Positions 1 through 64,000 of a stretch of DNA of 64,000 bases are shown one piece after another. Under the pieces are notes generated by a model. It was not told the origin of the DNA and did no database searches. It saw only the letters and a list, made by a program, of their open reading frames with translations. Source of the stretch: Nitrospirota bacterium (GTDB lineage: Bacteria > Nitrospirota > Nitrospiria > 2-01-FULL-66-17); assembly GCA_049325295.1 (NCBI GenBank), contig JBMOMD010000043.1, positions 11,578 through 75,577 of the forward strand, read 5' to 3'. The translations under genes were made by a program, and so were the position numbers. Positions within the stretch are counted from its first letter, which is position 1, and every line of letters begins with the position of its first letter.

Positions 1-2
1 GC

Positions 3-500
3 GTGTTGTTGGCGTCGCAAGTTCGTCTGAAGGAGGCGGGCGCCCCGTCGGCGCCGACCGTGGTGGACGGCGACGTGATCGTGACCGGGTTTCGGTTGTC
101 CGCGTTGTCCGACGGGGAGGCGGAGTGGGAAGTGTCCGCGGCCAGGGCCCGCCTGTTCGAATCGAAACATCAGGCGGTGCTTGATCGGGTCAGCGGGTCG
201 GTGCGTATGCAGGATGGGGCGATGGCGCAGTTCGAAGGGGCCACGGCGGTGCTCGACACGGCCAGCCGGGATTTTGACCTCGACGGGGGCGAGGGCGAGG
301 CCCTGCTCACGCTGCCCAACGGGTACGTGATCCGCACGAAACGCCTGCGCTGGCTTCAATCGCGCGGTGAATTGACGTCCGTGGACGCGGTGTCCGTGGT
401 CGGTTCCAGGGTGTCGTTTCAGGGCGTGGGGTTGCTGGCGCGGCCCGCGTCTCAAGAATTCACGATTCTCAGCGACGTGCGCGCGGATGTGGTCTCGTAA
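3..500 (+). CDS. lptC: LptC-like LPS export protein (5' partial, cut by the window edge)
   Basis: OstA/LptC-like sequence with no start codon at the window edge. Synteny with lptA-lptB-rpoN directly downstream. Overlaps the next gene by 14 nt. Confidence 0.55.
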   Translation: MLLASQVRLKEAGAPSAPTVVDGDVIVTGFRLSALSDGEAEWEVSAARARLFESKHQAVLDRVSGSVRMQDGAMAQFEGATAVLDTASRDFDLDGGEGEALLTLPNGYVIRTKRLRWLQSRGELTSVDAVSVVGSRVSFQGVGLLARPASQEFTILSDVRADVVS

Positions 501-1068
501 CGGCGTCGTGATGGCCGCGCTGCTCGGCGCGATCGGTTCGATCGTACCGTCATGGGCCGCGGACGTCGCGGGTCCACTCGCGTCGCGACCGCTCGCCATC
601 ACCTCGCGCAGCATGACCGTCAAAAACCTCGATCACCGCGTGATATTCGATAAAGATGTCACGGTTATTAAAGGCGATATGGATTTGCAGGCCGATCGCG
701 TCGAGGTGGTGCTGGCAAAACCCGCTCAGACCGCGGCATCGAATTCATCCGGGAACGGCGCGGGACCGGATATGTTGTCGGAAGGCAACATCGAGCGGAT
801 CGTGGCGGAAGGGCGCGTCAAGGTCGTCCAAGGCAAGAAAACCGCCACCGCGGATCACGCCGTGTATCACCGCGCCGATGAGACGGTGGTGCTGACCGGA
901 CATCCCGAAACGTGGGAAGAGGGGGTTCGCATCCAGGGGTCTAAAATCACGATTCTGCTCAAGGAGCAGCGGAGCATCGTGGACGAAAGTCGCGTCGTGA
1001 TTTACCCGGAAGCCGGCGGCGACTCGACCGCGCCGACCGACGAATCGCGGGGGGATCATGGGAAATGA
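487..1068 (+). CDS. lptA: LPS transport periplasmic protein LptA (OstA N-terminal domain)
   Basis: Signal peptide followed by an LptA/OstA-like domain. Sits between lptC and lptB. Confidence 0.7.
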
Positions 1069-1864
1069 CGTGGGCCGCGCCCCCGCGTCGGTAGCGGCCG
1101 TTCCGTCGGGCGACACGCTGTCGGCGGTGGGACTGGAAAAAACCTTTCGGCGCCGCCGCGTGGTCAAGGGCGTATCCGTCACGATCAGGCCGGGGGAGGT
1201 CGTGGGGCTGTTGGGACCGAACGGCGCGGGCAAAACCACGGTCTTCAACATGATCGTGGGGCTCATCACGCCCGATCGGGGCGACATCGTGTTGAACGGC
1301 CGCTCGATCACCGCGTTGCCCATGCACCAGCGCGCGCGTCTTGGGTTGAGTTACCTGCCGCAGGAAGCCTCGGTGTTCCGCAAACTCACCGTGGCCGAGA
1401 ATATCCTGGCGATCCTGGAAACGCTGCCGATGCGGCGGGAAGAGCAGCGGGCGCGGTTGGAAGAACTGCTCGAAGAGCTGGGGGTGGCGCACCTGGCCGA
1501 GCAAAAGGGGTATACGCTGTCGGGCGGCGAGCGGCGTCGGGTCGAGATCGCCCGGGCGTTGGTTTTGTCGCCGCGGTTCGTGCTGTTGGACGAGCCGTTC
1601 GCCGGGATCGATCCCTTGGCGGTCGCCGACGTGCAAAAGGTCGTGGCGCACTTGCGCGACCGCGGCATCGGCGTGTTGATCACGGATCACAACGTGCGCG
1701 AAACGCTGGAAATCACCCGGCGGGCGTATATTATTAACAGCGGCGAGATTCTCCAGGAGGGCACGCCCGTGGAAATCGCGGAAAGCCCCCGGGTTCGCTC
1801 GCTGTATCTGGGCGAGCATTTCGCCTGGCAACGATCCTCAGCCGGCCAGGAGGCCAATCGGTGA
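1058..1864 (+). CDS. lptB: LPS export ABC transporter ATP-binding protein LptB
   Basis: Walker [10 protein letters not shown] and ABC signature [15 protein letters not shown]. Stop overlaps the rpoN GTG start (GTGA). Confidence 0.9.
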
Positions 1865-3327
1865 GACCGCGTTTGGAGCTGCGGCTCCAACAAAAGCTGG
1901 TCATGACGCCGCAGTTGCAGCAGGCGATCCGCCTGTTGCAGCTTTCCCGATTGGAATTGAGTCAGACCGTCTCGCACGAGCTGATGGAAAATCCGGTGCT
2001 GGAGGACGAGCTGTCGCAGGAAGGGCCCGAGGAGGAGGCCCCGAGCGGGGACGAGTCGCCCGCCGTGAAGACCGAGGCCGACGCCGAGGCGTCCGCGCCG
2101 GAGGCCAAGGAAAGCGCCGAGCTCGATCCGCAGGAGTTCAACTGGGACAGCTATTTCGACCAGGATGACTTCGGCCTGTCCGGAGACGGCGACTACGCCA
2201 GGGCGTCGTCCGAGGACATGCCGTCGTTCGAACAGACGCTCAGCAAGGCCGTGTCGCTGGAAGAGCACTTGTTGTGGCAATTGCGCCTGTCGAGCGTGCC
2301 GGAGGAGGACCGGCGGGTGGCGGAAGCGATCATCGGGAACGTGGACGACGACGGGTACTTGCGGGTCACGCTCGATGAGATCGCGCACAGCCTGAACTGC
2401 CCGGCGGCGACCGTGGAGCGGGCGCTCAAGTTGGTGCAAGGTTTCGACCCGCTCGGCGTGGCCGCGCGCGACCTCCGGGAGTGTTTGTTGATTCAGACTC
2501 GTCAGCTCGGGTTGCACGGCTCGCTCGTGGAATCGATCATCACCCACCACTTGCCGGACCTGGAAAAGAAGCGGTTCGCCGCGATCGCCAAGGCGTTGGG
2601 GGCGACGGCGGAAGAGGTGTTTCACGCCGCCAAGGTGATCGAACACCTGGAACCGAAACCGGGGCGGCCGTTCGCCGTGTCCGACAACGTCTACATCACG
2701 CCGGACGTGTTCGTGGTCAAGATCGAGGGCAAATACGCGGTCCTGCTCAACGACGACGGCATGCCGAAATTGCGGATCAACCAGTATTACCGTCGTCTGC
2801 TCAAGAACAAGACGCCGGGCGTGGACACCACCAAGACGTATCTCGAAGACAAATTGCGGTCCGCGTTGTGGCTGATCCGCAGCATCGAGCAGCGCAACCG
2901 CACGATCGTGCGCGTGGCCGAGAGCATCGTGAAGTTCCAGTACGAGTTCATGGAACAGGGCATCAACTATCTCAAGCCGTTGATCCTCAAGCAGGTCGCG
3001 GAGGACATCGGGATGCACGAGTCCACCATCAGCCGCGTGACCACGAATAAGTACATGTATACGCCGCAGGGGATCTTCGAGCTAAAGTTTTTCTTTAATA
3101 GCGGAATCGCCCGCACCCAGGGCGGCGGCGAGGACTTGTCCTCGGTCACGGTGCGCGAGCGCATCCGGCTGTTGGTGGCGAACGAAGATCCGCGACGCCC
3201 CATGACCGACCACGAGTTGGTGGAACGCTTGTCGGCCGAGCAAATCGCCATTGCCCGGCGGACCGTGGCCAAGTACCGCGGGTGGCTGCGCATACCGCCC
3301 GCGAACAAACGCAAACGCGTATTCTAA
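1861..3327 (+). CDS. rpoN: RNA polymerase sigma-54 factor RpoN
   Basis: Full-length sigma-54 with the C-terminal RpoN box (ARRTVAKYR). Conserved position after lptB. Confidence 0.92.
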
Positions 3328-3516
3328 GGAGCCTGTCCATGAATGGCCATCTGCGGCGTTGTCAGTCGGTCTTGCGTGCTCACGGTTTTCGTAGGGGCGT
3401 ATTGCAATACGCCCCTACAGGCGCGCAAGACCTCCTTCCGCCTTGCGACCCACCTTTAAGAAATGAGGTGGCGGAAGTCCCCGAAGGGGGCATCTGGCCA
3501 TCCCTGAACAGGCTCC
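3328..3516 (+). repeat. Structured inverted-repeat element, copy 1 (189 bp). Carries an extra internal insert with the 28-bp perfect palindrome GTAGGGGCGTATTGCAATACGCCCCTAC.
   Basis: Starts 1 nt after the rpoN stop. Terminal arms GGAGCCTGTCCATGAATGGCCATCTGC and GCATCTGGCCATCCCTGAACAGGCTCC are inverted. Same family as the copies at 6205, 38042 and 45346. Confidence 0.7.
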
Positions 3517-3620
3517 GGTATCACAATACTCGGACACATTATATAAATTAAGATGCCCGGAAGGGATTTCCGGGTGGTTGACGCGAGAGTTTGATAACGG
3601 AAAAAGGAGAGGACGGCGCC

Positions 3621-4136
3621 ATGAAGACGACGGTCACAGGGCGGCACATTGAGATCACCCCGGCGCTGCGCGCCCACGTGGAAGAACGCGTTGAGCATCT
3701 GACGCGGTTTTCCGGAGACGTGGCGGACGCCACGGTCGTGCTCTCGGTCGAGAAGTACCGCCATCAGGCCGAAGTGTCGTTGAACGTCAACGGCGTGTTG
3801 ATCCAGGCCAAGGAAGAAACGTCCGAAATGTACGCGTCGATCGACGAGGCCGTGGCCAAGATCGAGCGCCAACTGAAAAAATACAAGGATCGTCAACACA
3901 CCCGTCGTCAGCGTCCCGCGGCGATCATCGGCGAGACGGAACCCGTCGAGTCCGCGCCGGAACCGCTGGAGCGCGAGCGGCCGAAACTTCGGTCCATGAC
4001 GCCGGAGCAGGCGTCCGCGGCGTTGGACGGTGGGGAGACGCCGGTGCTCGTATTTCGTCACGCGGGCACCAAGGAGACCAACGTGGTGTATCGACGGGCC
4101 GACGGTTCCGTGGCATGGATCGACCCCGCGCCGTAG
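3621..4136 (+). CDS. hpf: Ribosome hibernation promoting factor (long HPF / sigma-54 modulation protein)
   Basis: MKTTVTGRHIEITPALR... is a typical HPF/RaiA N-terminus. RBS AGGAGAGG precedes the ATG at 3621. The longer ORF-track start at 3591 is rejected. Confidence 0.85.
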   Translation: MKTTVTGRHIEITPALRAHVEERVEHLTRFSGDVADATVVLSVEKYRHQAEVSLNVNGVLIQAKEETSEMYASIDEAVAKIERQLKKYKDRQHTRRQRPAAIIGETEPVESAPEPLERERPKLRSMTPEQASAALDGGETPVLVFRHAGTKETNVVYRRADGSVAWIDPAP

Positions 4137-5047
4137 CCGAACCCGACGCGCCCAAGCAGGGGGCTCGGCCGGCGGGCGCGAGCGGTCCCCGCATCGTCAT
4201 CGTCAGCGGGCTGTCGGGCGCGGGCAAGAGCCACGTGCTGCACTGTTTCGAGGACGTGGGGTTCTTTTGCGTCGACAACCTGCCCCCGCCGCTCATCCCC
4301 ACGTTCGTGCATTTGTACACCCACGGCGAACCCAAGAACCACCGCATCGCGCTCGGGATCGACATCCGCGGCCGGGAATTTCTCTCGCAAAGCTTCACCG
4401 CGATCGAGCAGCTCAGGCAGGCGGGGTATCGCGTCGAGATGTTGTTCTTGGACGCGCGCGACGACGTGCTCATCCGCCGGTTCTCGGAGACCCGGCGTCC
4501 GCACCCCTTGGCGCACTCGCGGCCCGTGATCGAGGGCATCACGCAGGAACGGGAAGAGCTCCGCGAGCTCCGCGCCCGCGCCGATCTCATCATCGACACG
4601 TCCGATTATTCGGTCCACCAACTCAAGGCGTTCATCGCGCAGCGCTACGTGGAGCGCCGGCACGGTCTGGCCGTGACCGTCATCTCGTTCGGGTACAAGT
4701 TCGGCGTGCCGCGCGAAGCGGACCTGGTCTTCGACGTGCGGTTCCTCAAAAATCCCAACTTCGTGGAAACGCTCCGGCCGCTGTCGGGACAAGACCACGC
4801 GGTGGCGGACTACGTCATGGGCCAGCCCGAAACCGAGGGGTTCCTCACGCGGCTGGAAGGGTTGCTCGAATATTTGTGGCCGTTGTACGAGGCCGAGGGG
4901 CGCACCTATCTGACCATCGCGTTGGGGTGCACGGGCGGCCGGCACCGCTCGGTCGCGTTGGTGGAACGACTGGCCGCGTTGTTGGGCCAGCGCGGGCTGC
5001 AGCCGACCGTCCAACACCGGGACATCGACCGGCACATCGGGAGCTGA
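4115..5047 (+). CDS. rapZ: RNase adapter protein RapZ (P-loop ATPase, YvcJ/YhbJ family)
   Basis: P-loop GLSGAGKS. Conserved position after rpoN-hpf. The exact start is uncertain; ATG 4115 overlaps the hpf 3' end. Confidence 0.8.
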   Translation: MDRPRAVAEPDAPKQGARPAGASGPRIVIVSGLSGAGKSHVLHCFEDVGFFCVDNLPPPLIPTFVHLYTHGEPKNHRIALGIDIRGREFLSQSFTAIEQLRQAGYRVEMLFLDARDDVLIRRFSETRRPHPLAHSRPVIEGITQEREELRELRARADLIIDTSDYSVHQLKAFIAQRYVERRHGLAVTVISFGYKFGVPREADLVFDVRFLKNPNFVETLRPLSGQDHAVADYVMGQPETEGFLTRLEGLLEYLWPLYEAEGRTYLTIALGCTGGRHRSVALVERLAALLGQRGLQPTVQHRDIDRHIGS

Positions 5048-5055
5048 GGAGCGCG

Positions 5056-5676
5056 ATGGCGTCATATACCGTGGCGATCACGGGGGCGAGCGGGGCGGTG
5101 TACGGCGTGACCCTGCTCGATCGTCTGGCCCAGGCCGGGCACGACGTCGCATTGGTGGTCTCCCCGGACGGCGTGACCGTGATCAAGGAAGAGACCGGGA
5201 TCGACTGGAGCGGCGACGTGTCCCGGGTGCGCCGCGCCATCGACCGGCGTTACCACGGGCGGGTGACGTGGTGGGAGCCGGGGAACTTCTACGCGCCGAT
5301 CGCGAGCGGCTCGCACCTCGGCGACGGCATGATCATCGCGCCCTGCTCCATGAAAACCGCGGCCGCGGTGGCGCACGGGTTGTCCGCGTCGTTGATCGAA
5401 CGGGCCGCGGACGTGACCTTGAAGGAACGGCGCCCGCTGATCGTGGTGCCGCGCGAGACCCCGCTGTCCTCGATTCATCTGGAGAATCTGCTAACCTTAT
5501 CGCGGGCGGGCGCGCACGTGGTCGCGGCGATGCCCGCGTTTTATCACCGCCCCAAGTCCATCGACGACGTGGTGGCGTTCGTGGTCGGGCGGGTGCTCGA
5601 CCACCTCGGAATCGCCCACGATCTGGTGCCGCGCTGGGGCGCGGACCGCACGCAACGGAGGACACGTGAGCGCTGA
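5056..5676 (+). CDS. ubiX: Flavin prenyltransferase UbiX
   Basis: MASYTVAITGASG...IIAPCSMKT...VVPRE matches UbiX/Pad1 motifs. Start placed by arithmetic from the stop. The 548-aa ORF 4030..5676 in the track is an artefactual upstream extension. Confidence 0.85.
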   Translation: MASYTVAITGASGAVYGVTLLDRLAQAGHDVALVVSPDGVTVIKEETGIDWSGDVSRVRRAIDRRYHGRVTWWEPGNFYAPIASGSHLGDGMIIAPCSMKTAAAVAHGLSASLIERAADVTLKERRPLIVVPRETPLSSIHLENLLTLSRAGAHVVAAMPAFYHRPKSIDDVVAFVVGRVLDHLGIAHDLVPRWGADRTQRRTRER

Positions 5677-6202
5677 ACCCGCAAGACCATTGATCCCGGA
5701 GGATCACCCCGATCCCGATGCCGATACCGCGATCGACCCCGAGGTCGAGGCCGCGGTCGCGGCGGAGGCGGCCGGGGACGAAAAGCTGACGCTCGTTCAG
5801 CGGGTCACGAAGATGAACGTGGCCCAGAAGGTCAAATTCGCGTTTCGGGCCGACAAGGAAGGCCGGACCTTGCTGCTCAAGGAATCCAGCCGGCTGGTGG
5901 TGATGGCGGTGCTCAACTCGCCCAAGATCACGGAGCAGGAAATCGAGACGCTGGCCAAATCACGCAACGTGTCGGAGGAAATATTGCGCGCGATCGCGAG
6001 ACGGCGCGATTGGATGTCGAAGTATTCGATCAAGCAAGGTCTCGCGAGCAACCCCAAGACCCCGGTGTCCATCTCGATGAGTCTGCTCCCGACGCTCACC
6101 GCGCGGGACCTGAGCTTTCTCGCCAAGGACAAGGGCGTTCCCGAAGCTATTCGGAATAATGCGGTGCGGCTCGCCAAACAACGCAGCGAACGCGGCGGCT
6201 AG
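5666..6202 (+). CDS. Hypothetical helical protein
   Basis: Overlaps the ubiX 3' end by 11 nt in the same direction (co-transcribed). No recognisable family. Chosen over the antisense ORF 5797..6177 on coding direction. Confidence 0.45.
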   Translation: MSAEPARPLIPEDHPDPDADTAIDPEVEAAVAAEAAGDEKLTLVQRVTKMNVAQKVKFAFRADKEGRTLLLKESSRLVVMAVLNSPKITEQEIETLAKSRNVSEEILRAIARRRDWMSKYSIKQGLASNPKTPVSISMSLLPTLTARDLSFLAKDKGVPEAIRNNAVRLAKQRSERGG

Positions 6203-6204
6203 TT

Positions 6205-6326
6205 CAGGCTGCTGAAAAAGTCCATCTGCTGCGTTGCCGCTGCGCATCCGCTGCTCACGTACGACCCAGTACGCTGCGCTGCGGTGCTCGCGGCTGCCTT
6301 GCATCTGGAGCTTTTTGAGCAGCCTG
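6205..6326 (+). repeat. Structured inverted-repeat element, copy 2 (122 bp)
   Basis: Starts 3 nt after the TAG stop of the 5666..6202 gene. Arms CAGGCTGCTGAAAAAGTCCATCTGC and GCATCTGGAGCTTTTTGAGCAGCCTG. Core shared with copies 3 and 4. Confidence 0.7.
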
Positions 6327-6373
6327 CCGGCTTCGCCGGGATTCAAGAGATCAACTGCGGATTCTTTGCGGCC

Positions 6374-7492
6374 TTACTCCGCGTCGGGTTCCGTTTCGAG
6401 GCGGCAACGCTCACGAATGCTGGACCATTCCTCGGGTAAATCGAAGGCTGTTCTTGGCGGGGCGGCGTGGGCGGAGAGGGCGCGGAGGCGGGTGACGCGT
6501 TCGCCGGTGGCCGGGTGCGTGGAGAGGTACGCGAGCATGCCGGGCATGTCGTGGCCCTCCCGTTCGAGCAGTGCGAAGAACGCGATCATGCCGGCCGGGT
6601 CGATCCCGGCGTCCAGGATCATCCGCATGCCCTCGTCGTCGGCCTCGGTTTCGTGCGCCCGGCTGTAGCGCAACGTGCCGAGGTTGGCCGCGGCGTTCAT
6701 GCCGAACGCGGCGGCGCCGCTCGCGTCGCCGGTGAGCGCGGCGATCACCAGCCCGGTGGAGGCTTGTTGCAGGAGGGCGCGCGTGGAGTGACGCCGGATG
6801 ACGTGCTGCGCTTCATGGGCGAGCACGCCCGCCAGTTCTTCCGGCGTCTCGGTGCGCCGCAACAAGCCCCGAAAGACCACGATCGGGCCGCCCGGCGCCG
6901 CGAACGCGTTGAGTTCGGGAACGTCCAGTACGATCAGGTGAAACGGGTACTCCGCGCCGGAGGATCCCAGCGTGGCGGCGAAGATCTCGTCGATCGCGGT
7001 TTGCAGGGCCGGGTCGTCGCACCGTTCGTCCACGTCGGCAAAATGTTCCAGGACCGCGTCGCCCAACCGCACGTCCCATGACAGGGGAACGTACGGAGTC
7101 ACCGCGCCCACGAGCGCGGGCACGCCGTAATTGATCAGCCCCACGCTCGCGACGATCGCGGCCACCGCGGCCGCCGCGGTCCACGCCATGCGCGATTTGC
7201 GCCGCGACGGGTCGTACGCGGCGGCCCCGAGCCGGGGCGCCTGCCGATAGAGCGCGTCCAACAACGCCCGGTCGTCGATGAGCAGGGCCTCGGCGATGGG
7301 CGCGCCGCGTTCGAAGCGCGCCTGCTCGCCCGCGAAACGCCCCTGCGTGCGCCGGATCTCGTCATACGGCCAGGTCAGGGTGTCGTTTTGCTCGGTGACG
7401 AGCTCGATCCGGTCGGGCAACAGGCGGACGTGCACGCGCCGCCGCTCGGCCGTGCGGCCGTCAAGGTATACGCCGGTCCCGTTGTCCGACAT
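6374..7492 (-). CDS. M48 family zinc metallopeptidase with N-terminal cytoplasmic domain and one TM segment
   Basis: HEAQHVIRRH (HExxH) plus a downstream glutamate-containing helix typical of M48/HtpX-like peptidases. Start MSDNGTG placed at 7492 by frame arithmetic. The upstream part of the 572-aa ORF is rejected. Confidence 0.72.
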   Translation of the reverse strand: MSDNGTGVYLDGRTAERRRVHVRLLPDRIELVTEQNDTLTWPYDEIRRTQGRFAGEQARFERGAPIAEALLIDDRALLDALYRQAPRLGAAAYDPSRRKSRMAWTAAAAVAAIVASVGLINYGVPALVGAVTPYVPLSWDVRLGDAVLEHFADVDERCDDPALQTAIDEIFAATLGSSGAEYPFHLIVLDVPELNAFAAPGGPIVVFRGLLRRTETPEELAGVLAHEAQHVIRRHSTRALLQQASTGLVIAALTGDASGAAAFGMNAAANLGTLRYSRAHETEADDEGMRMILDAGIDPAGMIAFFALLEREGHDMPGMLAYLSTHPATGERVTRLRALSAHAAPPRTAFDLPEEWSSIRERCRLETEPDAE

Positions 7493-7530
7493 GCTCCGTG
7501 CGTCCTCCGCGTCGGGAGGGGGCGTCGCGG

Positions 7531-8784
7531 TTACGCGGCGAATCCGGTGTCCAATTCGAGGAAATCGCCGAGTCCGTCGCCGGTGGCGGTGGCGGTCCGC
7601 GCGTCTTGTTGCACGGATTCCGCGTCCAACGCGCCGATCAGCGACAAGTTCGTGAACTCGAACCGGAGATTGCGCACCGTCACCAACGGCCAGGCCAAAC
7701 CGAACGTCACAACCAACAACACCAGATTCACCAGGTGCAGCCCGAAGAGCCCGCGGCCGGTCATGGTCGAGGCGAATCGCGCGCTTCCGAACGACGTGTG
7801 ACCCCAGTAGTACCGCGTTCGCCGGGCCGAATACCACAGCCAGACCAAACCGAGCGTGGGGACCGTCAACAGCAGCGCGAGCAGATAGGGACCGAACAGA
7901 TCGCGGCCGCGGCCGTCGAAACCGAACGACCGGTCGCCGAACCGCGAGTGGGACACCATGAAGGCGTGACGGTTGGTGGCGAAAAACGGGGAATAGAGAC
8001 CGAGCGTGAGTCCGGTCAGCAGCGCGCCGCCCACGAACAGTTTGACGAATTCGCCCACGTTGCCCTGGAATGAAAAGAGGATGTTCCGCCACGACGTGCG
8101 GCTGAGGCGGTACCGCCGCGAGCCGACCATGGCGACCGGAATGAGCACCAACATCCCGATGTAGCCCACCAGAATCGCGCCGATCATCACCGGCAAGCCG
8201 CCGGGCAGCATGGGCGCCGCGTTGAACAAGGCGCTGAGCGCGCCGAACACGAGGCCGGCCTTCAACGTGCCGACGAGCAGTTCGCGGCCGGTGCCGTGGT
8301 ACGCGAAGCGATCGCCTTCGAACTCGGTTTGGCTCAGCAGATAGGAGCGCACCCGCACCTTGCCCCAGAAATAATAGATGCCGAGGGTCAGGATGGTGAG
8401 CAACACGTTGACGATGTGAATGCCCAACAAGGTGCCCGCGCTGCCGGCGAAGGTCAGACGCCGTTCCGCGTCGGCTCCGGCTTGGGCCGATTCAACCAGT
8501 CGGACGGTTGGTTCGCCGAGCAGGTCCGTGCGCTCGGTCTGGTCGTCGGCGGCCTGACGGATCACGGTCGGCTCCGCGAGCGCCCGCTCCACGTCGGTCG
8601 CATCGGAGGCCGCGGCGTGCGTCACCGGCGGTGGCGCGGGCGGCCGCGCCGCGGCCACCGCGGCGGACGCGGTCGGCCGAAGACATGACGCGTCGGAAAT
8701 TCCGGTGGTTTTGCCGCAGTTCTGACAGGTGGGGGCGGCGAGTTGGATCAAGCCGCATTTTGCACAACGCATCGAGTTGAGCAT
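7531..8784 (-). CDS. DUF898 (YjgN-like) inner membrane protein with N-terminal CxxC...CxxC zinc ribbon
   Basis: Repeated LTLGIYxxW-type TM repeats characteristic of DUF898. N-terminal MRCAKCG...CQNCG. RBS GGAGGGA before the ATG at 8784. The 642-aa ORF start is rejected. Confidence 0.68.
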   Translation of the reverse strand: MLNSMRCAKCGLIQLAAPTCQNCGKTTGISDASCLRPTASAAVAAARPPAPPPVTHAAASDATDVERALAEPTVIRQAADDQTERTDLLGEPTVRLVESAQAGADAERRLTFAGSAGTLLGIHIVNVLLTILTLGIYYFWGKVRVRSYLLSQTEFEGDRFAYHGTGRELLVGTLKAGLVFGALSALFNAAPMLPGGLPVMIGAILVGYIGMLVLIPVAMVGSRRYRLSRTSWRNILFSFQGNVGEFVKLFVGGALLTGLTLGLYSPFFATNRHAFMVSHSRFGDRSFGFDGRGRDLFGPYLLALLLTVPTLGLVWLWYSARRTRYYWGHTSFGSARFASTMTGRGLFGLHLVNLVLLVVTFGLAWPLVTVRNLRFEFTNLSLIGALDAESVQQDARTATATGDGLGDFLELDTGFAA

Positions 8785-8943
8785 CGGGTCCCTCCGTGTG
8801 TGCTCGCCTGATGGAGTGTAGCAGAGGATGCCGAAAACGTATCGGTCGTCCCGCGCCTCGGAGCCCGTCATTTCTTGACATTGTCCCTTGGGCTTTGCTA
8901 CGGTTGGGCCTCTTTTTAACCGCCGGCTGACGCCATTTCTCGC

Positions 8944-9849
8944 GTGAAAACGCTCACATTTCAAGAGATCATCCTGCGCCTGCAACAGTATTGGGGCGAG
9001 CGCGGGTGCCTGATCGCCCAACCGTACGACACGGAGGTCGGGGCCGGCACCTTTCATCCTGCCACGTTCCTCCGCGCGCTCGGTCCCGAGCCGTGGCGCG
9101 TGGCCTACGTGCAGCCCTCGCGGCGTCCCACCGACGGCCGGTACGGAGAAAACCCCAACCGGCTGCAACATTATTATCAGTTCCAGGTCATTCTCAAACC
9201 CGCGCCCGAGGACGTGCAGGCGCAGTACCTGAACAGTCTGGTCGCGTTGGGGTTGAAGGTTTCGGACCACGACGTGCGGTTCGTCCAGGACGACTGGGAG
9301 TCGCCCTCGCTGGGGGCGTGGGGGCTGGGCTGGGAGGTGCGGTTGGACGGGATGGAGATCACCCAGTTTACCTATTTCCAGGAGATCGGCGGGATCGAAC
9401 TCAACTCCATTTCCGCCGAGATCACGTACGGTCTCGAGCGGATAGCCATGTACCTGCAACAGGTGGACAGCGTGTTCGATCTACAATGGACCAAGACGGT
9501 CCGGTACGGCGACGTGCACCACGAGACCGAGGTGCAATTCTCGCAATACAATTTCGACCAGGCGCACGTCCAATCCTTGTTCACGATGTACGACTTGCAC
9601 GAGCAGGAAGCCAAACGCCTGTTGGCCGAGGATTTGGTCCTGCCCGCCTACGACCAGTGTATGAAGACCTCGCACCTGTTCAACGTCTTGGACGCACGAG
9701 GCGCGATCAGCGTGACCGAACGCGCCACCTACATCGCGCGCGTGCGCGGCCTGGCGCGCGCGTGCGCGGAAGGCTGGCTCAAGCAACGGGAAGCCAAGGG
9801 GTTTCCCCTGCTAAAACGCGCTGTCGGCGGCCGTAACGTGAAGCGGTAG
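8944..9849 (+). CDS. glyQ: Glycine--tRNA ligase alpha subunit
   Basis: Strong GlyQ signature ([16 protein letters not shown]...[26 protein letters not shown]). Confidence 0.93.
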
Positions 9850-9850
9850 A

Positions 9851-11944
9851 GTGATGGCGGCGAAACGCGCGTCGGAGACAACGTCGGATCTTGTCTTTGA
9901 GATCGGCACCGAAGAGCTGCCCTGGACCGTGATCCGCGGCACGATCGCGCACTTGGACGGCGCGGCGCGCGCGGCATTCGAGCGGGCTCGACTGTCATCT
10001 CAAGCAGTCCACGTGTATGGCACGCCGCGGCGGTTGGTCCTGATCGCGGAAGGCGTGGCCACGCGGCAGGCCGAGGCGACCACGCAGGTGGTGGGCCCGC
10101 CCGCGAGCGCGGCGTTTGACGCGGACGGCAAGCCCACCAAGGCGGCCGAAGGATTCGCCAAATCGCAGGGCGTGGCGGTCTCGGATCTGACCGTGGTCAC
10201 GACCGAGAAGGGGCGGTACGTGGCGGTGGTGCGGGCGGAAGCGCGACACGCGGCGTCCGCCGTTCTGAAGGACGTGCTGCCGAAGCTGATCGCCGATCTC
10301 TCGTTTCCGCGCGCCATGAAGTGGGAAACCGGCGGCGCGCGGTTCGCCCGGCCGATCCGCTGGATCGTGGCGCTTTTCGGCGGCAAACCCATTGCGATCA
10401 AATACGGAGGGGTCGCGTCGGGTCTCATGACGCGCGGCCACGCGTTGAGCGCGCCCAAGCCGTTTCGCGCGCCCGCGACGTGGGCCGCGTTGTCGCAGAC
10501 GCTGGAGCGCCGGGGCGTGATCGTGGACCACGCGCGGCGGCGCGCGGTGATCGCCGCGCAACTGGCCGCGGTCGCGCGCGAGGCGGGCGGCCGCCTGGTC
10601 GAGGACGACGATTTGTTGGAGCAAGCCGCATTCCTCACCGAATCGCCCTGCGCGATCGCGGGCGCGTTCGACCCCAAGTATCTCGCGCTGCCGCGCGAAG
10701 TGATCGTAACCGTGATGAAGGAACACCAGGGGTATTTTTCGCTGGTGGACCGTAAGGGCGAACCCTTGCCCGGGTTCATCGCGGTGAGCAACGTCAAACC
10801 CGCGGGCCGCGCCGTGGCTTCGATCCGCGCGGGGTACGAACGCGTGATCCGCGCCCGCCTCGACGACGCCAAGTTTTATTTCGACCAGGACCAGAAGGAG
10901 CGTCTGGCCGACCGCGTGGAGCGGCTCAAGGGGGTGGTGTTCCAGGAAAAACTGGGCACGGTTCACGCCAAGGTGGAACGCGTGGTCGCGTTGGCGCGCG
11001 CGTTGGCGCCGCGCTTCGAGGTGGACGCGGGCCAAGCCGAACGCGCGGCATGGTTGTGCAAGGCGGATCTGACCACCGGCATGGTGCGCGAGTTTCCGGA
11101 GTTGCAGGGCATCATGGGGCGCGAGTACGCCAAACGGCAACACGAGCCCCAGGCCGTGGCCGACGCGATCGGCGAGCACTACCGGCCGCGCTTTGCCGGG
11201 GATCGGTTGCCCGCGAATCCCTTGGCTCAACTCGTGGCCGTGGCGGACAAGGTGGACACCATCGTGCGCTGTTTCGGCGCGGGCCTGATTCCCACCGGAT
11301 CGCAGGACCCGTACGCGCTGCGGCGCCAAGCGTTGGGCGTGGCGCAGATTCTGCGCGAGCGGCCGGTGGTCACGCTCTCGGCGTTGATCGCGCACGCGGC
11401 GCAGCCGGGCACGGACCACGGCACGATTCAGGAGTTCTTCTGCCAGCGGATCGAATCGCAGGCCAAGACCGAGGGGTTCCGCGCGGATTTGATCAACGCG
11501 GTGCTGGACGTGCCGTCCGCGGCCGACGCCCCGCACCTGGCGTTCCGCCGGCTGGCCGCGTTCACCGCGTTTTCGCGGCGTCCCGCGTTCGAATCGTTGA
11601 TGACGGTCTGCAAGCGAGTGATGAACATTTTGCCCGAGCAGTGCCCCGCCGCGATCGACCCCGCGCGGTTCACGCACGACGCGGAGCGCCGCCTGCACGC
11701 GGAGACGCAACGGGCCGCGGCCGCGATTCACGCGCACGAAGCCGAAGGTCGGGATGAGGCCGTGTTGGAGACGTTCGAGTCGCTCAAGCCCGCGATCGAC
11801 GGGTTCTTCACCGACGTGATGGTGATGGCCGAGGATCACGCGGTGCGCGACACGCGGCTGGCATTGCTCAAGGCGGTGAACGATTTGCTGGCGCGGTTCG
11901 CGGATTTCCGCGCGGTGGCGACGACGGAAGCGCAGGCACGCTGA
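9851..11944 (+). CDS. glyS: Glycine--tRNA ligase beta subunit
   Basis: GlyS N-terminus (VFEIGTEELP). Directly follows glyQ. ~697 aa. Confidence 0.9.
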   Translation: MMAAKRASETTSDLVFEIGTEELPWTVIRGTIAHLDGAARAAFERARLSSQAVHVYGTPRRLVLIAEGVATRQAEATTQVVGPPASAAFDADGKPTKAAEGFAKSQGVAVSDLTVVTTEKGRYVAVVRAEARHAASAVLKDVLPKLIADLSFPRAMKWETGGARFARPIRWIVALFGGKPIAIKYGGVASGLMTRGHALSAPKPFRAPATWAALSQTLERRGVIVDHARRRAVIAAQLAAVAREAGGRLVEDDDLLEQAAFLTESPCAIAGAFDPKYLALPREVIVTVMKEHQGYFSLVDRKGEPLPGFIAVSNVKPAGRAVASIRAGYERVIRARLDDAKFYFDQDQKERLADRVERLKGVVFQEKLGTVHAKVERVVALARALAPRFEVDAGQAERAAWLCKADLTTGMVREFPELQGIMGREYAKRQHEPQAVADAIGEHYRPRFAGDRLPANPLAQLVAVADKVDTIVRCFGAGLIPTGSQDPYALRRQALGVAQILRERPVVTLSALIAHAAQPGTDHGTIQEFFCQRIESQAKTEGFRADLINAVLDVPSAADAPHLAFRRLAAFTAFSRRPAFESLMTVCKRVMNILPEQCPAAIDPARFTHDAERRLHAETQRAAAAIHAHEAEGRDEAVLETFESLKPAIDGFFTDVMVMAEDHAVRDTRLALLKAVNDLLARFADFRAVATTEAQAR

Positions 11945-12026
11945 GAATTAGGTCAAAGGCTCTCGCAGCCTCGGCGCTGGAACCCGCGCCTATGTTGCGC
12001 TAAGCAAGCTCGGAAGGGAGAATCTG

Positions 12027-14696
12027 ATGGCTCGATCAGCGACGCACAAGTGGGTGTATTACTTCGGGGACGGACGCGCCGAGGGCAAGGCCGGCATGAA
12101 GGACCTGCTCGGGGGCAAAGGCGCCGGCCTCGCGGAGATGACCAACCTCAAGATCCCGGTGCCGCCCGGGTTCACCATCACCACCGAGGCGTGCGTCGAG
12201 TACTTCCGGCTCAAAAAATCGTATCCCAAAGGGATGTGGGACCAGACGCTCGCGGGGCTGAAGAAGGTCGAGCGGTCCATGAAGATGGGGTTCGGCGATC
12301 CCGAGCGGCCGTTGCTCGTCTCGGTCCGGTCCGGGGCCAAGGCGTCGATGCCCGGCATGATGGACACGGTGTTGAACCTCGGTCTGAACGAGCGCACGTT
12401 GCACGGCTTGATCAAAAAGACCGGCAACCCGCGCTTCGGCTACGACGCGTACCGTCGCTTCATTACCATGTTCGGCTCCATCGTGCTGGGCGTGAAGCGC
12501 GAGAAGTTCGAGCGTCTGTTGGAAGACGCCAAGGCCGAGCGCGGGGTGCATCATGACACCGAGCTGGACGAACACGCCTTGCGCCAGGTGGTCCGCGATT
12601 TCCAAAACTTGGTCAAGGCCGAGACCGGCCGGCCGTTTCCGGAAGATCCCATGGAGCAACTCACGCTCGCGATCAAAGCCGTGTTTGATTCGTGGTACGG
12701 CGCGCGCGCGGTCACCTATCGCAAGTTGAACAACATCCCGGAGTCGTGGGGCACGGCCGTGAACGTGGTGGCCATGGTGTTCGGGAACATGGGCGAGACC
12801 AGCGGCACGGGCGTGGCGTTCACGCGCGACCCCTCCACCGGCGAGCGGCGCTTCTTCGGGGAGTGTCTGCTCAACGCGCAGGGCGAAGACGTGGTCGCGG
12901 GCATCCGCACCCCGCTGCCGGTGGAGTCGCTCAAGGACACGATTCCCGCGGCGTATCGCGAGTTGCAGCGCGTGTACAAGTCGCTGGAGAAACACTACCA
13001 CGACATGCTCGACCTGGAGTTCACGATCCAGGAGGGCACGTTGTACATGCTCCAAACCCGCGTGGGCAAACGCACCGCCGCGGCCGCGATCCGCATCGCC
13101 ACCGAGATGGCCAAGGAAAAGCTCATTGACCGCGACACCGCGATCCTGCGCGTGGACCCGGAGCAACTCGACCAGCTCCTGCACCCCACCATCGACCCCT
13201 CTGCCAAGTTGCAGGTCGTGGCCAAGGGCTTACCCGCGTCACCTGGCGCGGCGGGCGGGAAAGTGGTGTTCACGGCCGAAGACGCGGAGCGGTCCGCGGC
13301 CAAGGGCGAAAAAGTGATCTTGGTGCGCGCGGAAACCTCGCCCGAGGACATCGGCGGCATGAACGCGGCCGAGGGCATTCTCACCGCGCGGGGCGGCATG
13401 ACTTCGCACGCCGCGGTGGTGGCGCGCGGCATGGGCAAGTGCTGCGTGGCCGGGTGCAGCGCGGTGAACATCGACGAACACAGCGACTCGTTCTCGGTCA
13501 ACGGCTACGTGGTGCGCCGCGGCGACTGGATCACGCTCAACGGCTCGACCGGCGAAGTCATCCTGGGCGAAGCCCCGCTGATCCGGCCCAAGCTGAGTAA
13601 GGACTTCGAGATCCTCATGGGCTGGGTGGACCAGACCCGGCGCCTGCGCGTGCGCGCCAACGCGGACACGCCCCACGACGCCCGGGTGGCGCGGGGATTC
13701 GGCGCCGAGGGCATCGGCCTGTGCCGGACCGAACACATGTTCTTCGAGGGCGACCGCATCCGCGCGGTGCGCGAAATGATCCTGGCCGACGATCTGGCCG
13801 GGCGGCAACGCGCGCTCGCCAAGTTGCTGCCCATGCAAAAGAGCGACTTTCTCGGCATCTTCAAGGAAATGGCCGGCCTGCCGGTCACCATCCGCCTGCT
13901 CGACCCGCCGCTGCACGAGTTCCTGCCCCAGACCGAGGCGGAACTCGCCTCGCTGGCCACGGACATGCACGTGTCGGTCGATGATCTGCGCGCCAAGAAC
14001 AAGAGCCTGCACGAATTCAACCCTATGCTGGGATGGCGGGGGTGCCGGTTGGGCATCACCTTCCCCGAGATTTACGAAATGCAGGTGCGCGCGATCTTCG
14101 AAGCCGCCTGCGAATTGGCCGGCCAGAAAGTTAAAGTGATTCCCGAAGTTATGATCCCCTTGGTCGCGCACGTGAAGGAATTGGCGCGCATGAAGGAATT
14201 GCTCATTCGCGTGGCCGAGGAAACCATGTCCCGCTACGGCAAGAAAGTGGCCTACACCATCGGCACCATGATCGAACTGCCGCGCGCCGCGCTCGTGGCG
14301 GACGAAATCGCCAAGGAAGCCGAGTTCTTCTCCTTCGGCACCAACGACCTCACCCAAACCACCTTCGGCCTCTCCCGCGACGACGCGGGCAAGTTCCTCC
14401 CGTTCTACGTCGAACAAGGCATCCTGCCCCGCGACCCCTTCGTGGCCATCGACCAGGACGGCGTGGGCGCCCTCATGCGCATGGGCGCAGAAAAAGGCCG
14501 CTCCGTGCGTCCCAAGTTGAAAGTCGGCATCTGCGGCGAACACGGCGGGGAGCCATCCTCCGTGGAGTTCTGCCACCGCATCGGCTTCGACTACGTGAGC
14601 TGCTCACCGTACCGCGTGCCGATCGCAAGACTTGCCGCAGCACAGGCGGCGCTGAAAGACAGCAAGAAGAAACGGGCGGTGTCGGATACGCGATAG
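12027..14696 (+). CDS. ppdK: Pyruvate, phosphate dikinase
   Basis: PEP-utilizing enzyme motifs ([22 protein letters not shown]). 889 aa. RBS GGAAGGGAG. Confidence 0.92.
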
Positions 14697-14697
14697 A

Positions 14698-14716
14698 CCC
14701 CGCGCGCTGCGCGGGG
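14698..14716 (+). terminator. GC hairpin CCCCGCGC-gct-GCGCGGGG directly after the ppdK stop (no U tract)
   Basis: Perfect 8-bp stem with a 3-nt loop, starting 2 nt after the TAG. Confidence 0.4.
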
Positions 14717-14742
14717 AAGACTTCTCATCCGGAGTGGGTGGA

Positions 14743-16080
14743 ATGCTGTCACGGCAGCAGAGTCCACAATCCTCGGGCACGACCTCCTCGCCAAAGCGCG
14801 GCGAGACTCCGAAGTCTCCTGCCTCCACGATCGAGATCAGCCAAGGGCAATCCGGGCGGCTCATCGTGCGCGTGCCGTACACCGCGGAGCGCGTGGCCAA
14901 GATCAAATCTATCACCGGCCGCCAGTGGCATCCGCAGGAAAAGTACTGGTCGGTGCCGCAGTCACCCCAAGCCGTCAACCGTCTGGTGGCTCTCTTTGGC
15001 GGAGAGCGTGTTTCGCTCCTCCCGCCGCTCGACGCGCCACCAATCCAGGATGCCCAGGGGCCGCCCGCGCCACCGGCCTCTCGTCAATCGACGGGAACGA
15101 CCGCCGGGCTTCTCGACGATGTGCGTCGTACGATCCGCAGCCGGCACTACAGCCGACGGACCGAAGAAGCCTATCTGGGCTGGATTCGGCGGTTCCTGCG
15201 GTTTCATGACCAACGTGATCCCGCACAGATGGCTGCCCCGGAGGTATCGCGCTTTCTCAGCACGCTGGCAATCGAGCGCGACGTGTCCGCCTCCACGCAA
15301 AACCAGGCCTTGGCCGCCATCCTCTTCCTGTACAAGGACGTGCTCGACCGCGACCCCGGATGGGTGGAAGGCGTGGTGCGCGCCAAGCGTCCGCAGCGCC
15401 TTCCGGTCGTGCTCTCCAGGCAGGAGGTCCAAGGCCTCTTGTCGGCGCTGCAAGGCGTGCCGTGGATCGCGGGGACCCTGCTCTACGGCGCGGGACTTCG
15501 TCTCATGGAGTGTCTGCGCCTGCGCGTCAAGGACGTGGACTTTGCCCGAGGAGAGATCGTGGTGCGCGAAGGGAAGGGCGGCAAGGACCGGGTCACCATG
15601 CTGCCGTCGGCCGCGGCGCCCAAACTCCGCGCACACCTGGACCGGGTCCGCAAACAGCACACGGCTGACCTGGCCGCAGGCTTCGGCCGGGTCTGGCTGC
15701 CAAACGCCCTAGCCCGCAAGTACCCCAACGCGGACCGCGAGTGGGGGTGGCAGTGGATCTTTCCGGCATCGACCATCTCAGTGGACCCACATAGCGGGGA
15801 GCGACGACGGCACCACCTGCACGAGTCCGTTCCGCAGCGTGCCATCCGCGAGGCCCGGCTCCGTGCTGGGATCACGAGACCCGTCGGTCCTCACACGTTG
15901 CGGCACTGCTTCGCCACGCATCTCCTGGAGTCCGGCCACGACATCCGCACCGTCCAGGAACTTCTCGGCCACAGCGACGTAAGAACCACCATGATCTACA
16001 CCCACGTCCTCAACCGCGGCGGCCTCGGCGTCCAAAGCCCGGCCGACCGGATTCTTGGAGGAGGCAGCGATGAGCGTTAG
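14743..16080 (+). CDS. intI: Integron integrase IntI (tyrosine recombinase with the IntI-specific additional domain) carrying a ~120 aa N-terminal extension
   Basis: [42 protein letters not shown]... matches the IntI-specific insertion. The C-terminal [39 protein letters not shown] is near-identical in pattern to IntI1, as recalled from memory. ATG at 14743 after RBS GGAGTGGGTGGA. Confidence 0.85.
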
Positions 16081-16250
16081 GACGCAGAATTTGTCGTATA
16101 ACATCACTTAACCATCGCTTAATGGAAATCGAGAAAACTGTTGGATTGTTTAATTAATCTGTGGAATAATTCACCATCGTCCTGATCTTGTTAGGACGCA
16201 GTTCTTGCCGTAGTTGCTGAATTCATTAGGACGTCTAATTTTAGTTGGGC
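16076..16250 (+). other. attI-like region. Direct repeats GTTAGGACGCAG (16076-16087, 16190-16201), ATTAGGACGTCT (16225-16236), and core GTTGGGC (16244-16250) at the cassette junction. AT-rich, with a candidate Pc promoter TTGGAT-N17-GAATAAT (16141-16170).
   Basis: GTTRRRY-type integrase-binding half-sites are repeated downstream of the intI stop. Crossover G|TT lies at 16244/16245, where the cassette-1 ORF region begins. Confidence 0.5.
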
Positions 16251-16256
16251 GCCAAT

Positions 16257-17258
16257 ATGACTGAGCGCATCGCTATTGCCGGTGTCTCCGAGCGAGACGT
16301 AGATCTTCTATTGTTGGAGGAGTTTCAGTCTTCCAGCGACTTTCAAGGCTGGTTTGTACGAGAAGCGTTCGGCCCCGACGTTGACTTTGGGCAGTGCACT
16401 GGAGCAAGACGATCAATCACGAACTCTACGGGCGAATCGGATCTCGAGATCTTCTTTGCGAACTCCAAAGGTGAGAAGACCCGGCTCTTGATAGAGAACA
16501 AGGTAAACGCCGGTTTTCAACCACTTCAGGCTGAGCGGTACAAGGAGCGAGGGCTGGGCTACGTTTCTACAGCCCAATGCAACTCCTTTCGAACGGTACT
16601 CATAGCTCCAGCTCGCTACTTCGGTGAATCGGCTTCCCGCAAGGGTTTCGATGGGCGCGTTTCGTATGAGCAGATTCTTCGTTGGTTCGGAGAAGCGGTG
16701 CAACTCGGCGAGAGGCGTCAATACAAAGTCGCATTACTAAGGTCGGCCATTGACAAGGGCACGCTCGGGTACCAACCAGAAGAAGACAAGCCGACAACAG
16801 CGTTTTGGAAGGCGTACTGGCGCTTCGCGCTCGATCGGGCTCCCGAGCTTGAAATGCCGGAGCCCAGTGCAAAACCATCCCGCTCCAGCTTTGTCCATTT
16901 CAGGCCCCGTACTCTGCCGCGCTCGGTAGACATCGTCCACAAGTTCGCATTCGGTCACGTTGATCTGCATTTGCGCGGCATGGGCAAACGTCTTAACGAG
17001 GTGCGCGTTGCCGTGCGACCTTATCTGGCTCCTGCCATGACTGTCGCGGCGGCAGCGAAATCAGCGGCGATACGTATCGAAGTCCCGAAACTACGCGTCA
17101 CGGCGCCATTTGAGGCGCAAACACCAGAGGCAGAACTTGCCCTCGATGCAGCAAAGCGGTTGCACGTATGGTTTATCGACAGCAACGATTTCGCTACGTG
17201 GTTGGTTGGCGCCCAACAATCGGTTGCAGGCGACGCGCCGCGAGCGGCACGTGCCTGA
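16257..17258 (+). CDS. Cassette-encoded PD-(D/E)xK nuclease-superfamily protein of unknown function
   Basis: ~52% GC against a ~67% background. Motif GESDLEIFF...LLIENK (D...ExK) with upstream E/D residues. No RBS, which is common for cassettes. Bounded by GTTGGGC cores. Confidence 0.6.
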   Translation: MTERIAIAGVSERDVDLLLLEEFQSSSDFQGWFVREAFGPDVDFGQCTGARRSITNSTGESDLEIFFANSKGEKTRLLIENKVNAGFQPLQAERYKERGLGYVSTAQCNSFRTVLIAPARYFGESASRKGFDGRVSYEQILRWFGEAVQLGERRQYKVALLRSAIDKGTLGYQPEEDKPTTAFWKAYWRFALDRAPELEMPEPSAKPSRSSFVHFRPRTLPRSVDIVHKFAFGHVDLHLRGMGKRLNEVRVAVRPYLAPAMTVAAAAKSAAIRIEVPKLRVTAPFEAQTPEAELALDAAKRLHVWFIDSNDFATWLVGAQQSVAGDAPRAARA

Positions 17259-17273
17259 ACCGAAGCGTTGGGC
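17211..17273 (+). other. attC recombination site of cassette 1 (63 bp)
   Basis: GCCCAACAATCGGTTGCAGGCGACGCGCCGCGAGCGGCACGTGCCTGAACCGAAGCGTTGGGC. R''=GCCCAAC and R'=GTTGGGC, with imperfectly complementary L arms and bulged bases. Strongly resembles aadA-type attC, recalled from memory. Confidence 0.65.
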
Positions 17274-17290
17274 GCCATAACAGAAGAACC

Positions 17291-17644
17291 ATGAACGTTC
17301 GCATTGCGACAACCGATTCCGAGATTGCCATCTGCTATCCAGTAATGCGGGAGCTTCGTCCGCACATCGCGGAAGAGCGATTTCTCTCCCGGATCCGGAG
17401 TCAAGAAGGTGCAGGCTATCGGCTCGCCTATGTGCAAGAACCAAATGGCGTAGTTGCGGTTGCTGGATTCCGAGTCGGTGAGAATCTGGCTTGGGGGCGT
17501 TTTCTGTACGTCGATGATCTTGTAACCCTTCCCGCACACCGATCAAAGGGCTATGGTGCCAAGTTGCTTTCGTGGCTCAAAGAACAAGCCGCAAAGGAAG
17601 GTTGTGAGTGCTTGGTCCGGGGTCGGACCCGCGCAATGTGTTGA
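17291..17644 (+). pseudogene. GNAT family N-acetyltransferase, 3'-truncated by insertion of the RAYT/IS element
   Basis: GNAT motif A (HRSKGYGAKLL) is present. The protein ends 9 aa after GCECL, with the beta5-beta7 region missing. The sequence diverges exactly where the element's inverted repeat begins (17614). ~53% GC. Confidence 0.55.
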
Positions 17645-18551
17645 AAAGTCATCCGCCTTTGGGCACAATGAGGCCGCTGGAGGTCTTGGATCGCACGTTG
17701 TAGAGCCAAAACTACGCTGCAGGGAGGAAGCGTCATGCCGCGCGCCCATCGCTATTTTCTTCCCCATCACATCTGGCACATCACGCACCGGTGTCATCAA
17801 CGGGCGTTTCTCCTGAAGTTCGCGCGTGACCGCCGGCGCTGGCGGCAGTGGCTGTTTGAGGCCACGAAGCGGTTTCGGCTGTGTGTGCTCAATTACGTCG
17901 TCACGTCCAACCATATTCATCTCTTGGTCCGGGATCAGGGGCGAGGCGAGATCGCGCGCGCGATGCAGCTCATCGCGGGACGCACGGCCCAGGAATACAA
18001 TCAACGCAAAGGGCGACAGGGAGCGTTCTGGGAGGATCGGTATCATGCCACGGCGGTCGACACGGAGAGCTACCTGGCCCGCTGTCTGGTCTACATTGAT
18101 CTGAACATGGTGCGGGCGGGCGCCGTGGCGCACCCGCGTGACTGGGACGCGGGCGGCTATCACGAGCTGCATGCGCCACCCACGCGGTACGCGATCATCG
18201 ATCAGCCGGCGCTCACCGAGTTGCTCGGCCTGAAGAGTCTCCAGCAACTACAGGAGACTCACGCGCTGTGGATCGAGGAGGCGATCCGGGCGGGAGGTGG
18301 ACCACGCGATCCGATGTGGACCGAGAGCGTGGCGGTCGGCCGCGCCGAGTTCGTGCGAGATGTCCAGGTCGAGCTGGGGAGCAAGGCGCGATATCGGGAG
18401 GTCGTGGCCGAAGGACAGGCGCACGTGCTGCGCGAACCGCCGACCCTCTACGGGGCATTTTGACGGGCAAAAGGCCGCGCGAAGGGCTCAACCGTCCGCC
18501 GTGGCGGACCAAAACCTCGAGACATCAATCGATTGCGCTGGTCCGACCCCG
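17614..18551 (+). mobile_element. RAYT / IS200-IS605-like element bounded by 12-bp inverted repeats CGGGGTCGGACC (17618-17629) and GGTCCGACCCCG (18540-18551)
   Basis: Left end GGTCCGGGGTCGGACC is itself a hairpin. A second GTCCGCC-gt-GGCGGAC hairpin sits at 18494-18509. Inserted inside cassette 2. Confidence 0.5.
17735..18463 (+). CDS. Y1 HUH transposase, REP-associated tyrosine transposase (RAYT / IS200-like TnpA), 242 aa
   Basis: HUH motif SNHIHLLV and the catalytic-Y helix VYIDLNMVRAGAV (YIxxNPVRAGLV-like). N-terminus HIWHITHRCHQRAFLL matches the Transposase_17 family. Confidence 0.75.
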   Translation: MPRAHRYFLPHHIWHITHRCHQRAFLLKFARDRRRWRQWLFEATKRFRLCVLNYVVTSNHIHLLVRDQGRGEIARAMQLIAGRTAQEYNQRKGRQGAFWEDRYHATAVDTESYLARCLVYIDLNMVRAGAVAHPRDWDAGGYHELHAPPTRYAIIDQPALTELLGLKSLQQLQETHALWIEEAIRAGGGPRDPMWTESVAVGRAEFVRDVQVELGSKARYREVVAEGQAHVLREPPTLYGAF

Positions 18552-18844
18552 AGCGACACCCCGAGCGACTCCCCCGCTGGCGCAGACCGCCTGGCTGCCC
18601 GTGCTCCGGGCCCTGGGGGCGCGCGCGTGGTTCGGCGAGCAGCTCTACGTCGCGGGCGCGGGCCAGGTGTTCGACGCGCACGGCCGGCTCGTCGATGAGA
18701 GAATCAGAACACTCCTGACCGAGTTCATGGCGGGCTTTACCGCATTCGTGAACGTCAAATGAGTCCTGAGCGACTCGATCGACGGACGTGCCGCGGTGGG
18801 GAAACGGCGCGCGAGGGACCATCACGTTAACCGGGAGGTGAGCC

Positions 18845-19273
18845 ATGCTGTTGGGATTCTTGGATCGCTACCGCGACTACGGACCGCTCTGTCTTCGCAT
18901 CGCACTCGGCCTCGTGATGATGGGGCACGGCAGCCAGAAATTGTTCGGCGCGTTCGGCGGGGGCGGTTTGTCGGGTACCGCGGGGTTCTTTGATCAAATC
19001 GGACTCGCGCCGGGCCTGTTCTGGGCCACGGTGGCGGCGATCGTGGAAACCTTCGGCGGGCTCTTGGTCTTCATCGGATTGCTGACGCGCGTGGCCGGCG
19101 TGTTGATCGCGATCACCATGTTCGTGGCCATGGTGTGGGTCCATCTGCCGAACGGGTTCTTTCTCCAAAATAAGGGGATCGAGTTCACCCTGGTCCTGTT
19201 CAGCATGGCCACGGCGCTGGCGCTGACGGGCCCGGGCGCGGTGTCGGCCGACGCCATGGCCACGAAACGGTGA
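18845..19273 (+). CDS. DoxX family membrane protein
   Basis: DoxX-like TM pattern (GLVMMGHGSQKL...FFDQIGLAPGLFW). RBS GGAGGTGAG. Confidence 0.75.
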   Translation: MLLGFLDRYRDYGPLCLRIALGLVMMGHGSQKLFGAFGGGGLSGTAGFFDQIGLAPGLFWATVAAIVETFGGLLVFIGLLTRVAGVLIAITMFVAMVWVHLPNGFFLQNKGIEFTLVLFSMATALALTGPGAVSADAMATKR

Positions 19274-19297
19274 TTGCTTTCACGAGGGAGGTGATCC

Positions 19298-19666
19298 ATG
19301 AAGGTGATCGAGATCGCGTTTACCGGGTATCCCGTGACCGACCTCAAGCGCGCGCGGAAATTTTATGAGGGCGCGCTGGGCTTGACGGTCGGCAAGATGT
19401 TCGGCGATGAGAACCAGGCGTGGGTGGAATACGACATCGGGCCCGGCACGCTCGCCATCGGCAATATCGCGCCGGAATGGAAACCCTCGCCCAACGGCGG
19501 GTCGATCGGACTGGAAGTGGATGACTTCGAGGGCGCAATCAAACGGCTCAAGCAGCTCGGCGTCACGTTCGCGGTCGAACCCATGGAATCGCCGGTCTGC
19601 CGCATGGCCGTGATCTCGGACCCCGACGGCAACTCGGTGACCATTCACAAGCGCAAGGCCAGATAA
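19298..19666 (+). CDS. VOC (glyoxalase/bleomycin-resistance) family protein
   Basis: Small VOC-fold sequence (YPVTDLKRARKFYEGALGL...). Confidence 0.72.
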   Translation: MKVIEIAFTGYPVTDLKRARKFYEGALGLTVGKMFGDENQAWVEYDIGPGTLAIGNIAPEWKPSPNGGSIGLEVDDFEGAIKRLKQLGVTFAVEPMESPVCRMAVISDPDGNSVTIHKRKAR

Positions 19667-19739
19667 CGCGAGCGAGGGGATGACGGTTCGCGACATGGGG
19701 CAAGGTTCCCTTCCCTCCCGCGTGTTTGGCCTTTGATCA

Positions 19740-20126
19740 ATGCGCGTCGCCTGGGAGGATGCGATCAGACGCGGTGACGTCCGGACCGTTTGCGAGCTCA
19801 TTGCGCGCGGCGTGGACGTCAATGCCCGCGATCGGTACGGACAGACCGGTCTGATGCTGGCCGCGCACGCCGGGCATCGCCGGATCGTGGAAACGCTCAT
19901 CGCGCATCGGGCCGATCCGAACGTCACCGCCAAGTTCGGGTTGAGCGCGTTGATGTTGGCGGTTGTGGCCGGGCATCCGGACATTGCGCGCCTCTTGGCG
20001 AAGGTCGGGGCCGATCTCGCGTTGCGGGGAACCGGGGCTCCTGGCTTCGCCAACAAGACCGCCTATGATTTGGCGGTCGAGCGCGGCATGTCGGAGGTAT
20101 CCGCTGAATTGAAGCCCGAACCGTAA
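19740..20126 (+). CDS. Ankyrin repeat protein
   Basis: ANK repeats (GQTGLMLAAHAGHRRIVETLIAHRADPN...). Confidence 0.7.
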   Translation: MRVAWEDAIRRGDVRTVCELIARGVDVNARDRYGQTGLMLAAHAGHRRIVETLIAHRADPNVTAKFGLSALMLAVVAGHPDIARLLAKVGADLALRGTGAPGFANKTAYDLAVERGMSEVSAELKPEP

Positions 20127-20141
20127 ACCAAGGACGGCGCG

Positions 20142-20744
20142 ATGACGTCAGACTCTGAGCGACGCGCGGAATACGAGCGGTTCAAGCGGATCGACGCGGC
20201 GTTTCGCGCGGGTGATCTGGCCGCGTTGCGGGCCGCGGTCGATGATCCGGCGGCCGTGCCGAACGGACCGATGCCGTTGACCATCGGCTCCTGCCTCGAA
20301 TACGCGATCTACCACAGCCCGTTGCCGTTCATCCGCGCGCTGCTGGAGATCGGCGCGGATTCCAACCCCGCGGACCACGCCGGGTTTCCGCCCTTGATCG
20401 CGGCCTTGTCGTGCGGCCGCGCACAGCCCGGCGCGCCCGGTCGATCGGACGTCATGGAGGTCATGAAACTTTTGCTCGCGTTCAGGTCCGACCCCAACCA
20501 ACGCGGGATCAACGACTATACGCCGCTGCACATGGCGGTCAGCGAGCGGAATCTGCCGGCAATCGAACTCTTATTGGTCTCAGGCGCGGACCCGCGGCTG
20601 CGCACCCGGATCGACGAGCGCGAAACCCCGCGCGAGATGGCGGAGAAAGCCGGATCTCGCGACATCGCTCGGCTGCTTGCGAGTCACGAGGCGGCGCGCC
20701 GGGGTGAACCCGGTCCCGCCGACACGTTCAACGAATCACGTTGA
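20142..20744 (+). CDS. Ankyrin repeat protein
   Basis: ANK repeats (YTPLHMAVSERNLPAIELLLVSGADP). Confidence 0.7.
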   Translation: MTSDSERRAEYERFKRIDAAFRAGDLAALRAAVDDPAAVPNGPMPLTIGSCLEYAIYHSPLPFIRALLEIGADSNPADHAGFPPLIAALSCGRAQPGAPGRSDVMEVMKLLLAFRSDPNQRGINDYTPLHMAVSERNLPAIELLLVSGADPRLRTRIDERETPREMAEKAGSRDIARLLASHEAARRGEPGPADTFNESR

Positions 20745-20792
20745 CCCATCCGGTCGTGTCCGGTTTCGCGGACGCGTTGTGCGGCATCGCAC

Positions 20793-20822
20793 TTTACCTG
20801 TTTGTCGGGCCCGTGGTATAAG
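20793..20822 (+). promoter_or_regulatory. Promoter-like motif TTTACC-N17-GTATAAG(CGCGGCATGC). One of two near-identical copies; the other is at 26677.
   Basis: Shares CGTG(G/T)TATAAGCGCG(G/C)CATGC and a TTTAC(C/T) -35 at identical spacing with 26677-26706. Confidence 0.45.
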
Positions 20823-20857
20823 CGCGGCATGCGCGTCCGTTCCCCCGGAGCAGCGGC

Positions 20858-21307
20858 ATGAGCCTGCGTTGGTTGCGGCGGATCGGCGTTCACCTGGTGA
20901 CGGTGCTCGTTGGTCTCTCGACCGCGGGCGCCGCGGTCGACGCCAAGCTCGGACTGCCGACCCCGATCACGACCGGGCTGGCCGATTACGCGTTCCAGGG
21001 AGCGGACGCGGCGGTCAAGGCGTGGGCCAAAGGCAGCGCGCGGGAGGGGAGTCCTGAAACCTCGATTCAAGTCAACTACTTGAAACACGTTGAAGCGATG
21101 TACGGGAAGTTCCAGAGTTATCATCTCGTCCAAGTGCATGCGCTCTCGCCATTGACCCTCATCGTGTACCTGACCATCAACTACGAGAAGGGACCGTTGT
21201 TTGCCCGGTTCCTGTCCTACCGCATCAGAAACGATTGGGTGCTGCCGGAGTTCAGCTTCGACACCAAACCCGAGGCGATTTTCCCGCCCGAGTTGTTGGC
21301 GGACTGA
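20858..21307 (+). CDS. Hypothetical secreted protein (signal peptide)
   Basis: N-terminal hydrophobic signal sequence. RBS GGAGCAG. No family recognised. Confidence 0.45.
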   Translation: MSLRWLRRIGVHLVTVLVGLSTAGAAVDAKLGLPTPITTGLADYAFQGADAAVKAWAKGSAREGSPETSIQVNYLKHVEAMYGKFQSYHLVQVHALSPLTLIVYLTINYEKGPLFARFLSYRIRNDWVLPEFSFDTKPEAIFPPELLAD

Positions 21308-21346
21308 CGCCGCGCTTCGGCGAGGGAACGGGACACGCGTTCGACG

Positions 21347-21541
21347 ATGACCCTGTCGGCAGACCAGTGGAAAGAGTGGATTGTTGCGGCCGTCGTGATC
21401 ACGGCCGGGGGCGTCGTTCTCGCCGTGGTCGGGTCGTTACGCGGCTACGACGGAATCGCACGAGTCGGAACCGTGACGGCGTTCGGAGGGTTCATTCTGT
21501 TTCTGGTCGCGCGTATCCGGTATTCCCGCTGTCGCCGATGA
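21347..21541 (+). CDS. Small hypothetical 2-TM membrane protein (64 aa)
   Basis: Two hydrophobic helices. Weak evidence only. Confidence 0.3.
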   Translation: MTLSADQWKEWIVAAVVITAGGVVLAVVGSLRGYDGIARVGTVTAFGGFILFLVARIRYSRCRR

Positions 21542-21585
21542 CGCGGTTCCCCACATCCGGTCGGCGCCGGGCGTTCGGAGGATGA

Positions 21586-22002
21586 ATGGCCGGGTGGGAG
21601 CTGTTTCAGCACGGCGCGGACATCGGCGTGCGGGGCATCGGTCGATCCAAGGCCGAAGCCTTTGAACAGGCGGCAATGGCGCTCACCGGCGTGGTGACTG
21701 ATCCGGCGACCGTGGCGCCGAGGGACGTGGTGGAGATCACGCGCCGGGAGGCCGACGAGGAGTTGCTGCTGGTGGACTGGCTCAACGCCCTGGTGTACGA
21801 AATGGCGACGCGCCGGATGCTGTTCAGTCGGTTCGAGATCACCGTGGAGCGCGACACGTTGCGCGCGAAAGCCTGGGGCGAGGCCGTGGACGTGGCCAAA
21901 CACCAGCCGGCCGTCGAGGTCAAAGGCGCCACGTTCACCGAGCTGCGCGTTCGCCGGGATCAGGACGGCGCCTGGACCGCCCAGTGCGTGGTGGACGTGT
22001 AG
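21586..22002 (+). CDS. Archease (RtcB activator)
   Basis: Archease-length protein, N-terminus [17 protein letters not shown], directly upstream of rtcB. RBS GGAGGA. Confidence 0.85.
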
Positions 22003-22009
22003 CCGGTCG

Positions 22010-23452
22010 TTGGAGGCACTGATGGAACTCGCGCAACTGATCCGACAATCCGAGACCGAATGGCGGATCCCGCCGAGCGGGACGATGCGGGTCCCGGTGA
22101 TCATCTACGCGACCGAATCCCTGATGCGGGAGATGGATCAGAAGGTCTACGAACAGGCGGTCAACGTGGCCGCGCTGCCGGGGATTGAAAAGGCGTGTTA
22201 CGTGATGCCCGACGCGCATTGGGGCTACGGCTTTCCGATCGGCGGCGTCGCGGCCTTTGATCCGGATCGCGGGGGCGTCATCTCGGCGGGCGGGGTGGGT
22301 TTTGATATTTCCTGCGGAGTCCGCGCATTGGTGACCGGCATGACGCGGGAGACGATCGCGCCGGAGCGGGAGCGGTTGGCCGAGGCCTTGTACCGCACGG
22401 TGCCGGCCGGCGTGGGCAGCCGGGGCAAGATCCACCTGAGCTCCCACGAGATGGACGAGATGTTGCTGGGCGGCGCCGGTTGGGCGGTGGGGAAAGGGTA
22501 CGGCCGTCCGGAAGATTTGGAGCGAATTGAAGAGCGCGGACGCATGGACGGGGCGCGGCCCGATCAGGTGTCCGAGTTCGCCAAAAAGCGCCAACAAGAC
22601 GAGATGGGCACCCTGGGCTCGGGCAATCACTACTTGGAAGTGCAGGAAGTCCGGGCCGTGTACGACGCGGAATTGGCCGCGGTGTTCGGAATTCGCCAGG
22701 GCGACGTGGTGGTGAGCATCCACTGCGGCTCGCGCGGCCTGGGCCATCAGATCGGGACCGAGTTTTTGAAGAAGATGCTGCCGGCGGCCGCGCAAGCCGG
22801 CATCGAACTCCCGGATCGCGAGCTGGCCTGCGCGCCCATCCGGTCGGACGTGGGGCAAGCATACCTTGGGGCGATGCGCGCGGCCACCAACTGCGCGCTG
22901 GCCAACCGGCAGATCATCACCCACCTGGTGCGCCAGGCGTTCGGCCGGGTGTTCCCTTCCGCGGAGCTTCGATTGCTCTACGACGTGTCCCATAACACCT
23001 GCAAGGTCGAAACACACGTCGTCGACAACCGGCCTAAACGCCTGTTCGTGCACCGCAAGGGCGCGACCCGCGCCTTCGGTCCCGGGCATCCGGACATTCC
23101 GCCAGCGTTGCGCGCGGTGGGACAACCGGTGTTGATCGGCGGCACCATGGGCACGGCGTCGTACGTTCTGGTGGGAACCGGCCAGGGAGAGGAGCGATCC
23201 TTTGGATCGGCCTGCCACGGCGCGGGGCGGAGCATGAGCCGGCACCAAGCCACGAAACAATGGCGGGGACGCGACTTGATCGACGCCTTGGCCGCCAAGG
23301 GCGTGTTGATCCGCAGCCCCTCCTACCGCGGCGTGGCCGAGGAAGCGCCGGGCGCGTATAAAGACGTGGACGCGGTGGTGGACGCCGCGGATGAGGCCGG
23401 ATTGGCTCGAAAGGTGGCCCGGCTCGAGCCGATGATCTGCATCAAAGGATAA
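22010..23452 (+). CDS. rtcB: RNA-splicing ligase RtcB
   Basis: RtcB signature (MPDAHWGYGFPIGGVAAFD...HNHY...). 480 aa. Confidence 0.92.
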   Translation: MEALMELAQLIRQSETEWRIPPSGTMRVPVIIYATESLMREMDQKVYEQAVNVAALPGIEKACYVMPDAHWGYGFPIGGVAAFDPDRGGVISAGGVGFDISCGVRALVTGMTRETIAPERERLAEALYRTVPAGVGSRGKIHLSSHEMDEMLLGGAGWAVGKGYGRPEDLERIEERGRMDGARPDQVSEFAKKRQQDEMGTLGSGNHYLEVQEVRAVYDAELAAVFGIRQGDVVVSIHCGSRGLGHQIGTEFLKKMLPAAAQAGIELPDRELACAPIRSDVGQAYLGAMRAATNCALANRQIITHLVRQAFGRVFPSAELRLLYDVSHNTCKVETHVVDNRPKRLFVHRKGATRAFGPGHPDIPPALRAVGQPVLIGGTMGTASYVLVGTGQGEERSFGSACHGAGRSMSRHQATKQWRGRDLIDALAAKGVLIRSPSYRGVAEEAPGAYKDVDAVVDAADEAGLARKVARLEPMICIKG

Positions 23453-23801
23453 CGTCGCGACGTTCCTCCACGCGCCGCCGCGCCACGCGTCGGTCATCGT
23501 TCATATCACGAACAGCGCCGGCGGCGTTGCCTTGACTTCACGACCGAGGCCGTGTTACCCGACTGTTATCCGGTCGGTCGTTTCGGCCGGCGTGGTCGCG
23601 GGTTCGGAGGAACCGGTTCGTCTCCGCGGGGAGGATCCCAGTCCCCGCAGAGGAGGGTTCCGTGGAGTCAGGTCCGCGCTCCAGAACGAGCGTTTCACCG
23701 TACGGCGCCTTCCACGCGCCGCGCGCGCCTCCTTGCATACCTCATCCCCGTAGTCGCACTTTCCCATTGCTTCTGAAATCTGAAACGAAGGAGGTTTCGC
23801 A

Positions 23802-26018
23802 ATGAACACTCGTCCAACTCGTGACCCGCCGTGGCCGTCGACCCCGTTCGCAAAGGGGACGCTCGCGCTGGGCGGCCTTGTCCTGGTCGCGGTCCTCTCC
23901 GCGGGAATCTCCGCCTTGGCCGCGAACGACGCCGTCGCCACCGGCGTCCAATCCGAACAACTTGTTCCCCCGGCCTGGGTCGGGAATCAGTGGCTGCGTT
24001 ATGATCCTGACGCGCGCATTCAAGAAGAAACCGGATACCGGATTCTCGCGCTGGAGCGCGATCACTCGGAACGACTCGGGCTGTTGGCCAATCGGTGGAG
24101 CGATCTGAGCGCCGACGCGTCCAGCTTCGCGAAGGCCCGCGGCGCGCGCCTGCAGGAAGCGTTGGGACTTTCGATTGCCACGACCGCCCAGCGCCTGTAC
24201 ATCGAGCGGTCGGCGCTCGAGGCGGCCCTTGCCGAGCATCGCGCCACCGTCGCCGCGGTGCTGAGCGGGGGCTGGTTTCAGGAGCGCCTGGGAGCGGCGA
24301 TCGCCCAGACCGCCGCCGCGATCCCGCCGAACGATCCCCGTTTTCTCCCGCGCATCGAGGCCGAGCGCGCGAAGTTGTCCGTGTTCGAGTCCCGCGTGGC
24401 CAATCGGGCCGCGGAACAGATCGGCGTGTTGAACGCGCGGTTGGCGCAAGTTCCCCGCGAGTCGATCACCCGCCTGGCCGACGCGATCGCGGAGGGCCGT
24501 CGAGTGGCGCGTTTTTACGACGCGTCCGTCGAGGCGCAGTTCGCGCGCGACATCAACCAGATTCAAACCGAAATGACGGCGACCAGGGACGCAAGGGATT
24601 ATCAAGCCATCGCGCAAGCGGCCGAAGCCGCGGTGCGGTCGCCCTGGAGCGGTCGCGGATTTCTGGAATTCGGCGCCGCGGCGTTGCTCGGCGCGATCGG
24701 CGCCATGGCCTGGGTCGCCCTCACCACCAAAGCGGATTTCCCCCGCGTGCGCGATCGGATCACGAGGCCGTTGACCGGGAAACCGTCGCGCCTTCCCCGA
24801 TGGAAAGGCCGGGTCGCGAGACCGCGATCCACGGCGCTGTCGATTTGGCCTCGCGAGGTGATCTTCGGCAGCCACTGCACGCGGGACATCGGCGGTTACG
24901 CCGGCGGCGAGCATGCCTCGCACGTCACGATCTTGACGGACCCCGACGTCGCCCGGAGAGGGCTCGTGGACCCGGTGACGGCCTCGCTGGCCGAAGCCGG
25001 GGTTCGATGCGACGTCATGGCGCGGGTCTCGCGCGAAGTGCCCCACGCCGTGGTCGCGGACATCGCGTCCTGGTGCAAGGCCGCGAAAACGGATCTGCTG
25101 GTGGCGGTCGGGGGCGGCAGCGTGATCGACACCGCGAAGGCGGTCGGGATCATCTTGACGAACGGCGGCTCGATCCAGGACTACGAAGGGGTGGACCGCG
25201 TGGGTCTCCCGATCACGACGTTGTACGCGGTGCCGACCACGGCGGGCTGCGGGGCCGAGACCAGTCCGTTCTGCATCGTGCGCGACGCGACCCGGAAACG
25301 GAAGTTCGAGATCTTCAGCCGCGCATTGATCCCCGAGCGGGTCTTTATCGATCCGTTGATGACCCGCACGATGCCGCCGGATCTGACCGCGAGCACCGGC
25401 CTCGACGCCTTGGCCAACGCGGTTGAGGCGTATTTTTCCACGTGGGCGAATCCGCTGAGCGACACGCTCGCGCTGGACGCGATACGGCTCATCGGGGAGA
25501 ACCTGCGCGCGGCCGTGGCCAACGGCCAGAACGTGCACGCCCGCCAACAGATGGCGCTCGCGGCCTTCGAAGCCGGGCAAGCCTCGGTCAACGCGAGGAG
25601 CGGCGCGGTGCACGCCCTCGGGCACTCGTTGTCGGGACAATTTGATCTCCCGGAGCGGATCGGGAACGCGATCCTGCTTCCGCACGTGATGCGGGCCTAT
25701 CTCTACGCGGACGGACGGCGCATGGCCAAGGTCGCCGAAATGTTGGGCGAATCCGTGGCGGGCCTGAACGCGCGCGCGGCGGCCCAGCGCGCGATCGACG
25801 CGGTGACGGTGCTCTTGATGGACGTGGGACTCCCCACCACCCTGGAGCAAGTGGGCGTGGACAAACACGCGATTTCGACGCTGAGCGTGCAGGCGATGGA
25901 GGACCCGTTGCTGCGGGCGAACCCACAGGCGCTCAAACGGGAGGACGTCGAGGCGATCTACGAGGACGCGTTCATCGAATACGCCGAAATCGAGATGGAA
26001 CCCTCGAAGCAAAGTTGA
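23802..26018 (+). CDS. Fusion protein: N-terminal 2-TM / Ala-rich extracytoplasmic-like domain (~340 aa) plus C-terminal iron-containing alcohol dehydrogenase (Fe-ADH family) domain
   Basis: C-terminal half has the Fe-ADH NAD motif GGGSVIDTAKAV and the metal-binding HALGHSL. Two predicted TM helices at aa ~20-42 and ~292-312. Single uninterrupted ORF. RBS AGGAGG. Confidence 0.8.
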   Translation: MNTRPTRDPPWPSTPFAKGTLALGGLVLVAVLSAGISALAANDAVATGVQSEQLVPPAWVGNQWLRYDPDARIQEETGYRILALERDHSERLGLLANRWSDLSADASSFAKARGARLQEALGLSIATTAQRLYIERSALEAALAEHRATVAAVLSGGWFQERLGAAIAQTAAAIPPNDPRFLPRIEAERAKLSVFESRVANRAAEQIGVLNARLAQVPRESITRLADAIAEGRRVARFYDASVEAQFARDINQIQTEMTATRDARDYQAIAQAAEAAVRSPWSGRGFLEFGAAALLGAIGAMAWVALTTKADFPRVRDRITRPLTGKPSRLPRWKGRVARPRSTALSIWPREVIFGSHCTRDIGGYAGGEHASHVTILTDPDVARRGLVDPVTASLAEAGVRCDVMARVSREVPHAVVADIASWCKAAKTDLLVAVGGGSVIDTAKAVGIILTNGGSIQDYEGVDRVGLPITTLYAVPTTAGCGAETSPFCIVRDATRKRKFEIFSRALIPERVFIDPLMTRTMPPDLTASTGLDALANAVEAYFSTWANPLSDTLALDAIRLIGENLRAAVANGQNVHARQQMALAAFEAGQASVNARSGAVHALGHSLSGQFDLPERIGNAILLPHVMRAYLYADGRRMAKVAEMLGESVAGLNARAAAQRAIDAVTVLLMDVGLPTTLEQVGVDKHAISTLSVQAMEDPLLRANPQALKREDVEAIYEDAFIEYAEIEMEPSKQS

Positions 26019-26043
26019 CGTCATTGCGATAATCTGACTCCCC

Positions 26044-26078
26044 AGGCGCCGAAGCGTTGCTTCGGCGCCTGTTGTATT
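26044..26078 (+). terminator. Rho-independent-like terminator AGGCGCCGAAGC-gttg-CTTCGGCGCCT followed by GTTGTATT
   Basis: 11-12 bp perfect stem, 26 nt after the ADH-fusion stop. Confidence 0.6.
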
Positions 26079-26209
26079 CGCCGGGATGTCGATGCGAGTC
26101 GCGCAACGCGCTTTACAACCGTTGACACGTGTTGCGCCCGACCAGCCGCGCGTGCTAGATAGCTGATCACGCGCCGCGGACGTGATCCGGACGCCTTGAT
26201 GGCGCGCTG

Positions 26210-26653
26210 ATGGTGGCTGATGGTGATCGACACGTGAGCGGTTCCAAACCTCGACTGTATCGATACGAACTGCCGGGCAAATGGATTGTGCTGGCCGGAG
26301 CCACGGACCAGGACAACGATTACCTGAGCACGACGGTGGCCGAGCCCGCGGACTGGTGGTTTCACGCCGAGGGCGTGCCGGGCAGCCACGTCATCCTGCG
26401 CGCCAAGCCGGACGAAGAGCCGGGCCGCGAGACGATCGAGCAGGCCGCGGCCGTGGCCGCGTATCACAGCAAGGCGCGCGGCGCGGGCGCGGTGCGGGTC
26501 CACTGCGCGCGGGCGCGACACGTGAGCAAGCCGCGCGGCGCCAAGATCGGCACGGTCCAGGTTTCAAAAGGGACGGTGGTGAAGGTGCGCCCCGACGTGA
26601 GCGCCGCGATCCGCCTGCCCCCTTCGGACGATGCGCCGGACGCCAGCGGTTGA
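26210..26653 (+). CDS. DUF814 (NFACT-R) domain protein
   Basis: WWFHAEGVPGSHVILRA is characteristic of DUF814. The start may be GTG at 26234. Confidence 0.6.
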   Translation: MVADGDRHVSGSKPRLYRYELPGKWIVLAGATDQDNDYLSTTVAEPADWWFHAEGVPGSHVILRAKPDEEPGRETIEQAAAVAAYHSKARGAGAVRVHCARARHVSKPRGAKIGTVQVSKGTVVKVRPDVSAAIRLPPSDDAPDASG

Positions 26654-26676
26654 TGCATCGCGCCTCACGCGAGGAC

Positions 26677-26706
26677 TTTACTGGTTCAATAAGGCCGTGT
26701 TATAAG
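26677..26706 (+). promoter_or_regulatory. Promoter-like motif TTTACT-N17-TTATAAG(CGCGCCATGC), the second of the two near-identical copies
   Basis: Same motif as 20793-20822. Upstream of dCMP deaminase. Confidence 0.45.
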
Positions 26707-26765
26707 CGCGCCATGCCGCGGCACTCCCGGACGACAATCGGTTCGCGCGCTTCCTGGTGAGCTGA

Positions 26766-27311
26766 GTGCTCCTCACGCCGGAAAAGCAGCACTACTACAT
26801 GGGCATCGCGTTCGCGGTCCGCAAACGCGCGAATTGCGTGGGCCGGAAAGTCGGCGCGCTGCTGGTGGTGGAGAACCGCATCATTTCCACCGGCTATAAC
26901 GGCACGCCCGAGGGGCTGACCAACTGCAACGACGGGGGATGCCATCGGTGCGCCAATCGGGAGTCGTACCAGTCCAGCGTGGGGTACGACGTGTGTATCT
27001 GCGTGCACGCGGAGCAGAACACCTTGCTGTCCGCCGCGCGATTCGGGATCGCCGTGTCCGGCGCCGCCACCTTCACCACGCTCAAGCCGTGTTTCGGCTG
27101 CGCCAAGGAACTGTTCCAGGCCAATGTCCGCACGCTCTACTACCTCGAGGACTGGAGCTACCCGGGGCGGGAGCTCCAAGAGCAGTACACCGAGCTGTTG
27201 GGGCGGTTCCAAGTCGTTCACGTTAAAATGGCCGATCCCGAGGCCGAATGGGCCAAGGGCCGCGGGACGACGCCGTCCAGCGTGGATGACCTCGGGCACC
27301 AGCAGTTGTAG
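26766..27311 (+). CDS. dCMP deaminase (ComEB-like cytidine/deoxycytidylate deaminase)
   Basis: Zinc motifs HAEQNTLL and PCFGCAKEL. GTG start. Confidence 0.85.
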   Translation: MLLTPEKQHYYMGIAFAVRKRANCVGRKVGALLVVENRIISTGYNGTPEGLTNCNDGGCHRCANRESYQSSVGYDVCICVHAEQNTLLSAARFGIAVSGAATFTTLKPCFGCAKELFQANVRTLYYLEDWSYPGRELQEQYTELLGRFQVVHVKMADPEAEWAKGRGTTPSSVDDLGHQQL

Positions 27312-27320
27312 TCGGCAGCC

Positions 27321-27350
27321 TTGAAATACCGTGAACGTCGTTTGTAGAAT
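27321..27350 (+). promoter_or_regulatory. Sigma-70-like promoter TTGAAA-N18-TAGAAT (extended -10 TGT)
   Basis: Near-consensus hexamers upstream of the 27410 gene. Confidence 0.5.
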
Positions 27351-27409
27351 TTCGTCGTCCAGTCTAAGCGCGGGTCCGGCTGTCCCACCTTTCAGCGGAG
27401 GGCTCTGCG

Positions 27410-27979
27410 ATGGAAATTCCCACCTCGTTCTGGGTTCCTGGGTTCATGCCGGTGCAGTTCCTATTGGTGTTCGCGGCCGCGTTCGTGTTGTTTATCGCCG
27501 GCCAGTACGTGTTGAAGCAGTGGGGCCGACCCGTCACCGCGTTGTGGCAGGCGGCCTTGATCTGGCTGACCGCGTACGCCATTTTCAAGTGGATCGTCAA
27601 TCCCCCGTTGCCGGCCAGCCTGTTCTACACCTACATGGGCATGGTCACGGTGGCGATCTTTTTCTACGTGTCCGCGACGGAAGAAGCCTGGGCGCAGTGC
27701 CTCGGGACCGTGCGCGCATTCTTCACGGGCGGGACGCGGCGGCACCGGTTGACGCGGGCGGCGGTGTTCACGGCGCTTCCGCTGGTGACCATGTGGAGCG
27801 TGTATTCGGCGGTGGTGCCGTCATACGAGGATCCAGTGGAACTTCGAAACGGCCACTCGGCGCCGCCGCGGACGATCACGGTGCACGGAGTGCGGATTGA
27901 TCTGCAGACGGCCAAGAACCCGTTTCGCGTGGATGAGGGGCTCGGGCCGTCGTCCGGCGGGAGCGAGCCACGGGGTTGA
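27410..27979 (+). CDS. Hypothetical membrane protein (3 TM)
   Basis: Hydrophobic N-terminal half. No family recognised. Confidence 0.5.
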   Translation: MEIPTSFWVPGFMPVQFLLVFAAAFVLFIAGQYVLKQWGRPVTALWQAALIWLTAYAIFKWIVNPPLPASLFYTYMGMVTVAIFFYVSATEEAWAQCLGTVRAFFTGGTRRHRLTRAAVFTALPLVTMWSVYSAVVPSYEDPVELRNGHSAPPRTITVHGVRIDLQTAKNPFRVDEGLGPSSGGSEPRG

Positions 27980-27998
27980 TTTGAGTCTGAAACACGGC

Positions 27999-28030
27999 GG
28001 CCGTCTCTGCGATCAACGTCAGAGACGGCC
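27999..28030. terminator. Hairpin GGCCGTCTCTG-N10-CAGAGACGGCC between convergent genes
   Basis: 11-bp perfect stem 20 nt after the stop at 27979. No clear U tract. Confidence 0.4.
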
Positions 28031-28069
28031 TCTTGATGTGTTGAGCCCTGGAGCGGCTGGTGGACTGAA

Positions 28070-28522
28070 TCAGCCCTCGTAGCCGGATTTGATGTAGTCG
28101 GTCGCGGGCTGGATGACGTGTCGCCAGGCGCGTTCGAGTTCCGCGTTGAACTGGCCGTCGAATTCCGACACCGTCTTGATCAAGCTGTCCGTCCAATGCT
28201 GATACAGGTGCGGCGCGATATCGAGTTTGGTCCGTTTGTGGCTCTCGCGAATGCGCGTGAGGGCTTTTTGGCCGATGGGGTTCTGTTCCGCGAACATGAA
28301 GACGGACATCAGGCCGTGCCGGAGCAACTGGATTTGGGCGTTGAGATCCGTGTGCGCGAAGTGCGGCTTCACGTCCAGATGGCTCGCCATGAAGATCTCG
28401 TAAAACCGATTCAGAAAACCGTTCTTGTTCAGGCATCGCGCGTAACTCGATTCCACGGTGCGAAGGACGTTTGAGTTGATCGTGACCTGCTCGTTCAGTG
28501 TCAACGCGGGTTCGGCAGCCAT
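28070..28522 (-). CDS. Globin-like protein (single-domain bacterial globin fold)
   Basis: Helical pattern with a candidate proximal His (MASHLDVKPHFAH...) and ~150 aa length. RBS GAGGGAGG. Family assignment is tentative. Confidence 0.5.
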   Translation of the reverse strand: MAAEPALTLNEQVTINSNVLRTVESSYARCLNKNGFLNRFYEIFMASHLDVKPHFAHTDLNAQIQLLRHGLMSVFMFAEQNPIGQKALTRIRESHKRTKLDIAPHLYQHWTDSLIKTVSEFDGQFNAELERAWRHVIQPATDYIKSGYEG

Positions 28523-28564
28523 GGTCCTCCCTCGGGTGAGTGGGTTCGTATCGCGCGTAGTACG

Positions 28565-28592
28565 AGTATAGAGGACCTTTGTGTGTTGACAA
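28565..28592 (-). promoter_or_regulatory. Minus-strand promoter TTGTCA-N16-TATACT for the globin-like gene
   Basis: Reverse complement of 28565-28592. Confidence 0.45.
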
Positions 28593-28637
28593 TCGTCGGG
28601 ACGCGTCGGATCGATCCCCTACCGCGTGATTCGAGCG

Positions 28638-28669
28638 ACAAAAAGGCCGCCCACGATCAATGAGCGGCC
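28638..28669 (-). terminator. Minus-strand rho-independent terminator: GGCCGC-N13-GCGGCC stem followed by a T5 run on the minus strand
   Basis: Immediately downstream of the CBS gene stop (28689). Confidence 0.55.
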
Positions 28670-28688
28670 TCGAGAAAACGGCGAGGGG

Positions 28689-29072
28689 TTATTGGACGCC
28701 GGAATAGTAGCGCACGATGTCGGAGATGGAGATGATGCCGACGATGGTTTCGTTCTTGGAGACGGCTAAGTGCCGGATGCCGTGTTCCTTCATGAGTTTG
28801 ACGGCCTCGACGATCGGCTCGTTGTCCTCGATCGACACGATCTTCCGGCTCATCACGGCCTTGACCAGGGTGGTGTTGGGGTCGAGGCCTTTGGCCACCG
28901 CGTTGCGGCTCAGGCCCGATTCCGTGATCACGCCCACGTAGCGCCGGTCGTCATCCACGAACAGCAGACCGATTTTGTATTTCTGAAGGAGCTTGCCGGC
29001 GTCCTTGAGCGTGGCGTCCCACCGCACGCTGCGCACCTCTTCGGTCATGTACTCGGCCACCGTGGCCTCCAT
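28689..29072 (-). CDS. CBS domain pair protein
   Basis: Two CBS motifs. Start MEATVAEYMTEEV placed at 29072 (RBS GGAGCGG). The longer ORF to 29168 is rejected. Confidence 0.72.
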   Translation of the reverse strand: MEATVAEYMTEEVRSVRWDATLKDAGKLLQKYKIGLLFVDDDRRYVGVITESGLSRNAVAKGLDPNTTLVKAVMSRKIVSIEDNEPIVEAVKLMKEHGIRHLAVSKNETIVGIISISDIVRYYSGVQ

Positions 29073-29212
29073 CTTCACCGCTCCCTGTGATCTCATGCCG
29101 CTCCTCGCGCTGGACGTGTTGTTGGCTCTGTGGTGCCGCGATGGTCTCGCGAATGGTAAGTGTACCAAATCGCGCGTCGGGATGGCGGAAGGCGGCGCGG
29201 CATCGCGGCGTC

Positions 29213-29241
29213 ATGACAGGTTCGCCGGGCTTGTGATATAA
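29213..29241 (+). promoter_or_regulatory. Promoter TGACAG-N17-TATAAC (TGn extended -10) for tRNA-Arg
   Basis: -10 ends 25 nt before the tRNA 5' end. Confidence 0.45.
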
Positions 29242-29266
29242 CGGCATCGCTATCCCGAGCGCCCTG

Positions 29267-29343
29267 GCCCCCGTAGCTCAGTTGGATAGAGCAGCGGTTT
29301 CCTAAACCGCGTGTCGGCCGTTCAATTCGGCCCGGGGGCACCA
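29267..29343 (+). tRNA. tRNA-Arg (anticodon CCT), CCA encoded
   Basis: Cloverleaf: acceptor GCCCCCG/CGGGGGC, D-arm GCTC...GAGC, anticodon stem GCGGT/ACCGC with loop TTCCTAA, T-arm GGCCG-TTCAATT-CGGCC. 77 nt. Confidence 0.88.
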
Positions 29344-29459
29344 GGCGATCACGTCGTTCCCGACGCGGCGTGCACACGATTGTGCACCGAGGGGCGCGGA
29401 ATTTTCGGGGCGGATGCGTGGTTCATCTTGCAGGCTTGCCGAGGTCAGGGAGGCACAAG

Positions 29460-29792
29460 ATGAGTCACGCCCAATCCGCGGAGCAACGTCCCAACGTTCG
29501 TTTGCCGTTTTCCGGACCGGCCACCATTCGATTCGGCCCGACGTGCCTGACCGGCACGATTCGCGACATCAGTTTTTCGGGGTGTTTCATCGAGGTGCCG
29601 CCGCGCTTGGACATCGGCACCGCCATGAACATCACGTTTTCGTTGGACGAGGACGACACGCAATTCATCATGACCAACGGCCGGATCGTGCGGCGCGCGC
29701 AACACGGGATCGGCGTGCGGTTCTCGTATATCGACGCGCGTACGCCGCGGGTGATCAAAGACTGGATCGAGGCTCGGCGCCCCGCGCCGTGA
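29460..29792 (+). CDS. PilZ domain protein (putative c-di-GMP receptor)
   Basis: RxxxR (RPNVRLP) and D/NxSxxG (IRDISFSGCF) PilZ motifs. RBS GGAGG before the ATG at 29460. Confidence 0.7.
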   Translation: MSHAQSAEQRPNVRLPFSGPATIRFGPTCLTGTIRDISFSGCFIEVPPRLDIGTAMNITFSLDEDDTQFIMTNGRIVRRAQHGIGVRFSYIDARTPRVIKDWIEARRPAP

Positions 29793-29860
29793 CGGCGATG
29801 CCGGTGCTGGTGGAAAGGCGCCGGGTTCGGTCGTCCGATTCCCGGGGCGTGCTCAGTCCG

Positions 29861-30484
29861 ATGGCGGGGAGCGCGCGAGGGGTTCTTCGCCGCGCGTACA
29901 CCCTATGGGCCCCGTTTTATGACGCGGCGGTGGCCGCGGCGGTGGCCGACAGCCGTCGCACGAGTTTGGCGGCGATGGGCGACGTGTCCGGGCAGCGGAT
30001 TCTGTTGGTCGGCGCGGGCACCGGGCTCGATATCCCGTGGTTGCGGCCCGGCGCCACGTACGTGGGAGTCGACCTGACTCCCGCGATGCTGCGGCGGGCG
30101 CGCGACAAGTCACAGCGCTATGGCGTTCCGACCGCGCTCTCGGTGGGCGACGCGCTGCGGTTACCGTTTCGCGAGGCCACGTTCGATCGCGTGGTGCTCC
30201 ATTTGATTCTGGCGGTGGTGCCGGACGCGGTCGCCGCGCTGCGTGAAACGGCGCGCGTGGTGCGGCCCGGCGGCACGATCCACATCCTCGACAAGTTTCT
30301 CCGACCCGGGCAACGCGCGCCGATCCGCAGATGGCTCAGTCCCGTGCTGGGGCTGTTGGCCACGCGCACCGACGTGGTGTTTGAAGACGTGTTGACCGCC
30401 TGTCCCGGGGTGAGTCTGGTGAGCGACGAACCGGACCTTGCGCGGGGTTGGTTCCGGCGCATCGTGCTCAAACGCCCGCGCTGA
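29861..30484 (+). CDS. Class I SAM-dependent methyltransferase
   Basis: Motif I ILLVGAGTGLD. Start could alternatively be ATG 29799. Confidence 0.72.
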   Translation: MAGSARGVLRRAYTLWAPFYDAAVAAAVADSRRTSLAAMGDVSGQRILLVGAGTGLDIPWLRPGATYVGVDLTPAMLRRARDKSQRYGVPTALSVGDALRLPFREATFDRVVLHLILAVVPDAVAALRETARVVRPGGTIHILDKFLRPGQRAPIRRWLSPVLGLLATRTDVVFEDVLTACPGVSLVSDEPDLARGWFRRIVLKRPR

Positions 30485-30510
30485 CGGCCCCGGCCCGAGC
30501 TGGCAACCCG

Positions 30511-31677
30511 CTAGCGCGCCCGCAACGCGTCCACGATCCGAAGCCGCCCGGCCCGCATCGCGGGGAGCACCCCGCCCAGGAATCCCATCAACAGCGCGAA
30601 CGCCAGCGACTGCGCGACCACCATCGGGGACAACGCGAATCCGAACGCGATTTCCGTGAACGTCGAAAAGTTCACGGCGGAGATGTGCACGAAGCTGAGG
30701 AACCAAGCCGCGCCGAGTCCCGCCGCGCCGCCGAGCAGCGAGAGAGCGAGGGCCTCGACCACGAACGCCGACCAGACGGCGCCGCGACCGAACCCCAGCG
30801 CGCGCAGGGTCCCGATTTCCGACGTGCGATTGGACACCGCGGCGTACATGGTGATCATCGCGCCGATCATGGCGCCCAGGCTGAAGATCGCGGTGACCAG
30901 CAGCCCCAGGACGCGAATGAAATTCGCGAGCACCTCGGACTGCGCCGCGTAATAGGCGCTCTCGCGCGTCACGTCCACGGTCAGGCGGGGGTCCGCCTCC
31001 AGGCGGGTCTTGAGCGCGTTGAAGGCCCGATCATCGGACACGCGCGCGAGCACGGACGAAAAAATGGTCCGACGAAACGCCTGCATCATCTGATCCGCGT
31101 CGACCCAGATTTCCGAATCGAATCCGGTCCCGCCCGCGTCGAACACACCCACCACGGTCCAGTCCCGCAGCGCGAACCGCAAGGTTTCGCCCAACCCCGC
31201 GCCTTGAAACCGCGAGGCGATCGCGCGGCCCACGATGATTTCCGACGACCCCGGTCGCCACATGCGTCCTTCGACGAGCGTGACCTGCGGTCGCAACGCC
31301 ATGGTCACGGCCGAGGCGCCGCGAATTTGGACGTTCGAGGGTTTTCCGGTGCCGCGTTTGGGCAGGTTGATGATGGAGACGGTTTCAGCTCCGGCGAGGG
31401 CCGCGCCGTCCGCGCCGCGCGCGATCTCGTCCGCGGCGAGCATGATCTGGGCCTGGTCCCGGGCGATGAAACTCTGGGTTTCCGCGGTGGCCGAGCGTCG
31501 CGTGATCAACGCGTTGTCCGGCGAGCCGGTGCTCACCATGGTGCGCTCCAATCCGTGCGCCAACATCAACACCGCGGCGAACACGAACACCACCAACGCC
31601 ATGCCCGCGGCGGTCATCGCCGTGGTCAATCGACGCGATCGCAGGTTGTGCAGGCTGTAACGGAGGGGAACGGCCAT
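30511..31677 (-). CDS. ABC transporter permease (FtsX/MacB-type, 4 TM plus periplasmic domain)
   Basis: Typical N-terminus YSLHNLRSRRLTTAMT and FtsX C-terminal domain. Start placed by arithmetic. The track's 736-aa ORF is a fusion artefact. Confidence 0.8.
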   Translation of the reverse strand: MAVPLRYSLHNLRSRRLTTAMTAAGMALVVFVFAAVLMLAHGLERTMVSTGSPDNALITRRSATAETQSFIARDQAQIMLAADEIARGADGAALAGAETVSIINLPKRGTGKPSNVQIRGASAVTMALRPQVTLVEGRMWRPGSSEIIVGRAIASRFQGAGLGETLRFALRDWTVVGVFDAGGTGFDSEIWVDADQMMQAFRRTIFSSVLARVSDDRAFNALKTRLEADPRLTVDVTRESAYYAAQSEVLANFIRVLGLLVTAIFSLGAMIGAMITMYAAVSNRTSEIGTLRALGFGRGAVWSAFVVEALALSLLGGAAGLGAAWFLSFVHISAVNFSTFTEIAFGFALSPMVVAQSLAFALLMGFLGGVLPAMRAGRLRIVDALRAR

Positions 31678-31679
31678 GG

Positions 31680-32843
31680 TTACCCGATATGCCGGAGACC
31701 GTTGGCGATGGTCGTGCGCGCCACGAACCACGAGGGGATGGCCGCGGCGGCCACGGCCGCCGTCAGGTCCAATCCCGTCGCGAGCGCGAGCGTCACGTTC
31801 GAGACTTCGAACACCGGAAAAAACGGGCCGACTGCGGCGCCGAACGCGCGGGCCAACGGAAACACCGCGGCCACGCCCAGCAAACCGCCCGCCGCCGCGA
31901 GCAAGACGGACTCGCCGTAAATCAACCACGCGAGACGGGACGGGGAAAAGCCCAGCGTCTTCATCACCGCGTATTCCGTGACGCGCTCGCGCACCGACAT
32001 GGACATGGTGTTCGCCAACACGATCAGGATCAATCCCACGATCACGATCGAGATCGCCTGGACCGCGAGCAGGATGGCCTCGGTCATGGAGACAAACCCC
32101 ATTTGGAACTCGCGTTCGGTTTCCGTGAGCGTCTCCGCCAACGAATTCGCGAACAGGGCGTCCACGGCGCGGCTGACCTCGGCGGGGTCGCGGCCGCGGT
32201 CGATCGTGAACATGTAGAACCCGACGTGTCCCGCCGCGTCCGGCAACGTCTGCCGGATGTTCTGCTCCAGGGTGTCCCAATGGAAGAACATCTGCGTTTC
32301 GTCCGCGGTCTTGACCCGGGGATCCGCGGTGTAGATCCCCCGAACCACGAAGTCCCAGTCCCCCGGATAAAACGTGCCGCGCAGGCGCACGATGTCCCCG
32401 AGTTTCCACCCGTACCGATCCGCGAGTTTGCGGCCCACCACCGCGGCGTTGCGTTCGGCCATGAACGCGTCCATCTGGTCGGGCGGGACCTGGTATTCGG
32501 CGAACACGCGAAACCAGGTATCCGCGTCCACGCCGAACTGGGCGAAGAAATTCTTCTCGTCGATGTAGACGCCGCCGAACCAGTTCGCGTACGTGACGTT
32601 CGAAATGCCCGGCACCTGCGCGATGCGGTCGCGGTAGGCCAGGGGAAGGGGAAAGGCGAGCGAGACCGCGTTGCGGGAGACCAGCCGGTTTTGTTGCGAG
32701 GCGTTCACGCCCGCGTACCACGCGTCCACCACGGTGCGGAGCATGGCAAACGCGAGCACGGCGATCGCCAGCCCCACCACCGTGAGCAACGTGCGGAGTT
32801 TGTGGCGGAACGCGTTGGCGACGATCAATCGGATCAGCGGCAC
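31680..32843 (-). CDS. ABC transporter permease (FtsX/MacB-type)
   Basis: Paralog of the previous gene (ANAFRHKLRTLLTVVGLAIAV...). Confidence 0.8.
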   Translation of the reverse strand: MPLIRLIVANAFRHKLRTLLTVVGLAIAVLAFAMLRTVVDAWYAGVNASQQNRLVSRNAVSLAFPLPLAYRDRIAQVPGISNVTYANWFGGVYIDEKNFFAQFGVDADTWFRVFAEYQVPPDQMDAFMAERNAAVVGRKLADRYGWKLGDIVRLRGTFYPGDWDFVVRGIYTADPRVKTADETQMFFHWDTLEQNIRQTLPDAAGHVGFYMFTIDRGRDPAEVSRAVDALFANSLAETLTETEREFQMGFVSMTEAILLAVQAISIVIVGLILIVLANTMSMSVRERVTEYAVMKTLGFSPSRLAWLIYGESVLLAAAGGLLGVAAVFPLARAFGAAVGPFFPVFEVSNVTLALATGLDLTAAVAAAAIPSWFVARTTIANGLRHIG

Positions 32844-32867
32844 GTCAGGGTTCTCGAGCGTCGGCGA

Positions 32868-34121
32868 TCATGACTCGGGACGGCGCACGACCACGCGCGC
32901 GCCGTCCGCCAGTTGTTCGGGCGGGTTGAGCACCACGCGGTCGCCGGACGCCACGGCGCCCCGCACCTCGACCAGTCCGTTGCCGGACGGCCCGGTTTCC
33001 ACGGTCGTGCGCACCGCGCGGTTGTCGCGGACCAGGAACACGGTCTTGCGCCCGTCCTGTTCCGTGATCGCGTCCGGCGGCACGCCGATTCGCGGCGCAT
33101 CCGACGGCGGAGCGGTCGGCGCGTCGGACAGGAACGCGACTTTGACGCTCATTTCCGGCAACACGCGATCGTCAAGGCGTTCGAAGCGGATTTTGGTCAG
33201 CACCGTGGCCTTGGCGCGATCCGCGGTAGGCACGATGGTCTCCACCACGCCGCGGTAGCGGTGTTGCGGGTAGGCATCGAGCGTGATCTCGCAGGGCGAA
33301 CCCAGTCGGACTTGGTCCAGGTGGCGCTCGGAGACGTCGGCCTCGACCATCAGCGAGCGCATGTCCGCGATCCGCACCACCGCGGCGCGCGCGGTGGCCG
33401 ACGACCCGAACGGCGCCACGATCTCGCCCACGTCCGCGTTTTTGGTCAACACGGTGCCGTCGAACGGCGCGCGAATCACGGTGTTGTCGCGCTCCACCAC
33501 CGCGGCGCGCACCGCGGCCTCGGCGGCTTGGACCTGCGCCTCGGCCGAGACCACGCCGGCCCGCGCCGTGGCGTGGCGGGCGGAGGCCGCGTCGAACTCC
33601 GCCTGGGAGATCAATTCGACCTCTCGCAAGCCGCGCTTGCGCTCAAAATCCAGACGCGCTTCGTCGGCGACGGCCCGCGCCTGCGCCGTGGCCGCTTGAG
33701 CCGCGGCGACGCTCGCCTGGGCTTGATGCAGCCGCGCGGTGACGTCCGCGCTCTCGATCAGCGCCAACACTTGTCCGGCGGTCACGCGATCGCCGGGTCC
33801 CACGCGCAGCGCCACGAGCCGGCCGGTGGCTTTGGAGGCCACGTCGGCCTGACGCTGCGCCACCACGTACCCGCTCGCGTGCAGCAGGGGCGCGGCATTG
33901 GTCGCGCCGAGAGTCGTTGCGGTGCCGATGTCCACCGGGATGGGCGACGTGCTCCACGAATACGCGGCCCACGCGCCGACCACCGCGACCGCCACCGCGA
34001 TGCCCCATCCAAAAAACGGGCGTCCCGCCCGCCGCGCCCCTCGCTCGGACGGGCGGTTGATGCGTAGCGCCGAAAGATCAACGGGGCCGCTGTCGGAAGT
34101 GTGTTCTGAATCGGATGACAT
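32868..34121 (-). CDS. HlyD/MacA family periplasmic adaptor (efflux membrane fusion protein)
   Basis: N-terminal TM, coiled-coil region, lipoyl/beta-barrel motifs. Confidence 0.8.
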   Translation of the reverse strand: MSSDSEHTSDSGPVDLSALRINRPSERGARRAGRPFFGWGIAVAVAVVGAWAAYSWSTSPIPVDIGTATTLGATNAAPLLHASGYVVAQRQADVASKATGRLVALRVGPGDRVTAGQVLALIESADVTARLHQAQASVAAAQAATAQARAVADEARLDFERKRGLREVELISQAEFDAASARHATARAGVVSAEAQVQAAEAAVRAAVVERDNTVIRAPFDGTVLTKNADVGEIVAPFGSSATARAAVVRIADMRSLMVEADVSERHLDQVRLGSPCEITLDAYPQHRYRGVVETIVPTADRAKATVLTKIRFERLDDRVLPEMSVKVAFLSDAPTAPPSDAPRIGVPPDAITEQDGRKTVFLVRDNRAVRTTVETGPSGNGLVEVRGAVASGDRVVLNPPEQLADGARVVVRRPES

Positions 34122-34177
34122 GCCGGGCGATTATACCGACTCGGCGGTGCGATGGGGAAGGGGGGATTGTCGCCCGG

Positions 34178-36292
34178 TCAGGCGGCTCTGCGCGACGAAT
34201 CGGTGAGGGCGTCCAGGTCGTCCGGCGGCGGGAGCAGGGGCTCCGGTTTGCCGAGGAAAACTCCCTGAACCAGATAGAGCCCCATCGACTTGACGACTTC
34301 GAGTTCCCCGGCGGTCTCGATGCCTTCAACGATGATGCCGTCGGTTGAACAGTTGCGGAGTCCCACCAACAGGTTCTCCAGAATGCGACGGAACTTCGGC
34401 GAGGTCACGGCCTCGCGCATGGTGGATCGGTCCAATTTGATGTAGTCGGGGATCAGTTGCGCGATGAAGGGGAGGGAGAGAAACCCGGCGCCGAAATCGT
34501 CGATGGCGAATTTGAATCCCGCGTCCCGCCATCGGCGCGTGACCGCGAGATAGTGTTCGATGTGGTGAATCGCTTCCGACTCGGAGATTTCCAGGACGAC
34601 TTCCATGTCCGGCGGTTTGCTCAACCCGCCCAACGCCGCCAACATGTCGAAATCAACATTGACGAACAGCCGCTTGAGCGGGATGCGCGCGGCGGTGCGG
34701 AGTTGCACGTTGAGGCAGAGGCACTTGAACGCGGTGAGCCGGTCGATGGCCGCGTACTTCCGAAAGAGGGCCTCGACGCTCAACCGGCCCTGAGGCTCCC
34801 GCACCAAGGCTTCGTACCCGCGCACTTCACCCAGCCGGGCATCCAGGATCGGCTGGAAGACCACCGCGATCTGACGTTCGTCGAGGGCGTGGTCCTCGTC
34901 TCCGATACGGATCTTTTCTCCGCTTTTTTTGGCGATGTAGAGGGCCCGGTCCGCGAGGCGGAGCAGCCCTTCGATGGTATCTCCGTGCTCCGGGTACAAC
35001 GCGACCCCGATGCTGACATCCAGGTCCGGATAGTCCAGCGCGTCTCGGAGTTTCAGGACCCCGTTACGGACGCGCTCCGCGGCGGTTCGTACGCCGTCAC
35101 GACTGGTCTCGAACACGGTGACCACGAACTCGTCGCCTCCCCACCGGTACACCGCGTCGGACCCGCGCGTGGAGGCCTTGAGATTTTTGGCCACGCGGGT
35201 CAGCAGGTGGTCACCGGCGGGATGGCCGCGCGAATCGTTGTACTTCTTAAAGCCGTCGAGGTCGCACAACATGACCGCAAAGTTCTGATTGGCGGGGTCG
35301 GTTCGGGCAAGATCCGCCTCGACGCGCGCGTGGAAGTGTCGACGATTGAACAGCCCGGTGAGCACGTCGTGACTGGCCTGGACTTCCAGTTCAACGGCTT
35401 GCCGCGCCAGGACTCCTTGGGCTTCCTGTTTTTGGGCGATCTCCGCCTCCAGGGCCTGGTTGAGGGCTTTGGTCCGTTGCTCGGACAAGGTCAGATCCCG
35501 GATGGCGTTACGAAATACCTCGATGGCCTTGGTCATTTCTCCGACCTCATCGGCCCGGTTGAGCCGCGGAATGGGCGCGGTCCAGTCACCGGTTGCCAGG
35601 CGGCCCATGACCCTGATGTTGGCCACAAGATCCCGCGCCACAAAGTGCCCGATGGCGAACGCGAGCAAGACCATACTCAGAATGGCGGCGAGCATGATCA
35701 CGGTAAAACGAGCCAACCAGACGTCGAGCTGCGACCACAACAGATCGAATGACGCATGGTGAGTCCCGCGGATGTGATCGAGCGCGAGCATAAACCTGGC
35801 ATTGACCGGGACATACGCCGCGTTCGCCTTGGTCAGGGACGCCTGGGCTAAGGCGAGATCGACCGTGGTCATCTCGACCGCGGTGATCGATGCCTGAAGG
35901 TAGGCCTCCAGTTCATGGCCGAGGACATCGAGGACGATTTGCGTGCCTTGGTCGGTCGATGCGTCCGCCCGGATTTCGTTTAAGCGCGGCAACGACGCGT
36001 GGATCTCCTCCAAGAGGCGCTTGCCGCGATCATAGAGGGCCGGCTTGTCTTGAATCGTGGCTGCGTTCGCCAGCAGATTGAACACCTGGACATGGTTTGA
36101 GGACACGCTGAAATAGATGCCTTCCACGGCTTCTTCAAGGATGGTATACCTGTGAAGGCTGTCGGTAATCCGCTCCTTGTAGGCGCGAAACGCGGCGATC
36201 ACCATGATCGACGCGACGGCCAAAACTCCCGCCACCACGATGGGAGCGACCAAGAACTTGGTCCGGATCCCAAGGTTTCGAAACAGGTTCAT
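34178..36292 (-). CDS. Membrane sensor diguanylate cyclase/phosphodiesterase (periplasmic sensor-HAMP-GGDEF-EAL)
   Basis: GGDEF (RWGGDEFVV) and EAL (EISESEAI) motifs. Two TM segments flank a ~280 aa periplasmic region. Confidence 0.85.
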   Translation of the reverse strand: MNLFRNLGIRTKFLVAPIVVAGVLAVASIMVIAAFRAYKERITDSLHRYTILEEAVEGIYFSVSSNHVQVFNLLANAATIQDKPALYDRGKRLLEEIHASLPRLNEIRADASTDQGTQIVLDVLGHELEAYLQASITAVEMTTVDLALAQASLTKANAAYVPVNARFMLALDHIRGTHHASFDLLWSQLDVWLARFTVIMLAAILSMVLLAFAIGHFVARDLVANIRVMGRLATGDWTAPIPRLNRADEVGEMTKAIEVFRNAIRDLTLSEQRTKALNQALEAEIAQKQEAQGVLARQAVELEVQASHDVLTGLFNRRHFHARVEADLARTDPANQNFAVMLCDLDGFKKYNDSRGHPAGDHLLTRVAKNLKASTRGSDAVYRWGGDEFVVTVFETSRDGVRTAAERVRNGVLKLRDALDYPDLDVSIGVALYPEHGDTIEGLLRLADRALYIAKKSGEKIRIGDEDHALDERQIAVVFQPILDARLGEVRGYEALVREPQGRLSVEALFRKYAAIDRLTAFKCLCLNVQLRTAARIPLKRLFVNVDFDMLAALGGLSKPPDMEVVLEISESEAIHHIEHYLAVTRRWRDAGFKFAIDDFGAGFLSLPFIAQLIPDYIKLDRSTMREAVTSPKFRRILENLLVGLRNCSTDGIIVEGIETAGELEVVKSMGLYLVQGVFLGKPEPLLPPPDDLDALTDSSRRAA

Positions 36293-36361
36293 GACGTAAA
36301 TCTCGCGCGCGCGGTCGTTCGCAAGACGCCGTGATGATTCCGCCTCCCGATGCGCGAGAGC

Positions 36362-37009
36362 CTACCGTTCACGCGGCAGCTCCGCCCATTGCTCCGGCAA
36401 GACCTTTGCGACGAACGAAAAACCCGCGGCATCGTCGGGTCGAACCACGATCGCAACACCCTCCGGGTCCGGCCAGATCCCGGCGGCTTCCTGCAGGTTC
36501 GCGGTGTGGGAGACGAGCACGGTATTGGTTCCCGGCGGAGGGGGCTCGCCGAGTCGCTTGCGCAGCGCCTCCGCGGACCGTGCCGTTTCGGAACGTGATT
36601 GGCTGATGGCCGATCTCAGATCGTCGGAAACCGACACGTCGCCGAACGCCAATCGACCGGTCTCAATACAGCGACAGTACGGACTGCTCTCGACCCGGGC
36701 GACCGGAATTCCGAGCGCCTTGAACGCCCGGCCGATGGCGTGCGCCTGGTCCCGGCCCTTGTCGGACAGGTTTCGCTGTTCGGCGCAATTCTCCAAATTC
36801 TCGCGGTCGCTGTCGCCGCGGGAGTGGTCCGTGGCCGCATGGCGCAGATAAATCACGTGCCCTCCGTTACGCAGCGCCCGAACCAGCTCGGCTCCGTGCA
36901 GTCCGGTCTGCTCAAGGCCTGAGGGCTCGGCCGCTTCGACAGGCGCGGCCACGACCGCCAGCGAGACGGCCAACCACGCGACGATTACGTAGCGTGCGCG
37001 CATATTCAT
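36362..37009 (-). CDS. Histidine phosphatase family protein (secreted)
   Basis: RHA catalytic motif VIYLRHAATDHSRGD with a signal peptide. The start is uncertain (37009 or 37036). The track start at 37084 would run into the C/G palindrome. Confidence 0.6.
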   Translation of the reverse strand: MNMRARYVIVAWLAVSLAVVAAPVEAAEPSGLEQTGLHGAELVRALRNGGHVIYLRHAATDHSRGDSDRENLENCAEQRNLSDKGRDQAHAIGRAFKALGIPVARVESSPYCRCIETGRLAFGDVSVSDDLRSAISQSRSETARSAEALRKRLGEPPPPGTNTVLVSHTANLQEAAGIWPDPEGVAIVVRPDDAAGFSFVAKVLPEQWAELPRER

Positions 37010-37072
37010 CCCGAGCCAAGTTACTAAGGAGTCCATAAGTTTGGCGACGGGATGCATCCCTGCGCCCGCCTG

Positions 37073-37117
37073 AAATCCCCCCATCCCCCTTTGGCAAAGG
37101 GGGGCACGGGGGGATTT
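37073..37117. repeat. Nested palindrome built from C6/G6 and C5/G5 homopolymer runs: AAATCCCCCC-at-CCCCCTTTG-g-CAAAGGGGG-gcac-GGGGGGATTT
   Basis: 10-bp outer and 9-bp inner stems. Lies in the divergent region between the phosphatase and pyrR. Confidence 0.6.
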
Positions 37118-37328
37118 GCCTTGCGCGCCAGAACGAGTGTGGTCTTCATTCCGGACTCCGTAGTATGTGCCGAGTACTCATTCGTGGTGCATCCCTGCAG
37201 TCGGATCGAAGTGTCGCCCCTGCCGATGCGGAGGTCTCACGTGGGCCCCGGAAAAGATACACGATTTTCGCGCCCCGTCATTGTTACCGGCGCCAGAGTT
37301 GCTGGCCGATCAATCCGGTCGGGGACGC

Positions 37329-37358
37329 TTGACACGGATCGGCCGGTTCGCGTACAGT
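37329..37358 (+). promoter_or_regulatory. pyr operon promoter TTGACA-N18-TACAGT
   Basis: Consensus -35 and a good -10, 108 nt upstream of pyrR. The leader contains GAGGCTAGAAAGGA (37386-37399), which weakly resembles a PyrR-binding loop. Confidence 0.55.
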
Positions 37359-37393
37359 CCGCTTGCCTTTAATGGCTAGCCCCGCGAGGCTAG

Positions 37394-38041
<648 letters not shown>

Positions 38042-38166
38042 GAGCCCGTTCGGGAAAGGGCCATCTGCGGCGTTGGCGCTGCGCTTCCGCTCCTCACGTA
38101 CGCACTCCGTACGCTCCGGTGCGGTTCTCGCGCCGCCTTGCATCTGGACCTTTCCTGAACGGGCTC
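38042..38166 (+). repeat. Structured inverted-repeat element, copy 3 (125 bp), located between pyrR and pyrB
   Basis: Starts 1 nt after the pyrR TGA. Arms GAGCCCGTTCGGGAAAGGGCCATCTGC and GCATCTGGACCTTTCCTGAACGGGCTC. Confidence 0.7.
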
Positions 38167-38192
38167 CGTCGTATGGTCAGGTGGAAAGGCTC

Positions 38193-39143
38193 ATGAACCT
38201 CAGGCGCAAGGATTTGATCGCGATCAGGGACTTGGACGTGGAGGAATTGCGCCTGCTGCTGGAGACCGCGGACTCGTTCAAGGAGGTGGCCGGGCGCGAG
38301 ATCAAGAAGGTGCCCACGCTGCGCGGACGCACCGTGGTGAACCTGTTTTTCGAGCCCAGCACGCGCACCCGCTCCTCGTTCGAACTGGCGGGCAAGCGCT
38401 TGTCCGCGGACGTGATCAACATCTCGCCCTCGTCGAGCAGCGTGGTCAAGGGTGAAACCTTGTTGGACACCGCGAAGAATCTGGAAGCCATGGGCACGGA
38501 CGTGATCGTGGTGCGGCACGGCGAGTCCGGCGCGGCCGCCTTGTTGGCGCGGCACCTGCGCTGTTCCGTGATCAACGCCGGAGACGGGGCGCACGAACAC
38601 CCCACGCAGGCGCTGCTGGACGCCTCGACCATTCTGGAGCGCAAGGGACGGATCGAGGGCTTGACCGTGACCATCGTGGGTGACGTGCGGCACAGCCGGG
38701 TGGCGCGCTCGAACCTCTGGGCCCTGACCAAACTGGGCGCGCGCGTTCGACTGGCCGGGCCGCCCACCATGGTGCCGGCGGAGTTGAGGGATTTCGGAGC
38801 GGAGATCCATCATTCGCTCGATTCGGCGTTGGAGGGCGCGGACGTGGTGATGGCGTTGCGATTGCAGTTGGAGCGCCAAGGCGCGGGGTTTTTTCCGTCG
38901 CTGCGCGAGTACAGCCGGTTGTGGGGCATCACGCGGGACCGGTTGCAGCGCGCCAAGCCCGACGCATTGGTGATGCACCCCGGCCCGGTGAACCGTGGCG
39001 TAGAACTCGCGCCCGACGTGGCGGACGGATTGTCCTCGGTGATTCTGGGGCAAGTCGCCAACGGGATCGCGGTGCGGATGGCGGCCTTGTATCTGTTGAC
39101 CGGGGGTAAATCGGACTCGGTCGCCGTGGCGGCCAACCAATGA
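38193..39143 (+). CDS. pyrB: Aspartate carbamoyltransferase catalytic subunit
   Basis: STRTR and HPxQ motifs. Start [11 protein letters not shown] placed at 38193. The upstream extension in the track is rejected because it runs through the repeat. Confidence 0.9.
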
Positions 39144-40441
39144 CGCGCCAGACCGAGAATCGCCCGCTCTTGATCCGGGGCGGGCGGGTGATCGACCCGG
39201 CGAGCAAGCTCGACGCCGTCTGCGATATCGAAATCGTCGACGGCAAGATCGAGGCCTGCGGGACCGGGCTCAAACCCTCGCCGAAAACCGACTCGTTCAA
39301 CGCCACCGGGCTGGTGGTGTGTCCGGGGTTGATCGATCTGCACACGCACGTGCGGGAGCCGGGGTACGAGTACAAGGAAACCATCAAGACCGCGACCGCG
39401 GCCGCGGCGGCCGGCGGGTTCACCACGGTGTTCGCCATGCCCAACACCAACCCGATCAACGACACCCGCGCGGTCACGGAACTGGTGCTCGACGCGGCGC
39501 GGCGCGAAGGCTCGGTGAACGTAAAGCCGGTGGGCGCGATCACCAAAGGCTCCAAAGGCGAGGAGTTGGCCGAGATCGGCGAACTGGTGGAGGCGGGCTG
39601 CCTCGCGATCTCGGACGACGGCAAGCCCGTCACGAGCAGCCTGCTGATGCGCCGCGCCTTGGAATACGCGCTGGCGTTCAACGTGCCGGTGATCGACCAC
39701 TGCGAAGACCTCTGCCTGTCCTCCGGCGGGGTCATGCACGAAGGCAAGGTCTCGACCATGCTGGGGCTCAAGGGCGTGCCGGCCGCGGCCGAAACCGTGA
39801 TGGTCGCGCGCGATCTGGCGTTGGCCGAGTTGACCGGCGGGCGGCTGCACCTGGCGCACATGAGTTGCGCCGCGTCGGTGCGCATGATCCGCGAGGCCAA
39901 GACCCGTGGGGTGCGCGTGACCGCCGAAGCCTGCCCGCACCACTTCTCGTTGACCGACGAAGCCGTGATCGGCTTCCAGGCCGACGCCAAGATGAACCCG
40001 CCGCTGCGCACCCGGGAGGACGTGCTGGCCGTGATCGAAGGGTTGGCGGACGGCACCATCGACGCGATCGCCACGGACCACGCGCCTCACGCGCCGGAGG
40101 AAAAGTCCTGGCCCATCGCGGAGGCGCCGTTCGGCGTGGTCGGCTTGGAAACCGCGCTGCCGCTGTCCTTGGCGCTCACCGCGGACAACCGCCTCTCGTT
40201 ACCGCAGGTCATCGCGTTGTTGACCGCCAAACCCGCCACGGTCATGGGCATTGATCGGGGAAGTCTGCGCGTGGGGGCGGTCGCGGATGTGACCATCTTC
40301 GATCCGGCCGCGGAGTGGGTGGTAGATCCGGCCGCGTTTCGTTCCAAGAGCCGCAACACCCCGTTTGCCGGATGGAAGGTGCGCGGACGCGTGATCAAAA
40401 CCATTGTCGGCGGGAAGGTGGTGTATGACGCGAACGCCTAA
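39140..40441 (+). CDS. pyrC: Dihydroorotase (multifunctional-complex type)
   Basis: [10 protein letters not shown] metal motif. ATGA overlap with the pyrB stop. Confidence 0.88.
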
Positions 40442-41564
40442 ACGCCCAGCGATCCTCGCGTTGGCGGACGGGACCGTGTTTCGCGGAACCGCGTTCGGCG
40501 CGGACGGGGAGTCGGTGGGCGAGGTGGTGTTCAACACCAGCCTGTCGGGGTACCAGGAGATCCTGACGGACCCATCGTACCGCGGCCAGATCGTGGTCAT
40601 GACCGCCCCGCAGATCGGCAACTACGGCGTCAACCCCGAAGACGTGGAATCCGGGCGGGTGTGGGTCGAGGGTTTCGTGGTCAAGGAATGCTCGCCGATG
40701 TCGAGCAGTTGGCGGGCGCGCCAAAACCTCCATGACTACTTGAAGGACGCGGGCGTGGTCGGGATCGAAGGCATCGACACCCGCGCGTTGACCAAACACC
40801 TCCGCGACACCGGCGCGCAAGAGGGCGTGTTGTCCACGGTCGATGTGGACGAGAAGCGGTTGGTGGCCAAAGCCAAGGCGTCGCCGGGACTGGTGGGCCG
40901 TGATCTGGTGCGGGACGTGACCTGCGGGAAACCGTATTCATGGACGGAGGGGGTATGGAAAGCCCCTTCTGATCCCTCCCTCCTTGCGGGGGAGGGCAGG
41001 GTGGGGGGGACGCGCGTGACCGTGTACGACTTCGGCGTGAAACGCAACATCCTGAGAAGTCTGGTCTCCGCCGGGTGTCGAGTCACCGTGGTTCCAGCCT
41101 CCACGCCGGCAGCGGACGTGTTGGCGTCGAAACCCGACGGGGTCGTGTTGTCCAATGGTCCTGGTGATCCCGCCGCGGTCACCTACGCGGTGGAGGCCGC
41201 GCGGGCCTTGGTCGGACGCGTGCCCGTGTTCGGCATCTGTCTCGGGCACCAGATCCTCGGCCTCGCCATGGGCGGAACCACGTCGAAATTGAAATTCGGC
41301 CACCACGGCGGGAACCAGCCCGTGCTCGATCTCGCGTCGAACCAGGTCACGATCACGTCGCAGAACCACGGCTTTACCGTGGATCTGGAATCGCTCAAAG
41401 GCGAGGTGGAAGCCACGCACGTGAATCTGAACGATCGCACCGTGGAAGGGTTGCGGCACAAGACCCTGCCGATCTTCTCGGTGCAGTATCATCCCGAGGC
41501 CTCGCCGGGGCCGCACGACGCGGGATATTTGTTTCAGCGGTTCATCGACGTGATCAATCGGTAG
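40425..41564 (+). CDS. carA: Carbamoyl-phosphate synthase small subunit
   Basis: GATase catalytic region GICLGHQ. Start ATG 40425. Confidence 0.9.
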
Positions 41565-41567
41565 CGT

Positions 41568-44855
<3,288 letters not shown>

Positions 44856-44865
44856 GGAAACGACG

Positions 44866-45342
44866 ATGGCGAAAATTCCGATGACCCCCCGCGGGTACCA
44901 GAAGCTCAAGGACGAATTGGATCGACTCAAACGCGTGGAGCGCCCGAAGAACATCCAGGATATCGCGGAAGCCAGGGCGCACGGCGACCTGAGCGAGAAC
45001 GCGGAGTATGCGGCAGCCAAAGAACGCCAGTCCTTTATCGAGGGACGAATGCGGGAAATCGAGACGCAGATCGCGGACGCCGAGGTGATCGACAATACCA
45101 ACATGTCCGCGGAGAAAGTGGTGTTCGGCGCCACCGTGGTCATGGAAGACACGGAGTCCGGCGACAAGAAACAAGTCACGATCGTGGGGCAACACGAGAT
45201 CGACCTGAAAGACGGACGCATCTCGGCCCACTCGCCGGTCGGCAAGGCGCTCATCGGGCACCGCGTGGGTGATCTCGTCACGATCGTCGCGCCCGCCAAG
45301 ACGGCCGAATATCAGGTGCTTGAAATCCGGTTCGATCCCTAA
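44866..45342 (+). CDS. greA: Transcription elongation factor GreA
   Basis: GreA N-terminal coiled coil (ARAHGDLSENAEY) and FKBP-like C-terminus. Confidence 0.9.
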   Translation: MAKIPMTPRGYQKLKDELDRLKRVERPKNIQDIAEARAHGDLSENAEYAAAKERQSFIEGRMREIETQIADAEVIDNTNMSAEKVVFGATVVMEDTESGDKKQVTIVGQHEIDLKDGRISAHSPVGKALIGHRVGDLVTIVAPAKTAEYQVLEIRFDP

Positions 45343-45345
45343 CGA

Positions 45346-45469
45346 GGAGCCTGTCCATGAGCGGCCATCTGCAGCGTTGTCGCTGCGCTTCCGGTCCTCA
45401 CGTACGACCCAGTACGCTCCGGTCCGGTGCTCGCTCCGCCTTGCATCTGACCGCTCCTGAACAGGCTCC
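45346..45469 (+). repeat. Structured inverted-repeat element, copy 4 (124 bp)
   Basis: Starts 4 nt after the greA TAA. Arms GGAGCCTGTCCATGAGCGGCCATCTGC and GCATCTGACCGCTCCTGAACAGGCTCC. Confidence 0.7.
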
Positions 45470-45744
45470 ACACTGGGTTACTCCTCTCGGCTCCTAGAGC
45501 GTGGATTGGTCTCGGTTCCGTCTCGGGTTGCACCTCGCGCTGGGCTCGCGGCGCTTCGGCGTGAACGGCCGTCTGCGCGAGCCGTTCGATTCGCTCATGA
45601 TCAGACCCTTGTTCGGTTTTGGATGGAGCCTGCTCTTGCGGCCGTGGGCGTGGCCCGCGGCGTGGCGCGTCATTCGTTGGCGGATGGACACCGCGGGCTG
45701 GACGTGAGGTCCCGAATCCGGATGGCCGAGCCGTCGTCACGCCC

Positions 45745-46683
45745 ATGAGCGATGCGTCCCCAAGCCTGACCGTGAATCTCGGCGACGGGCTCGTCCTCAA
45801 GAACCCCATCATCGCCTCGTCGGGCACCTTCGGGTATGGGGAAGAGTACGCCGGGGTGCTGGACTTGAACCGTTTGGGCGCCATCGCGGTGAAGGGGTTA
45901 TCCGTGGAGCCGAGAACGGGGAACCCTGCGCCTCGACTCGTGGAGACGCCGTCCGGGTTGCTCAATGCGATCGGTCTGGCGAACGTGGGGCTCGAAGCCT
46001 TTCTCTCGGAGAAGCTGCCGTTTCTGCGGCGTTTCGACGTCAAGGTGATCGTGAACATTTTCGGCGGAACTCTTGAGGAATTCGAGTATTTGACGGATCG
46101 GTTGTCCGACGCTCCGGGCGTGCACGCGCTCGAGGTCAATGTCTCGTGCCCCAACGTCAAACAAGGCGGCATGAGCTTCGGGCAATCGGTGACGGGTGTG
46201 TTCGAGGTGGTGCGCGCGGTGCGCCGAAAGACCCGGTTGCCGATGATCGTGAAACTCTCCCCGAACGTGACCGACGTGACGGAAATCGCCAGGGCCGCGC
46301 ACGCGGCTGGCGCGAGCGCGATCTCGTTGATCAACACGGTGTTGGGCATGGCGATCGACGTGGAAACGCGGCGTCCCAAACTCGCGTCGTGGACCGGAGG
46401 CTTGTCGGGGCCCGCGATCCGTCCGATCGCGGTGCGAATGGTCTGGGAAACGTCCCGGGCGGTGCCGATTCCGATCATCGGGATCGGGGGCGTGACGTGC
46501 GGGGAGGACGCGGTGGAGTTTCTGCTCGCCGGCGCATCGGCCGTGGCCGTGGGGACCGCGAACTTCATGAACCCACGGTCCACGGTCGAAATCTTGGACG
46601 GCCTCACCCGGTACATGGCCCGCCACGGCATCAGCGACGTCCGGAATCTGGTCGGCGCGATCGACGTCACCGGGCGGGAGTAA
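45745..46683 (+). CDS. pyrD: Dihydroorotate dehydrogenase (class 1B-type catalytic subunit)
   Basis: PIIASSGTFGYG and SCPNV motifs. Start ATG 45745. The upstream extension in the track is rejected. Confidence 0.88.
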   Translation: MSDASPSLTVNLGDGLVLKNPIIASSGTFGYGEEYAGVLDLNRLGAIAVKGLSVEPRTGNPAPRLVETPSGLLNAIGLANVGLEAFLSEKLPFLRRFDVKVIVNIFGGTLEEFEYLTDRLSDAPGVHALEVNVSCPNVKQGGMSFGQSVTGVFEVVRAVRRKTRLPMIVKLSPNVTDVTEIARAAHAAGASAISLINTVLGMAIDVETRRPKLASWTGGLSGPAIRPIAVRMVWETSRAVPIPIIGIGGVTCGEDAVEFLLAGASAVAVGTANFMNPRSTVEILDGLTRYMARHGISDVRNLVGAIDVTGRE

Positions 46684-46684
46684 T

Positions 46685-47476
46685 GTGGCGATCGTCACCC
46701 TGACCACGGATTTCGGTCTACGCGATCCGTGGGTGGGAAGCCTCAAGGGTGCGTTGCTCTCCATCGCGACGAACCTGACGCTCGTCGATTTGACCCACGA
46801 CGTTCCGCGGCACAACGTCGCGGCCGCGTCGTACGTCGTGGCCGCCGCCTCCCGGCATTTTCCCGCCGGGACGATTCACCTGGTCGTCGTGGACCCCGGG
46901 GTTGGTGGGGCGCGGCGCCCGTTGGCGTGCGCGGCGGGCGGGGCGATGTTCGTGGGACCGGACAACGGGGTGTTCGACCGCGTGCTGGGCCGCGACCCCG
47001 ATGCGCGCTGCGTGGAGATCACCGACCCGCGCGTCATGCGACGCGTGCCGTCCGACAGTCCGACGTTTCAGGGACGCGACGTGTTCGCGCCGGTCGCGGC
47101 GTGTCTGGCGTTAGGAACTCGCCTGGACGATTTGGGACCGGCTGTTGATGATCCGATTCGCCTGTCGGCCCCCGATGTTCGTCGCAACGGATCCACCTGG
47201 ATCGGCGAAGTCGTCTGGGTCGATCGGTTCGGAAACCTCATCAGCAACATCGAGGTTCCCAGCGGAGTGTCGGCGGCAAACGTCCGAGTGGGGGCGAGCG
47301 ATCTTCCGGTGGTCGCGTGTTACTCGGACGGGCCGACCGGCGAGGCCGCGGCGCTGATCAACAGCGATCGGCTGATCGAGGTGTTCGTCAATCGCGGGGA
47401 CGCGTCGGAGACGCTGAAGGCCGGAACCGGCGCGCCGGTGTTCGCCGCGATCGTCGGGAAACCCGGTCAGACCTGA
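46685..47476 (+). CDS. SAM hydroxide adenosyltransferase / DUF62 family protein
   Basis: N-terminal LTTDFGLRDPWVGSLKG pattern typical of the DUF62/SAM hydrolase family. Confidence 0.72.
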   Translation: MAIVTLTTDFGLRDPWVGSLKGALLSIATNLTLVDLTHDVPRHNVAAASYVVAAASRHFPAGTIHLVVVDPGVGGARRPLACAAGGAMFVGPDNGVFDRVLGRDPDARCVEITDPRVMRRVPSDSPTFQGRDVFAPVAACLALGTRLDDLGPAVDDPIRLSAPDVRRNGSTWIGEVVWVDRFGNLISNIEVPSGVSAANVRVGASDLPVVACYSDGPTGEAAALINSDRLIEVFVNRGDASETLKAGTGAPVFAAIVGKPGQT

Positions 47477-48855
47477 ACGACTTCGATGCCGCCTCGATGC
47501 GCGCGAGAGGGGGTGCGAACCAGCACGTAGCGGTCCCCGGGCGCGAGGAGCCCCGAAGCGATCGCGAGTTCGACTCCGTGACGTACTCCGTCCGGCTCGC
47601 GTTCCGCCGAATACAGCACCGGCGTGATGCCCCATCCCACCGCCAATCGGGCCGCGACGCGGCGGTCGGGCGTCAACGCGATGACGGGTTGCGCCGGACG
47701 GTGGGCCGCGATCTGGATCGGCTCGGTTCCATCGTCGGCCGGCACCAGGATCGCCGCCGCGCTGATTTCGGCCGCGAGGGTGCAGGCCGCGTGCGACACG
47801 GCTTCCACCGGATTGTCGGCCCGTCGGTGTAAGAAACGCGCCCGGTCGATTTCTCGTTCCGCGCGTTCGGCGATGCGTGCCATCGTTTTGACCGCTTCGA
47901 CCGGGTAGCTCCCGATCGCGGTCTCCTCCGACAGCATCAACGCGTCGGTACCGTCCAGCACGGCCGTGGCCACGTCGGTCGCTTCGGCCCGGGTAGGGCG
48001 GAGCGAGGTCATCATGGATTCGAGCATCTGCGTGGCCGTGATCACGGGGACGCCGTGATTCAAGCCGCTTGCGATCACCGCTTTTTGATGGAAGGGGACG
48101 TCTTCCAAAGCGGTTTCAACGCCAAGGTCTCCGCGAGCGACCATCAACCCGTCCGAGGCATCCGCGATCTCGTCGAGCGCGGCCATCGCCTCGCGCTGTT
48201 CGATTTTCGCCATCACCGGAATCCGCGCGTTCGATCGCTCCATCCACGCCTTGGCGGTTTGCACGTCCTGGGCCTGCCGCACGAACGAGAGCGCGACCCA
48301 GTCGAGCCGGTGTTTCACGGCAAAGCTCAAATCTTCCCGATCCTTGGGAGTAAATGCCTCAATCCCGAGGCTGCGACCCGGGATGTTGATCCCCTTGTGT
48401 GCGCTCAACAAACCGCCGACCAGCACGCGGGTCGTCACCGCGTCGGGGGCGACGCGGTCGACGACAAGCTCGATGGTTCCATCGCTGAGAAGAATGGTGT
48501 CTCCCGGCTTGACCGCCTCCGTGAATCCCGGAAACCCGACGGACACGGCCCGCCAGTCTCCCGGGACTTCGTTGACGGTCAACGTGAACGGATCCCCGGC
48601 CCGAAGCATCACGGACTCCCGGCTCAACAAACCGGTGCGAAGTTTCGGTCCGGCCAGGTCGCCCATGACCGAGACGGTCCGGCCGAGCGCGTCGGCGGTG
48701 GCGCGGATGCGGGCGATCCGGTCGGCCTGTTCGCGCCCCGCCCCGTGAGAAAAATTGACGCGCGCCACGTCCATTCCGGCGAGAATCATCGCGCGGAGGA
48801 TATCGGGGTTGTCGCTGGCTGGTCCGATGGTACAGACGATCTTGGTTCGTCGCAC
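47467..48855 (-). CDS. pyk: Pyruvate kinase
   Basis: MRRTKIVCTIGPAS...NFSHG signature. Confidence 0.9.
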   Translation of the reverse strand: MRRTKIVCTIGPASDNPDILRAMILAGMDVARVNFSHGAGREQADRIARIRATADALGRTVSVMGDLAGPKLRTGLLSRESVMLRAGDPFTLTVNEVPGDWRAVSVGFPGFTEAVKPGDTILLSDGTIELVVDRVAPDAVTTRVLVGGLLSAHKGINIPGRSLGIEAFTPKDREDLSFAVKHRLDWVALSFVRQAQDVQTAKAWMERSNARIPVMAKIEQREAMAALDEIADASDGLMVARGDLGVETALEDVPFHQKAVIASGLNHGVPVITATQMLESMMTSLRPTRAEATDVATAVLDGTDALMLSEETAIGSYPVEAVKTMARIAERAEREIDRARFLHRRADNPVEAVSHAACTLAAEISAAAILVPADDGTEPIQIAAHRPAQPVIALTPDRRVAARLAVGWGITPVLYSAEREPDGVRHGVELAIASGLLAPGDRYVLVRTPSRAHRGGIEVVQV

Positions 48856-48976
48856 GGAAGTCCTTTTCGGTGTATCAAGCCGTTGCGACGATTATAGCGG
48901 ACGGAGGTTGGTTCGATCCAATACGGCCTGCGTCGGCTGAGGCTGTAAACCATGAAAACCATGTCGGCATGGTTCG

Positions 48977-49005
48977 TTGAACCTCAGGGAAGCCTGTGCT
49001 AGAAT
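48977..49005 (+). promoter_or_regulatory. Promoter TTGAAC-N17-TAGAAT (TGn extended -10)
   Basis: ~70 nt upstream of the ATG at 49076. An adjacent AACCATG-tcgg-CATGGTT palindrome overlaps the -35 region. Confidence 0.5.
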
Positions 49006-49075
49006 GCCGGGCCCGTTCACGGAGAAGGGCGGTCAGGTTCAGGTTCGCGGAATGACATCAAGACCGGAGGTATTC

Positions 49076-49453
49076 ATGGCAAAGCTGTCGGATGAGTCCA
49101 AGAAGAAGATCTCGGATTCGGTGAAGAAGTCGTGGGCCTTGCGACGCGCGCGGATGGCCAAGAAAGCGAAGGCCGTTCGGCGGTTATCGGCTGACGCGAA
49201 GCGGCGAATCTCGGAAGCGGTGAAACGTTCCTGGGCCTCTCGTCGCGCCGGCCGCGCCGCGTCATCGGCCGCCAAAGGCGGGGGCGTTTCGGCCTCGTCG
49301 GGGGTCTTGGCGTCGATCCGGCAAGCCTCGCGGTCGCTGCGCTCGCTCACGCTCGACGATCTTCGGCCGTTGGCGGGGCGGAAAGACGCGGCCGCCCACT
49401 TGGATGAGCTTGCCGGTCTGGTCTCTGACCTGCGACGGTTGATCGCGCGGTAA
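49076..49453 (+). CDS. Hypothetical basic protein with an internal tandem repeat (ISxxVKxSWAxRRA x2)
   Basis: RBS GGAGGT. Lys/Arg-rich. The upstream part of ORF 48977.. is rejected. Confidence 0.45.
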   Translation: MAKLSDESKKKISDSVKKSWALRRARMAKKAKAVRRLSADAKRRISEAVKRSWASRRAGRAASSAAKGGGVSASSGVLASIRQASRSLRSLTLDDLRPLAGRKDAAAHLDELAGLVSDLRRLIAR

Positions 49454-49751
49454 CCGTCAGGCTCCGCCAATTTTGTTCATTCGGTCGATCCGCCCGGTCT
49501 GTGCACGCGCACGGCCGGGCGGATGAGCTTTCCGGGCCGATACGCAGCCCGCCGAGGAATAAGTCGTCGCATCGGACGGTTGTACCCCACAGGAGGTTCG
49601 ATGCGCGATGAACCGACTGCTGCGATGGTGGGGCCGATCAGTCATTCAACTGAAAGTGTATTGGCTGTCGCTCGCCGAACAACGGTTGGAACGTCGCATT
49701 CTTGAGGAAAAAAAGCGGTATCCCTCCGGTTCTCCCTCGTCGGGAGAGTAA

Positions 49752-50234
49752 TTACCGCGCGGCGGTCGCGTCCGCGGGACCTTGCGTCGCCCACTGATCC
49801 CAGTCTGAACAATACGCCGGCGGGGCGAGCACCATGAGGATGTCTCCGTCCAGGAACCGCCAGTCCGGAGTAAACGGGTGGAGCGACTGCTCGCGCCGCA
49901 CCGCCACGCAGACCCCGGTGGGCGTTTCCATCGGTAGTGGGCGGTCGATCCATGGAGATCCTTGCGTGATCGCCACGTCGTGGATTTGCCAGCGTCCGTT
50001 CCCGACGATCTGGGAGAGTCGCCGCGCGGACATGGCCTCGCGCACGTCCCATGACGAGTTCGCCAGGCCGCGCGCGTGCTGATGGCGCAGCGCTTCATGA
50101 CCGCGGATCGCCCTCAGCCCGGCGTCGAGGTGCGGGGTTCGTTGTACCGAGATCCCGTCGACCAAGAGGGTGTACCCCTCGCGGCCCAATTCTCGGTACA
50201 GGTTGTCCACGCGTTCAGCCGAGATCGACGCCAT
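49752..50234 (-). CDS. Hypothetical protein, possibly an NYN/LabA-like nuclease domain (LLVDG ... DGD motifs)
   Basis: The ORF extends to 50366, but those first 44 codons lie in the AT-rich island and look non-native, so start M45 is preferred. Domain call is weak. Confidence 0.35.
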   Translation of the reverse strand: MASISAERVDNLYRELGREGYTLLVDGISVQRTPHLDAGLRAIRGHEALRHQHARGLANSSWDVREAMSARRLSQIVGNGRWQIHDVAITQGSPWIDRPLPMETPTGVCVAVRREQSLHPFTPDWRFLDGDILMVLAPPAYCSDWDQWATQGPADATAAR

Positions 50235-50333
50235 ACGTCGGTGCCGAAGTTGTGATCGGACCTGGGAAGCCGCATCCGCGACGTCCCAGAAGAAATCTCG
50301 GCAGGCTTGTCCAGCAATTGCGAGATCTCCAGC

Positions 50334-50446
50334 AATATCTGATGACAGTTTCTTAATATTTATCATTTATCTATATATATTTATATAATTATTCAGTTTT
50401 ACTTTATATGTGTCCGATAAGAGCTATTCTGTTAAATAATTAGGGC
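50334..50446. other. AT-rich island (~80% AT over ~113 bp) with reiterated ATTTAT/TATATA words
   Basis: Abrupt composition drop between the DUF4388 gene end and the next gene. Confidence 0.8.
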
Positions 50447-51640
50447 TCACCTGGTAGGACCGCTCGCCGTGACTTTCCCTGAAATCGGGTCATACGACCA
50501 CGGTTTCCCCCAAGGATCTTTGAGCGGCCACATCGATGCGCCGTACTCCGCCAACGGATCAAATACGGAGATGGGAGCCCGGCCGTGTTCAACGCTCCAG
50601 ACGTCCACCAGATCCCCCAACCCCTTGATGTGGTGACCGAGCATCATGACCCGCAGCGCGCGGACCTCCGCGTGGACCCCTTCGACGATCGCGGACCTCA
50701 TGCCCCACAGCGCCCACGTCGGAACCGCGATCAACGACGTCAGCAACGCCAAGTTTGCGATCCATCCCAACGCCACGGCGGCATGTCGCAACAACTCGGA
50801 GGGCACGCGTTCGGCGGCCACCACGGCGGACGGAGCCGGCGCATTCAGGGGAACAATGAGGCCGGCGCTTAGGAGGTTCGCCAACGCCTTACACACCTCG
50901 AATTCGCCGATCTGAAGCAATTCGATCAGTCGGGACACATCGTGCGAGCCGTTCAACGCGTGATAGACGGCGATCTCGTTCGCGGAGAATCGTCCTTCGG
51001 GCTCGTCCTGGCCGAGATCGGCGAATGGATCCGCCTCCGCCTCGTTGACCGCCGCCGCAACCGGAGTTTCCGGTTGGACAGCCTGTTCAATTTCTCCCCG
51101 TTTTTCCGGCACCTGGGCGAAGATGACTTTCAGCGAGGGGATCTTCTTCTCGATCGGCGGCCATTCATCGAGCCGCCGAACCCCCTCCATCAAGATGTGT
51201 TCGGTGCTGATCGGGTCAATATACTGTTTCGGGTACTGCACGTCGCGCTGTTCGAACGAGTAGCGTCCGTCCTTCCAGCGGAACAAGCGGTAGACCGTTT
51301 CCAAAATCTGAAGCCGCAACGCTTTTTTAAGGTCCGCTTCGCTGACGGCGTTCTGGGAAACAAGAATCTGTCCGAGATAGTCTCCGGTGTCCTGCTGCGT
51401 CTTCAGCGCCTTCTCGAGTTGTGGCGGAGAGATCCGCTTGGCGCGAACCAGCACTTCGCCGATGCGTTCGATCCCCTCGGCGTTGTCCATCTGCGCCGAT
51501 ACCACCATCCCCTTCACGAAACCGACGCTGGCTCGTCGCGCCCCGTCGAGAACGGACATCACGCCGCTCTTCTGTTGGACGTAGATGAGCTGGAAAATGT
51601 CCGACAGCCCGAAATCTTTAATGGCGCCTTCGAGCGACAT
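50447..51640 (-). CDS. DUF4388 domain plus GspE-N/MshEN-like domain protein with a C-terminal TM segment (candidate c-di-GMP binding)
   Basis: N-terminal LSDIFQLI...KSG pattern (DUF4388). Two repeats of the LGxxLVxxxxISxxQLxxAL MshEN-like motif. Confidence 0.6.
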   Translation of the reverse strand: MSLEGAIKDFGLSDIFQLIYVQQKSGVMSVLDGARRASVGFVKGMVVSAQMDNAEGIERIGEVLVRAKRISPPQLEKALKTQQDTGDYLGQILVSQNAVSEADLKKALRLQILETVYRLFRWKDGRYSFEQRDVQYPKQYIDPISTEHILMEGVRRLDEWPPIEKKIPSLKVIFAQVPEKRGEIEQAVQPETPVAAAVNEAEADPFADLGQDEPEGRFSANEIAVYHALNGSHDVSRLIELLQIGEFEVCKALANLLSAGLIVPLNAPAPSAVVAAERVPSELLRHAAVALGWIANLALLTSLIAVPTWALWGMRSAIVEGVHAEVRALRVMMLGHHIKGLGDLVDVWSVEHGRAPISVFDPLAEYGASMWPLKDPWGKPWSYDPISGKVTASGPTR

Positions 51641-51644
51641 GCCG

Positions 51645-53510
51645 CTACCGACGGTCGGGCAGCAACGACGAGCCTGCCGCCGACCAGCGCAAGGTCAACA
51701 GATGATACACGGCTATGAACCCCATCAAACAGATGCCGGCGGCGATGGGGCCCCAGGTGACGTACCACGGTGGCGGCACGAGTCTCGCCCCCACCGTATT
51801 CCACCCCACCTCCCGCAAGACGCCGACCCAGATGAGCCACGACCCCGCGAACGCCAACAGAGCGCCCCACACCGGATGCCCGATCGAGGCGTGTCCGGCT
51901 CCGGGAATCACCGCCAAGCAGGCCGCGAACCGACGGCGCGTCTCCCACCGGCGTAATGCCTGCGGGAGCGTGGACCGGGGCGTCACCTTGACGCCCTTGG
52001 CGTAGGATTTCCAGCACGTCGAGCACAACTTGAGGTCGAGAAAGTACCGCTGGCAGCGTCTGCAGACCGACGCTCCGCACGTTTCGCAGGGCGAGGCGGG
52101 TTGATTCGGAAACCACCGTCCCAACAGCCAACAGCCCACGAACAGGGTGAACACCCCGATGGCGACCGGCGTCGAGACGTGACGGCCCACCTCGGACAGC
52201 GCCGTCTGAATCTCCGGAGACGACGGCTGGGTGTGGAGCGCGTCTTTGAGGAGCTCGAAATGCGCCAACGGATAGTCGGCCACGGCGAGCGCGTCGTTGC
52301 GTTGAGCGCGCTCGCCGTACCAGTCGAGCAATCCGGCGTCGATGGCGCGGGCTTTCTGGTACTGCGCCTCGCCGTCCTCGAAGCGGAGGTCGGCTCGGTA
52401 CACTTGGCTCAGGTTATAGAGCACCGGAACCGAATTCGGGACCACCGCCCGCGCCTGTTCATAGAGGGATGCCGACTTCTTGTACTCCCCTCGACGGAAG
52501 AGGAGGTTGCCGTAGTCGGTCAGGAGGCGCGGGTCGTTCGGCCAGCGAATCAGCGCTTCTTCGAACAATGTGGCCGCCTCGTCCGGTCGCCCGGACATGG
52601 CGAGGGCCGAAGCGCGCGCCGCCGCGCCTCGCGCGGAATCGACGATCTCGGCGTCATCCAGCGCCCGAGACGGATCGCGTCCTTCCGCGACCTCGACCAC
52701 CAAGCGGAACTCGGTACTCTGATCAGCGGTCAATAACGGCATGGCGCGAGGAATAATCAGCGCCGCCGCCACCCCGACACCGGCCAGCGCCGTCAGCACG
52801 GCGCGTTCCCGTCTGGAGAGAAACCACCACAACACGACGCCGGGAACAAGAACGAACCACGCGCCCCACCGCACGGCGACGAGGGGCAGGACGACGACCC
52901 ACGCCGCCAAGAGCCCCGCCGTCGGCCTGAACAGTCGGTTTCCGCTCCATTCAACCAACAAATGCCCCAACAGCGGAACCACCCGCATCATGAACACCGC
53001 CATGACCAGGACCGCCGCCGACAACAAGGCGAGAACGGCCGCGGCCAACCATCGGTCGATCCGATAGAGCAGCGACCAAAAATCTTGGAAGGACGCTTTG
53101 AAGGCGGCGATCCATTCTTTGACGCCGGCTACGGCGTTGGGGTTCGGTCCCGAGAAATACACGTTTGCTTGCCACGCGTGCGGCGCCCAGAGTTTCGGAG
53201 ACAGGGCCGACGCGATGCGCGCGAGGTAGAGCGCGGCATCGGTTTCTCCCCGTTTGAGCAGGGCTTCCGCGTCGCGGAGGATGACGTAACTGAGTGATGG
53301 AAACTGATCGACGGTGCTCGCGCGCGCGGCATCGGACACGGCCCGCGCGGCGACCACGACGTCGCTGGAATCGGTCGCCGACGCGACCACGGCGCGGTAG
53401 GCATCCCAAGCGCCCAGGAGTTCAGGTGGGGGGGCGGCGAGGCCTCGGGATGGGGCCGCGCACGCCGCCAACAGCGCGAAGACGAAGACCGCGAGCGTTC
53501 TGGCCGTCAT
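51645..53510 (-). CDS. Polytopic membrane protein with TPR repeats and a CxxC-N12-CxxC zinc ribbon
   Basis: Signal/TM N-terminus. TPR-like AxxLxxxG repeats. CETCGASVCRRCQRYFLDLKLCSTC. ATGA overlap with the plsY stop. The track's upstream 198 codons are rejected. Confidence 0.6.
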   Translation of the reverse strand: MTARTLAVFVFALLAACAAPSRGLAAPPPELLGAWDAYRAVVASATDSSDVVVAARAVSDAARASTVDQFPSLSYVILRDAEALLKRGETDAALYLARIASALSPKLWAPHAWQANVYFSGPNPNAVAGVKEWIAAFKASFQDFWSLLYRIDRWLAAAVLALLSAAVLVMAVFMMRVVPLLGHLLVEWSGNRLFRPTAGLLAAWVVVLPLVAVRWGAWFVLVPGVVLWWFLSRRERAVLTALAGVGVAAALIIPRAMPLLTADQSTEFRLVVEVAEGRDPSRALDDAEIVDSARGAAARASALAMSGRPDEAATLFEEALIRWPNDPRLLTDYGNLLFRRGEYKKSASLYEQARAVVPNSVPVLYNLSQVYRADLRFEDGEAQYQKARAIDAGLLDWYGERAQRNDALAVADYPLAHFELLKDALHTQPSSPEIQTALSEVGRHVSTPVAIGVFTLFVGCWLLGRWFPNQPASPCETCGASVCRRCQRYFLDLKLCSTCWKSYAKGVKVTPRSTLPQALRRWETRRRFAACLAVIPGAGHASIGHPVWGALLAFAGSWLIWVGVLREVGWNTVGARLVPPPWYVTWGPIAAGICLMGFIAVYHLLTLRWSAAGSSLLPDRR

Positions 53511-54124
53511 CCCGCGCGACGCCCGATCGGCGATTCGGTTCCGCGCAGCAGGCGCCGGATATTGTCGTAATGACGAATGAGGATCGCCGCGGCGACGATC
53601 ACCGCGAAGACGTGAATCGACGGCCGTCCCGTCAGAAAAACGGCGATCGGCAGCGCGACGGCCGCCGTGATGCTGGCCAGCGACACATATCGGAATACCG
53701 CCAAGATGCCGCTCCACACCGCGAGAACCCCCAACGCGATCACCGGCGACAACGCCGCCAAGGCGCCGATGCCGGTGGCGACGCCCTTGCCGCCCCGAAA
53801 TCCCGTCCACACCGGAAACGTGTGTCCCAGCACCACCGCAATCCCGGAAATTTGCGCCCACAGTCCCGTGTGATCCGCAGTCAGGCTGAGGGCCGTCCAC
53901 ACCGCGACGAACCCTTTGCCGGCATCCAGTAGAAACGTCGCGGCCGCGGGACCTTTGCCCGCGACCCGCAATACGTTGGTGCTCCCGATGTTTCCGCTTC
54001 CCTTCGTCCTGGGATCGGCGGCGCCGACCCAGCGAGCGACCAACACGCCGAAAGGAATCGTGCCAAGCATATACGCGAACAACGTAATCGCCAAGCCGCT
54101 CCACGGGAATGCGCCCGACGTCAT
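53507..54124 (-). CDS. plsY: Glycerol-3-phosphate acyltransferase PlsY
   Basis: GSGNIGSTNVLR motif. ATGA overlap with pgsA. Confidence 0.85.
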   Translation of the reverse strand: MTSGAFPWSGLAITLFAYMLGTIPFGVLVARWVGAADPRTKGSGNIGSTNVLRVAGKGPAAATFLLDAGKGFVAVWTALSLTADHTGLWAQISGIAVVLGHTFPVWTGFRGGKGVATGIGALAALSPVIALGVLAVWSGILAVFRYVSLASITAAVALPIAVFLTGRPSIHVFAVIVAAAILIRHYDNIRRLLRGTESPIGRRAG

Positions 54125-54690
54125 GGCGTGGACGCCGATCCGATCGTACGACGATACGTGGCGGCGTACTGCCAGCCGGAGACGAGCGCCAGCGCCGTGG
54201 CCGCGACGAGCAGGCCGAGTCCGACGGGATGCGCCCACGCGGGTAAGGCCGGCTCCAAAATCAACACGATCACCGCGGCCGTTTGCGCCGCCATTTTCCA
54301 CTTGCCGAGCCGATCGGCCGCGATAATGTGCCCGTCGATCGCCGCCACGGCCCGCAACGCGGTGATGGCGAACTCCCGCGCGAGCAGAATGATGACCAAC
54401 CATCCCGGGGCTCGCTGGGCCTCCACCAACACCACCAACGCGGCCAGCACAAGCACCTTGTCCGCGATCGGGTCCAGCAATTTGCCCAAATCGGTAATTT
54501 GTTGACGTCGCCGAGCCACATAGCCGTCCAGCCAATCGGTCACGGACGCCACCGCGAACACCGCCGCGGACAACACGGCGATGAACGGAGACGGTTCGAT
54601 GAGGAACAAGGCGACGAACACGGGGATCAACCCGATGCGAGACAGCGTCAGGAGGTTGGGGAGATTGAGGGACTGTCCGCGGCGATTCAT
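54121..54690 (-). CDS. pgsA: CDP-diacylglycerol--glycerol-3-phosphate 3-phosphatidyltransferase
   Basis: CDP-alcohol phosphatidyltransferase motif DxxDGxxAR...G...DxxxD (DWLDGYVARRR...DPIADK). Confidence 0.8.
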   Translation of the reverse strand: MNRRGQSLNLPNLLTLSRIGLIPVFVALFLIEPSPFIAVLSAAVFAVASVTDWLDGYVARRRQQITDLGKLLDPIADKVLVLAALVVLVEAQRAPGWLVIILLAREFAITALRAVAAIDGHIIAADRLGKWKMAAQTAAVIVLILEPALPAWAHPVGLGLLVAATALALVSGWQYAATYRRTIGSASTP

Positions 54691-55652
54691 GCGCGGAGCG
54701 TACCGGCGGACGTCCGGCTCGCCAGGGGCCGTTCCTCGGCGCGCGGCGATGAGGCATCGGGACGCCGTTTCCAGCGCCGATGAAACCAAATCCATTGATC
54801 GGGGTGCGCGCGGATGTGCCGCTCGATCATCCGCGTCAAGCGCGCGGTGTTCTCGACCACGTCGCGCTCGGGATCGCCGGTTCGGATCAAGTCGATCGGT
54901 CCCTCCAGCAGCACCCGGTGTCGTGAAGCGCCTTCCCGGAGCAGGAAGCCGCAGATGACCCGCGCGTCCGTGCGAAGAGCCAACGCCGCGGCCCCGACCG
55001 GGGTATGCGCGAGGCGTCCGAAAAACGGCACGAACGCGCCGTCGACGTCGGTATCTTGGTCGATCAACATGCCCAACACGGCGTTGCGGCGAAGGGAGGA
55101 CAGCAGTTGGCGCGCCGCCGAGGGGCTTCCGCGACGAATGGTTTCGACGCCGTGCACGGCTCGCGCCGCCACCAGACGTCGGTCGAGTCGCTCATCGTAC
55201 GCCGGCGTGGCCACCACCGACGCGTCGTATCCGCGACGCGCCACCAGCGCGGCAAGGAGTTCCCAATTGCCGATATGGCCGGTGACGAAGATGACGCCCT
55301 GTCCCGCGGCCAACGCCGTTTGGAGCCGGTCCTCGCCGTCGAACTCGCACCACCGTTCCACCCGCGTGCGCGGACGACGCGAGAACATGAGGACTTCCAT
55401 CGCCGCTCGTCCCAGATTGGCCAATGAAACCCGGCCGACGCGGACCCGCTCCGCGTCGGTCAGCTCGGGCAAGGAAGCCGCCAGATTTTGGATCGCGAGC
55501 CGACGCGCCGACGGCAGCGCGTACCACGCCAGCGTGCCGAGTCCCCCGCCGATGGCGACGCCCATCCGCCACGGAATGAGCGAGGCGGTCGCGGAGACGG
55601 CGTCGAGCGCGACCACGATGAGGCCTCTGATCAGCCGTTGGCCCGCTCTCAC
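54687..55652 (-). CDS. lpxL: Lipid A biosynthesis (Kdo)2-lipid IVA acyltransferase (LpxL/HtrB family)
   Basis: HtrB-family HIGNWE catalytic motif. GTG start in GTGA overlap with the kdsC stop. Confidence 0.75.
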   Translation of the reverse strand: MRAGQRLIRGLIVVALDAVSATASLIPWRMGVAIGGGLGTLAWYALPSARRLAIQNLAASLPELTDAERVRVGRVSLANLGRAAMEVLMFSRRPRTRVERWCEFDGEDRLQTALAAGQGVIFVTGHIGNWELLAALVARRGYDASVVATPAYDERLDRRLVAARAVHGVETIRRGSPSAARQLLSSLRRNAVLGMLIDQDTDVDGAFVPFFGRLAHTPVGAAALALRTDARVICGFLLREGASRHRVLLEGPIDLIRTGDPERDVVENTARLTRMIERHIRAHPDQWIWFHRRWKRRPDASSPRAEERPLASRTSAGTLRA

Positions 55653-56164
55653 GGCGCCTTCACCCGGCGGGCGCGGAGCAGCAGGTCGCAGACCTCGCGC
55701 ACCGCGCCGTCCCCGCCCCTTCGCGTGGTGACGTAGTGGGCCGATCGTTTGGCCGCGTCGTGTGCGTTCCGAACGGACAACGCCAACCCCGCGCGCCGGA
55801 GAATCGGCGCGTCCGGCGCGTCGTCTCCCATGTAGGCGATTTGTCGGTCGGTGAGGCCGCGGCGCGCCAGCAGCGCCTCGTAGACGATCAACTTGTCGGC
55901 CGCGCCCTGATGCACTTCCGCGAGTCCGAGTTCCTGGGCCCGACGATCCACGATCGCGGAACGCCGACCGCTCAAGATCCCGACTTCGATACCGGCCGCC
56001 GCGAGTTGTTTGATGCCGTGACCGTCGTGGATGTGAAAGGACTTGATTTCCTGTCCGTCGCTCGTGAAGGTCACGAGCCCGTCGGTCAAGACGCCGTCCA
56101 CGTCCAGGAGGAGAAAGCGGACGGCCTTGGCTCTGGCGGAGAGTCGGCGCGACCAGGCGCTCAT
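55649..56164 (-). CDS. kdsC: 3-deoxy-D-manno-octulosonate 8-phosphate phosphatase (HAD)
   Basis: HAD motif I LLDVDGVLTDG. Start placed by arithmetic. The track's upstream extension is rejected. Confidence 0.8.
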   Translation of the reverse strand: MSAWSRRLSARAKAVRFLLLDVDGVLTDGLVTFTSDGQEIKSFHIHDGHGIKQLAAAGIEVGILSGRRSAIVDRRAQELGLAEVHQGAADKLIVYEALLARRGLTDRQIAYMGDDAPDAPILRRAGLALSVRNAHDAAKRSAHYVTTRRGGDGAVREVCDLLLRARRVKAP

Positions 56165-56172
56165 CGCGGTGC

Positions 56173-57131
56173 TCAGGCGATGCCGGCTTTCAAGAGATCG
56201 TGCAGATGCACCACGCCCTCGACCCGTTGGTCCGCGGCCGAGACCACGAGCGAGGTGATGGCGTGGCGTTCCATGACCGCGAGCGCTTCGGCCGCCAACG
56301 CCGCGGCGTGAATGGTCTTGGGATGAACCGTCATCACGTCGCGCGCTCGGCGTTGCAGAATGTCGTGGTCGTCCTTTCCCAGTACGCGCCGGATGTCCCC
56401 GTCGGTCACCACCCCCAGCAATCGACCGTTTGAATCGAGCACCGTGGTCATGCCGAGTTTCTTGGACCCGATCTCGTAGATCACGTCGCGAAGCACGGCA
56501 TCGGGCGCCACGCGGGGAATCAGGGCGTCGCGGTGCATGAGCTGCTCGACCGTCAACAATAGCCGCCGTCCCAAGGCGCCGCCGGGGTGGTACCGCGCGA
56601 AATCGTCCGGTTGGACGCCGCGGTGTTCCAACAGCGCCATGGCCAGCGCGTCGCCGAGCGCCAAGGCCGCCGTGGTGCTCGACGTGGGCGCGAGCGACAG
56701 CGGGCACGCCTCTTCCGCCACGCTCACGTCCAAGACTACGTCACTGGCCTCGGCCAACGACGAGCGCGGCTTGCCGGTCAGACTGATCAGCGCGAGGTTC
56801 ATGCGTTTGATCGCGGGCAAGATGGCCAGGAGTTCTTCGGTCTCTCCGCTGTTGGAAAGCGCGATCACCACGTCGCCGCGGGTCACCATGCCGAGATCGC
56901 CGTGAATCCCTTCCGCGGGATGGAGGAACGCGGCGGGCACGCCGATGCTCGCGAGCGTGGCCGCGAGCTTTCGACCGATGTGACCGGATTTGCCCATGCC
57001 GGTGACGATGACCCGGCCGTGGCAGTCGTTGATCACGTGCACCGCGCGTTCGAACCGCTCGTCGAGCCGGTCCATCAACGCCAGAATCGCTTTGGCTTCG
57101 ATTTCGAGGACCTGCCGGCCTCTGGCGAGAA

Positions 57132-57135
<4 letters not shown>
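56173..57135 (-). CDS. kdsD: Arabinose-5-phosphate isomerase (SIS plus CBS pair)
   Basis: SIS motif [13 protein letters not shown] and tandem CBS domains. ATGA overlap with kdsA. Confidence 0.88.
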
Positions 57136-60356
<3,221 letters not shown>

Positions 60357-60360
<4 letters not shown>

Positions 60361-61361
60361 CCCACGCCTCCGGCCAGATATTCGTCGAGCTGTCTGTTCA
60401 GCGCGTCCGGGGTGACCGCCGCGGTGCCGACCACGCCCACCACGTACCCGGCCGCGCAATTGGCGAGCCGCGCCGCGTCGGCCAACGGCGCGCCGATGGA
60501 GCGCGCGGCCGCCAGCGCGGCGATCACGGTGTCGCCCGCGCCGGTCACGTCGAACACTTGTTTGGCGACGGTGGGGATGTGCGTGACGCCGCCGTCCCGT
60601 TCGAACAAGGACATGCCCTGTTCGCCGCGCGTGACCAGCACCGCGGCCGCGCCGAGGCGTTCCAATAAAACGCGTCCGGCGTGCGCCAGCGTCGAGGCGT
60701 CCACGATGTCCACCCCGCTGGCCTGCGACGCTTCCAGGTGGTTCGGGGTGACGACGTGAACGCCGGAATAACAGGCCATGTTCGAGACTTTGGGATCGAC
60801 CAGGATCTCGACGCCTCGCCGAGTGGCCGCGGTCCGCACGCGATCCATCAACTCGGAGGAGACCACTCCCTTGGCGTAGTCCGAGACCACCAGGCAGTTG
60901 GCCCCGTCCAGACGAGCCTCCACCGCGTCGATCAACGCGTCGCGCGTTTTGACGAGCAAGGGCGCGCGCCGCTCTCGATCCACGCGCACGACTTGTTGTT
61001 GGTGGGCGATGACGCGGGTCTTTTGCGAGGTGGGCCGTCCGCTCTCGGCCAGCACGCCGTTCACCGAGGCGCCCCGGGCGCGCAACAGATCGAGCAAGGA
61101 GGCCCCCGGCGCGTCGTCTCCGACCACGCCGCACAGCGAAACCGTCGCGCCCAGCGACAACAGATTGAGGAACACGTTGCCGGCGCCGCCGAGCAGGACC
61201 GACTCCGACGTGACTTCGACCACCGGCACCGGAGCTTCCGGAGAAATCCGCGAGACGCGGCCCCAGATAAAGCGGTCCAGCATCAGGTCGCCCAGAACGA
61301 CCACGCGAGCCTGAGACAACCTCGAGGCCAAGTCTCGCAAACGCGTCGAGTCCACCGTCAC
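60357..61361 (-). CDS. D-glycero-beta-D-manno-heptose-7-phosphate kinase (HldE domain I / RfaE kinase, PfkB family), monofunctional
   Basis: PfkB/ribokinase motifs (GGAGNV..., DVTGAGDT). 334 aa with no adenylyltransferase domain. Confidence 0.8.
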
Positions 61362-61437
61362 GTCCAGTCGCTCCCCTGTTTGATCACGGCGGCAAGGGTC
61401 GATATCACGCTGCGACCGCAGCGTACCATACTTCGGA

Positions 61438-62043
61438 TCACTGAATCACCCGTCCGATACGGGACCACCGCACCCACGTGTCGGCACCGTCCCACGACCA
61501 ATAAATCAGGAACGCCTTGCCCCGAATCTTGTTGAGCTTCACGAACCCCCAAAAACGGCTGTCCAGGCTATGATCGCGGTTATCGCCCATCACGAAATAC
61601 GACCCCGGCGGAACCGTAACCGGACCGAAAAAATCGCGACGCTCCTGGCGGAGCTCGGGATCGGCGTGTTGGATGTGTGTGGTATCGGCCAACTTGCCGT
61701 TGACGTACACCGCTTTGTTACGGACCTCGACGATGTCTCCGGGTTCCCCGACCACACGCTTGATGAAGTCTTTGCTCTCGTCCTCCGGGTATTTGAACAC
61801 CACAATGTCCCCGTGGGTCGGCGTGGACACCGGAAACAGGATTTGATCGGTGAACGGCAGCTTGATCCCGTACACGAACTTGTTGACCAGAATGTGGTCG
61901 CCGATCGACAACGTGGGGATCATGGACCCGGAAGGAATCTTGAACGCCTGGACCACGAACGTCCGGATCGTCAGGGCGAGCAGGATCGCCAGAGCGAACG
62001 CTTCCGCGTACTCGCGGATGACGGATTTGTTCCGCGTCGCCAT
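61438..62043 (-). CDS. lepB: Signal peptidase I
   Basis: SGSMIPTL (Ser) and GDNRDHSLDSR (Lys box region) motifs. Start MATRNK placed at 62043. Confidence 0.85.
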   Translation of the reverse strand: MATRNKSVIREYAEAFALAILLALTIRTFVVQAFKIPSGSMIPTLSIGDHILVNKFVYGIKLPFTDQILFPVSTPTHGDIVVFKYPEDESKDFIKRVVGEPGDIVEVRNKAVYVNGKLADTTHIQHADPELRQERRDFFGPVTVPPGSYFVMGDNRDHSLDSRFWGFVKLNKIRGKAFLIYWSWDGADTWVRWSRIGRVIQ

Positions 62044-62051
62044 GCCCCGAA

Positions 62052-63848
62052 TCAGTCGGTCACTTTCAGGAGCGCCAGGAAGGCTTCCTGAGGGATCTCG
62101 ACCCGGCCGACCTGCTTCATGCGTTTCTTGCCTTCCTTCTGTTTTTCCCATAATTTCCGTTTGCGGCTGATGTCGCCTCCATAACATTTCGCGGTCACGT
62201 TCTTCTTGAGCGCGCCGACCGTCTCGCGTGCGATCACGCGGCTGCCGATCGCGGCCTGAATCGCAATTTCAAACATCTGCCGCGGAATAAATTCCCGCAT
62301 CTTCTCCACCAGTTGGCGTCCTCGGGACGTGGCCTTGCTGCGGTGCGCGATGCAGGACAGGGCGTCCACCGTTTCTCCGTTCAATAAGATGTCCAGTTTG
62401 ATCAGATCGCTCGGTTCGTACCCGGTGACTTCGTAATCGAACGAGGCGTACCCACGGCTGATCGACTTGAGGCGGTCGTAGAAATCGAGAATCACTTCAT
62501 TGAGCGGCAGCCGATAGGTCAACATTAGGCGTTTGACGTCGAGGTACTTCATATCCAATTGCGTGCCGCGGCGCTCCTCGCAAAGCCGCAACAACGCGCC
62601 CAGATACTCCTCAGGCGTAATAATGGTCGCGCGGATCATCGGCTCTTCGAACGTGGCGATCTTCTGCACGTCCGGAAGCTTGGCCGGATTCTCGATGTGC
62701 AGGACCTCGCCCTTGAGAGTCGTCACCCGGTACACCACGGTGGGGGCAGTGCTGATCAACGCGAGGTGATACTCCCGTTCCAAACGCTCGCGGATGATCT
62801 CCATGTGCAGCAGGCCCAAGAATCCGCAGCGGAATCCGAATCCCAGTGCCAGCGAGGTTTCCGGCTCGAATGAAAACGATGAGTCGTTGAGCCGCAGCTT
62901 TTCCAGCGCGTCCCGCAGCGCCTCAAAGTCCGCACTGTCGACGCTGTAGAGCCCGCAGAACACCATGGGTTTGACGTCGGCGTACCCCGGGCACGGCTCG
63001 ATGGTCGGACGCGCCGCATCGGTCACCGTGTCGCCGATCTTGGTGTCCGCCACGTTCTTGATCCCGGCGACGATATACCCCACGTCACCCGCGGCTAACT
63101 CGTCGGTCGGTAGCCGCTTGGGCGTGAAGACGCCGACCGAGTCCACGATGTGGGCCTTGCCCGCGGCCATAAGGAGAATCTTGGTGCCGGCCCGGACGCG
63201 GCCGTCCATGACGCGCGCAAGGATGATTGCTCCTTGATAGTTGTCGAACCACGAATCCACGATCAGCGCTTTGAGCGGCGCCGCGGCATCGCCGCGCGGC
63301 GGCGGGATACGCCGTACGATCGTCTCCAGAATCTCCGAGATTCCAATGCCTTCTTTGGCGCTGGCCAAGATGGCTTCGGACGCATCGATGGCCAACACGT
63401 CTTCGATCTCCCGTTTCACCTTGTCCACGTCGGCGCTGGGTAAGTCGATCTTGTTGATCACGGGAATGATGGCGAGATTGCTGGCAAACGCGAGCTGCGC
63501 GTTGGCGATGGTTTGCGCTTCAACACCCTGGGTCGCGTCCACGATCAGGAGCGCGCCTTCGCAGGCGGCCAGGCTCCGCGAGACCTCATACGTGAAGTCC
63601 ACGTGCCCGGGAGTATCGATCAGGTTGAAGTCGTACGTTCGCCCGTCCGCGGCGCGGTATTGCAGGCGAACCGCGTGCGCTTTGATGGTGATTCCCCGCT
63701 CGCGCTCCAGGTCCATGTCATCCAAAACCTGTTCGCGCAATTCGCGGGCAGTCAGCGCTCCGGTTTGTTCGAGGAGCCGGTCCGCGAGCGTTGATTTCCC
63801 ATGATCGATATGGGCAATGATCGAAAAATTTCTGGTGGTTTCAAGCAA
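62052..63848 (-). CDS. lepA: Elongation factor 4 (LepA)
   Basis: [14 protein letters not shown] GTPase motif. 598 aa. TTG start. Confidence 0.93.
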
Positions 63849-63883
63849 CGGGATTCTGCGCGGCCGGATGAAAAAATCACCAG

Positions 63884-63912
63884 ATTATAGGAAGTTCAAT
63901 GCTCAAAGTCAA
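63884..63912 (-). promoter_or_regulatory. Consensus sigma-70 promoter TTGACT-N17-TATAAT on the minus strand, with an upstream T8 tract, for lepA
   Basis: Reverse complement of 63884-63912. TSS predicted ~30 nt upstream of the lepA start. Confidence 0.6.
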
Positions 63913-64000
63913 AAAAAACGGCCTCTCACGCGGAGCGTCTTGACAGCTATTGTTCGTCAGATATGCTGGATCTCACGCTGCGAGGGAGACGGATGAGCCC

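Follow-up and report, generated by a model that had tools for sequence, protein, structure and literature searches.

Introduction

REP/BIME sequences are extragenic palindromes that lie at the 3′ ends of genes and between cistrons and act as barriers to mRNA decay; the REPs measure 20–40 bp, have GTAG at their head and are associated with RAYT transposases. Bacterial MITEs, in turn, are shorter than 200 bp and carry terminal inverted repeats, target duplications and long mismatched stem-loops (PMC2229807). The ERIC/IRU and Correia/NEMIS elements, 100–155 bp in length, combine terminal repeats and target duplications with long mismatched hairpins that are found within mRNAs, and ERIC has orientation-dependent effects on the mRNA that contains it (PMC2229807). 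Correia elements also occur in a short and a long form, which differ by an internal block of ~50 bp (PMC2229807).

Here we analyze a repeat present in four copies in the window, by which we mean the whole 64-kb stretch of DNA under study. The family to which it belongs appears to be an undescribed MITE family with a deeply conserved structured core. By their mode of working, ERIC/IRU and Correia/NEMIS are the closest described systems. With ERIC (127 bp) the element shares a similar size, a long mismatched hairpin, an intergenic location near genes, probable co-transcription and orientation-dependent behavior (PMC2229807), but there is no evident sequence relation between the two. Moreover, ERIC is confined to enterobacteria and their relatives, whereas the family described here occurs in no fewer than seven phyla; the ends of ERIC carry TA instead of a 4-bp duplication (CTAG or ATGA), and neither the strand asymmetry nor the third, internal copy of the terminal repeat that we report below has been described for it. 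Like the Correia/NEMIS elements of Neisseria, the element has terminal inverted repeats, a target duplication and a hairpin that would form within mRNAs, and its 43-nt extra module may be compared with the internal block of the long Correia form (PMC2229807). However, the TA duplication, the 24–26-bp terminal repeats, the IHF site and the promoters of the Correia elements are not seen in the window element, and Correia elements are limited to one genus. Since the element differs from both in its duplication, its host taxa and its sequence, membership in either family is not supported. The element resembles REP/BIME sequences in its location at gene ends and between cistrons, but it is 125–150 bp long and has terminal repeats and a target duplication; a palindrome of REP-like kind is merely nested in one of the copies.

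Four Copies of the Element Adjoin Stop Codons

A preliminary description of this DNA had reported four copies of a structured repeat, each placed directly after a stop codon. We scanned the window with R1, a covariance model built on 83 relatives, and recovered exactly these four copies, all of them on the + strand and with E-values between 1e-33 and 2e-9, and no others (Table 1). The gap between the upstream stop codon and the element is 0–3 nt in all four cases. The identities of the neighboring genes were borne out by Pfam, and the copies adjoin housekeeping genes (rpoN, hpf, pyrR, pyrB, greA, and pyrD). The 3′ ends of copies 1, 3, and 4 had to be revised, each of them running ~26 nt further in the 3′ direction than first given. 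This ~26-nt tail contains the arm for a third time, and it is this occurrence that forms the true right terminal repeat.

Table 1. Positions and surroundings of the four copies of the element and of their parts in the window.
Feature	Coordinates	Strand	Upstream stop codon and start of copy	Gene context (Pfam)	R1 hit	Remarks
Copy 1, composite long form	3329..3542	+	rpoN TAA 3325–3327; starts at 3328/3329	rpoN (1861–3327) / hpf (3591–4136)	3323–3520, 43.6 bits, E 2e-9	Hairpin 3328–3516 plus degenerate tail to ~3542; rpoN TAA abuts the left end
Nested insert in the apical loop of copy 1	3385..3421	.				From alignment with the other copies; holds a REP-like, GTAG-headed palindrome, GTAGGGGCGTATTGCAATACGCCCCTAC (3391–3418)
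43-nt extra module of copy 1, GACCCACC...GGAAGTCCCCGAAGGGG	3447..3489	.				Between GCCTTGC and GCATCTGG
Copy 2	6205..6326	+	TAG 6200–6202 of a hypothetical gene; hairpin starts at 6205	Hypothetical gene (5666–6202) / convergent M48 peptidase gene	105.5 bits, E 9e-26	Different arm type, CAGGCTGCTGAAAAAG / CTTTTTGAGCAGCCTG; CTAG at 6199–6202 takes in the stop TAG
Copy 3, complete 151-bp element	38042..38192	+	pyrR TGA 38039–38041; starts at 38042	pyrR (37466–38041) / pyrB, with the OTCace_N domain beginning just 3′ of 38193–38196	113.7 bits	Makes up the whole pyrR–pyrB spacer; terminal repeats GAGCCCGTTC...GGAAAGGCTC; Shine-Dalgarno-like GGAAAGG (38183–38189) before pyrB is part of the right terminal repeat
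Left 4-bp target-site duplication of copy 3, ATGA	38038..38041	+				Contains the pyrR stop TGA
Right 4-bp target-site duplication of copy 3, ATGA	38193..38196	+				Contains the pyrB start ATG
Copy 4	45347..45493	+	greA TAA 45340–45342; starts at 45346/45347	greA (44866–45342) / small conserved ORF, then pyrD	135.7 bits, E 1e-33	Flanks CGAG (45343–45346) and CTAG (45494–45497)

The greater length of copy 1 is due to two further modules nested within it. An insert similar in kind to the one in its apical loop is also found at two other loci (L035 and L059), and the 43-nt module recurs at the equivalent position at seven (L011, L019, L045, L080, L083, L085, and L095); it defines a long-form subfamily. 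The tail of this copy, CGGACACATTAT, is homologous to the family tail CGGACACACTCC. The arm type of copy 2 is shared by copies in Myxococcaceae, which have CTAG on either side.

Architecture and Fold of the Element

The four copies have in common the invariant block CCATCTGCNGCGTTG, followed after 17 nt by CTCACG and further on by GCCTTGC...CATCTG. As had been noticed earlier, the inner arms are complementary within each copy and different between copies (ATGGCC/GGCCAT, AGCGG/CCGCT, GGAAAGG/CCTTTCC, and AAAAAG/CTTTTT). All four copies fold much more stably than shuffled sequence, with z-scores of −5.6 to −9.1. The covariation proposed from these few copies is strong in the alignment of 128 copies obtained with R1, in which standard pairs occupy 91.9% of the pair cells, against 72.4% in the shuffled control and 26–42% when the partners are slid, and in which both partners have changed in 34 of 41 pairs.

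The element is 147–151 bp long, or ~215 bp with nested inserts, and among 58 Nitrospirota copies the length of the unit clusters at 149–154 bp. In Nitrospirota it is bounded by a terminal inverted repeat of 10–11 bp, GAGCCYGTCC ... GGACRGGCTC; the Myxococcaceae copies and copy 2 have CAGGCTGCTGAAAAA / TTTTTCAGCAGCCTG instead. The left terminal repeat, a conserved core of ~85 nt and an internal inverted copy of the repeat together make up a rod-like hairpin of ~125 nt, and a spacer of ~14 nt separates the hairpin from the right terminal repeat. From the base of the rod to its tip we find an outer stem of ~20 bp, which is variable; a helix, CCA/UGG..UGC/GCA, which is invariant and broken by a 2x2 loop; a 3x1 loop, a GCG/CGC helix and a 3-nt bulge; a variable, covarying inner stem; a small internal loop; and an apical helix, CGUAC/GUACG, which also covaries and reads, for example, GGCC, GACG, or CACA in Chloroflexota. 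Conservation across phyla extends to the mismatches and bulges. Such conservation is hard to square with binding of a protein to duplex DNA, and it suggests a function of the element as a folded single strand. Inspection of the core by eye for a K-turn placed the bulge on the wrong side of the tandem G.A, and we do not claim one.

Coding Capacity, Transcription Signals and Known Families

The 5′ arm contains AGGAG-N7-ATG, which could be read as the start of a small gene. However, neither the frames nor the lengths are conserved: ORFs that begin at the internal ATG vary from 10 to 133 codons and do not keep the same frame from one copy to the next, and toward the 3′ end each of the three frames contains stops. 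A search with the peptide encoded by the element matched only hypothetical ORFs of 41–79 aa. When two of the copies were scanned for promoters and terminators, nothing was found inside copy 4, and copy 1 gave one weak promoter-like match that overlaps its left end and nothing else inside the element. An intrinsic terminator is likewise not indicated, as copies 1 and 4 contain no terminator-like site and the hairpin is followed by AACACCCC or GTCGTA.

The preliminary description could not place the repeat in a known family, and neither could we. At the gathering threshold, an Rfam search of the window returned tRNA only; its best sub-threshold match, mir-1781, scored 21.5 bits against a threshold of 68 and is a generic hairpin match. 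Rfam searches of the rhizobial homologs gave nothing at E <= 1. Literature searches by sequence strings retrieved unrelated primers only, and a keyword search for MITEs in these taxa retrieved nothing relevant. We also considered several types of element by their diagnostic marks. Integron attC sites carry R″/R′ boxes of the form RYYYAAC ... GTTRRRY and belong to cassette arrays beside an integrase gene; the ends of the present element are GAGCCYGTCC / GGACRGGCTC, with no GTTRRRY at the 3′ side, and its neighbors are housekeeping genes. Elements derived from IS200/IS605, and the REP/RAYT system, lack terminal inverted repeats and target duplication, have short subterminal hairpins and are linked to a Y1 (HUH) transposase, whereas here terminal repeats and a 4-bp duplication are present and no neighboring gene recurs. 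Of the RIME and Sm-repeats of Sinorhizobium, which we considered as well, RIME membership seems unlikely on the sequence matches, as a BLAST search with the Ensifer copy found Sphingobium, Shinella, Agrobacterium vitis and others and no S. meliloti replicon.

Empty and Filled Sites Reveal a 4-bp Target-Site Duplication

At the junction of pyrR and pyrB, both empty and filled sites were found. The close relatives L118 and L119, whose PyrR proteins are 94 and 95% identical to that of the window, respectively, have the empty site GCGCC-ATGA-ACCTC, where pyrR and pyrB overlap by the ATGA. The site is filled in L117, L120, and L121 as well as in the window, and there it reads GCGCC-ATGA-[GAGCCCGTYC ... 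GGAWAGGCTC]-ATGA-ACCTC, with a unit of 151 bp. The target-site duplication at this locus thus consists of the 4 bp ATGA, and it rebuilds both the pyrR stop and the pyrB start. The gain or loss of the element must have been recent, since the PyrR protein of L119, with the empty site, is identical to that of L120, with the filled one. Moreover, the greA site is without the element in L108, L112, and L041, the last of which has an independent copy 210 nt further downstream, after a small ORF, that is absent from the window.

The flanks of other copies point to a preferred target. Among 58 Nitrospirota copies the typical arrangement is CTAG|GAGCCTGTCC ... GGACAGGCTC|CTAG: on the left, TA precedes 34 copies, 20 of which have CTA followed by the G of the element, and on the right, TAG follows 16 of the 31 copies whose tail is recognizable, while TA is expected at ~3% of positions. 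L087 has CTAT on both sides, and all seven readable right flanks in Myxococcaceae are CTAG, beside the terminal repeats of their own type. A clear duplication was not seen in the copies from Chloroflexota, Desulfobacterota, and Alphaproteobacteria. The element is mobile DNA that generates a 4-bp duplication and prefers CTAG; the length of the duplication is based on the one exact empty/filled comparison and on the CTAG/CTAG and CTAT/CTAT flanks.

Insertion sequences of the IS630 family insert at TA and duplicate it (PMC2170065), and IS870 has CTAG as its target (PMC13630536). The repeats could accordingly be viewed as a MITE of the IS630/Tc1-mariner type that is inserted at CTAG and duplicates the TA dinucleotide alone, and the typical flanks, C-TA-GGAGCC...GGCTCC-TA-G, suit this model as well as they suit a 4-bp one. 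Nevertheless, the exact empty site GCGCC-ATGA-ACCTC contains no TA, and ATGA stands on both sides in all four filled genomes; the TA model would also give copy 3 the non-complementary ends A...A. A TA duplication is ruled out by the TA-less empty site, and we regard an IS630-type origin as highly improbable.

The repeats are probably a non-autonomous DNA transposon (MITE), with a unit of ~150 bp in this genome. They are small and have no conserved coding capacity, they carry terminal inverted repeats, their target-site duplication is seen by comparing empty sites with those of four filled genomes, and they occur in many dispersed copies whose presence or absence differs among close relatives, all of which are generic marks of MITEs. 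Of the readings offered in the preliminary description, a MITE/REP-like element with a target close to stop codons was the one to gain support, from the empty and filled sites, the 4-bp duplication, the CTAG target, the strong covariation among the 128 copies, and the position and orientation counts presented below. In the proposed course of events, a transposase supplied in trans would insert the element and duplicate a 4-bp target, usually CTAG; insertions within genes would be purged, and the survivors would be those that sit exactly on stop codons. The adjacency to stop codons could then be explained by the fact that CTAG contains TAG and ATGA contains TGA, together with the purging of insertions in ORFs. 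The duplication would regenerate the stop codon and, at pyrR/pyrB, where ATGA is both stop and start, the two of them, so that this insertion would do little harm. The element would then be read through within the host mRNA, probably being co-transcribed with the host genes. By analogy with ERIC, Correia, and REP, it could act there as a barrier to 3′ exonucleases or as a processing site.

The transposase is likely to be of an IS5-like type. IS5 makes a 4-bp duplication with the consensus C(A/T)A(G/A) (PMC11677980), and the duplication and the CTAG preference of the element agree with this group of DDE transposases, although ATGA, the target of copy 3, does not match the CWAR consensus. Differing from IS5, the window element has no transposase gene, and no IS5-family element with matching ends was found in the ~0.9 Mb examined around the copies. 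The same DNA held no autonomous element with matching terminal repeats and no pair of arms at an IS-like spacing. L036, a candidate for an autonomous copy, proved to be a truncated copy next to mutL. No neighboring gene recurs, except for paralogous ABC ATPases, response regulators, and orthologous cytochrome b genes. If the MITE reading is true, the family would be a clear example of near-harmless colonization of compact, GC-rich genomes by a transposon, in which stop codons, and even stop and start codons that overlap, are restored by a 4-bp duplication at CTAG or ATGA, and in which a terminal repeat of the element now provides the ribosome-binding site of pyrB.

Position and Orientation Relative to Genes

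To count positions relative to genes we used a crude GC3-based gene caller, which was checked on the window. The bias toward stop codons noted for the window copies extends to the family: in 48 of 92 copies the hairpin starts near the stop codon of a co-directional ORF, at a distance of −15 to +10 nt. Where genes lie in tandem, the orientation seen on the + strand of the window (E+) runs with the genes in 38 cases and against them in 6 (p about 1e-6), a bias that is present in Nitrospirota (27:5) as well as in other phyla (11:1).

These counts would also be expected of a cis-acting structured RNA in 3′ UTRs or intercistronic regions, concerned for example with mRNA stability or processing, that is selected by the host and for which transposition is the means of spread only. 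Such a role, which overlaps with the MITE explanation and does not exclude it, is possible, though we consider it doubtful. Both the start of the hairpin at stop codons and the co-directional orientation speak for it, as does the conservation of mismatches and bulges across phyla, but there is no U-tract terminator and, as described in the next section, the strand that would be present in the mRNA is the one that folds worse.

The Strand Expected in the mRNA Is the Weaker-Folding One

We compared E+ with its reverse complement (E−). In an alignment-free comparison with RNA parameters, E− is more stable than E+ in 78 of 83 copies, with means of −76.1 and −65.5 kcal/mol, respectively, and DNA parameters gave a preference in the same direction. 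In the window, the − strand hairpin is the more stable one in three of the four copies; for copy 1 the values are −104 (+ strand) and −108.5 kcal/mol (− strand). The bias resides in the outer stem, which pairs better on E− in 111 of 122 copies and, counted by arm type, in 60 types against 7, while the inner variable stem has no strand preference (61 vs 56). Wobble cells valid only on E− number 395, or 283 when one pair that is nearly always G.U is set aside, against 83 that are valid only on E+. These figures, together with the missing U-tract and promoter, do not support the earlier proposal, as it was stated, that the co-transcribed strand carries the selected hairpin, be it a terminator, a stability element or an sRNA precursor, and they weigh against the cis-acting RNA considered above.

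Alternatively, the functional form could be the antisense strand (the − strand of the window). It could work as an RNA, such as an RNA-OUT-like antisense regulator of the parent transposon, or be required in mobilization as single-stranded DNA. Besides the greater stability of its outer stem, this strand has purine-rich invariant loops, with a tandem G.A in CCAGAUGC/GCAGAUGG, an AAG loop, and a CAA bulge; its apical helix has a G.U as the basal pair in 112 of 119 scored copies, and it is on this strand that the long-form module reads CCCC-UUCG-GGGG. In addition, a C to T bias on an exposed sense strand would be expected to yield the opposite asymmetry. On the other hand, no promoter-like site for antisense transcription was found in the two window copies scanned, and most copies lie in co-directional operons, where an antisense RNA would need transcription from outside. 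The GC skew is positive on the + strand of the window, which would make the antisense strand the leading-strand template and not the strand exposed in replication, and the terminal inverted repeats and target duplication oppose single-strand transposition of the HUH or IS200 type. All in all, we judge a functional antisense strand quite unlikely.

The six copies in the minority orientation show the same strand asymmetry, which is therefore a property of the family and not a local adaptation. The orientation bias and the best-folding strand are thus in conflict, as the favored orientation would put the weaker-folding strand in the mRNA. There are three ways in which this conflict might be resolved. 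Selection may act on an antisense RNA or a single-stranded-DNA form of a master element. It may instead act at the level of the family to weaken the sense-strand hairpin, because a G-to-A change on the sense strand gives an A.C there and a G.U on the other strand. Finally, copies with the stronger-folding strand on the lagging-strand template may be lost preferentially, which fits the positive GC skew of the window + strand.

Distribution of the Family and Conservation of Its Core

One exact-pattern scan of species-representative genomes found at least 107 loci. Among the loci listed, most come from five Nitrospirota MAGs, with up to ~25 in one MAG, and the others belong to Acidobacteriota, Chloroflexota, Dormibacterota, Myxococcota, Desulfobacterota (including the cultured Desulfospira joergensenii), a Rickettsiales MAG, and Pseudorhodoferax. 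By BLAST and R1 we also found diverged homologs in cultured Alphaproteobacteria, namely Ensifer adhaerens, Agrobacterium vitis, Sphingobium, Shinella, and Phyllobacterium, on replicons listed as plasmids of up to 2.8 Mb. In total, R1 recovered 128 copies across 100 sources. There is practically no trace of the element in viral collections, with a single hit in IMG/VR and none among phages. The ~85-nt core is present in at least seven phyla (Nitrospirota, Acidobacteriota, Chloroflexota, Dormibacterota, Myxococcota, Desulfobacterota, and Proteobacteria), whereas neither the outer arms nor the terminal repeats are the same from phylum to phylum.

The conservation of the core can be followed at one orthologous site in Chloroflexota, where a copy is kept in an operon after a cytochrome-b-like gene in three or four species, being intact in three and truncated in one. 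The copy overlaps the last codons and the stop of that gene, and the next cistron begins 12–17 nt further on. Within the core 65 of 83 columns (78%) are invariant, compared with 21 of 40 adjacent third codon positions (52%) and 9 of 26 columns of the downstream spacer; the loci were found by an exact 20-nt pattern, which biases the comparison, and without the 20 columns imposed by it 45 of 63 core columns are invariant. The difference suggests purifying selection at this site, to be read with ascertainment bias and gene conversion in mind. The copies at pyrR/pyrB in the window and in L121, which are also orthologous, show compensatory double substitutions. Both observations are in favor of the cis-acting RNA, but at a single locus the appearance of compensatory change could also result from gene conversion between copies.

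A simple MITE, our preferred reading, does not predict a core shared across phyla with differing outer arms, a slower change of this core than of neighboring synonymous sites at the orthologous Chloroflexota locus, or an orientation bias combined with an asymmetry in favor of the antisense strand. The ~85-nt core might be more than MITE filler: it could be an undescribed structured module, distributed across much of the bacterial domain and under purifying selection, that is bound by a conserved factor as folded antisense RNA or single-stranded DNA and that has been captured by, or drives, different terminal-repeat systems in different phyla. Its tandem G.A, AAG loop, CAA bulge, and G.U-closed apical helix, all conserved, would then be the working parts of the folded strand. 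We think this unlikely. Either the cross-phylum core or the conflict between orientation and fold could bring to light a new motif for recognition of RNA or single-stranded DNA, or a general rule on the palindromes that genomes tolerate.

The element also has practical consequences for genome data. It yields spurious small ORFs in annotation and it breaks MAG assemblies, several of the Myxococcaceae copies being located at contig ends.

Internal variation of the element

Copies of the element differ in what they carry between their arms. We found that the apical loop of copy 1, which lies between rpoN and hpf, contains a REP-like perfect palindrome with a GTAG head, and that the same loop holds similar GTAGGGGCG...CGCCCCTAC inserts at L035 and L059, loci from two other Nitrospirota MAGs. 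These inserts point to another small mobile palindrome, one with hairpin loops as its target. Copy 1 also carries a 43-nt module, shared with seven of the compared loci (L011, L019, L045, L080, L083, L085, and L095), which defines a long-form subfamily and forms a CCCC-UUCG-GGGG tetraloop hairpin on the antisense strand. Two further copies are interrupted, at differing positions, by the 29-nt block GGGAAGCAnCATTCGTCnGTCACGCTAGA, perhaps an insertion module of even smaller size. Mini-copies at L082 and L094 are derivatives by internal deletion, retaining only the two arms and the 5′ box (e.g., GGCGCCCGTCCATGAACGG-CCATCTGCGGCGTTG-CCATTCCTGAACGGGCT).

Features of the element and its surroundings in the window and in compared loci (L-numbers)
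Feature	Position	Details
REP-like palindrome	window 3391-3418	GTAGGGGCGTATTGCAATACGCCCCTAC
43-nt module	window 3447-3489	between GCCTTGC and GCATCTGG; invariant GGAAGTCCCCGAAGGGG at its end
tRNA gene	window 29267-29340	Rfam, 63.8 bits
pyrB start region	window 38183-38196	
W- and R-rich ORF (~68 codons)	window about 45501-45707; L108 1988-2194; L041 about 290-500 (- strand)	VDWSRFRLGLHLALGSRRFGVNGR...
Unrelated insertion after greA	L109 1978-2250; L110 1610-1930	
29-nt block	L068 about 1740-1770 (+ strand); L107 about 3330-3360	
Mini-copies	L082 about 700-790 (+); L094 about 7410-7490 (+)	
Tandem duplication	L030 3400-3440 (- strand)	CCCGCTATGAG

Gene junctions and copies in other phyla

Prior to insertion of the element, pyrR and pyrB overlapped by ATGA. 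In the window, the right terminal repeat of the element provides the Shine-Dalgarno-like GGAAAGG of pyrB, and the duplicated ATGA target provides the pyrB ATG. Between greA and pyrD, several Nitrospirota genomes conserve a short ORF, which falls below the 80-aa limit of the ORF listing and is hence absent from it; for the product called in L108, no Pfam hit is recorded. Directly 3′ of the greA stop codon, at the same site, two metagenome contigs carry an unrelated insertion of ~270-310 bp with no match to R1, the covariance model of the element, and this site may be a general landing spot for small elements. At the gathering threshold, Rfam matches nothing in the window but a tRNA gene.

Beyond Nitrospirota, the Myxococcaceae MAG F1F2.bin.303 has near-identical copies a few bases from contig ends (L013, L015, L017, L022, L047, and L066). 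Its assembly was evidently broken by the repeat, and the element was probably active there recently. Finally, one Chloroflexota orthologue shows a tandem duplication at the junction of the element with a cytochrome-b-like gene, the duplicated segment comprising the last codons of the gene, its stop codon, and the start of the arm.

Follow-up and report, generated by a model that had tools for sequence, protein, structure and literature searches.

A double-foot REP of the TnpA_REP subclass 2.4 type at the apex of a hairpin repeat between rpoN and hpf

The usual picture of REP/RAYT (or REPIN/RAYT) systems is one of lineage-specific elements with vertical inheritance. One of the described classes, the TnpA_REP subclass 2.4, which corresponds to RAYT group 4 (Bertels et al., 2017, PMC5581495), is associated with 28-nt palindromes of the form GTAG...CTAC, known as "double-foot" REPs (Quentin et al., 2018, PMC6006769). 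Table S1 of the latter study gives for this subclass 28-nt double-foot REPs, for instance GTAGGGGCAATTCATGAATTGCCCCTAC, as well as single-foot forms such as GTAGGGGCGTATTGCATACGCCC; its double-foot REPs combine a stem of 12 bp with a 4-nt loop, and the head GTAGGGGC occurs 105 times in the file. The class is documented only in that supplementary table, and exact sequences of this type are not printed in the full text of the relevant papers. For subclass 2.1, on the other hand, no REPs were found (Quentin et al., 2018). The location of REPs inside long palindromes has also been reported already (Di Nocera et al., 2013, PMC3733652).

The window, i.e., the whole 64-kb stretch of DNA that was analysed, contains in the spacer between rpoN and hpf the palindrome GTAGGGGCGTATTGCAATACGCCCCTAC, composed of 14 + 14 nucleotides in perfect symmetry (28 nt) and located at exactly 3391-3418. 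A perfect 28-bp GTAG...CTAC palindrome had been claimed at this site in the original prediction, and it is in fact the longest perfect palindrome of the window. It folds into a 12-bp stem, which includes the feet GTAG (3391-3394) and their complement CTAC (3415-3418), closed by a 4-nt loop, with a calculated RNA energy of -20.5 kcal/mol. The allele is distinguished by its distal stem, GTAT-TGCA-ATAC, in which TGCA is the loop. On neither strand does the window contain another GT[AG]G-headed hairpin whose stem reaches 8 bp or more; a search of the 64 kb allowing up to three mismatches found no second copy, and the same tolerance gave no match in any of 100 shuffled versions of the window. The palindrome is intergenic, lies 63 nt 3' of the rpoN stop codon and belongs to an element that abuts this stop. 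It thus combines a short stem-loop of 20-40 nt, a GT[AG]G foot and an extragenic position near the 3' end of the upstream gene, as is usual in REPs, with the 3' reverse complement C[TC]AC that defines the double-foot type. With regard to copy number, the window has one, and several other assemblies have at least 3-4. Since the 28-mer matches the format and head of the subclass 2.4 REPs catalogued in Table S1, it is, judged by its sequence, a REP of a known kind, namely the double-foot REP of the TnpA_REP subclass 2.4/RAYT group 4 class. The REP nature proposed earlier is therefore sustained by the GTAG head, the CTAC tail and a class tied to REP-associated Y1 transposases. The features of the locus and of the rest of the window are collected in Table 1.

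Table 1. Coordinates of the palindrome, of the host repeat with its parts and of the relevant genes in the 64-kb window.
Feature	Position	Strand	Remark	Basis
rpoN (sigma-54), upstream gene	1861-3327	+	stop codon abuts the hairpin	Pfam
Host hairpin repeat, copy 1	3328-3516	+	189-nt hairpin	folds, alignment to other copies and orthologues
Conserved 5' core of the host family, CCATCTGCGGCGTTG	3347-3361	+		copy alignment
Left arm of inner stem, GGTCTTGCGTGCTCA	3368-3382	+	partner is 3420-3432	
Linker GGTTTTC, host arm to REP	3384-3390	+	unpaired, 7 nt	
Perfect palindrome GTAGGGGCGTATTGCAATACGCCCCTAC	3391-3418	.	28 bp, double-foot REP	reads identically on both strands
Right arm of inner stem, GGCGCGCAAGACC	3420-3432	+		
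Conserved 3' core, first half GCCTTGC	3440-3446	+		
Second insert (CCACCT/AGGTGG, CCCC/GGGG)	3447-3491	+	45 nt, two mini-hairpins	
3' tail of host element (GGTATCACAATACTCGGACACATT...AAGA)	3517-3553	+		relatives and copies at unrelated loci
hpf (ribosome hibernation factor), downstream gene	3621-4136	+		Pfam
Host repeat, copy 2	6205-6326	+	ordinary tip without REP	alignment, fold
Left inverted repeat of Y1 gene (CGGGGTCGGACCCGCGCAATGTGTTGA)	17618-17644	+	27 nt, unrelated to the palindrome	
Y1 (HUH) transposase-like gene	17735-18463	+	subclass 2.1-like motifs	Pfam Y1_Tnp, E = 1.4e-12
Right inverted repeat of Y1 gene	18525-18551	-	27 nt, partner of 17618-17644	
Host repeat, copy 3	38042-38167	+	ordinary tip without REP; directly 3' of a TGA stop	
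Host repeat, copy 4	45346-45469	+	ordinary tip without REP; 3 nt past a TAA stop	

The element that carries the REP, referred to here as the host, is itself a repeat of about 125 nt with asymmetric conserved cores, CCATCTGCNGCGTTG and GCCTTGCATCTGG, and a 3' tail; its copies lie directly at stop codons, and many of them are devoid of any REP. In the rpoN-hpf spacer, the host begins 1 nt past the rpoN stop codon (TAA, 3325-3327) and folds as a single long branched hairpin with the 28-mer at its apex. The minimum free energy of its RNA is -105.4 kcal/mol, compared with -70.4 +/- 4.7 kcal/mol for shuffled sequences (z = -7.4), and the same segment folded as DNA gives z = -5.9, so that the description of this spacer as a highly structured region of about 190 nt is borne out. 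In the inner stem, GGTCTTGCGTGC (3368-3379) and GCGCGCAAGACC (3421-3432) form 11 Watson-Crick pairs and one G-T pair. Further along, CCACCT (3450-3455) is complementary to AGGTGG (3466-3471); these two pairings are the complementary flanking segments noticed earlier, and both are real. The second pairing lies in the 45-nt insert, which also contains a CCCC-GAA-GGGG mini-hairpin (3479-3489) and splits the 3' core of the host, the second half of which, ATCTGG, is found at 3492-3497. This insert is unique within the window and is shared with only one relative (L130). The 3' tail is missing at empty sites and is conserved as CAATACTCGGACACA in the copies at unrelated loci. As for the remaining copies of the window, copy 2 begins 3 nt after a stop codon and differs in its outer stem. 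The suggestion of a REP or BIME nested in a repeat element thus agrees with the arrangement observed, a REP within a host repeat that resembles a BIME-like mosaic.

The related rpoN-hpf loci offer a natural series at a single site: an empty site, the host hairpin, the host with extra inserts and the host with a REP tip. The spacer is empty, with 59-68 nt, in L133 and L135/L136 (Hpf 87 and 84% identical, respectively), while in L131/L132 (Hpf 91%) and L134 (86%) it contains a host element whose tip is the ordinary one, and L130 (88%) has the 45-nt insert and lacks the REP. None of the six related spacers retrieved contains the palindrome. The arms of the host in L134 are the same as those of the window, and a comparison of both tips defines what has changed: in place of the usual tip of 19 nt (GTACGACACAGTACGCTCC in L134), the window has GGTTTTC followed by the 28-mer and AG. 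The idea of an extra insert in copy 1 consequently stands with respect to the other three copies of the window and to the orthologues of the relatives, but it does not in the strict sense, the change being a replacement and not a clean insertion. For this reason, a transposition of the REP in situ cannot be shown.

The same combination is found elsewhere. Three metagenome loci (L170, L208, and L227) contain host, linker (GGTTCTC in place of GGTTTTC) and identical REP, with 93-95% identity to positions 3322-3446 of the window; they come from three independent assemblies and are surrounded by unrelated genes, which argues that the REP-bearing version spreads as a unit. Other host copies (L225/L182/L173 and L168/L213) bear a different REP allele with different junctions, an indication of repeated acquisition at the apex. 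In more than 120 metagenome contigs, GTAGGGGC appears at a distance of 15-45 nt past the host 5' core, and about 2 would be expected by chance according to our own estimate. The 703 kb of composite-bearing metagenome loci contain no Y1 gene near the composites. Among viral contigs, the 14-base core of the host gave 120 matches, all attributable to chance; in only two of them did the 3' core match, and then loosely, and neither of these was element-like. At the same apex position, low-GC relatives of the host element have true REP doublets.

The 28-mer itself is much more widespread. A search for GTAGGGGCGTAT-N4-ATACGCCCCTAC, in which both stems had to be exact and only the 4-nt loop was free, returned at least 140 occurrences in 129 loci (10 viral contigs and more than 119 genome loci). 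The genome loci represent at least 18 phylum-level groups, with a GC content of 0.32-0.69, among others: Cyanobacteria, Planctomycetota, Chloroflexota, CPR groups, Omnitrophota, Nitrospirota, Bacteroidota, Ignavibacteriota, Atribacterota, and Zixibacteria; since exact stems were required, ascertainment accounts for part of this apparent identity across phyla. Among the matches listed, 79 of the 140 occurrences share the loop TGCA with the window. The flanks are unrelated from one locus to another, and similarity ends sharply at the limits of the 28 bp. The tips of other hairpins are occupied too: an immediate palindromic extension of at least 5 bp is present in 7 of 132 distinct copies, for a calculated expectation of about 0.13. 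No clear target motif or duplication emerged around 135 REP copies: there is a weak pyrimidine excess at -1 to -3, just 5' of GTAG, and TTT adjoins the REP in 35 of the 135 copies compared with 19 of 135 at a control position, a modest enrichment that is insufficient to define a target. An origin of the palindrome as a sequencing-adapter artefact was also considered, and rejected, the palindrome being found in isolate genomes as well as in numerous independent assemblies whose flanks agree.

Some of these occurrences are directly related to a transposase. At seven loci, a Y1 transposase gene contains the 28-mer in frame, immediately past the HUH strand, and the motifs of these genes (MPNH[ILF]HG, WQRNYYEH, and YIxNNP) are those of TnpA_REP subclass 2.4 (RAYT group 4); at another locus (L038), it lies 11 nt downstream of a subclass 2.4-type Y1 gene. 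Overall, a match to the 28-mer-bearing Y1 genes was found in 10 of the 129 loci (each of up to about 14 kb), one of them weak. The products of the 28-mer-bearing transposase genes are only 46-64% identical, and the same copy is read in two different frames. The 64-kb window has no subclass 2.4 gene. In apparently intact genes elsewhere, the in-frame 28-mer adds about 10 residues (VGAYCNTPL or RGVLQYAPT). For genome annotation, this means that the 28-mer and its relatives yield both recurrent spurious peptides with these sequences and real 10-residue gene insertions. In one case (L104), the REP is in frame in carB; in the comparison with the carB of the window, the insertion falls in a length-variable linker, where its exact boundaries are not definable.

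The link proposed earlier between the palindrome and the RAYT-like gene of the window leads to one alternative, a local REP/RAYT system in which the Y1 enzyme of the window would mobilise the palindrome. The gene does encode a Y1_Tnp domain, its best NCBIfam match is "REP-associated tyrosine transposase", and the GTAG head of the palindrome is typical of RAYT substrates. Nonetheless, that NCBIfam match reaches 69.3 bits, under the cut-off of 80, and the protein, with 242 aa and the motifs NHIH, FWEDRY (WE), and YIDLN, resembles subclass 2.1 (RAYT group 1), in which Quentin et al. found no REPs; this assignment is a motif comparison with the published table and not a phylogeny. Moreover, the gene has terminal inverted repeats of its own, 27 nt long and unrelated to the palindrome, with neither GTAG palindromes nor REPs in its flanks; no other GT[AG]G-headed hairpin exists in the window; and the subclass 2.4 proteins that carry the exact palindrome match the window protein only at E = 0.04-7. 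From the subclass 2.1-like motifs, the separate inverted repeats and the lack of such a palindrome nearby, it follows that this gene, as far as its sequence indicates, probably belongs to a different, TIR-flanked subclass and is not the cognate or mobilising enzyme of the 28-mer, so that mobilisation by it is very unlikely and the proposed link is not upheld. An entirely local origin, by chance or by template switching in the hairpin, with a merely coincidental likeness to REPs, or else an assembly artefact, is scarcely credible. Hairpin regions are prone to replication errors that generate palindromes, and the apex does vary between orthologues, but neither of these facts would account for the 28/28 identity to 79 copies in other phyla, with no match in 100 shuffles, or for the same host-REP junction in three independent metagenome assemblies.

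It could also be argued that the whole structure of about 190 nt is a dedicated cis-regulatory RNA or a small RNA of the rpoN-hpf operon, with the palindrome as a functional stem. The very stable predicted RNA fold fits this idea, as do the sense orientation between two co-oriented genes and the start of the element 1 nt after the rpoN stop. Against it, no meaningful Rfam match was obtained either for the whole window at the gathering threshold or for the spacer at E <= 10 (the best weak scores were 14-15 bits, the cut-offs being 33-80), and no terminator-like site was found on the + strand between 3200 and 3700, where the hairpin is followed by GGTATCACAATAC with no T-tract for an intrinsic terminator. 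In addition, relatives with Hpf 84-87% identical have the empty site, all six related spacers retrieved lack the palindrome, the same composite occurs 3' of unrelated genes, and three further copies of the host follow other genes of the window. A structured ncRNA proper to this spacer, which the original prediction had offered as an option, is consequently quite unlikely, and there is no sign of a dedicated regulation of rpoN or hpf by the REP at this locus.

The reading that we prefer, with a probability of roughly 0.8, is that the 28-mer is a subclass 2.4-type double-foot REP placed atop a separate mobile host hairpin and spreading with it as a composite, and that the Y1 gene of the window is probably not its mobiliser. 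The mobile host, of about 125 nt, would insert directly after stop codons in sense orientation, with the REP occupying its apex. In the rpoN-hpf spacer, the host element would have arrived first, and the REP-bearing tip would be a later, lineage-specific change, most likely acquired via gene conversion from, or replacement by, a REP-bearing host subfamily that spreads as a composite. If it works like the E. coli TnpA_REP studied in the literature, an enzyme of the subclass 2.4 type would bind the hairpin once it is extruded from single-stranded DNA, with the GTAG foot serving as guide, and would cleave and rejoin single strands; with a perfectly palindromic REP, either strand would offer the enzyme an identical substrate. 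As to its effects, the REP lengthens the hairpin after the rpoN stop and stabilises it by about 15 kcal/mol in silico. If E. coli REPs are a guide, this hairpin might act as a barrier to 3' exonucleases, make the expression of rpoN and hpf partly independent of each other, or interfere with termination at the rpoN stop codon.

A bolder and rather doubtful extension of this proposal is that the 28-mer may be an allele of a tiny "frozen" mobile hairpin that repeatedly colonises the single-stranded tip of a second, unrelated mobile hairpin that inserts at stop codons, after which the composite spreads. If it were true, the REP, carried inside the gene, could move from phylum to phylum together with its enzyme, the two elements would represent nested, cooperative or hitch-hiking micro-transposons, and the placement of the host at stops would be targeted or selected, in connection with translation termination, instead of a by-product. 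Independently of this extension, the analysis takes away an attractive but probably mistaken association of the palindrome with the nearby transposase, makes a special regulator of rpoN-hpf unlikely and reveals one exact REP sequence common to at least 18 phylum-level groups. A REP that is identical across phyla, inside the gene of its own enzyme, and recurrent at the tips of hairpin repeats would be a useful test case with a bearing on substrate recognition and on the spread by domesticated single-strand transposases.

With respect to known systems, the closest are the double-foot REPs of subclass 2.4, which have the same 5' GTAG and 3' CTAC, the same 28 nt with a 12-bp stem including the feet, a 4-nt loop and the GTAGGGGC head, and which are likewise scattered with a wide taxonomic spread; in other genomes, subclass 2.4 genes contain the window 28-mer in frame or have it as a neighbour. 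The exact allele of the window (GTAT-TGCA-ATAC distal stem) is not in Table S1, where a single-foot form, GTAGGGGCGTATTGCATACGCCC, is its only relative, and the window REP differs in being at the tip of another repeat and not beside a transposase. The REP/BIME system of E. coli and its TnpA_REP (RAYT group 2/subclass 2.2) share with this locus a GTAG-footed extragenic hairpin near the 3' end of the upstream gene, the mosaic arrangement with other conserved motifs and, presumably and by analogy of mechanism, single-strand Y1/HUH cleavage. However, E. coli REPs have one foot, bulged stems and hundreds of copies and are species-specific, whereas the palindrome of the window has two feet, a single copy in 64 kb and a sequence common to many phyla. 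REPINs, which are REP doublets forming hairpins (Bertels and Rainey, 2011), show the same two outward-facing GTAG feet, yet here there is a single 28-bp perfect palindrome instead of two REPs and a spacer, and its distribution across phyla contrasts with the lineage-specific character of REPIN/RAYT systems. Rickettsia palindromic elements (RPEs) and intragenic REPs recall the copies of the 28-mer in frame in genes elsewhere, while the window copy is intergenic. Finally, the layout described by Di Nocera et al. (2013), in which a REP is central in a longer, unrelated and itself repeated palindrome, is that of the window and of the more than 120 metagenome composites, with the difference that the present host, of about 125 nt, has asymmetric cores and a 3' tail, abuts stop codons and also exists as REP-free copies.

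The rpoN-hpf spacer contains the perfect 14+14 palindrome GTAGGGGCGTATTGCAATACGCCCCTAC, with GTAG and CTAC ends, at exactly the position originally reported. It is the longest perfect palindrome of the 64-kb window, and neither strand has another GT[AG]G-headed hairpin whose stem reaches 8 bp. No second copy is found in the window, even at 3 mismatches, and no match to it appeared in 100 shuffles of the window. The flanking complementary segments that the original prediction had described are present as well, and the proposed ~190-nt structured region is a single long branched hairpin (predicted RNA fold -105 kcal/mol, z = -7.4; as DNA, z = -5.9). Two other strong, perfect hairpins of the window, one with a 13-bp stem (CAGGCGCCGAAGC-GTT-GCTTCGGCGCCTG) and one with an 11-bp stem and a 10-nt loop, are unrelated to the REP; the sole Rfam match of the window at the gathering threshold is a tRNA gene.

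Positions of the features in the window and in loci fetched for comparison (L-numbers)
Feature	Position	Strand	Remark
rpoN	1861-3327		Pfam
hpf	3621-4136		Pfam
rapZ	4115-5047		Pfam
Y1 transposase-like gene	17735-18463		Pfam
28-mer palindrome	3391-3418		in copy 1
Complementary segments	3368-3379 with 3421-3432		paired
Complementary segments	3450-3455 with 3466-3471		paired
CCCC/GGGG mini-hairpin	3479-3489
45-nt insert	3447-3491		in copy 1; in relative, L130:3864-3926
Host repeat copy 1	3328-3516	+	branched hairpin; 3328-3553 with 3' tail
Host repeat copy 2	6205-6326	+
Host repeat copy 3	38042-38167	+
Host repeat copy 4	45346-45469	+
Host element elsewhere	L012:790-950; L130:3733 and 6600; L131, L134, L170, L208, L227
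27-nt inverted repeats	17618-17644 and 18525-18551		flank Y1 gene
Acetyltransferase-like ORF	17168-17644
Other hairpin, 13-bp stem	26043-26071
Other hairpin, 11-bp stem	27999-28030
tRNA gene	29267-29340		Rfam
In-frame genic 28-mers	L104:1095, L016:1966, L091:5797, L090:1607, L106:768, L068:1803

The palindrome lies inside the first of four window copies of a host repeat, all in the same orientation. These copies are predicted hairpins of ~125 nt (-61 to -74 kcal/mol) with a pair of conserved cores that do not complement each other, CCATCTGCNGCGTTG and GCCTTGCATCTGG, both of which contain CATCTG in direct orientation. The ordinary tip is small (CTCACGTACGACCCAGTACGCTCC) and the family has the 3' tail CAATACTCGGACACA; outer stems are variable, that of copy 2 being unlike those of copies 1, 3 and 4, and the family shows present/absent polymorphism. 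No Rfam family or paper describing this repeat was found. Copy 1 does carry extra material, as had been claimed: its tip is swapped for GGTTTTC, the 28-mer and AG, and the 45-nt piece splits its 3' core. This piece is shared with a relative (L130), in which the first mini-hairpin reads CCTTCGAGAACTCGGATG vs CCACCTTTAAGAAATGAGGTGG in the window, with a hairpin still possible, and whose apex bears a different expansion of ~70 nt. The spacer seems to gather nested hairpins. All four window copies of the host element begin 0-4 nt past the stop codon of an upstream gene that runs in the same direction; for rpoN the distance is 1 nt. An ORF (80 codons or more; 30 or more if truncated by a contig end) ends within 60 nt upstream of 80 of the 115 fetched copies; the stop-codon-to-core distance peaks sharply at 16-19 nt, and TAA, TAG and TGA are all used. 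Published REPs are likewise situated near the 3' ends of upstream ORFs.

A search in which the stems had to be exact and only the 4-nt loop was free found the 28-mer in 10 viral contigs and more than 119 genome loci. Among the matches listed, the genomes belong to Cyanobacteria, Planctomycetota, Chloroflexota, three CPR groups, Omnitrophota, Nitrospirota, Nitrospinota, Bacteroidota and relatives, Ignavibacteriota, Atribacterota, Zixibacteria, Sumerlaeota, Calditrichota, Margulisbacteria, Firestonebacteria, WOR-3, FCPU426 and Deltaproteobacteria; the GC of the loci ranges from 0.32 to 0.69, and 79 of 140 occurrences have a TGCA loop and are therefore identical to the window copy. At least 13 assemblies gave two or more loci, and some gave four. 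A local or chance origin is ruled out by this spread across many phyla, with unrelated flanks and boundaries sharp at 28 bp; since exact stems were required, the search itself accounts for part of the identity seen between phyla. An immediate palindromic extension of at least 5 bp occurs in 7 of 132 REP copies among the matches listed, against ~0.13 expected by our calculation. Some copies are in-frame insertions within apparently intact genes, to which they contribute ~10 residues (VGAYCNTPL or RGVLQYAPT). Read from translations, the genes hit at six such loci are presumably carB, lgt, a DNA methylase, a cobU-like kinase, an aminoacyl-tRNA synthetase-like gene and a secretion-signal domain; the site in carB is a length-variable linker. 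In cyanobacterial MAGs (L032, L064, L105, L109, L034, L066) the 28-mer sits within another inverted-repeat element, GACATCTCCAGAAATGAT...REP...AATTAATTTTCCCAGATGTC, which is a second, unrelated instance of this REP lying inside a longer palindromic repeat.

The palindrome is a double-foot REP of the kind tied to subclass 2.4. Double-foot REPs combine 5' GT[AG]G with 3' C[TC]AC (Quentin et al., 2018, PMC6006769), and Table S1 of the same study contains 28-nt examples that share this format, e.g., GTAGGGGCAATTCATGAATTGCCCCTAC and GTAGGGGCGAAAAATTTTTCGCCCCTAC, as well as the single-foot GTAGGGGCGTATTGCATACGCCC; GTAGGGGC occurs 105 times in the file. Format and head match catalogued subclass 2.4 REPs, which makes the window palindrome a new allele within an already documented class. 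Subclass 2.4 is RAYT group 4, known from 61 species of 17 classes (Bertels et al., PMC5581495). At seven loci the palindrome lies in frame within a Y1 transposase gene, directly past the HUH-motif strand (...VMPNHIHGIVIIA-RRGVLQYAPT-...SPSQTIGAIVRGFKS...WQRNYYEH...YIxNNP), and at L038 it lies 11 nt downstream of such a gene. The seven proteins share only 46-64% pairwise identity and use two different reading frames of the palindrome. Among the matches listed, 10 of 129 loci (each at most ~14 kb) match these Y1 genes, one of them weakly. Given the double-foot format and the same 28-mer in or near subclass 2.4 Y1 genes elsewhere, the original prediction was right to read the palindrome as a REP.

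Its proposed partnership with the RAYT-like gene of the window is not supported. The 242-aa product of this gene (NHIH, FWEDRY, YIDLN) resembles, by motifs rather than by tree, subclass 2.1 (238 aa; NHVH/NH[YF]H, W[EQ], YIELNP), a subclass in which Quentin et al. (PMC6006769) found no REPs. REP-bearing subclass 2.4 proteins match the gene at E = 0.04-7 only, its NCBIfam score is below the REP-associated tyrosine transposase cut-off, and the window holds no other match to subclass 2.4 proteins except the palindrome's own translation. Instead of paired palindromes, unrelated 27-nt inverted repeats flank the gene; they are 85% complementary, begin with CGGGGTCGGACC, and the left one overlaps the end of an acetyltransferase-like ORF. 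All this makes the gene a poor candidate for the cognate enzyme.

The order of events at the locus can be read from six related rpoN-hpf spacers aligned with the window, whose Hpf is 100% identical to the protein of an NCBI Nitrospirota MAG. The spacer is empty in L133 (59 nt; Hpf 87% identical to that of the window) and L135/L136 (68 nt; 84%), and holds the host element with an ordinary tip in L131/L132 (91%) and L134 (86%; inner arms as in the window, …GCTTGCGTGCTCAC/GTACGACACAGTACGCTCC/GCGCGCAAGGCCTCCTTCC…). L130 (88%) has the left arm and the 45-nt insert in common with the window, and an ordinary tip start followed by its own expansion. Its presence in some of these spacers and absence from others marks the host element itself as a mobile insertion. 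The palindrome is absent from every one of the six, and the REP-bearing tip is thus the most recent, lineage-specific layer: the host element came first and the REP tip latest. Shared arms do not track Hpf similarity, a pattern that suggests gene conversion or repeated insertion as the source of turnover.

The composite recurs elsewhere. At least 120 metagenome contigs have GTAGGGGC within 15-45 nt downstream of the host 5' core, vs ~2 expected by chance (our estimate). The majority of the listed matches belong to a lower-GC host relative (GATGGTTTCGTAAAAAGTCCATCTGC...) whose apex is occupied by a REP or by an inverted REP doublet. L170, L208 and L227, together with a fourth contig of this type that is cut off (L142), have the Nitrospirota-type host; the first three carry the corresponding linker, which reads GGTTCTC...AG there, and the identical 28-mer, lack the 45-nt insert, are 93-95% identical to window 3322-3446, and are located after unrelated genes. 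Since such composites occupy unrelated loci, the REP-tipped version is a subfamily spreading as a unit. Other host copies bear a different REP (GTAGGGGCGGGTTTCAAACCCGCCCCTAC) joined through two further junction types (L225/L182/L173 and L168/L213), which indicates that REPs were acquired at the apex more than once. A very abundant lower-GC host relative (TGATGGTTTCGTAAAAAGTCCATCTGCGGCGTTGCGC...GCGCGCCTTGCATCTGGAGCTTTTTACGAAACCATC) occurs in freshwater and sediment metagenomes (L137-L256), with the inverted REP doublet GTAGGGGCGGCTCGCCGAGCCGCCC...GGGCAACCCGGCGGGTTGCCCCTAC at its apex, often a second REP-doublet module after it, and near-identical copies at many different loci.

Nesting of a REP at the apex of a mobile hairpin and propagation of the composite as a unit are both observed. 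From the TnpA_REP and IS200/IS605 literature, the cognate enzyme would bind the extruded single-stranded hairpin, with the GTAG foot as guide, and would cut and join single strands. A perfect palindrome would offer the same substrate on either strand, and extruded hairpin tips would be single-stranded, hence perhaps favoured landing sites. With the REP in place of the ordinary tip, copy 1 is predicted to fold at -104 rather than -88.8 kcal/mol, and no T-tract follows the hairpin. By analogy with stop-proximal E. coli REPs, reportedly the subject of work by Liang, Rudd and Deutscher in 2015, this hairpin may shield the rpoN message from 3' exonucleases, lessen read-through into hpf, or disturb termination at the rpoN stop codon. 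Because close relatives do without the element, such effects are unlikely to be essential, and a dedicated structured ncRNA, the other option raised for the spacer, is unlikely as well.

With respect to known systems, the window palindrome shares the 28-nt format of the double-foot REPs of Quentin et al. and differs from them as an allele and in location. REPs inside long palindromes have already been described (Di Nocera et al., 2013, PMC3733652), as is the case for the 28-mer at the host hairpin apex. The same study reported the motif GGGGWSAS for TIR-flanked tyrosine transposases ('TIRYT'), which the start of the repeats around the window Y1 gene resembles. Two findings go somewhat beyond the literature found: many phyla share this exact REP allele, and REP-tipped composites abutting stop codons recur.

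Follow-up and report, generated by a model that had tools for sequence, protein, structure and literature searches.

A probable sedentary chromosomal integron in a Nitrospirota bacterium, with an integrase that joins a HARP-like N-terminal domain to a canonical core

Does the low-GC DNA that follows a recombinase gene beside ppdK in a Nitrospirota bacterium belong to an integron and, if so, of what kind and in what state? We examined this question in a window of 64,000 nucleotides (the whole stretch of the 229,929-bp contig JBMOMD010000043.1 that was analysed; mean GC 64.8%), for which a preliminary description had proposed a chromosomal integron with intI in the same orientation as its cassettes. 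IntI, attI, attC and a cassette were all found where they had been placed, and the locus as a whole is very probably a sedentary chromosomal integron with the 'inverted integrase' layout and a three-part IntI. The integron is an ordinary one, but the architecture of its integrase is probably undescribed. The features studied are intI, attI, cassette 1, its attC, a GNAT cassette remnant and a Y1-transposase element, all on the + strand:

14743-16080, +: intI, integron integrase of 445 aa, ATG at 14743 and TAG at 16078-16080 (TIGR02249, VchIntIA alignment)
14830-15021, +: HARP-like N-terminal domain of IntI, residues 30-93 (predicted fold, homologue searches)
15022-15108, +: Pro-rich disordered linker of IntI, to about residue 122, joining the HARP-like domain to the core
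15697-15825, +: integron-specific additional domain of IntI, residues ~319-361, ending in RRRHHLHE (column for column with VchIntIA)
16076-16250, +: attI, 37% GC (repeats, conservation in relatives, GC content)
16076-16087, +: attI distal repeat GTTAGGACGCAG, over the intI stop
16141-16170, +: candidate cassette promoter in attI, TTGGAT, 18 nt, TGGAATAAT (extended -10-like motif)
16190-16201, +: attI proximal repeat
16225-16239, +: attI palindrome ATTAGGACGTCTAAT, with L-box GTCTAAT at 16233-16239
16244-16250, +: attI R-box GTTGGGC, crossover G^TT at 16244/16245
16245-17267, +: cassette 1, 1023 bp (L092 match, GC)
16257-17258, +: cassette 1 gene, 333 aa, uncharacterised PD-(D/E)XK_4-like protein (Pfam PF14281)
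17211-17273, + (top strand): attC of cassette 1, 63 nt, R'' GCCCAAC and R' GTTGGGC (pattern, folding, covariance model)
17268-17617, +: cassette 2 remnant, GNAT acetyltransferase gene from 17291, lacking its 3' end and attC (Pfam Acetyltransf_1)
17618-18551, +: IS200/RAYT-like Y1-transposase element, which closes the array (inverted repeats, Pfam Y1_Tnp)
17618-17644 and 18525-18551: inverted repeats of this element, 27 nt, 85% complementary
17735-18463, +: Y1 transposase gene

The integrase core and its attachment site

The identity of the integrase is carried by its core. A profile search with TIGR02249 ('integron integrase') gave 474.5 bits against a cutoff of 265, and alignment to VchIntIA (PDB 2a3v) ran end-to-end over 314 residues (306 bits). 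The additional domain, whose presence had been proposed from the sequence, stands on this alignment to a known structure: it matches 2a3v without gaps, and alignment to XerA breaks at residues 302-354. The catalytic R, K, HxxR and H...Y motifs, read by eye from the alignment, are identical in the two integrases, and the core has a dN/dS of 0.10. The exact IntI protein was also found on a Logan contig.

The intI gene lies directly 3' of ppdK and is transcribed toward its own attI, which starts at the intI stop codon, with the cassettes next on the same strand. The gap between ppdK and intI is only 46 bp and contains a hairpin, and a consensus promoter scan upstream of intI found no sigma-70 promoter. 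Locus comparison showed that the ppdK-intI adjacency is kept in L087, L090 and L091; because of this conserved linkage, we regard the integron as sedentary and chromosomal. Housekeeping genes flank it. The site had been given as between ppdK and archease-rtcB, which holds on the ppdK side, but archease-rtcB is separated from the Y1-transposase element by about 3 kb of genes whose composition is host-like.

The segment 3' of intI had been described as AT-rich and attI-like, with repeats (one over the stop) and a GTTGGGC core, and this reading was borne out by composition, repeats and comparison alike. Its GC content is 37.4%, and the direct repeat GTTAGGACGCAG has exactly two copies in 64 kb, one at 16076 that holds the stop codon and one at 16190, with a degenerate third copy at 16226. 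At 16244, on the cassette boundary, GTTGGGCGCCAA matches the reverse complement of 17206-17217 at all 12 nt. In L087, L088, L090/L091, L089 and L086, attI is conserved as far as ...TTTTAGTT and diverges immediately beyond, and among relatives with 70-83% identical IntI we found six different sequences beyond ...TTTTAG/TT. L087 and L088 have identical IntI and different first cassettes beyond the crossover, a difference that speaks for recent exchange within the clade. The crossover is defined by six natural variants, and this attI is experimentally tractable.

By analogy with studied integrons, IntI would have two substrates: attI in double-stranded form, bound at its L/R core and its GTTAGG-type repeats, and the folded bottom (-) strand of the attC hairpin. 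Strand exchange would occur at G^TT (16244/16245), so that newly captured cassettes would go in beside attI, with their genes directed away from intI. Their promoter may also lie in attI, where alignment of relatives shows a conserved TG-extended -10-like block at 16162-16170, although the consensus promoter scan found no sigma-70 consensus site in attI, the candidate block included. It is also possible that the cassettes are expressed by read-through from intI.

The cassette array and its truncated end

The attC of cassette 1 was proposed as canonical (GCCCAAC...GTTGGGC), and a covariance model built solely from attCs of other loci agreed, scoring 17211-17273 at 57.1 bits (E = 6e-13) on the + strand and 17.2 bits on the - strand. 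It is the sole RYYYAAC...GTTRRRY pair in the 64 kb with 7/7 complementarity that also folds. The recombinogenic bottom strand, here the - strand, has a folding energy of -35.3 kcal/mol (z = -8.2). Sites of this class combine RYYYAAC...GTTRRRY boxes with an imperfect hairpin in which the arm facing the 5'-AAC-3' of the bottom strand bears unpaired bases (PMC5027507), and 17211-17273 has the boxes, the hairpin and the unpaired bases. Folding of the bottom strand, which had been suggested as a check on the extrahelical bases, placed them on the canonical arm. However, they are not the usual G and T six bp apart: in the minimum-energy fold they are C and C, 5 bp apart, whereas the covariance-model register has C and T separated by 6 positions, along with an A.C mismatch. 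Likewise, 2-3 nt are unpaired in the central spacer, where 5-6 nt are usual. G/T bulges and a 5-6-nt spacer are typical of attCs, not defining, and C as the first bulge is common to the attCs of co-directional relatives.

With default filters, the covariance model reported nothing further in the window below E = 0.3, and no second attC was found with the strict pattern, with the extended R-box GGCGCCCAAC, or with the model run without filters over 16000-21700. Two extra candidates from a relaxed heuristic, at 11135 (inside glyS) and 23607, were rejected because the covariance model gave them no support. No Rfam family matched the integron, the single Rfam match in the window being a tRNA.

Cassette 1 had been described as 1023 bp long with 52% GC against about 67%. 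Its length and its lower GC content were confirmed, but the values are 56.4% for the cassette and 64.8% for the window mean. Codon usage, examined cassette by cassette as had been suggested, revealed foreign composition: GC3 is 0.59 in the cassette 1 gene and 0.51 in the GNAT remnant, against 0.78-0.89 in host genes. An integron that is otherwise unrelated, L092, matches the window at 16243-17274 only, with 89.7% nucleotide identity, the same boundaries and unrelated flanks, and the cassette is therefore a discrete mobile unit. Relatives with the same ppdK-intI-attI platform carry other DNA right after the GTT crossover; together with the recurrence of the cassette as a discrete unit in another integron, this disposes of the concern that the low-GC segment might be core genome. 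The 333-aa protein matched Pfam PF14281 at 24.1 bits (cutoff 22.3) and has 268 homologues across many phyla, the nearest with 91% identity. Among PADLOC defence models it had no significant match.

These results also bear on whether the locus is an integron at all. Low-GC DNA adjoining a transposase element could be a genomic islet inserted by a Y1 transposase, next to an Xer-like recombinase and a hairpin that serves as a terminator. However, the TIGR02249 score and the additional domain exclude an Xer recombinase, the hairpin carries R''/R' boxes and asymmetric bulges and obtains an attC-typical covariance-model score, and the cassette recurs elsewhere with attC-defined ends. We consider this reading refuted by the VchIntIA alignment, the attC covariance model and the L092 cassette, and its residual probability is negligible.

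Beyond the intact cassette comes a damaged one. The GNAT remnant covers positions 20-96 of the 116 in the Acetyltransf_1 profile. It had been described as a second low-GC cassette disrupted by a transposase element; its low GC3 and the cut at the left inverted repeat agree with this, but the gene is truncated and does not resume. Past the right inverted repeat, no GNAT-like + ORF was seen by eye, and the one frame scanned there had no Pfam match. The element itself consists of a Y1 transposase gene flanked by one 27-nt inverted-repeat pair, with no further copy elsewhere in the window. The transposase scored 48.3 bits with Pfam Y1_Tnp, above the cutoff, and 69.3 bits with NCBIfam REP_Tyr_transpos (NF047646), below the cutoff of 80; the Y1 transposases of the window and of L092 are not closely related. 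The genes further on, between 18845 and 21307 (DoxX, glyoxalase, two ankyrin genes and a hypothetical gene), were considered as old cassettes and rejected, as they lack attCs, have a host-like GC3 of 0.79-0.85, and include an intergenic gap of just 25 bp. The present array would therefore comprise one intact cassette (the PD-(D/E)XK-like gene with its 63-nt attC) and a GNAT cassette cut by the Y1-transposase element, which probably deleted the remainder.

It is conceivable that this deletion left a decaying relic, the transposase event having taken the array and cassette exchange having ceased in the lineage. The single attC and the truncated second cassette with no continuation past the element would fit such a history, for which L092, a related integron that lost intI and retains only a decayed 3' end, offers a precedent. 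Against this, the intI frame is open over its full length, retains every catalytic motif and has a dN/dS of 0.10 in its core; the attI beside it is undamaged and conserved, and L087 and L088 differ in their first cassettes despite identical IntI. We therefore judge a relic unlikely and favour the sedentary integron described above. The array has a single attC, which weighs against judging present activity from the array alone.

An additional N-terminal domain in the integrase

The preliminary description made no mention of an extra N-terminal domain in IntI. Over about 65 residues, this conserved domain is predicted to form five strands and two helices (AF2 pLDDT ~90), and its best structural matches are T4 UvsW, XPB and SMARCAL1 HARP. 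IntI is tripartite: the HARP-like domain at its N-terminus is followed by a flexible linker and then by the canonical IntI core, which includes the additional domain.

That the first 125 codons belong to IntI might be questioned. The C-terminal 319 aa are identical to an NCBI protein, 'MAG: integron integrase [Nitrospirota bacterium]' (P0152), which begins at residue 127, and classical IntIs (320-340 aa) have no such N-terminal region; translation could start at an internal GTG, the upstream frame being untranslated or a separate small gene. However, the frame is open from 14743 with GGAG upstream (14732-14735), and there is neither a stop codon nor a plausible start between domain and core. 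When only the N-terminal 125 aa served as query, a word-indexed search for homologues returned no match; the homologues came from an exhaustive HMMER search, and the region is kept in dozens of homologues of 404-451 aa that were called by other pipelines. The IntI of Nitrospira tepida (P0253), a relative in culture, also has the domain. Its dN/dS is 0.2-0.4, against 0.5-0.8 in the adjacent linker, and its fold is predicted with high pLDDT. A short IntI is thus very improbable, and with the 445-aa protein preferred, the NCBI start call strips off the HARP-like domain, which exposes a systematic annotation error.

Whether the domain is truly of the HARP type is less certain. HARP was its sole Pfam match and its sole PDB sequence match, although Pfam HARP (PF07443) scored IntI at only 19 bits (E = 0.001), below the gathering cutoff of 25, and matched 9 of 31 homologues at E <= 0.01. 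The likeness may be convergent or due to chance, and the domain some unrelated small alpha/beta module that binds DNA or protein, but we think this rather doubtful: three independent methods agree on HARP, UvsW-N, XPB-DRD and MotA, and the SNF2 helicase P0087, a direct phmmer match of the domain, itself passes the Pfam HARP cutoff with 29.6 bits. Moreover, the predicted topology fits published HARP, a five-stranded sheet with two helices that serves as a structure-specific DNA-binding module of fork-remodelling helicases (PMC4666394).

We prefer the HARP-like reading, under which the module may act as an accessory structure-specific DNA binder that aids engagement of hairpin or branched substrates. 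In SMARCAL1 and UvsW, both fork-remodelling helicases, the HARP module serves to detect junctions of single- and double-stranded DNA, and there is still debate on how the integrases of integrons locate folded, single-stranded attC in vivo and stabilise it. As a tentative proposal, one that may well prove wrong, a widespread IntI clade (Nitrospirota, Elusimicrobiota, Armatimonadota and others) could have acquired a HARP-type DNA binder that reads structure and not sequence and that would aid capture, possibly at replication forks, of folded attC or of the branched intermediate in attI x attC recombination. On this view, related recombinases in which the domain is repeated in tandem up to four times (P0019) hint at a wider family of fusions between HARP and recombinases that has yet to be described. 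In the literature that we covered, no paper connected tyrosine recombinases with HARP or reported an IntI extended at its N-terminus. A naturally occurring fusion between IntI and this class of branched- or junction-DNA domain offers a directly testable handle on attC recognition.

Layout and comparison with known systems

In this locus, as in 20 relatives, intI lies on the strand of the attC top strands and 5' of them. The co-directional arrangement had been called the rarer 'inverted' layout. The layout itself was confirmed, but among 50 classifiable loci of integrase relatives, 20 were co-directional, 30 divergent and none mixed, so that 'rarer' applies to Proteobacteria only; outside them, the 'inverted' layout is common among relatives of this IntI. 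All eight classifiable loci with a HARP-bearing integrase were co-directional, and the domain may therefore be functionally tied to the layout. The layout is not novel, having been published for Treponema (PMC3607928, PMC4889954), whose IntI is about 410 aa by gene coordinates (PMC3607928), and Cury et al. reported the inverted integron-integrase group to be paraphyletic (PMC4889954). The locus adds one more sedentary chromosomal integron from a poorly sampled phylum.

VchIntIA of the V. cholerae superintegron resembles this IntI in core, additional domain and catalytic residues but lacks the HARP-like domain, and its gene is oriented divergently to a very long series of VCR attCs of ~130 nt, unlike the co-directional array here with its one attC. 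For the class 1 integron, the comparison was with attI1 and attC(aadA7). The present attI resembles attI1 in its GTTA-type direct repeats 5' of an L/R simple site whose crossover point is G^TT; it differs in that the distal repeat lies over the stop codon, 114 bp from the proximal one, and that the cassettes share a strand with intI. The attC shares with attC(aadA7) a length of about 60 nt and the helix-bulge-helix-bulge plan, but its first bottom-strand bulge is C, not G, and its central spacer is shorter; an aadA7-like attC is present in relative L082. The Treponema denticola-type integrons of the 'inverted integron-integrase group' (PMC3607928, PMC4889954) are likewise chromosomal and vertically inherited, with arrays that transposases can interrupt. 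The present integron differs from them in its phylum, Nitrospirota, and in an array reduced to one cassette. Finally, the HARP domain of SMARCAL1 and the N-terminus of T4 UvsW (PMC4666394) would share the predicted five strands and two helices and were the top structural matches, although the scores here fall under family thresholds; in those proteins the domain is joined to an SF2 ATPase, whereas here it is joined to a tyrosine recombinase.

Genomic setting and the integrase core

The observation that the preliminary description placed between ppdK and archease-rtcB is confirmed, and its reading as an integron is supported: an integrase gene, a conserved attI, an attC and a mobile cassette were all found there, flanked on both sides by housekeeping genes and with the + strand in use throughout.

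Features of the integron region
9851-11944, +, glyS, upstream housekeeping gene
12027-14696, +, ppdK, upstream housekeeping gene
14743-16080, +, intI (ATG at 14743, 445 codons, TAG at 16078-16080)
16245-17267, +, cassette 1, 1023 bp, with a 333-aa PD-(D/E)XK_4-like gene
from 17268, +, cassette 2 remnant, with a GNAT gene from 17291 whose 3' end is missing
17618-17644 and 18525-18551, 27-nt inverted repeats flanking the Y1 transposase gene
17735-18463, IS200/RAYT-like Y1 transposase gene, inside the 17618-18551 element
18845-21307, same-strand run of small genes (DoxX, glyoxalase-family, two ankyrin-repeat, one hypothetical lacking a Pfam match)
21586-22002, +, archease, downstream housekeeping gene
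22010-23452, +, rtcB, downstream housekeeping gene

The intI start codon lies 46 bases past the ppdK stop and is preceded by GGAG. Residues 123-437 of the product score 474.5 bits against NCBIfam TIGR02249, "integron integrase" (cutoff 265), and align without gaps to 2a3v, the structure of the integrase from Vibrio cholerae. That alignment takes in the catalytic R, K, HxxR and H...Y residues and the integron-specific additional domain (ending ...RRRHHLHE) that had been proposed earlier, and it is exactly at this domain that an alignment with XerA is interrupted. Together, these matches make the assignment of intI as an integron integrase secure.

A GC-rich hairpin (CCCCGCGCGCTGCGCGGGG) directly follows the ppdK stop. 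At 14699-14717 it is a perfect GC hairpin, CCCCGCGC-GCT-GCGCGGGG, with the ppdK stop on one side and the intI ribosome-binding site on the other, and could be a terminator or attenuator governing read-through into intI. The ppdK-intI gap is too short for a conventional intI promoter.

The closest public integrases (83%, 74% and about 70% identity) are on short metagenomic contigs. In three loci with related integrases (L087, L090 and L091) intI likewise lies directly 3' of ppdK, an adjacency that identifies the platform as a vertically inherited, sedentary chromosomal integron. GC skew is positive over 1-48 kb of the window, a weak hint that + is the leading strand, with the attC bottom strand on the template for leading-strand synthesis, the orientation reported for sedentary integrons. 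In 4-kb bins the skew flips near ~48000 and is negative over 48-64 kb, a switch that may mark a landmark of replication or reflect no more than an altered gene orientation. One tRNA gene, at 29267-29340, is the sole Rfam match in the window.

Recombination sites and cassettes

From the intI stop to cassette 1 there are 163 bp with a GC content of 37%. This attI carries direct repeats, one of them over the stop codon, as previously described. The window contains exactly two copies of GTTAGGACGCAG, one at 16076 (including the stop codon) and one at 16190, and a degenerate third copy lies within the palindrome ATTAGGACGTCTAAT at 16225-16239, immediately before TTTA-GTTGGGC. When the regions downstream of intI were aligned, they were conserved up to ...GGACGTC(T/G)AATT(T/A)TAGTT and diverged completely at once thereafter, with six distinct continuations (the window, L087, L088, L090/L091, L089 and L086), two of which, L087 and L088, follow integrases of identical protein sequence. 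This pattern pins the crossover at 16244^16245 and shows exchange of first cassettes within the clade. In the 74%-identity relatives, the repeat at the stop codon (L091:2145-2185) makes up a perfect inverted repeat, GTTAGGCCGCAG-AAT-CTGCGGCCTAAC, with a T-rich stretch after it; its counterpart in the window (16076-16102) is imperfect. Candidate roles for this repeat are termination of intI transcription, an additional pair of IntI binding sites, or the two combined.

A scan of the 64 kb for RYYYAAC...GTTRRRY with a folding-energy filter returned a single attC, at 17211-17273; the folding energy of its bottom (-) strand is -35.3 kcal/mol (z = -8.2 relative to shuffled sequences). A covariance model built from 18 attCs of other loci only, as a substitute for IntegronFinder, gave this site 57.1 bits on the + strand (E = 6e-13) and 17.2 bits on the - strand, and found no further attC in the window better than E = 0.3, also with filters off over 16000-21700. 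The unpaired bases sit on the canonical arm, an arrangement to which selection of the bottom strand has been ascribed (PMC5027507). The bases themselves, which the preliminary description had proposed to check by folding, are atypical: C and C in the minimum-energy fold, or, in the covariance-model register, a C and a T that are six positions apart and accompanied by an A.C mismatch, versus the usual G and T. In the centre, the unpaired spacer has 2-3 nt, versus the usual 5-6 nt. In co-directional relatives, too, the first bulge of the attCs is a C.

A 12-nt stretch at 16244-16255 (GTTGGGCGCCAA) is the perfect reverse complement of 17206-17217, as expected for both ends of one cassette, and sets the limits of cassette 1 at 16245-17267, in agreement with the 1023-bp cassette ending in an attC claimed earlier. 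Cassette 1 (GC 56.4%, GC3 0.59) and the GNAT remnant (GC 53.7%, GC3 0.51) both fall below the host genes (GC about 65%, GC3 0.78-0.89), a compositional difference that supports a foreign origin of both; low GC in cassette 1 had been correctly noted, although the figures then given (52% vs ~67%) did not hold. Similarity between the window and the contig L092 is confined to 16243-17274 (89.7% identity); on L092, cassette 1 is preceded by another attI-like site and the decayed 3' end of an intI, and a different cassette comes next. Since the match is so confined, cassette 1 is a discrete mobile unit with ends exactly as predicted. That the low-GC segment might instead be core genome is refuted by this limited match and by the divergence of relatives past the crossover. 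As L092:1-620 and 1535-2118 show, the PD-(D/E)XK cassette there (90% identity) has upstream of it only the decayed intI 3' end (…HVLNRGGRG…), and the cassette-like unit downstream encodes a 113-aa Y1_Tnp protein and has a partial attC.

The second, GNAT cassette is disrupted by a transposase element, as had been reported: its gene enters the left inverted-repeat arm at 17618-17644 and is truncated there, and no continuation was found beyond the element. To the right, an open frame runs to 18762 without a start codon or family match. The truncated gene on one side and the startless frame on the other suggest that the Y1 element caused a deletion; it terminated the array, and the distal part was probably deleted by the same element. 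The small genes at 18845-21307, between this element and archease, have a cassette-like look but were rejected as cassettes, being host-like in composition and lacking attCs.

An N-terminal, probably HARP-like domain in IntI

Compared with classical IntIs, this integrase has about 120 additional residues at its N-terminus, where it carries an extra domain that the preliminary description missed. The NCBI entry (P0152, 319 aa, "integron integrase [Nitrospirota bacterium]") starts at an internal GTG and so drops 14743-15126, that is, the conserved domain and its linker; homologues from other pipelines are 404-451 aa long. Dozens of these keep the motif GRLIVxxPYxPERVAKIKTxxGRRWHxxEKYWTVP...LLALFAG, and dN/dS against four relatives is 0.2-0.4 over residues 28-95, 0.5-0.8 in the Pro-rich linker and 0.10 in the core. 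The open frame from 14743, the motif and these ratios indicate that the N-terminal region is coding.

The only Pfam match of the domain is HARP (PF07443, the DNA-binding module of SMARCAL1-type helicases), below threshold (E = 0.001; 19 bits, cutoff 25). HARP was also matched by 9 of 31 homologues, and the domain profile had a single match among PDB sequences, SMARCAL1 HARP 4o66 (E = 0.7). Pfam HARP is above threshold (29.6 bits) in P0087, an SNF2 helicase in which the domain occurs twice. These matches are individually weak but convergent, and we consider a HARP-like structure-specific DNA-binding fold the probable identity of the domain. In an exhaustive HMMER search, 908 representative clusters contained the domain. 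Its architectures include an N-terminal position in Xer-like recombinases and in integron integrases, and up to four tandem copies ahead of the recombinase in P0019. Three to four tandem HARP-like modules precede non-integron tyrosine recombinases in P0019, P0009 and P0014. HARP-recombinase fusions thus look to be a wider family that is still undescribed; our literature search found no paper linking HARP to tyrosine recombinases and no description of an N-terminal extension of IntI.

Proposed mechanism and relation to inverted integrons

To the parts, boundaries, first-cassette exchange among relatives and cassette 1 mobility shown here can be added a mechanism proposed by analogy with that established for integrons. 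IntI would bind two substrates: attI in double-stranded form, at its GTTAGG-type repeats and L/R core, and the attC of an incoming cassette in the form of the folded - strand. It would cut at G^TT and insert the cassette at 16244/16245 with its gene directed away from intI. Expression could be supplied by read-through of intI or, alternatively, by a candidate promoter, the conserved TG-extended -10-like block at 16162-16170, which a consensus promoter scan did not call. Hypothetically, the HARP-like domain on its flexible tether may assist in engaging DNA that is branched or forms a hairpin.

The cassette genes and the top strand of attC share the strand of intI and lie 3' of it. This "inverted integrase" layout has been published for Treponema (PMC3607928), and the inverted-integrase group is treated as paraphyletic by Cury et al. 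(PMC4889954). When the attC covariance model was run on 80 genome loci with related integrases and on metagenomic loci, 20 were co-directional, 30 classical divergent and none mixed, the co-directional loci coming for the most part from Acidobacteriota, Eisenbacteria, Nitrospirota and Elusimicrobiota and the divergent ones from Proteobacteria. The co-directional layout, which the preliminary description emphasised, was overrated there: it is already known, and it is common among loci with related integrases. One co-directional array, in Eisenbacteria (L015, at least 14 attCs), has three identical attCs at 316-bp spacing (L015:14988-15719), which are tandem duplicates of one very short cassette. 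The Nitrospira relative L082, whose IntI bears the HARP-like domain, has a Transposase_mut gene immediately after intI on the opposite strand (L082:11347-12591), with an aadA7-like attC 2 kb downstream; this is a further transposase-interrupted array.

The domain-bearing IntI loci comprise the window and nine others (L002, L004, L005, L010, L082, L084, L086, L089 and L091), and each of the eight classifiable ones is co-directional; 13 co-directional loci lack the domain. Compared with known inverted chromosomal integrons, the window element is a further member, and its HARP-like domain probably makes it, with its clade, a new variant.

What the first reader, a model, noticed from the sequence alone, without database searches (positions are those of the whole stretch)
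14743..15120. ~120-aa N-terminal extension on the integron integrase (S/P/T/Q-rich linker plus small basic domain [34 protein letters not shown])
Homology to IntI1 begins only at [15 protein letters not shown], which corresponds to about IntI1 residue 14. The preceding ~125 residues have no counterpart in canonical IntIs. The ORF is continuous and has an RBS, so it is not obviously a mis-called start. An extra N-terminal DNA-binding or regulatory domain on an IntI would be unusual. Alternatively, translation may initiate at an internal non-ATG codon.
Basis: seen in the sequence. Interest (0 to 1): 0.55.

Follow-up and report, generated by a model that had tools for sequence, protein, structure and literature searches.

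The report
HARP-like DNA-binding domain on integron integrase
The extra 122 residues on this integron integrase are real: a conserved ~65-residue domain related to the fork-DNA-binding HARP domain of SNF2 helicases, tethered by a floppy linker, found on many environmental integron integrases, absent from the literature searched here, and cut off in the public annotation of this gene.

Summary
The intI ORF (ATG 14743, stop 16080, 445 aa) has 122 residues ahead of the IntI core. They comprise a disordered S/P/T/Q-rich leader (aa 1-28), a folded basic domain (aa 29-97) and a disordered Pro-rich linker (aa 98-122).

The domain is translated and under purifying selection: dN/dS is 0.23-0.30, against 0.11-0.13 for the core. 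It is present in 73 of the 121 closest IntIs, and 2,839 protein clusters match its profile. The internal GTG that NCBI uses as the start (15121) is not conserved as a start codon.

The domain is a prokaryotic HARP-like domain.
- hhalign gives 99.65% probability against the N-terminal domains of phage and bacterial SNF2 helicases, which pass Pfam's HARP threshold.
- The AlphaFold model (pLDDT 83-91) resembles the T4 UvsW N-domain, the XPB damage-recognition domain and the SMARCAL1 HARP domain.
- One to four copies also precede non-IntI Xer-like recombinases.

The integron looks active, with attI and cassettes downstream of intI.

Most likely function (inferred, not shown): an extra DNA-structure-reading module that helps IntI engage folded attC hairpins or branched intermediates. 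An arm-site binding role is the main rival. I found no paper that describes this fusion. I rate it a new variant of a known kind.

The parts
14731..14734 (+). Shine-Dalgarno-like GGAG, 8 nt upstream of the ATG
   Evidence: Read directly from the sequence.
14743..14826 (+). Start codon plus low-complexity S/P/T/Q/G-rich leader (aa 1-28). It is predicted disordered and is shared only with the closest relatives (P0001, P0006).
   Evidence: pLDDT is below 50 for aa 1-26. 71% of residues are S/T/P/Q/G. dN/dS is 0.68-0.76. The MLSRQQ start is conserved in L081 and L083.
14827..15033 (+). HARP-like domain (aa 29-97), with secondary structure strand-strand-helix-strand-strand-helix-strand and pI 10.1. 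Signature: GRLIV..PY..ERVAKIK...GR.W....K.W.VP.....L..LF.
15034..15108 (+). Variable Pro-rich flexible linker (aa 98-122)
   Evidence: pLDDT is below 50 for aa 97-117. Length and sequence vary among homologues. dN/dS is 0.45-0.80.
15109..16080 (+). Integron integrase core: SAM-like core-binding domain plus catalytic domain with the IntI-specific insertion, and the stop codon
   Evidence: TIGR02249 scores 474.5 bits against a cut-off of 265, covering model positions 1-315. Pfam Phage_int_SAM_4 and Phage_integrase both match. The catalytic residues R261, K278, H384, R387, H410 and Y419 are invariant in A2.
15121..15123 (+). Internal GTG (Val127) that the NCBI record uses as its start (P0002, 319 aa). 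It is not a conserved start.
   Evidence: P0002 is 100% identical over 71% of the query and begins [11 protein letters not shown]. The homologous codon is GTC, GTT, GTA, GCA or GCG in 13 of 19 loci.
16066..16248 (+). attI region downstream of intI. It holds three direct repeats of TTAGGAC (at 16077, 16191 and 16226; the first overlaps the intI stop codon) and the crossover site TTTTAG|TTGGGC at 16244/16245.
   Evidence: The region is conserved in L081, L082 and L083. The sequences diverge exactly after TTTTAGTT into different first cassettes.
16245..17273 (+). Cassette 1: a PD-(D/E)XK-family ORF (16257-17258) and its attC (17211-17273, GCCCAAC...GTTGGGC)
   Evidence: Pfam PDDEXK_4 match. The attC hairpin folds at -45.7 kcal/mol over 63 nt, flanked by complementary RYYYAAC and GTTRRRY boxes.

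Best explanation
The 5' extension encodes a genuine N-terminal module of the integron integrase. It consists of a disordered leader, a ~65-70-residue basic domain and a ~25-residue flexible Pro-rich tether to the normal IntI core.

Shown here: the domain is translated, conserved and confidently folded. It is homologous to the HARP-like domains that sit in front of phage and bacterial SNF2 helicases. It belongs to the same structural class as the SMARCAL1 HARP substrate-recognition domain, the T4 UvsW N-domain and the XPB damage-recognition domain.

Inferred mechanism: like those domains, it binds DNA by shape (single-strand/double-strand junctions, forks, four-way junctions) rather than by sequence. 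A folded attC on single-stranded DNA is a duplex stem with two single-stranded arms, which is a fork-like junction. The attC x attI product is an atypical Holliday junction that needs replication to be resolved. The tethered domain would therefore give each IntI monomer a second, structure-specific DNA contact. That contact would capture or stabilise folded attC sites or branched intermediates, or keep the enzyme at replication forks.
For: Real and translated:
- The ORF is continuous, with GGAG 8 nt upstream of the ATG, and there is no alternative start before the domain.
- dN/dS of the domain is 0.23 and 0.30 against two relatives. The core gives 0.11 and 0.13; the leader and linker give 0.45-0.80.
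- Independent gene calls in more than 50 homologues start 2-10 residues before the domain.
- The internal GTG is not conserved as a start.

Fold:
- pLDDT is 83 for the domain alone and about 91 in the full-length model, flanked by disordered segments.

HARP homology:
- Pfam HARP hits 36 of 50 members, all below threshold.
- The best PDB profile hit is the SMARCAL1 HARP structure 4o66.
- The A1 profile finds SNF2 helicases P0220 and P0232 with two N-terminal copies (E about 1e-21 to 1e-22). It also finds P0196, P0209 and P0258. All of these exceed Pfam's HARP gathering score.
- The same domain precedes SNF2 helicases on phage contigs.
- hhalign of A1 against these SNF2-linked domains gives 99.65% probability, E 3.5e-25 and 40% identity over 60 columns.

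Consistent with DNA binding:
- Median pI of the domain is 9.5.

Biological setting:
- The integron is intact and apparently active, with a conserved attI, different first cassettes in relatives, and an attC.

From established knowledge, not tested here:
- HARP domains confer fork and junction binding on SMARCAL1 (Ghosal 2011, listed; PDB 4o66 is titled 'HARP substrate recognition domain').
- IntI recombines folded single-stranded attC.
Against: - No DNA-binding experiment exists for this domain, and its substrate preference is pure inference from distant homologues.
- The query itself stays below Pfam's HARP threshold (17.6-19.2 bits against 25).
- Foldseek found no significant PDB match (best E 0.06).
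- The same fold in T4 MotA binds double-stranded DNA sequence-specifically, so the fold does not dictate structure-specific binding.
- Well-studied IntIs recombine attC without any such domain, and close relatives that lack it have the same integron layout. The domain is therefore accessory, not essential to the chemistry.
Confidence: 0.5

Rival explanations
1. Arm-type binding. The domain is a sequence-specific double-stranded-DNA-binding 'arm' domain, as in lambda Int. It would recognise the direct repeats in attI (TTAGGAC at 16077 and 16191), making this IntI a heterobivalent recombinase that bridges accessory and core sites.
For: - The architecture (N-domain, flexible ~25-aa linker, core-binding domain, catalytic domain) is that of heterobivalent tyrosine recombinases.
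- attI carries three conserved direct repeats at fixed spacing in the window, L081/L082 and L083.
- Tandem copies in other recombinases could read arrays of sites.
Against: - The repeats resemble the core-type GTTRRRY box itself. By analogy with DR1 and DR2 of attI1, which IntI1 binds without any N-domain (established knowledge), the core could bind them.
- The domain's sequence relatives are HARP domains of helicases, not arm-binding domains.
- No Pfam arm-binding family matches.
- The domain is highly conserved across phyla (71% mean column identity), while attI sequences differ, for example between W and L084/L085. That argues against sequence-specific co-evolution.
Confidence: 0.2
2. Protein-protein or regulatory module. 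The domain docks IntI to a host factor (replisome, SSB, a helicase), or it controls oligomerisation or activity, without contacting DNA.
For: - It is tethered by a long disordered linker and preceded by a disordered leader, an arrangement typical of recruitment modules.
- It is dispensable in sister clades.
Against: - Every characterised relative of the fold (HARP, UvsW N-domain, XPB DRD, MotA C-terminal domain) binds nucleic acid.
- The domain is basic.
- It recurs in front of two unrelated DNA enzymes, SNF2 helicases and tyrosine recombinases. That fits a portable DNA-binding module better than a partner-specific docking site.
Confidence: 0.15
3. Annotation artefact. The true protein starts at the internal GTG 15121, as in the NCBI record, and the upstream in-frame sequence is untranslated.
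For: - NCBI's P0002 is the 319-aa short form.
- High-GC genomes produce long spurious ORFs.
Against: - The domain is under purifying selection.
- It is conserved across at least seven phyla.
- The fold is confident.
- It is homologous to a known domain.
- The internal codon can act as a start in only 6 of 19 loci and has no SD.
Confidence: 0.03

Closest known systems
HARP domain (Pfam PF07443) of SMARCAL1 and of prokaryotic and phage SNF2 helicases. Same structural class as the T4 UvsW N-domain and the XPB damage-recognition domain.
   Same: - Sequence signature: hydrophobic strand, Y, helix ending in IK, G-R-R-W or Y, K-x-W-x-V/F-P, helix.
- Profile-profile probability of 99.65% against SNF2-linked copies.
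- Occurs in tandem copies.
   Different: - It is fused to a tyrosine recombinase instead of an SNF2 ATPase.
- The query scores below Pfam's threshold.
- It has an extra N-terminal strand pair and a C-terminal strand relative to the 55-residue Pfam model.
- DNA-binding specificity is untested.
Canonical integron integrases (IntI1, VchIntIA; TIGR02249)
   Same: - Full-length match of the core, including the IntI-specific insertion and the RKHRHY catalytic residues.
- Associated attI, cassettes and attC.
   Different: - Canonical IntIs start about 10-15 residues before the core-binding domain and have no accessory N-terminal domain.
- Here attI and the cassettes lie downstream of intI. This is the atypical 'Treponema-type' orientation described in PMC3607928.
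Heterobivalent tyrosine recombinases with N-terminal arm-binding domains (lambda Int, Tn916 Int)
   Same: A small N-terminal DNA-binding-type domain joined by a flexible linker to the core-binding and catalytic domains.
   Different: - The fold and the family are different, and no arm-binding Pfam family matches.
- No distinct arm-type sites have been demonstrated.

Membership tests
Integron integrase (IntI) | Tyrosine-recombinase catalytic residues R-K-H-R-H-Y | tested here: met
   R261, K278, H384, R387, H410 and Y419 are invariant in the 60-sequence alignment A2. Pfam Phage_integrase matches at 4e-35.
Integron integrase (IntI) | IntI-specific additional domain inserted in the catalytic domain | tested here: met
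   TIGR02249 aligns over positions 1-315 of 315 at 474.5 bits (cut-off 265). The segment [25 protein letters not shown] is present. Xer-like relatives lack core positions ~180-230.
Integron integrase (IntI) | Adjacent attI and attC-bounded cassettes | tested here: met
   The attI is conserved in three related loci, with different cassettes after the G|TT crossover. An attC lies at 17211-17273. attC-like sites are 10-fold enriched downstream of related intI genes, p = 2e-6.
HARP domain (PF07443) | Score at or above Pfam's gathering threshold (25 bits) | tested here: not met
   The query scores 14.5-19.2 bits. 36 of 50 family members hit, all below threshold.
HARP domain (PF07443) | Significant profile-level homology to bona fide HARP domains | tested here: met
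   The A1 profile retrieves P0196, P0209, P0258, P0220 and P0232, which score 29.6-44.7 bits on Pfam HARP. hhalign gives 99.65% probability, E 3.5e-25. The best PDB profile hit is 4o66.
HARP domain (PF07443) | HARP / substrate-recognition-domain fold | tested here: met
HARP domain (PF07443) | Binds fork or junction DNA and directs an SNF2 motor | not testable with these tools
   There is no SNF2 motor here. DNA binding needs EMSA.
Lambda-Int-type heterobivalent recombinases | Arm-binding domain of the lambda/Tn916 family, with distinct arm-type sites | tested here: not met
   No arm-binding Pfam or NCBIfam family matches the N-terminus. The attI repeats resemble the core-type box, so whether distinct arm sites exist remains inconclusive.

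The most novel reading that the evidence does not exclude
A large, cross-phylum class of tyrosine recombinases carries one to four HARP-type domains that read DNA shape. The class includes a major clade of integron integrases and related Xer-like enzymes. In integrons, the domain would recognise the fork-like base of the folded attC hairpin, or the atypical Holliday junction or replication fork. That would physically couple cassette capture to single-stranded or replicating DNA. It would be a heterobivalent recombinase whose 'arm' reads structure instead of sequence, a principle not described for site-specific recombination.
Probability: 0.3. Interest if true: 0.8.

Novelty: new variant of a known kind. 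Interest (0 to 1): 0.6.

Why it matters
Integron integrases are the textbook case of a recombinase that acts on folded single-stranded DNA. Two questions remain open: how the enzyme finds and stabilises attC hairpins in vivo, and how the atypical junction is handed to replication.

A tethered HARP-type domain is the module that SMARCAL1-type enzymes use to recognise forks. Finding it on a majority of the environmental IntIs related to this one gives a concrete, testable handle on both questions. The affected phyla include Nitrospirota, Elusimicrobiota, Methylomirabilota, Armatimonadota, Chloroflexota, Latescibacterota and probably Treponema.

It also matters for annotation.
- IntI models (TIGR02249, IntegronFinder-style profiles) start at the core.
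- NCBI truncated this very gene by 126 codons.
- Pfam lists no domain for the N-terminus of any of these proteins.

Finally, it widens the known partners of the HARP domain from SNF2 motors to site-specific recombinases.

Tried and rejected
- Internal-start hypothesis: rejected on codon conservation and dN/dS.
- The AFDB50 fold library was unavailable.
- tblastn of the domain against the curated phage and plasmid collections found nothing. The IMG/VR scan did find phage SNF2 examples.
- PHROGs has no family for the domain.
- Literature searches turned up nothing relevant, only author-name hits. The term pairs and sets tried were HARP with integron integrase or tyrosine recombinase, HARP-like with integrase, 'N-terminal extension' with integron integrase, and AlphaFold with integron integrases. 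The structural paper on the SMARCAL1 HARP domain was not held.
- I tried to test whether Treponema IntIs carry the domain.
  - The published supplement shows only core motifs.
  - A search seeded with the T. denticola core returned mostly fragments.
  - One Treponema-like contig shows the domain split by a frameshift. This is suggestive only.
- I asked whether the domain correlates with the downstream-attI layout. It does not discriminate, because relatives without the domain share the layout.
- My attC detector is crude (regex plus fold energy). It missed sites in L084 and L085, so its counts are only relative.

Full report
**Observation**

The window holds a continuous ORF at 14734..16080 on the + strand. 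No other ATG, GTG or TTG occurs in frame between it and the conserved part of the extension.

NCBIfam's integron-integrase model TIGR02249 aligns end to end with ORF residues 126-440 (474.5 bits, cut-off 265). The IntI1-type model aligns from its position 16. About 122 residues counted from the ATG therefore precede everything that canonical IntIs have. The only adjustment is that the S/P/T/Q-rich stretch is a leader in front of the small basic domain, and a second, Pro-rich linker follows that domain.

**Anatomy (numbering from ATG 14743)**

| Segment | Residues | Properties |
|---|---|---|
| Leader | 1-28 | 71% S/T/P/Q/G, predicted disordered |
| Domain | 29-97 | pI 10.1, strand-strand-helix-strand-strand-helix-strand |
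| Linker | 98-122 | Pro-rich, variable in length and sequence, disordered |
| Core | 123-445 | IntI core |

The domain scores pLDDT 83 when modelled alone and about 91 in the full-length model. The two flanking segments score below 50. The protein is a bead on a string in front of a normal IntI.

**Is it translated?**

Four lines of evidence say yes.
- Many of the best hits in the 5.8-billion-protein collection are 400-460-aa 'integron integrases' that cover 91-99% of the query. Their independent gene calls start 2-10 residues before the first strand of the domain.
- The domain alignment of 50 sequences (A1) has 71% mean column identity, with invariant R, W, W and P.
- Two relatives with DNA in hand (L081, which has the same ppdK-intI synteny, and L083) give these dN/dS values:

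| Segment | dN/dS vs L081 | dN/dS vs L083 |
|---|---|---|
| Domain | 0.23 | 0.30 |
| Core | 0.11 | 0.13 |
| Leader | 0.76 | 0.68 |
| Linker | 0.45 | 0.80 |

- The internal GTG at 15121 is where the NCBI record for this very gene starts (P0002, 319 aa, Nitrospirota MAG). It has no Shine-Dalgarno sequence. The corresponding codon is a non-start codon in 13 of 19 related loci.

The short annotated form is an annotation error.

**What the domain is**

The evidence points to a HARP-like domain.
- Pfam's only hit is HARP (PF07443). It is below threshold for the query (14.5-19.2 bits against 25) but recurs in 36 of 50 family members. DUF5710 is a second weak hit, in 16 of 50.
- The best PDB sequence-profile hit is the SMARCAL1 HARP structure 4o66, at E 0.097.
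- A profile search of 1.84 billion representatives found 2,839 clusters at E <= 1e-3 and 763 at E <= 1e-10.
- Among those hits are SNF2 helicases with two N-terminal copies (P0220, P0232) and other proteins (P0196, P0209, P0258). All pass Pfam's HARP gathering score, at 29.6-44.7 bits.
- On IMG/VR phage contigs the same domain sits in front of SNF2 helicases, for example DGKLIVRFPYDPEKIAAIKTVTGRRWNSEKKFWTVPHTG.
- hhalign of A1 against these SNF2-linked domains gives 99.65% probability, E 3.5e-25 and 40% identity over 60 columns.
- Foldseek ranks 4o66 second but without a significant E-value.

The domain is therefore the prokaryotic version of the HARP domain, here fused to a recombinase.

**Distribution**

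- In an NJ tree of the 115 nearest IntI cores, carriers form two large blocks. They are separated by blocks of IntIs that have short, unrelated N-termini. Overall 73 of the 121 sequences carry the domain. The few exceptions inside carrier blocks look like mis-called starts.
- A scan of one genome per GTDB species returned 80 loci, all MAGs. They come from Nitrospirota, Elusimicrobiota, Methylomirabilota, Armatimonadota, Chloroflexota, Latescibacterota, Deltaproteobacteria and others.
- Most of these loci are full IntIs. Many are pseudogenised. At least seven are Xer-like recombinases that lack the IntI insertion.
- The profile search also found Xer-like recombinases of 470-790 aa with two to four tandem copies.
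- The curated plasmid and phage collections have no BLAST-level match.

**Context**

intI follows ppdK after a 46-bp gap that holds a GC-rich hairpin. The attI lies downstream of intI. Three direct TTAGGAC repeats sit at 16077, 16191 and 16226, and the first overlaps the stop codon. They are followed by TTTTAG|TTGGGC.

This region is conserved in L081, L082 and L083. The sequences diverge exactly after the G|TT into different first cassettes, which is the signature of an active attI.

- Cassette 1 encodes a PD-(D/E)XK-family protein and ends in a 63-nt attC at 17211-17273.
- Cassette 2 is a GNAT gene cut short by an IS200-like element.

Across the related loci, attC-like sites are ten times denser downstream of intI than upstream: 16 in 145 kb against 4 in 367 kb, p = 2e-6. 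In addition, 43 of 80 contigs end within 1.5 kb after intI.

This 'intI transcribed toward attI' layout is the atypical one already described for Treponema (PMC3607928). Relatives without the domain share it, so layout and domain are not strictly coupled.

**Mechanism**

Shown: a translated, conserved, folded, basic, HARP-homologous domain tethered to IntI.

Inferred: it is an accessory DNA contact. I commit to structure-specific binding as the most likely role (about 0.5).
- The domain's sequence relatives are the fork-recognition modules of annealing and fork-remodelling helicases. Its structural relatives UvsW and XPB bind branched or distorted DNA.
- The natural IntI substrates are exactly such shapes. 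A hairpin stem flanked by single strands is a fork, and the attC x attI product is an atypical four-way junction that replication must resolve.
- The ~25-residue linker would allow the domain to reach the stem base next to the R box.

Rivals:
- A sequence-specific arm-binding role on the attI repeats (0.2). This is weakened because the repeats look like core-type boxes, and because the domain is far more conserved than attI.
- A protein-docking or regulatory role (0.15).
- An artefact (0.03).

**Comparison and novelty**

The protein is a bona fide IntI, since all defining features tested were met. It carries a HARP-family domain. Homology and fold are met, the Pfam threshold is not met by the query itself, and function is untestable here. 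It is not a lambda-type arm-binding recombinase by family.

I found no paper linking HARP to integrases or tyrosine recombinases. Pfam's precomputed annotations list nothing for these N-termini. The sequences themselves are public and labelled 'integron integrase'. What is new is recognising the domain and what it implies. I therefore rate it a new variant of a known kind, with interest 0.6.

**Limits**

- There is no experimental evidence of DNA binding.
- All carriers found are MAGs or metagenomic contigs.
- The overall fraction of IntIs that carry the domain was not measured.
- The Treponema lead is unverified. Published intI lengths of 1233 and 1197 bp, and a frameshifted copy in L096, suggest the domain is present there.

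Noticed in passing
window 15121 (and protein P0002): The public NCBI annotation of this same gene (MAG, Nitrospirota, 319 aa) starts at the internal GTG and omits the whole leader, domain and linker. Other members, such as P0065 and P0076, are annotated full length.
   Followed up: yes
window 16066-16248; L081 2660-2845; L082 1400-1590; L083 1470-1660: attI lies downstream of the intI stop and holds three conserved direct TTAGGA[C/A]/TTAGGAT repeats at fixed spacing. Four loci diverge exactly after TTTTAG|TT into different first cassettes. L081 and L082 have identical attI but different cassettes.
   Followed up: partly
window 17291-18463: The second cassette encodes a GNAT acetyltransferase that is truncated at its C-terminus (117 aa). 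It is followed by an IS200-like Y1 transposase gene (17735-18463). The cassette array seems to end there, and no second attC was found.
   Followed up: partly
window 16257-17258: The first cassette encodes a 333-aa protein with a PD-(D/E)XK nuclease (PDDEXK_4) match. Its 3' end overlaps the attC (17211-17273).
   Followed up: partly
window 14699-14717: A perfect 8-bp GC hairpin (CCCCGCGC-GCT-GCGCGGGG) sits in the 46-bp gap between the ppdK stop and the intI start. It has no T-tract, and the gap contains no sigma-70-like promoter. intI may be read through from ppdK. The same ppdK-intI synteny occurs in L081.
   Followed up: partly
proteins P0163, P0164, P0173, P0180, P0196, P0197, P0229; loci L005, L023, L043, L059, L066, L073, L078: Xer-like tyrosine recombinases that lack the IntI insertion carry one to four tandem HARP-like domains at the N-terminus, reaching up to 789 aa. 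Their genomic role is unknown.
   Followed up: partly
L096 2385-3664: A Treponema-like intI locus has the HARP-like domain split by a frameshift: MFIEIQPYENETLSVRF... in one frame, then ...IKKVPNRTWMSDKRFWIIP... in another. The intI itself is broken into 283-aa and 99-aa ORFs. Published Treponema intI genes are 1197-1233 bp, long enough to hold the domain.
   Followed up: partly
L001, L004, L007, L011, L019, L024, L051, L052 and others: Many HARP-IntI genes in species-representative genomes are truncated by in-frame stops (74-330 aa). This suggests frequent pseudogenisation of this IntI clade.
   Followed up: no
L084 ~6430-6450 and L085 ~6420-6440: Two IntI relatives without the domain, both from one metagenome, share an attI-like motif GGTCAATTATTGTTCGGCG about 300 bp after the stop. 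They diverge beyond it, and small same-strand ORFs follow downstream.
   Followed up: partly
window 29267-29340: A single tRNA gene, the only Rfam match in the window.
   Followed up: no
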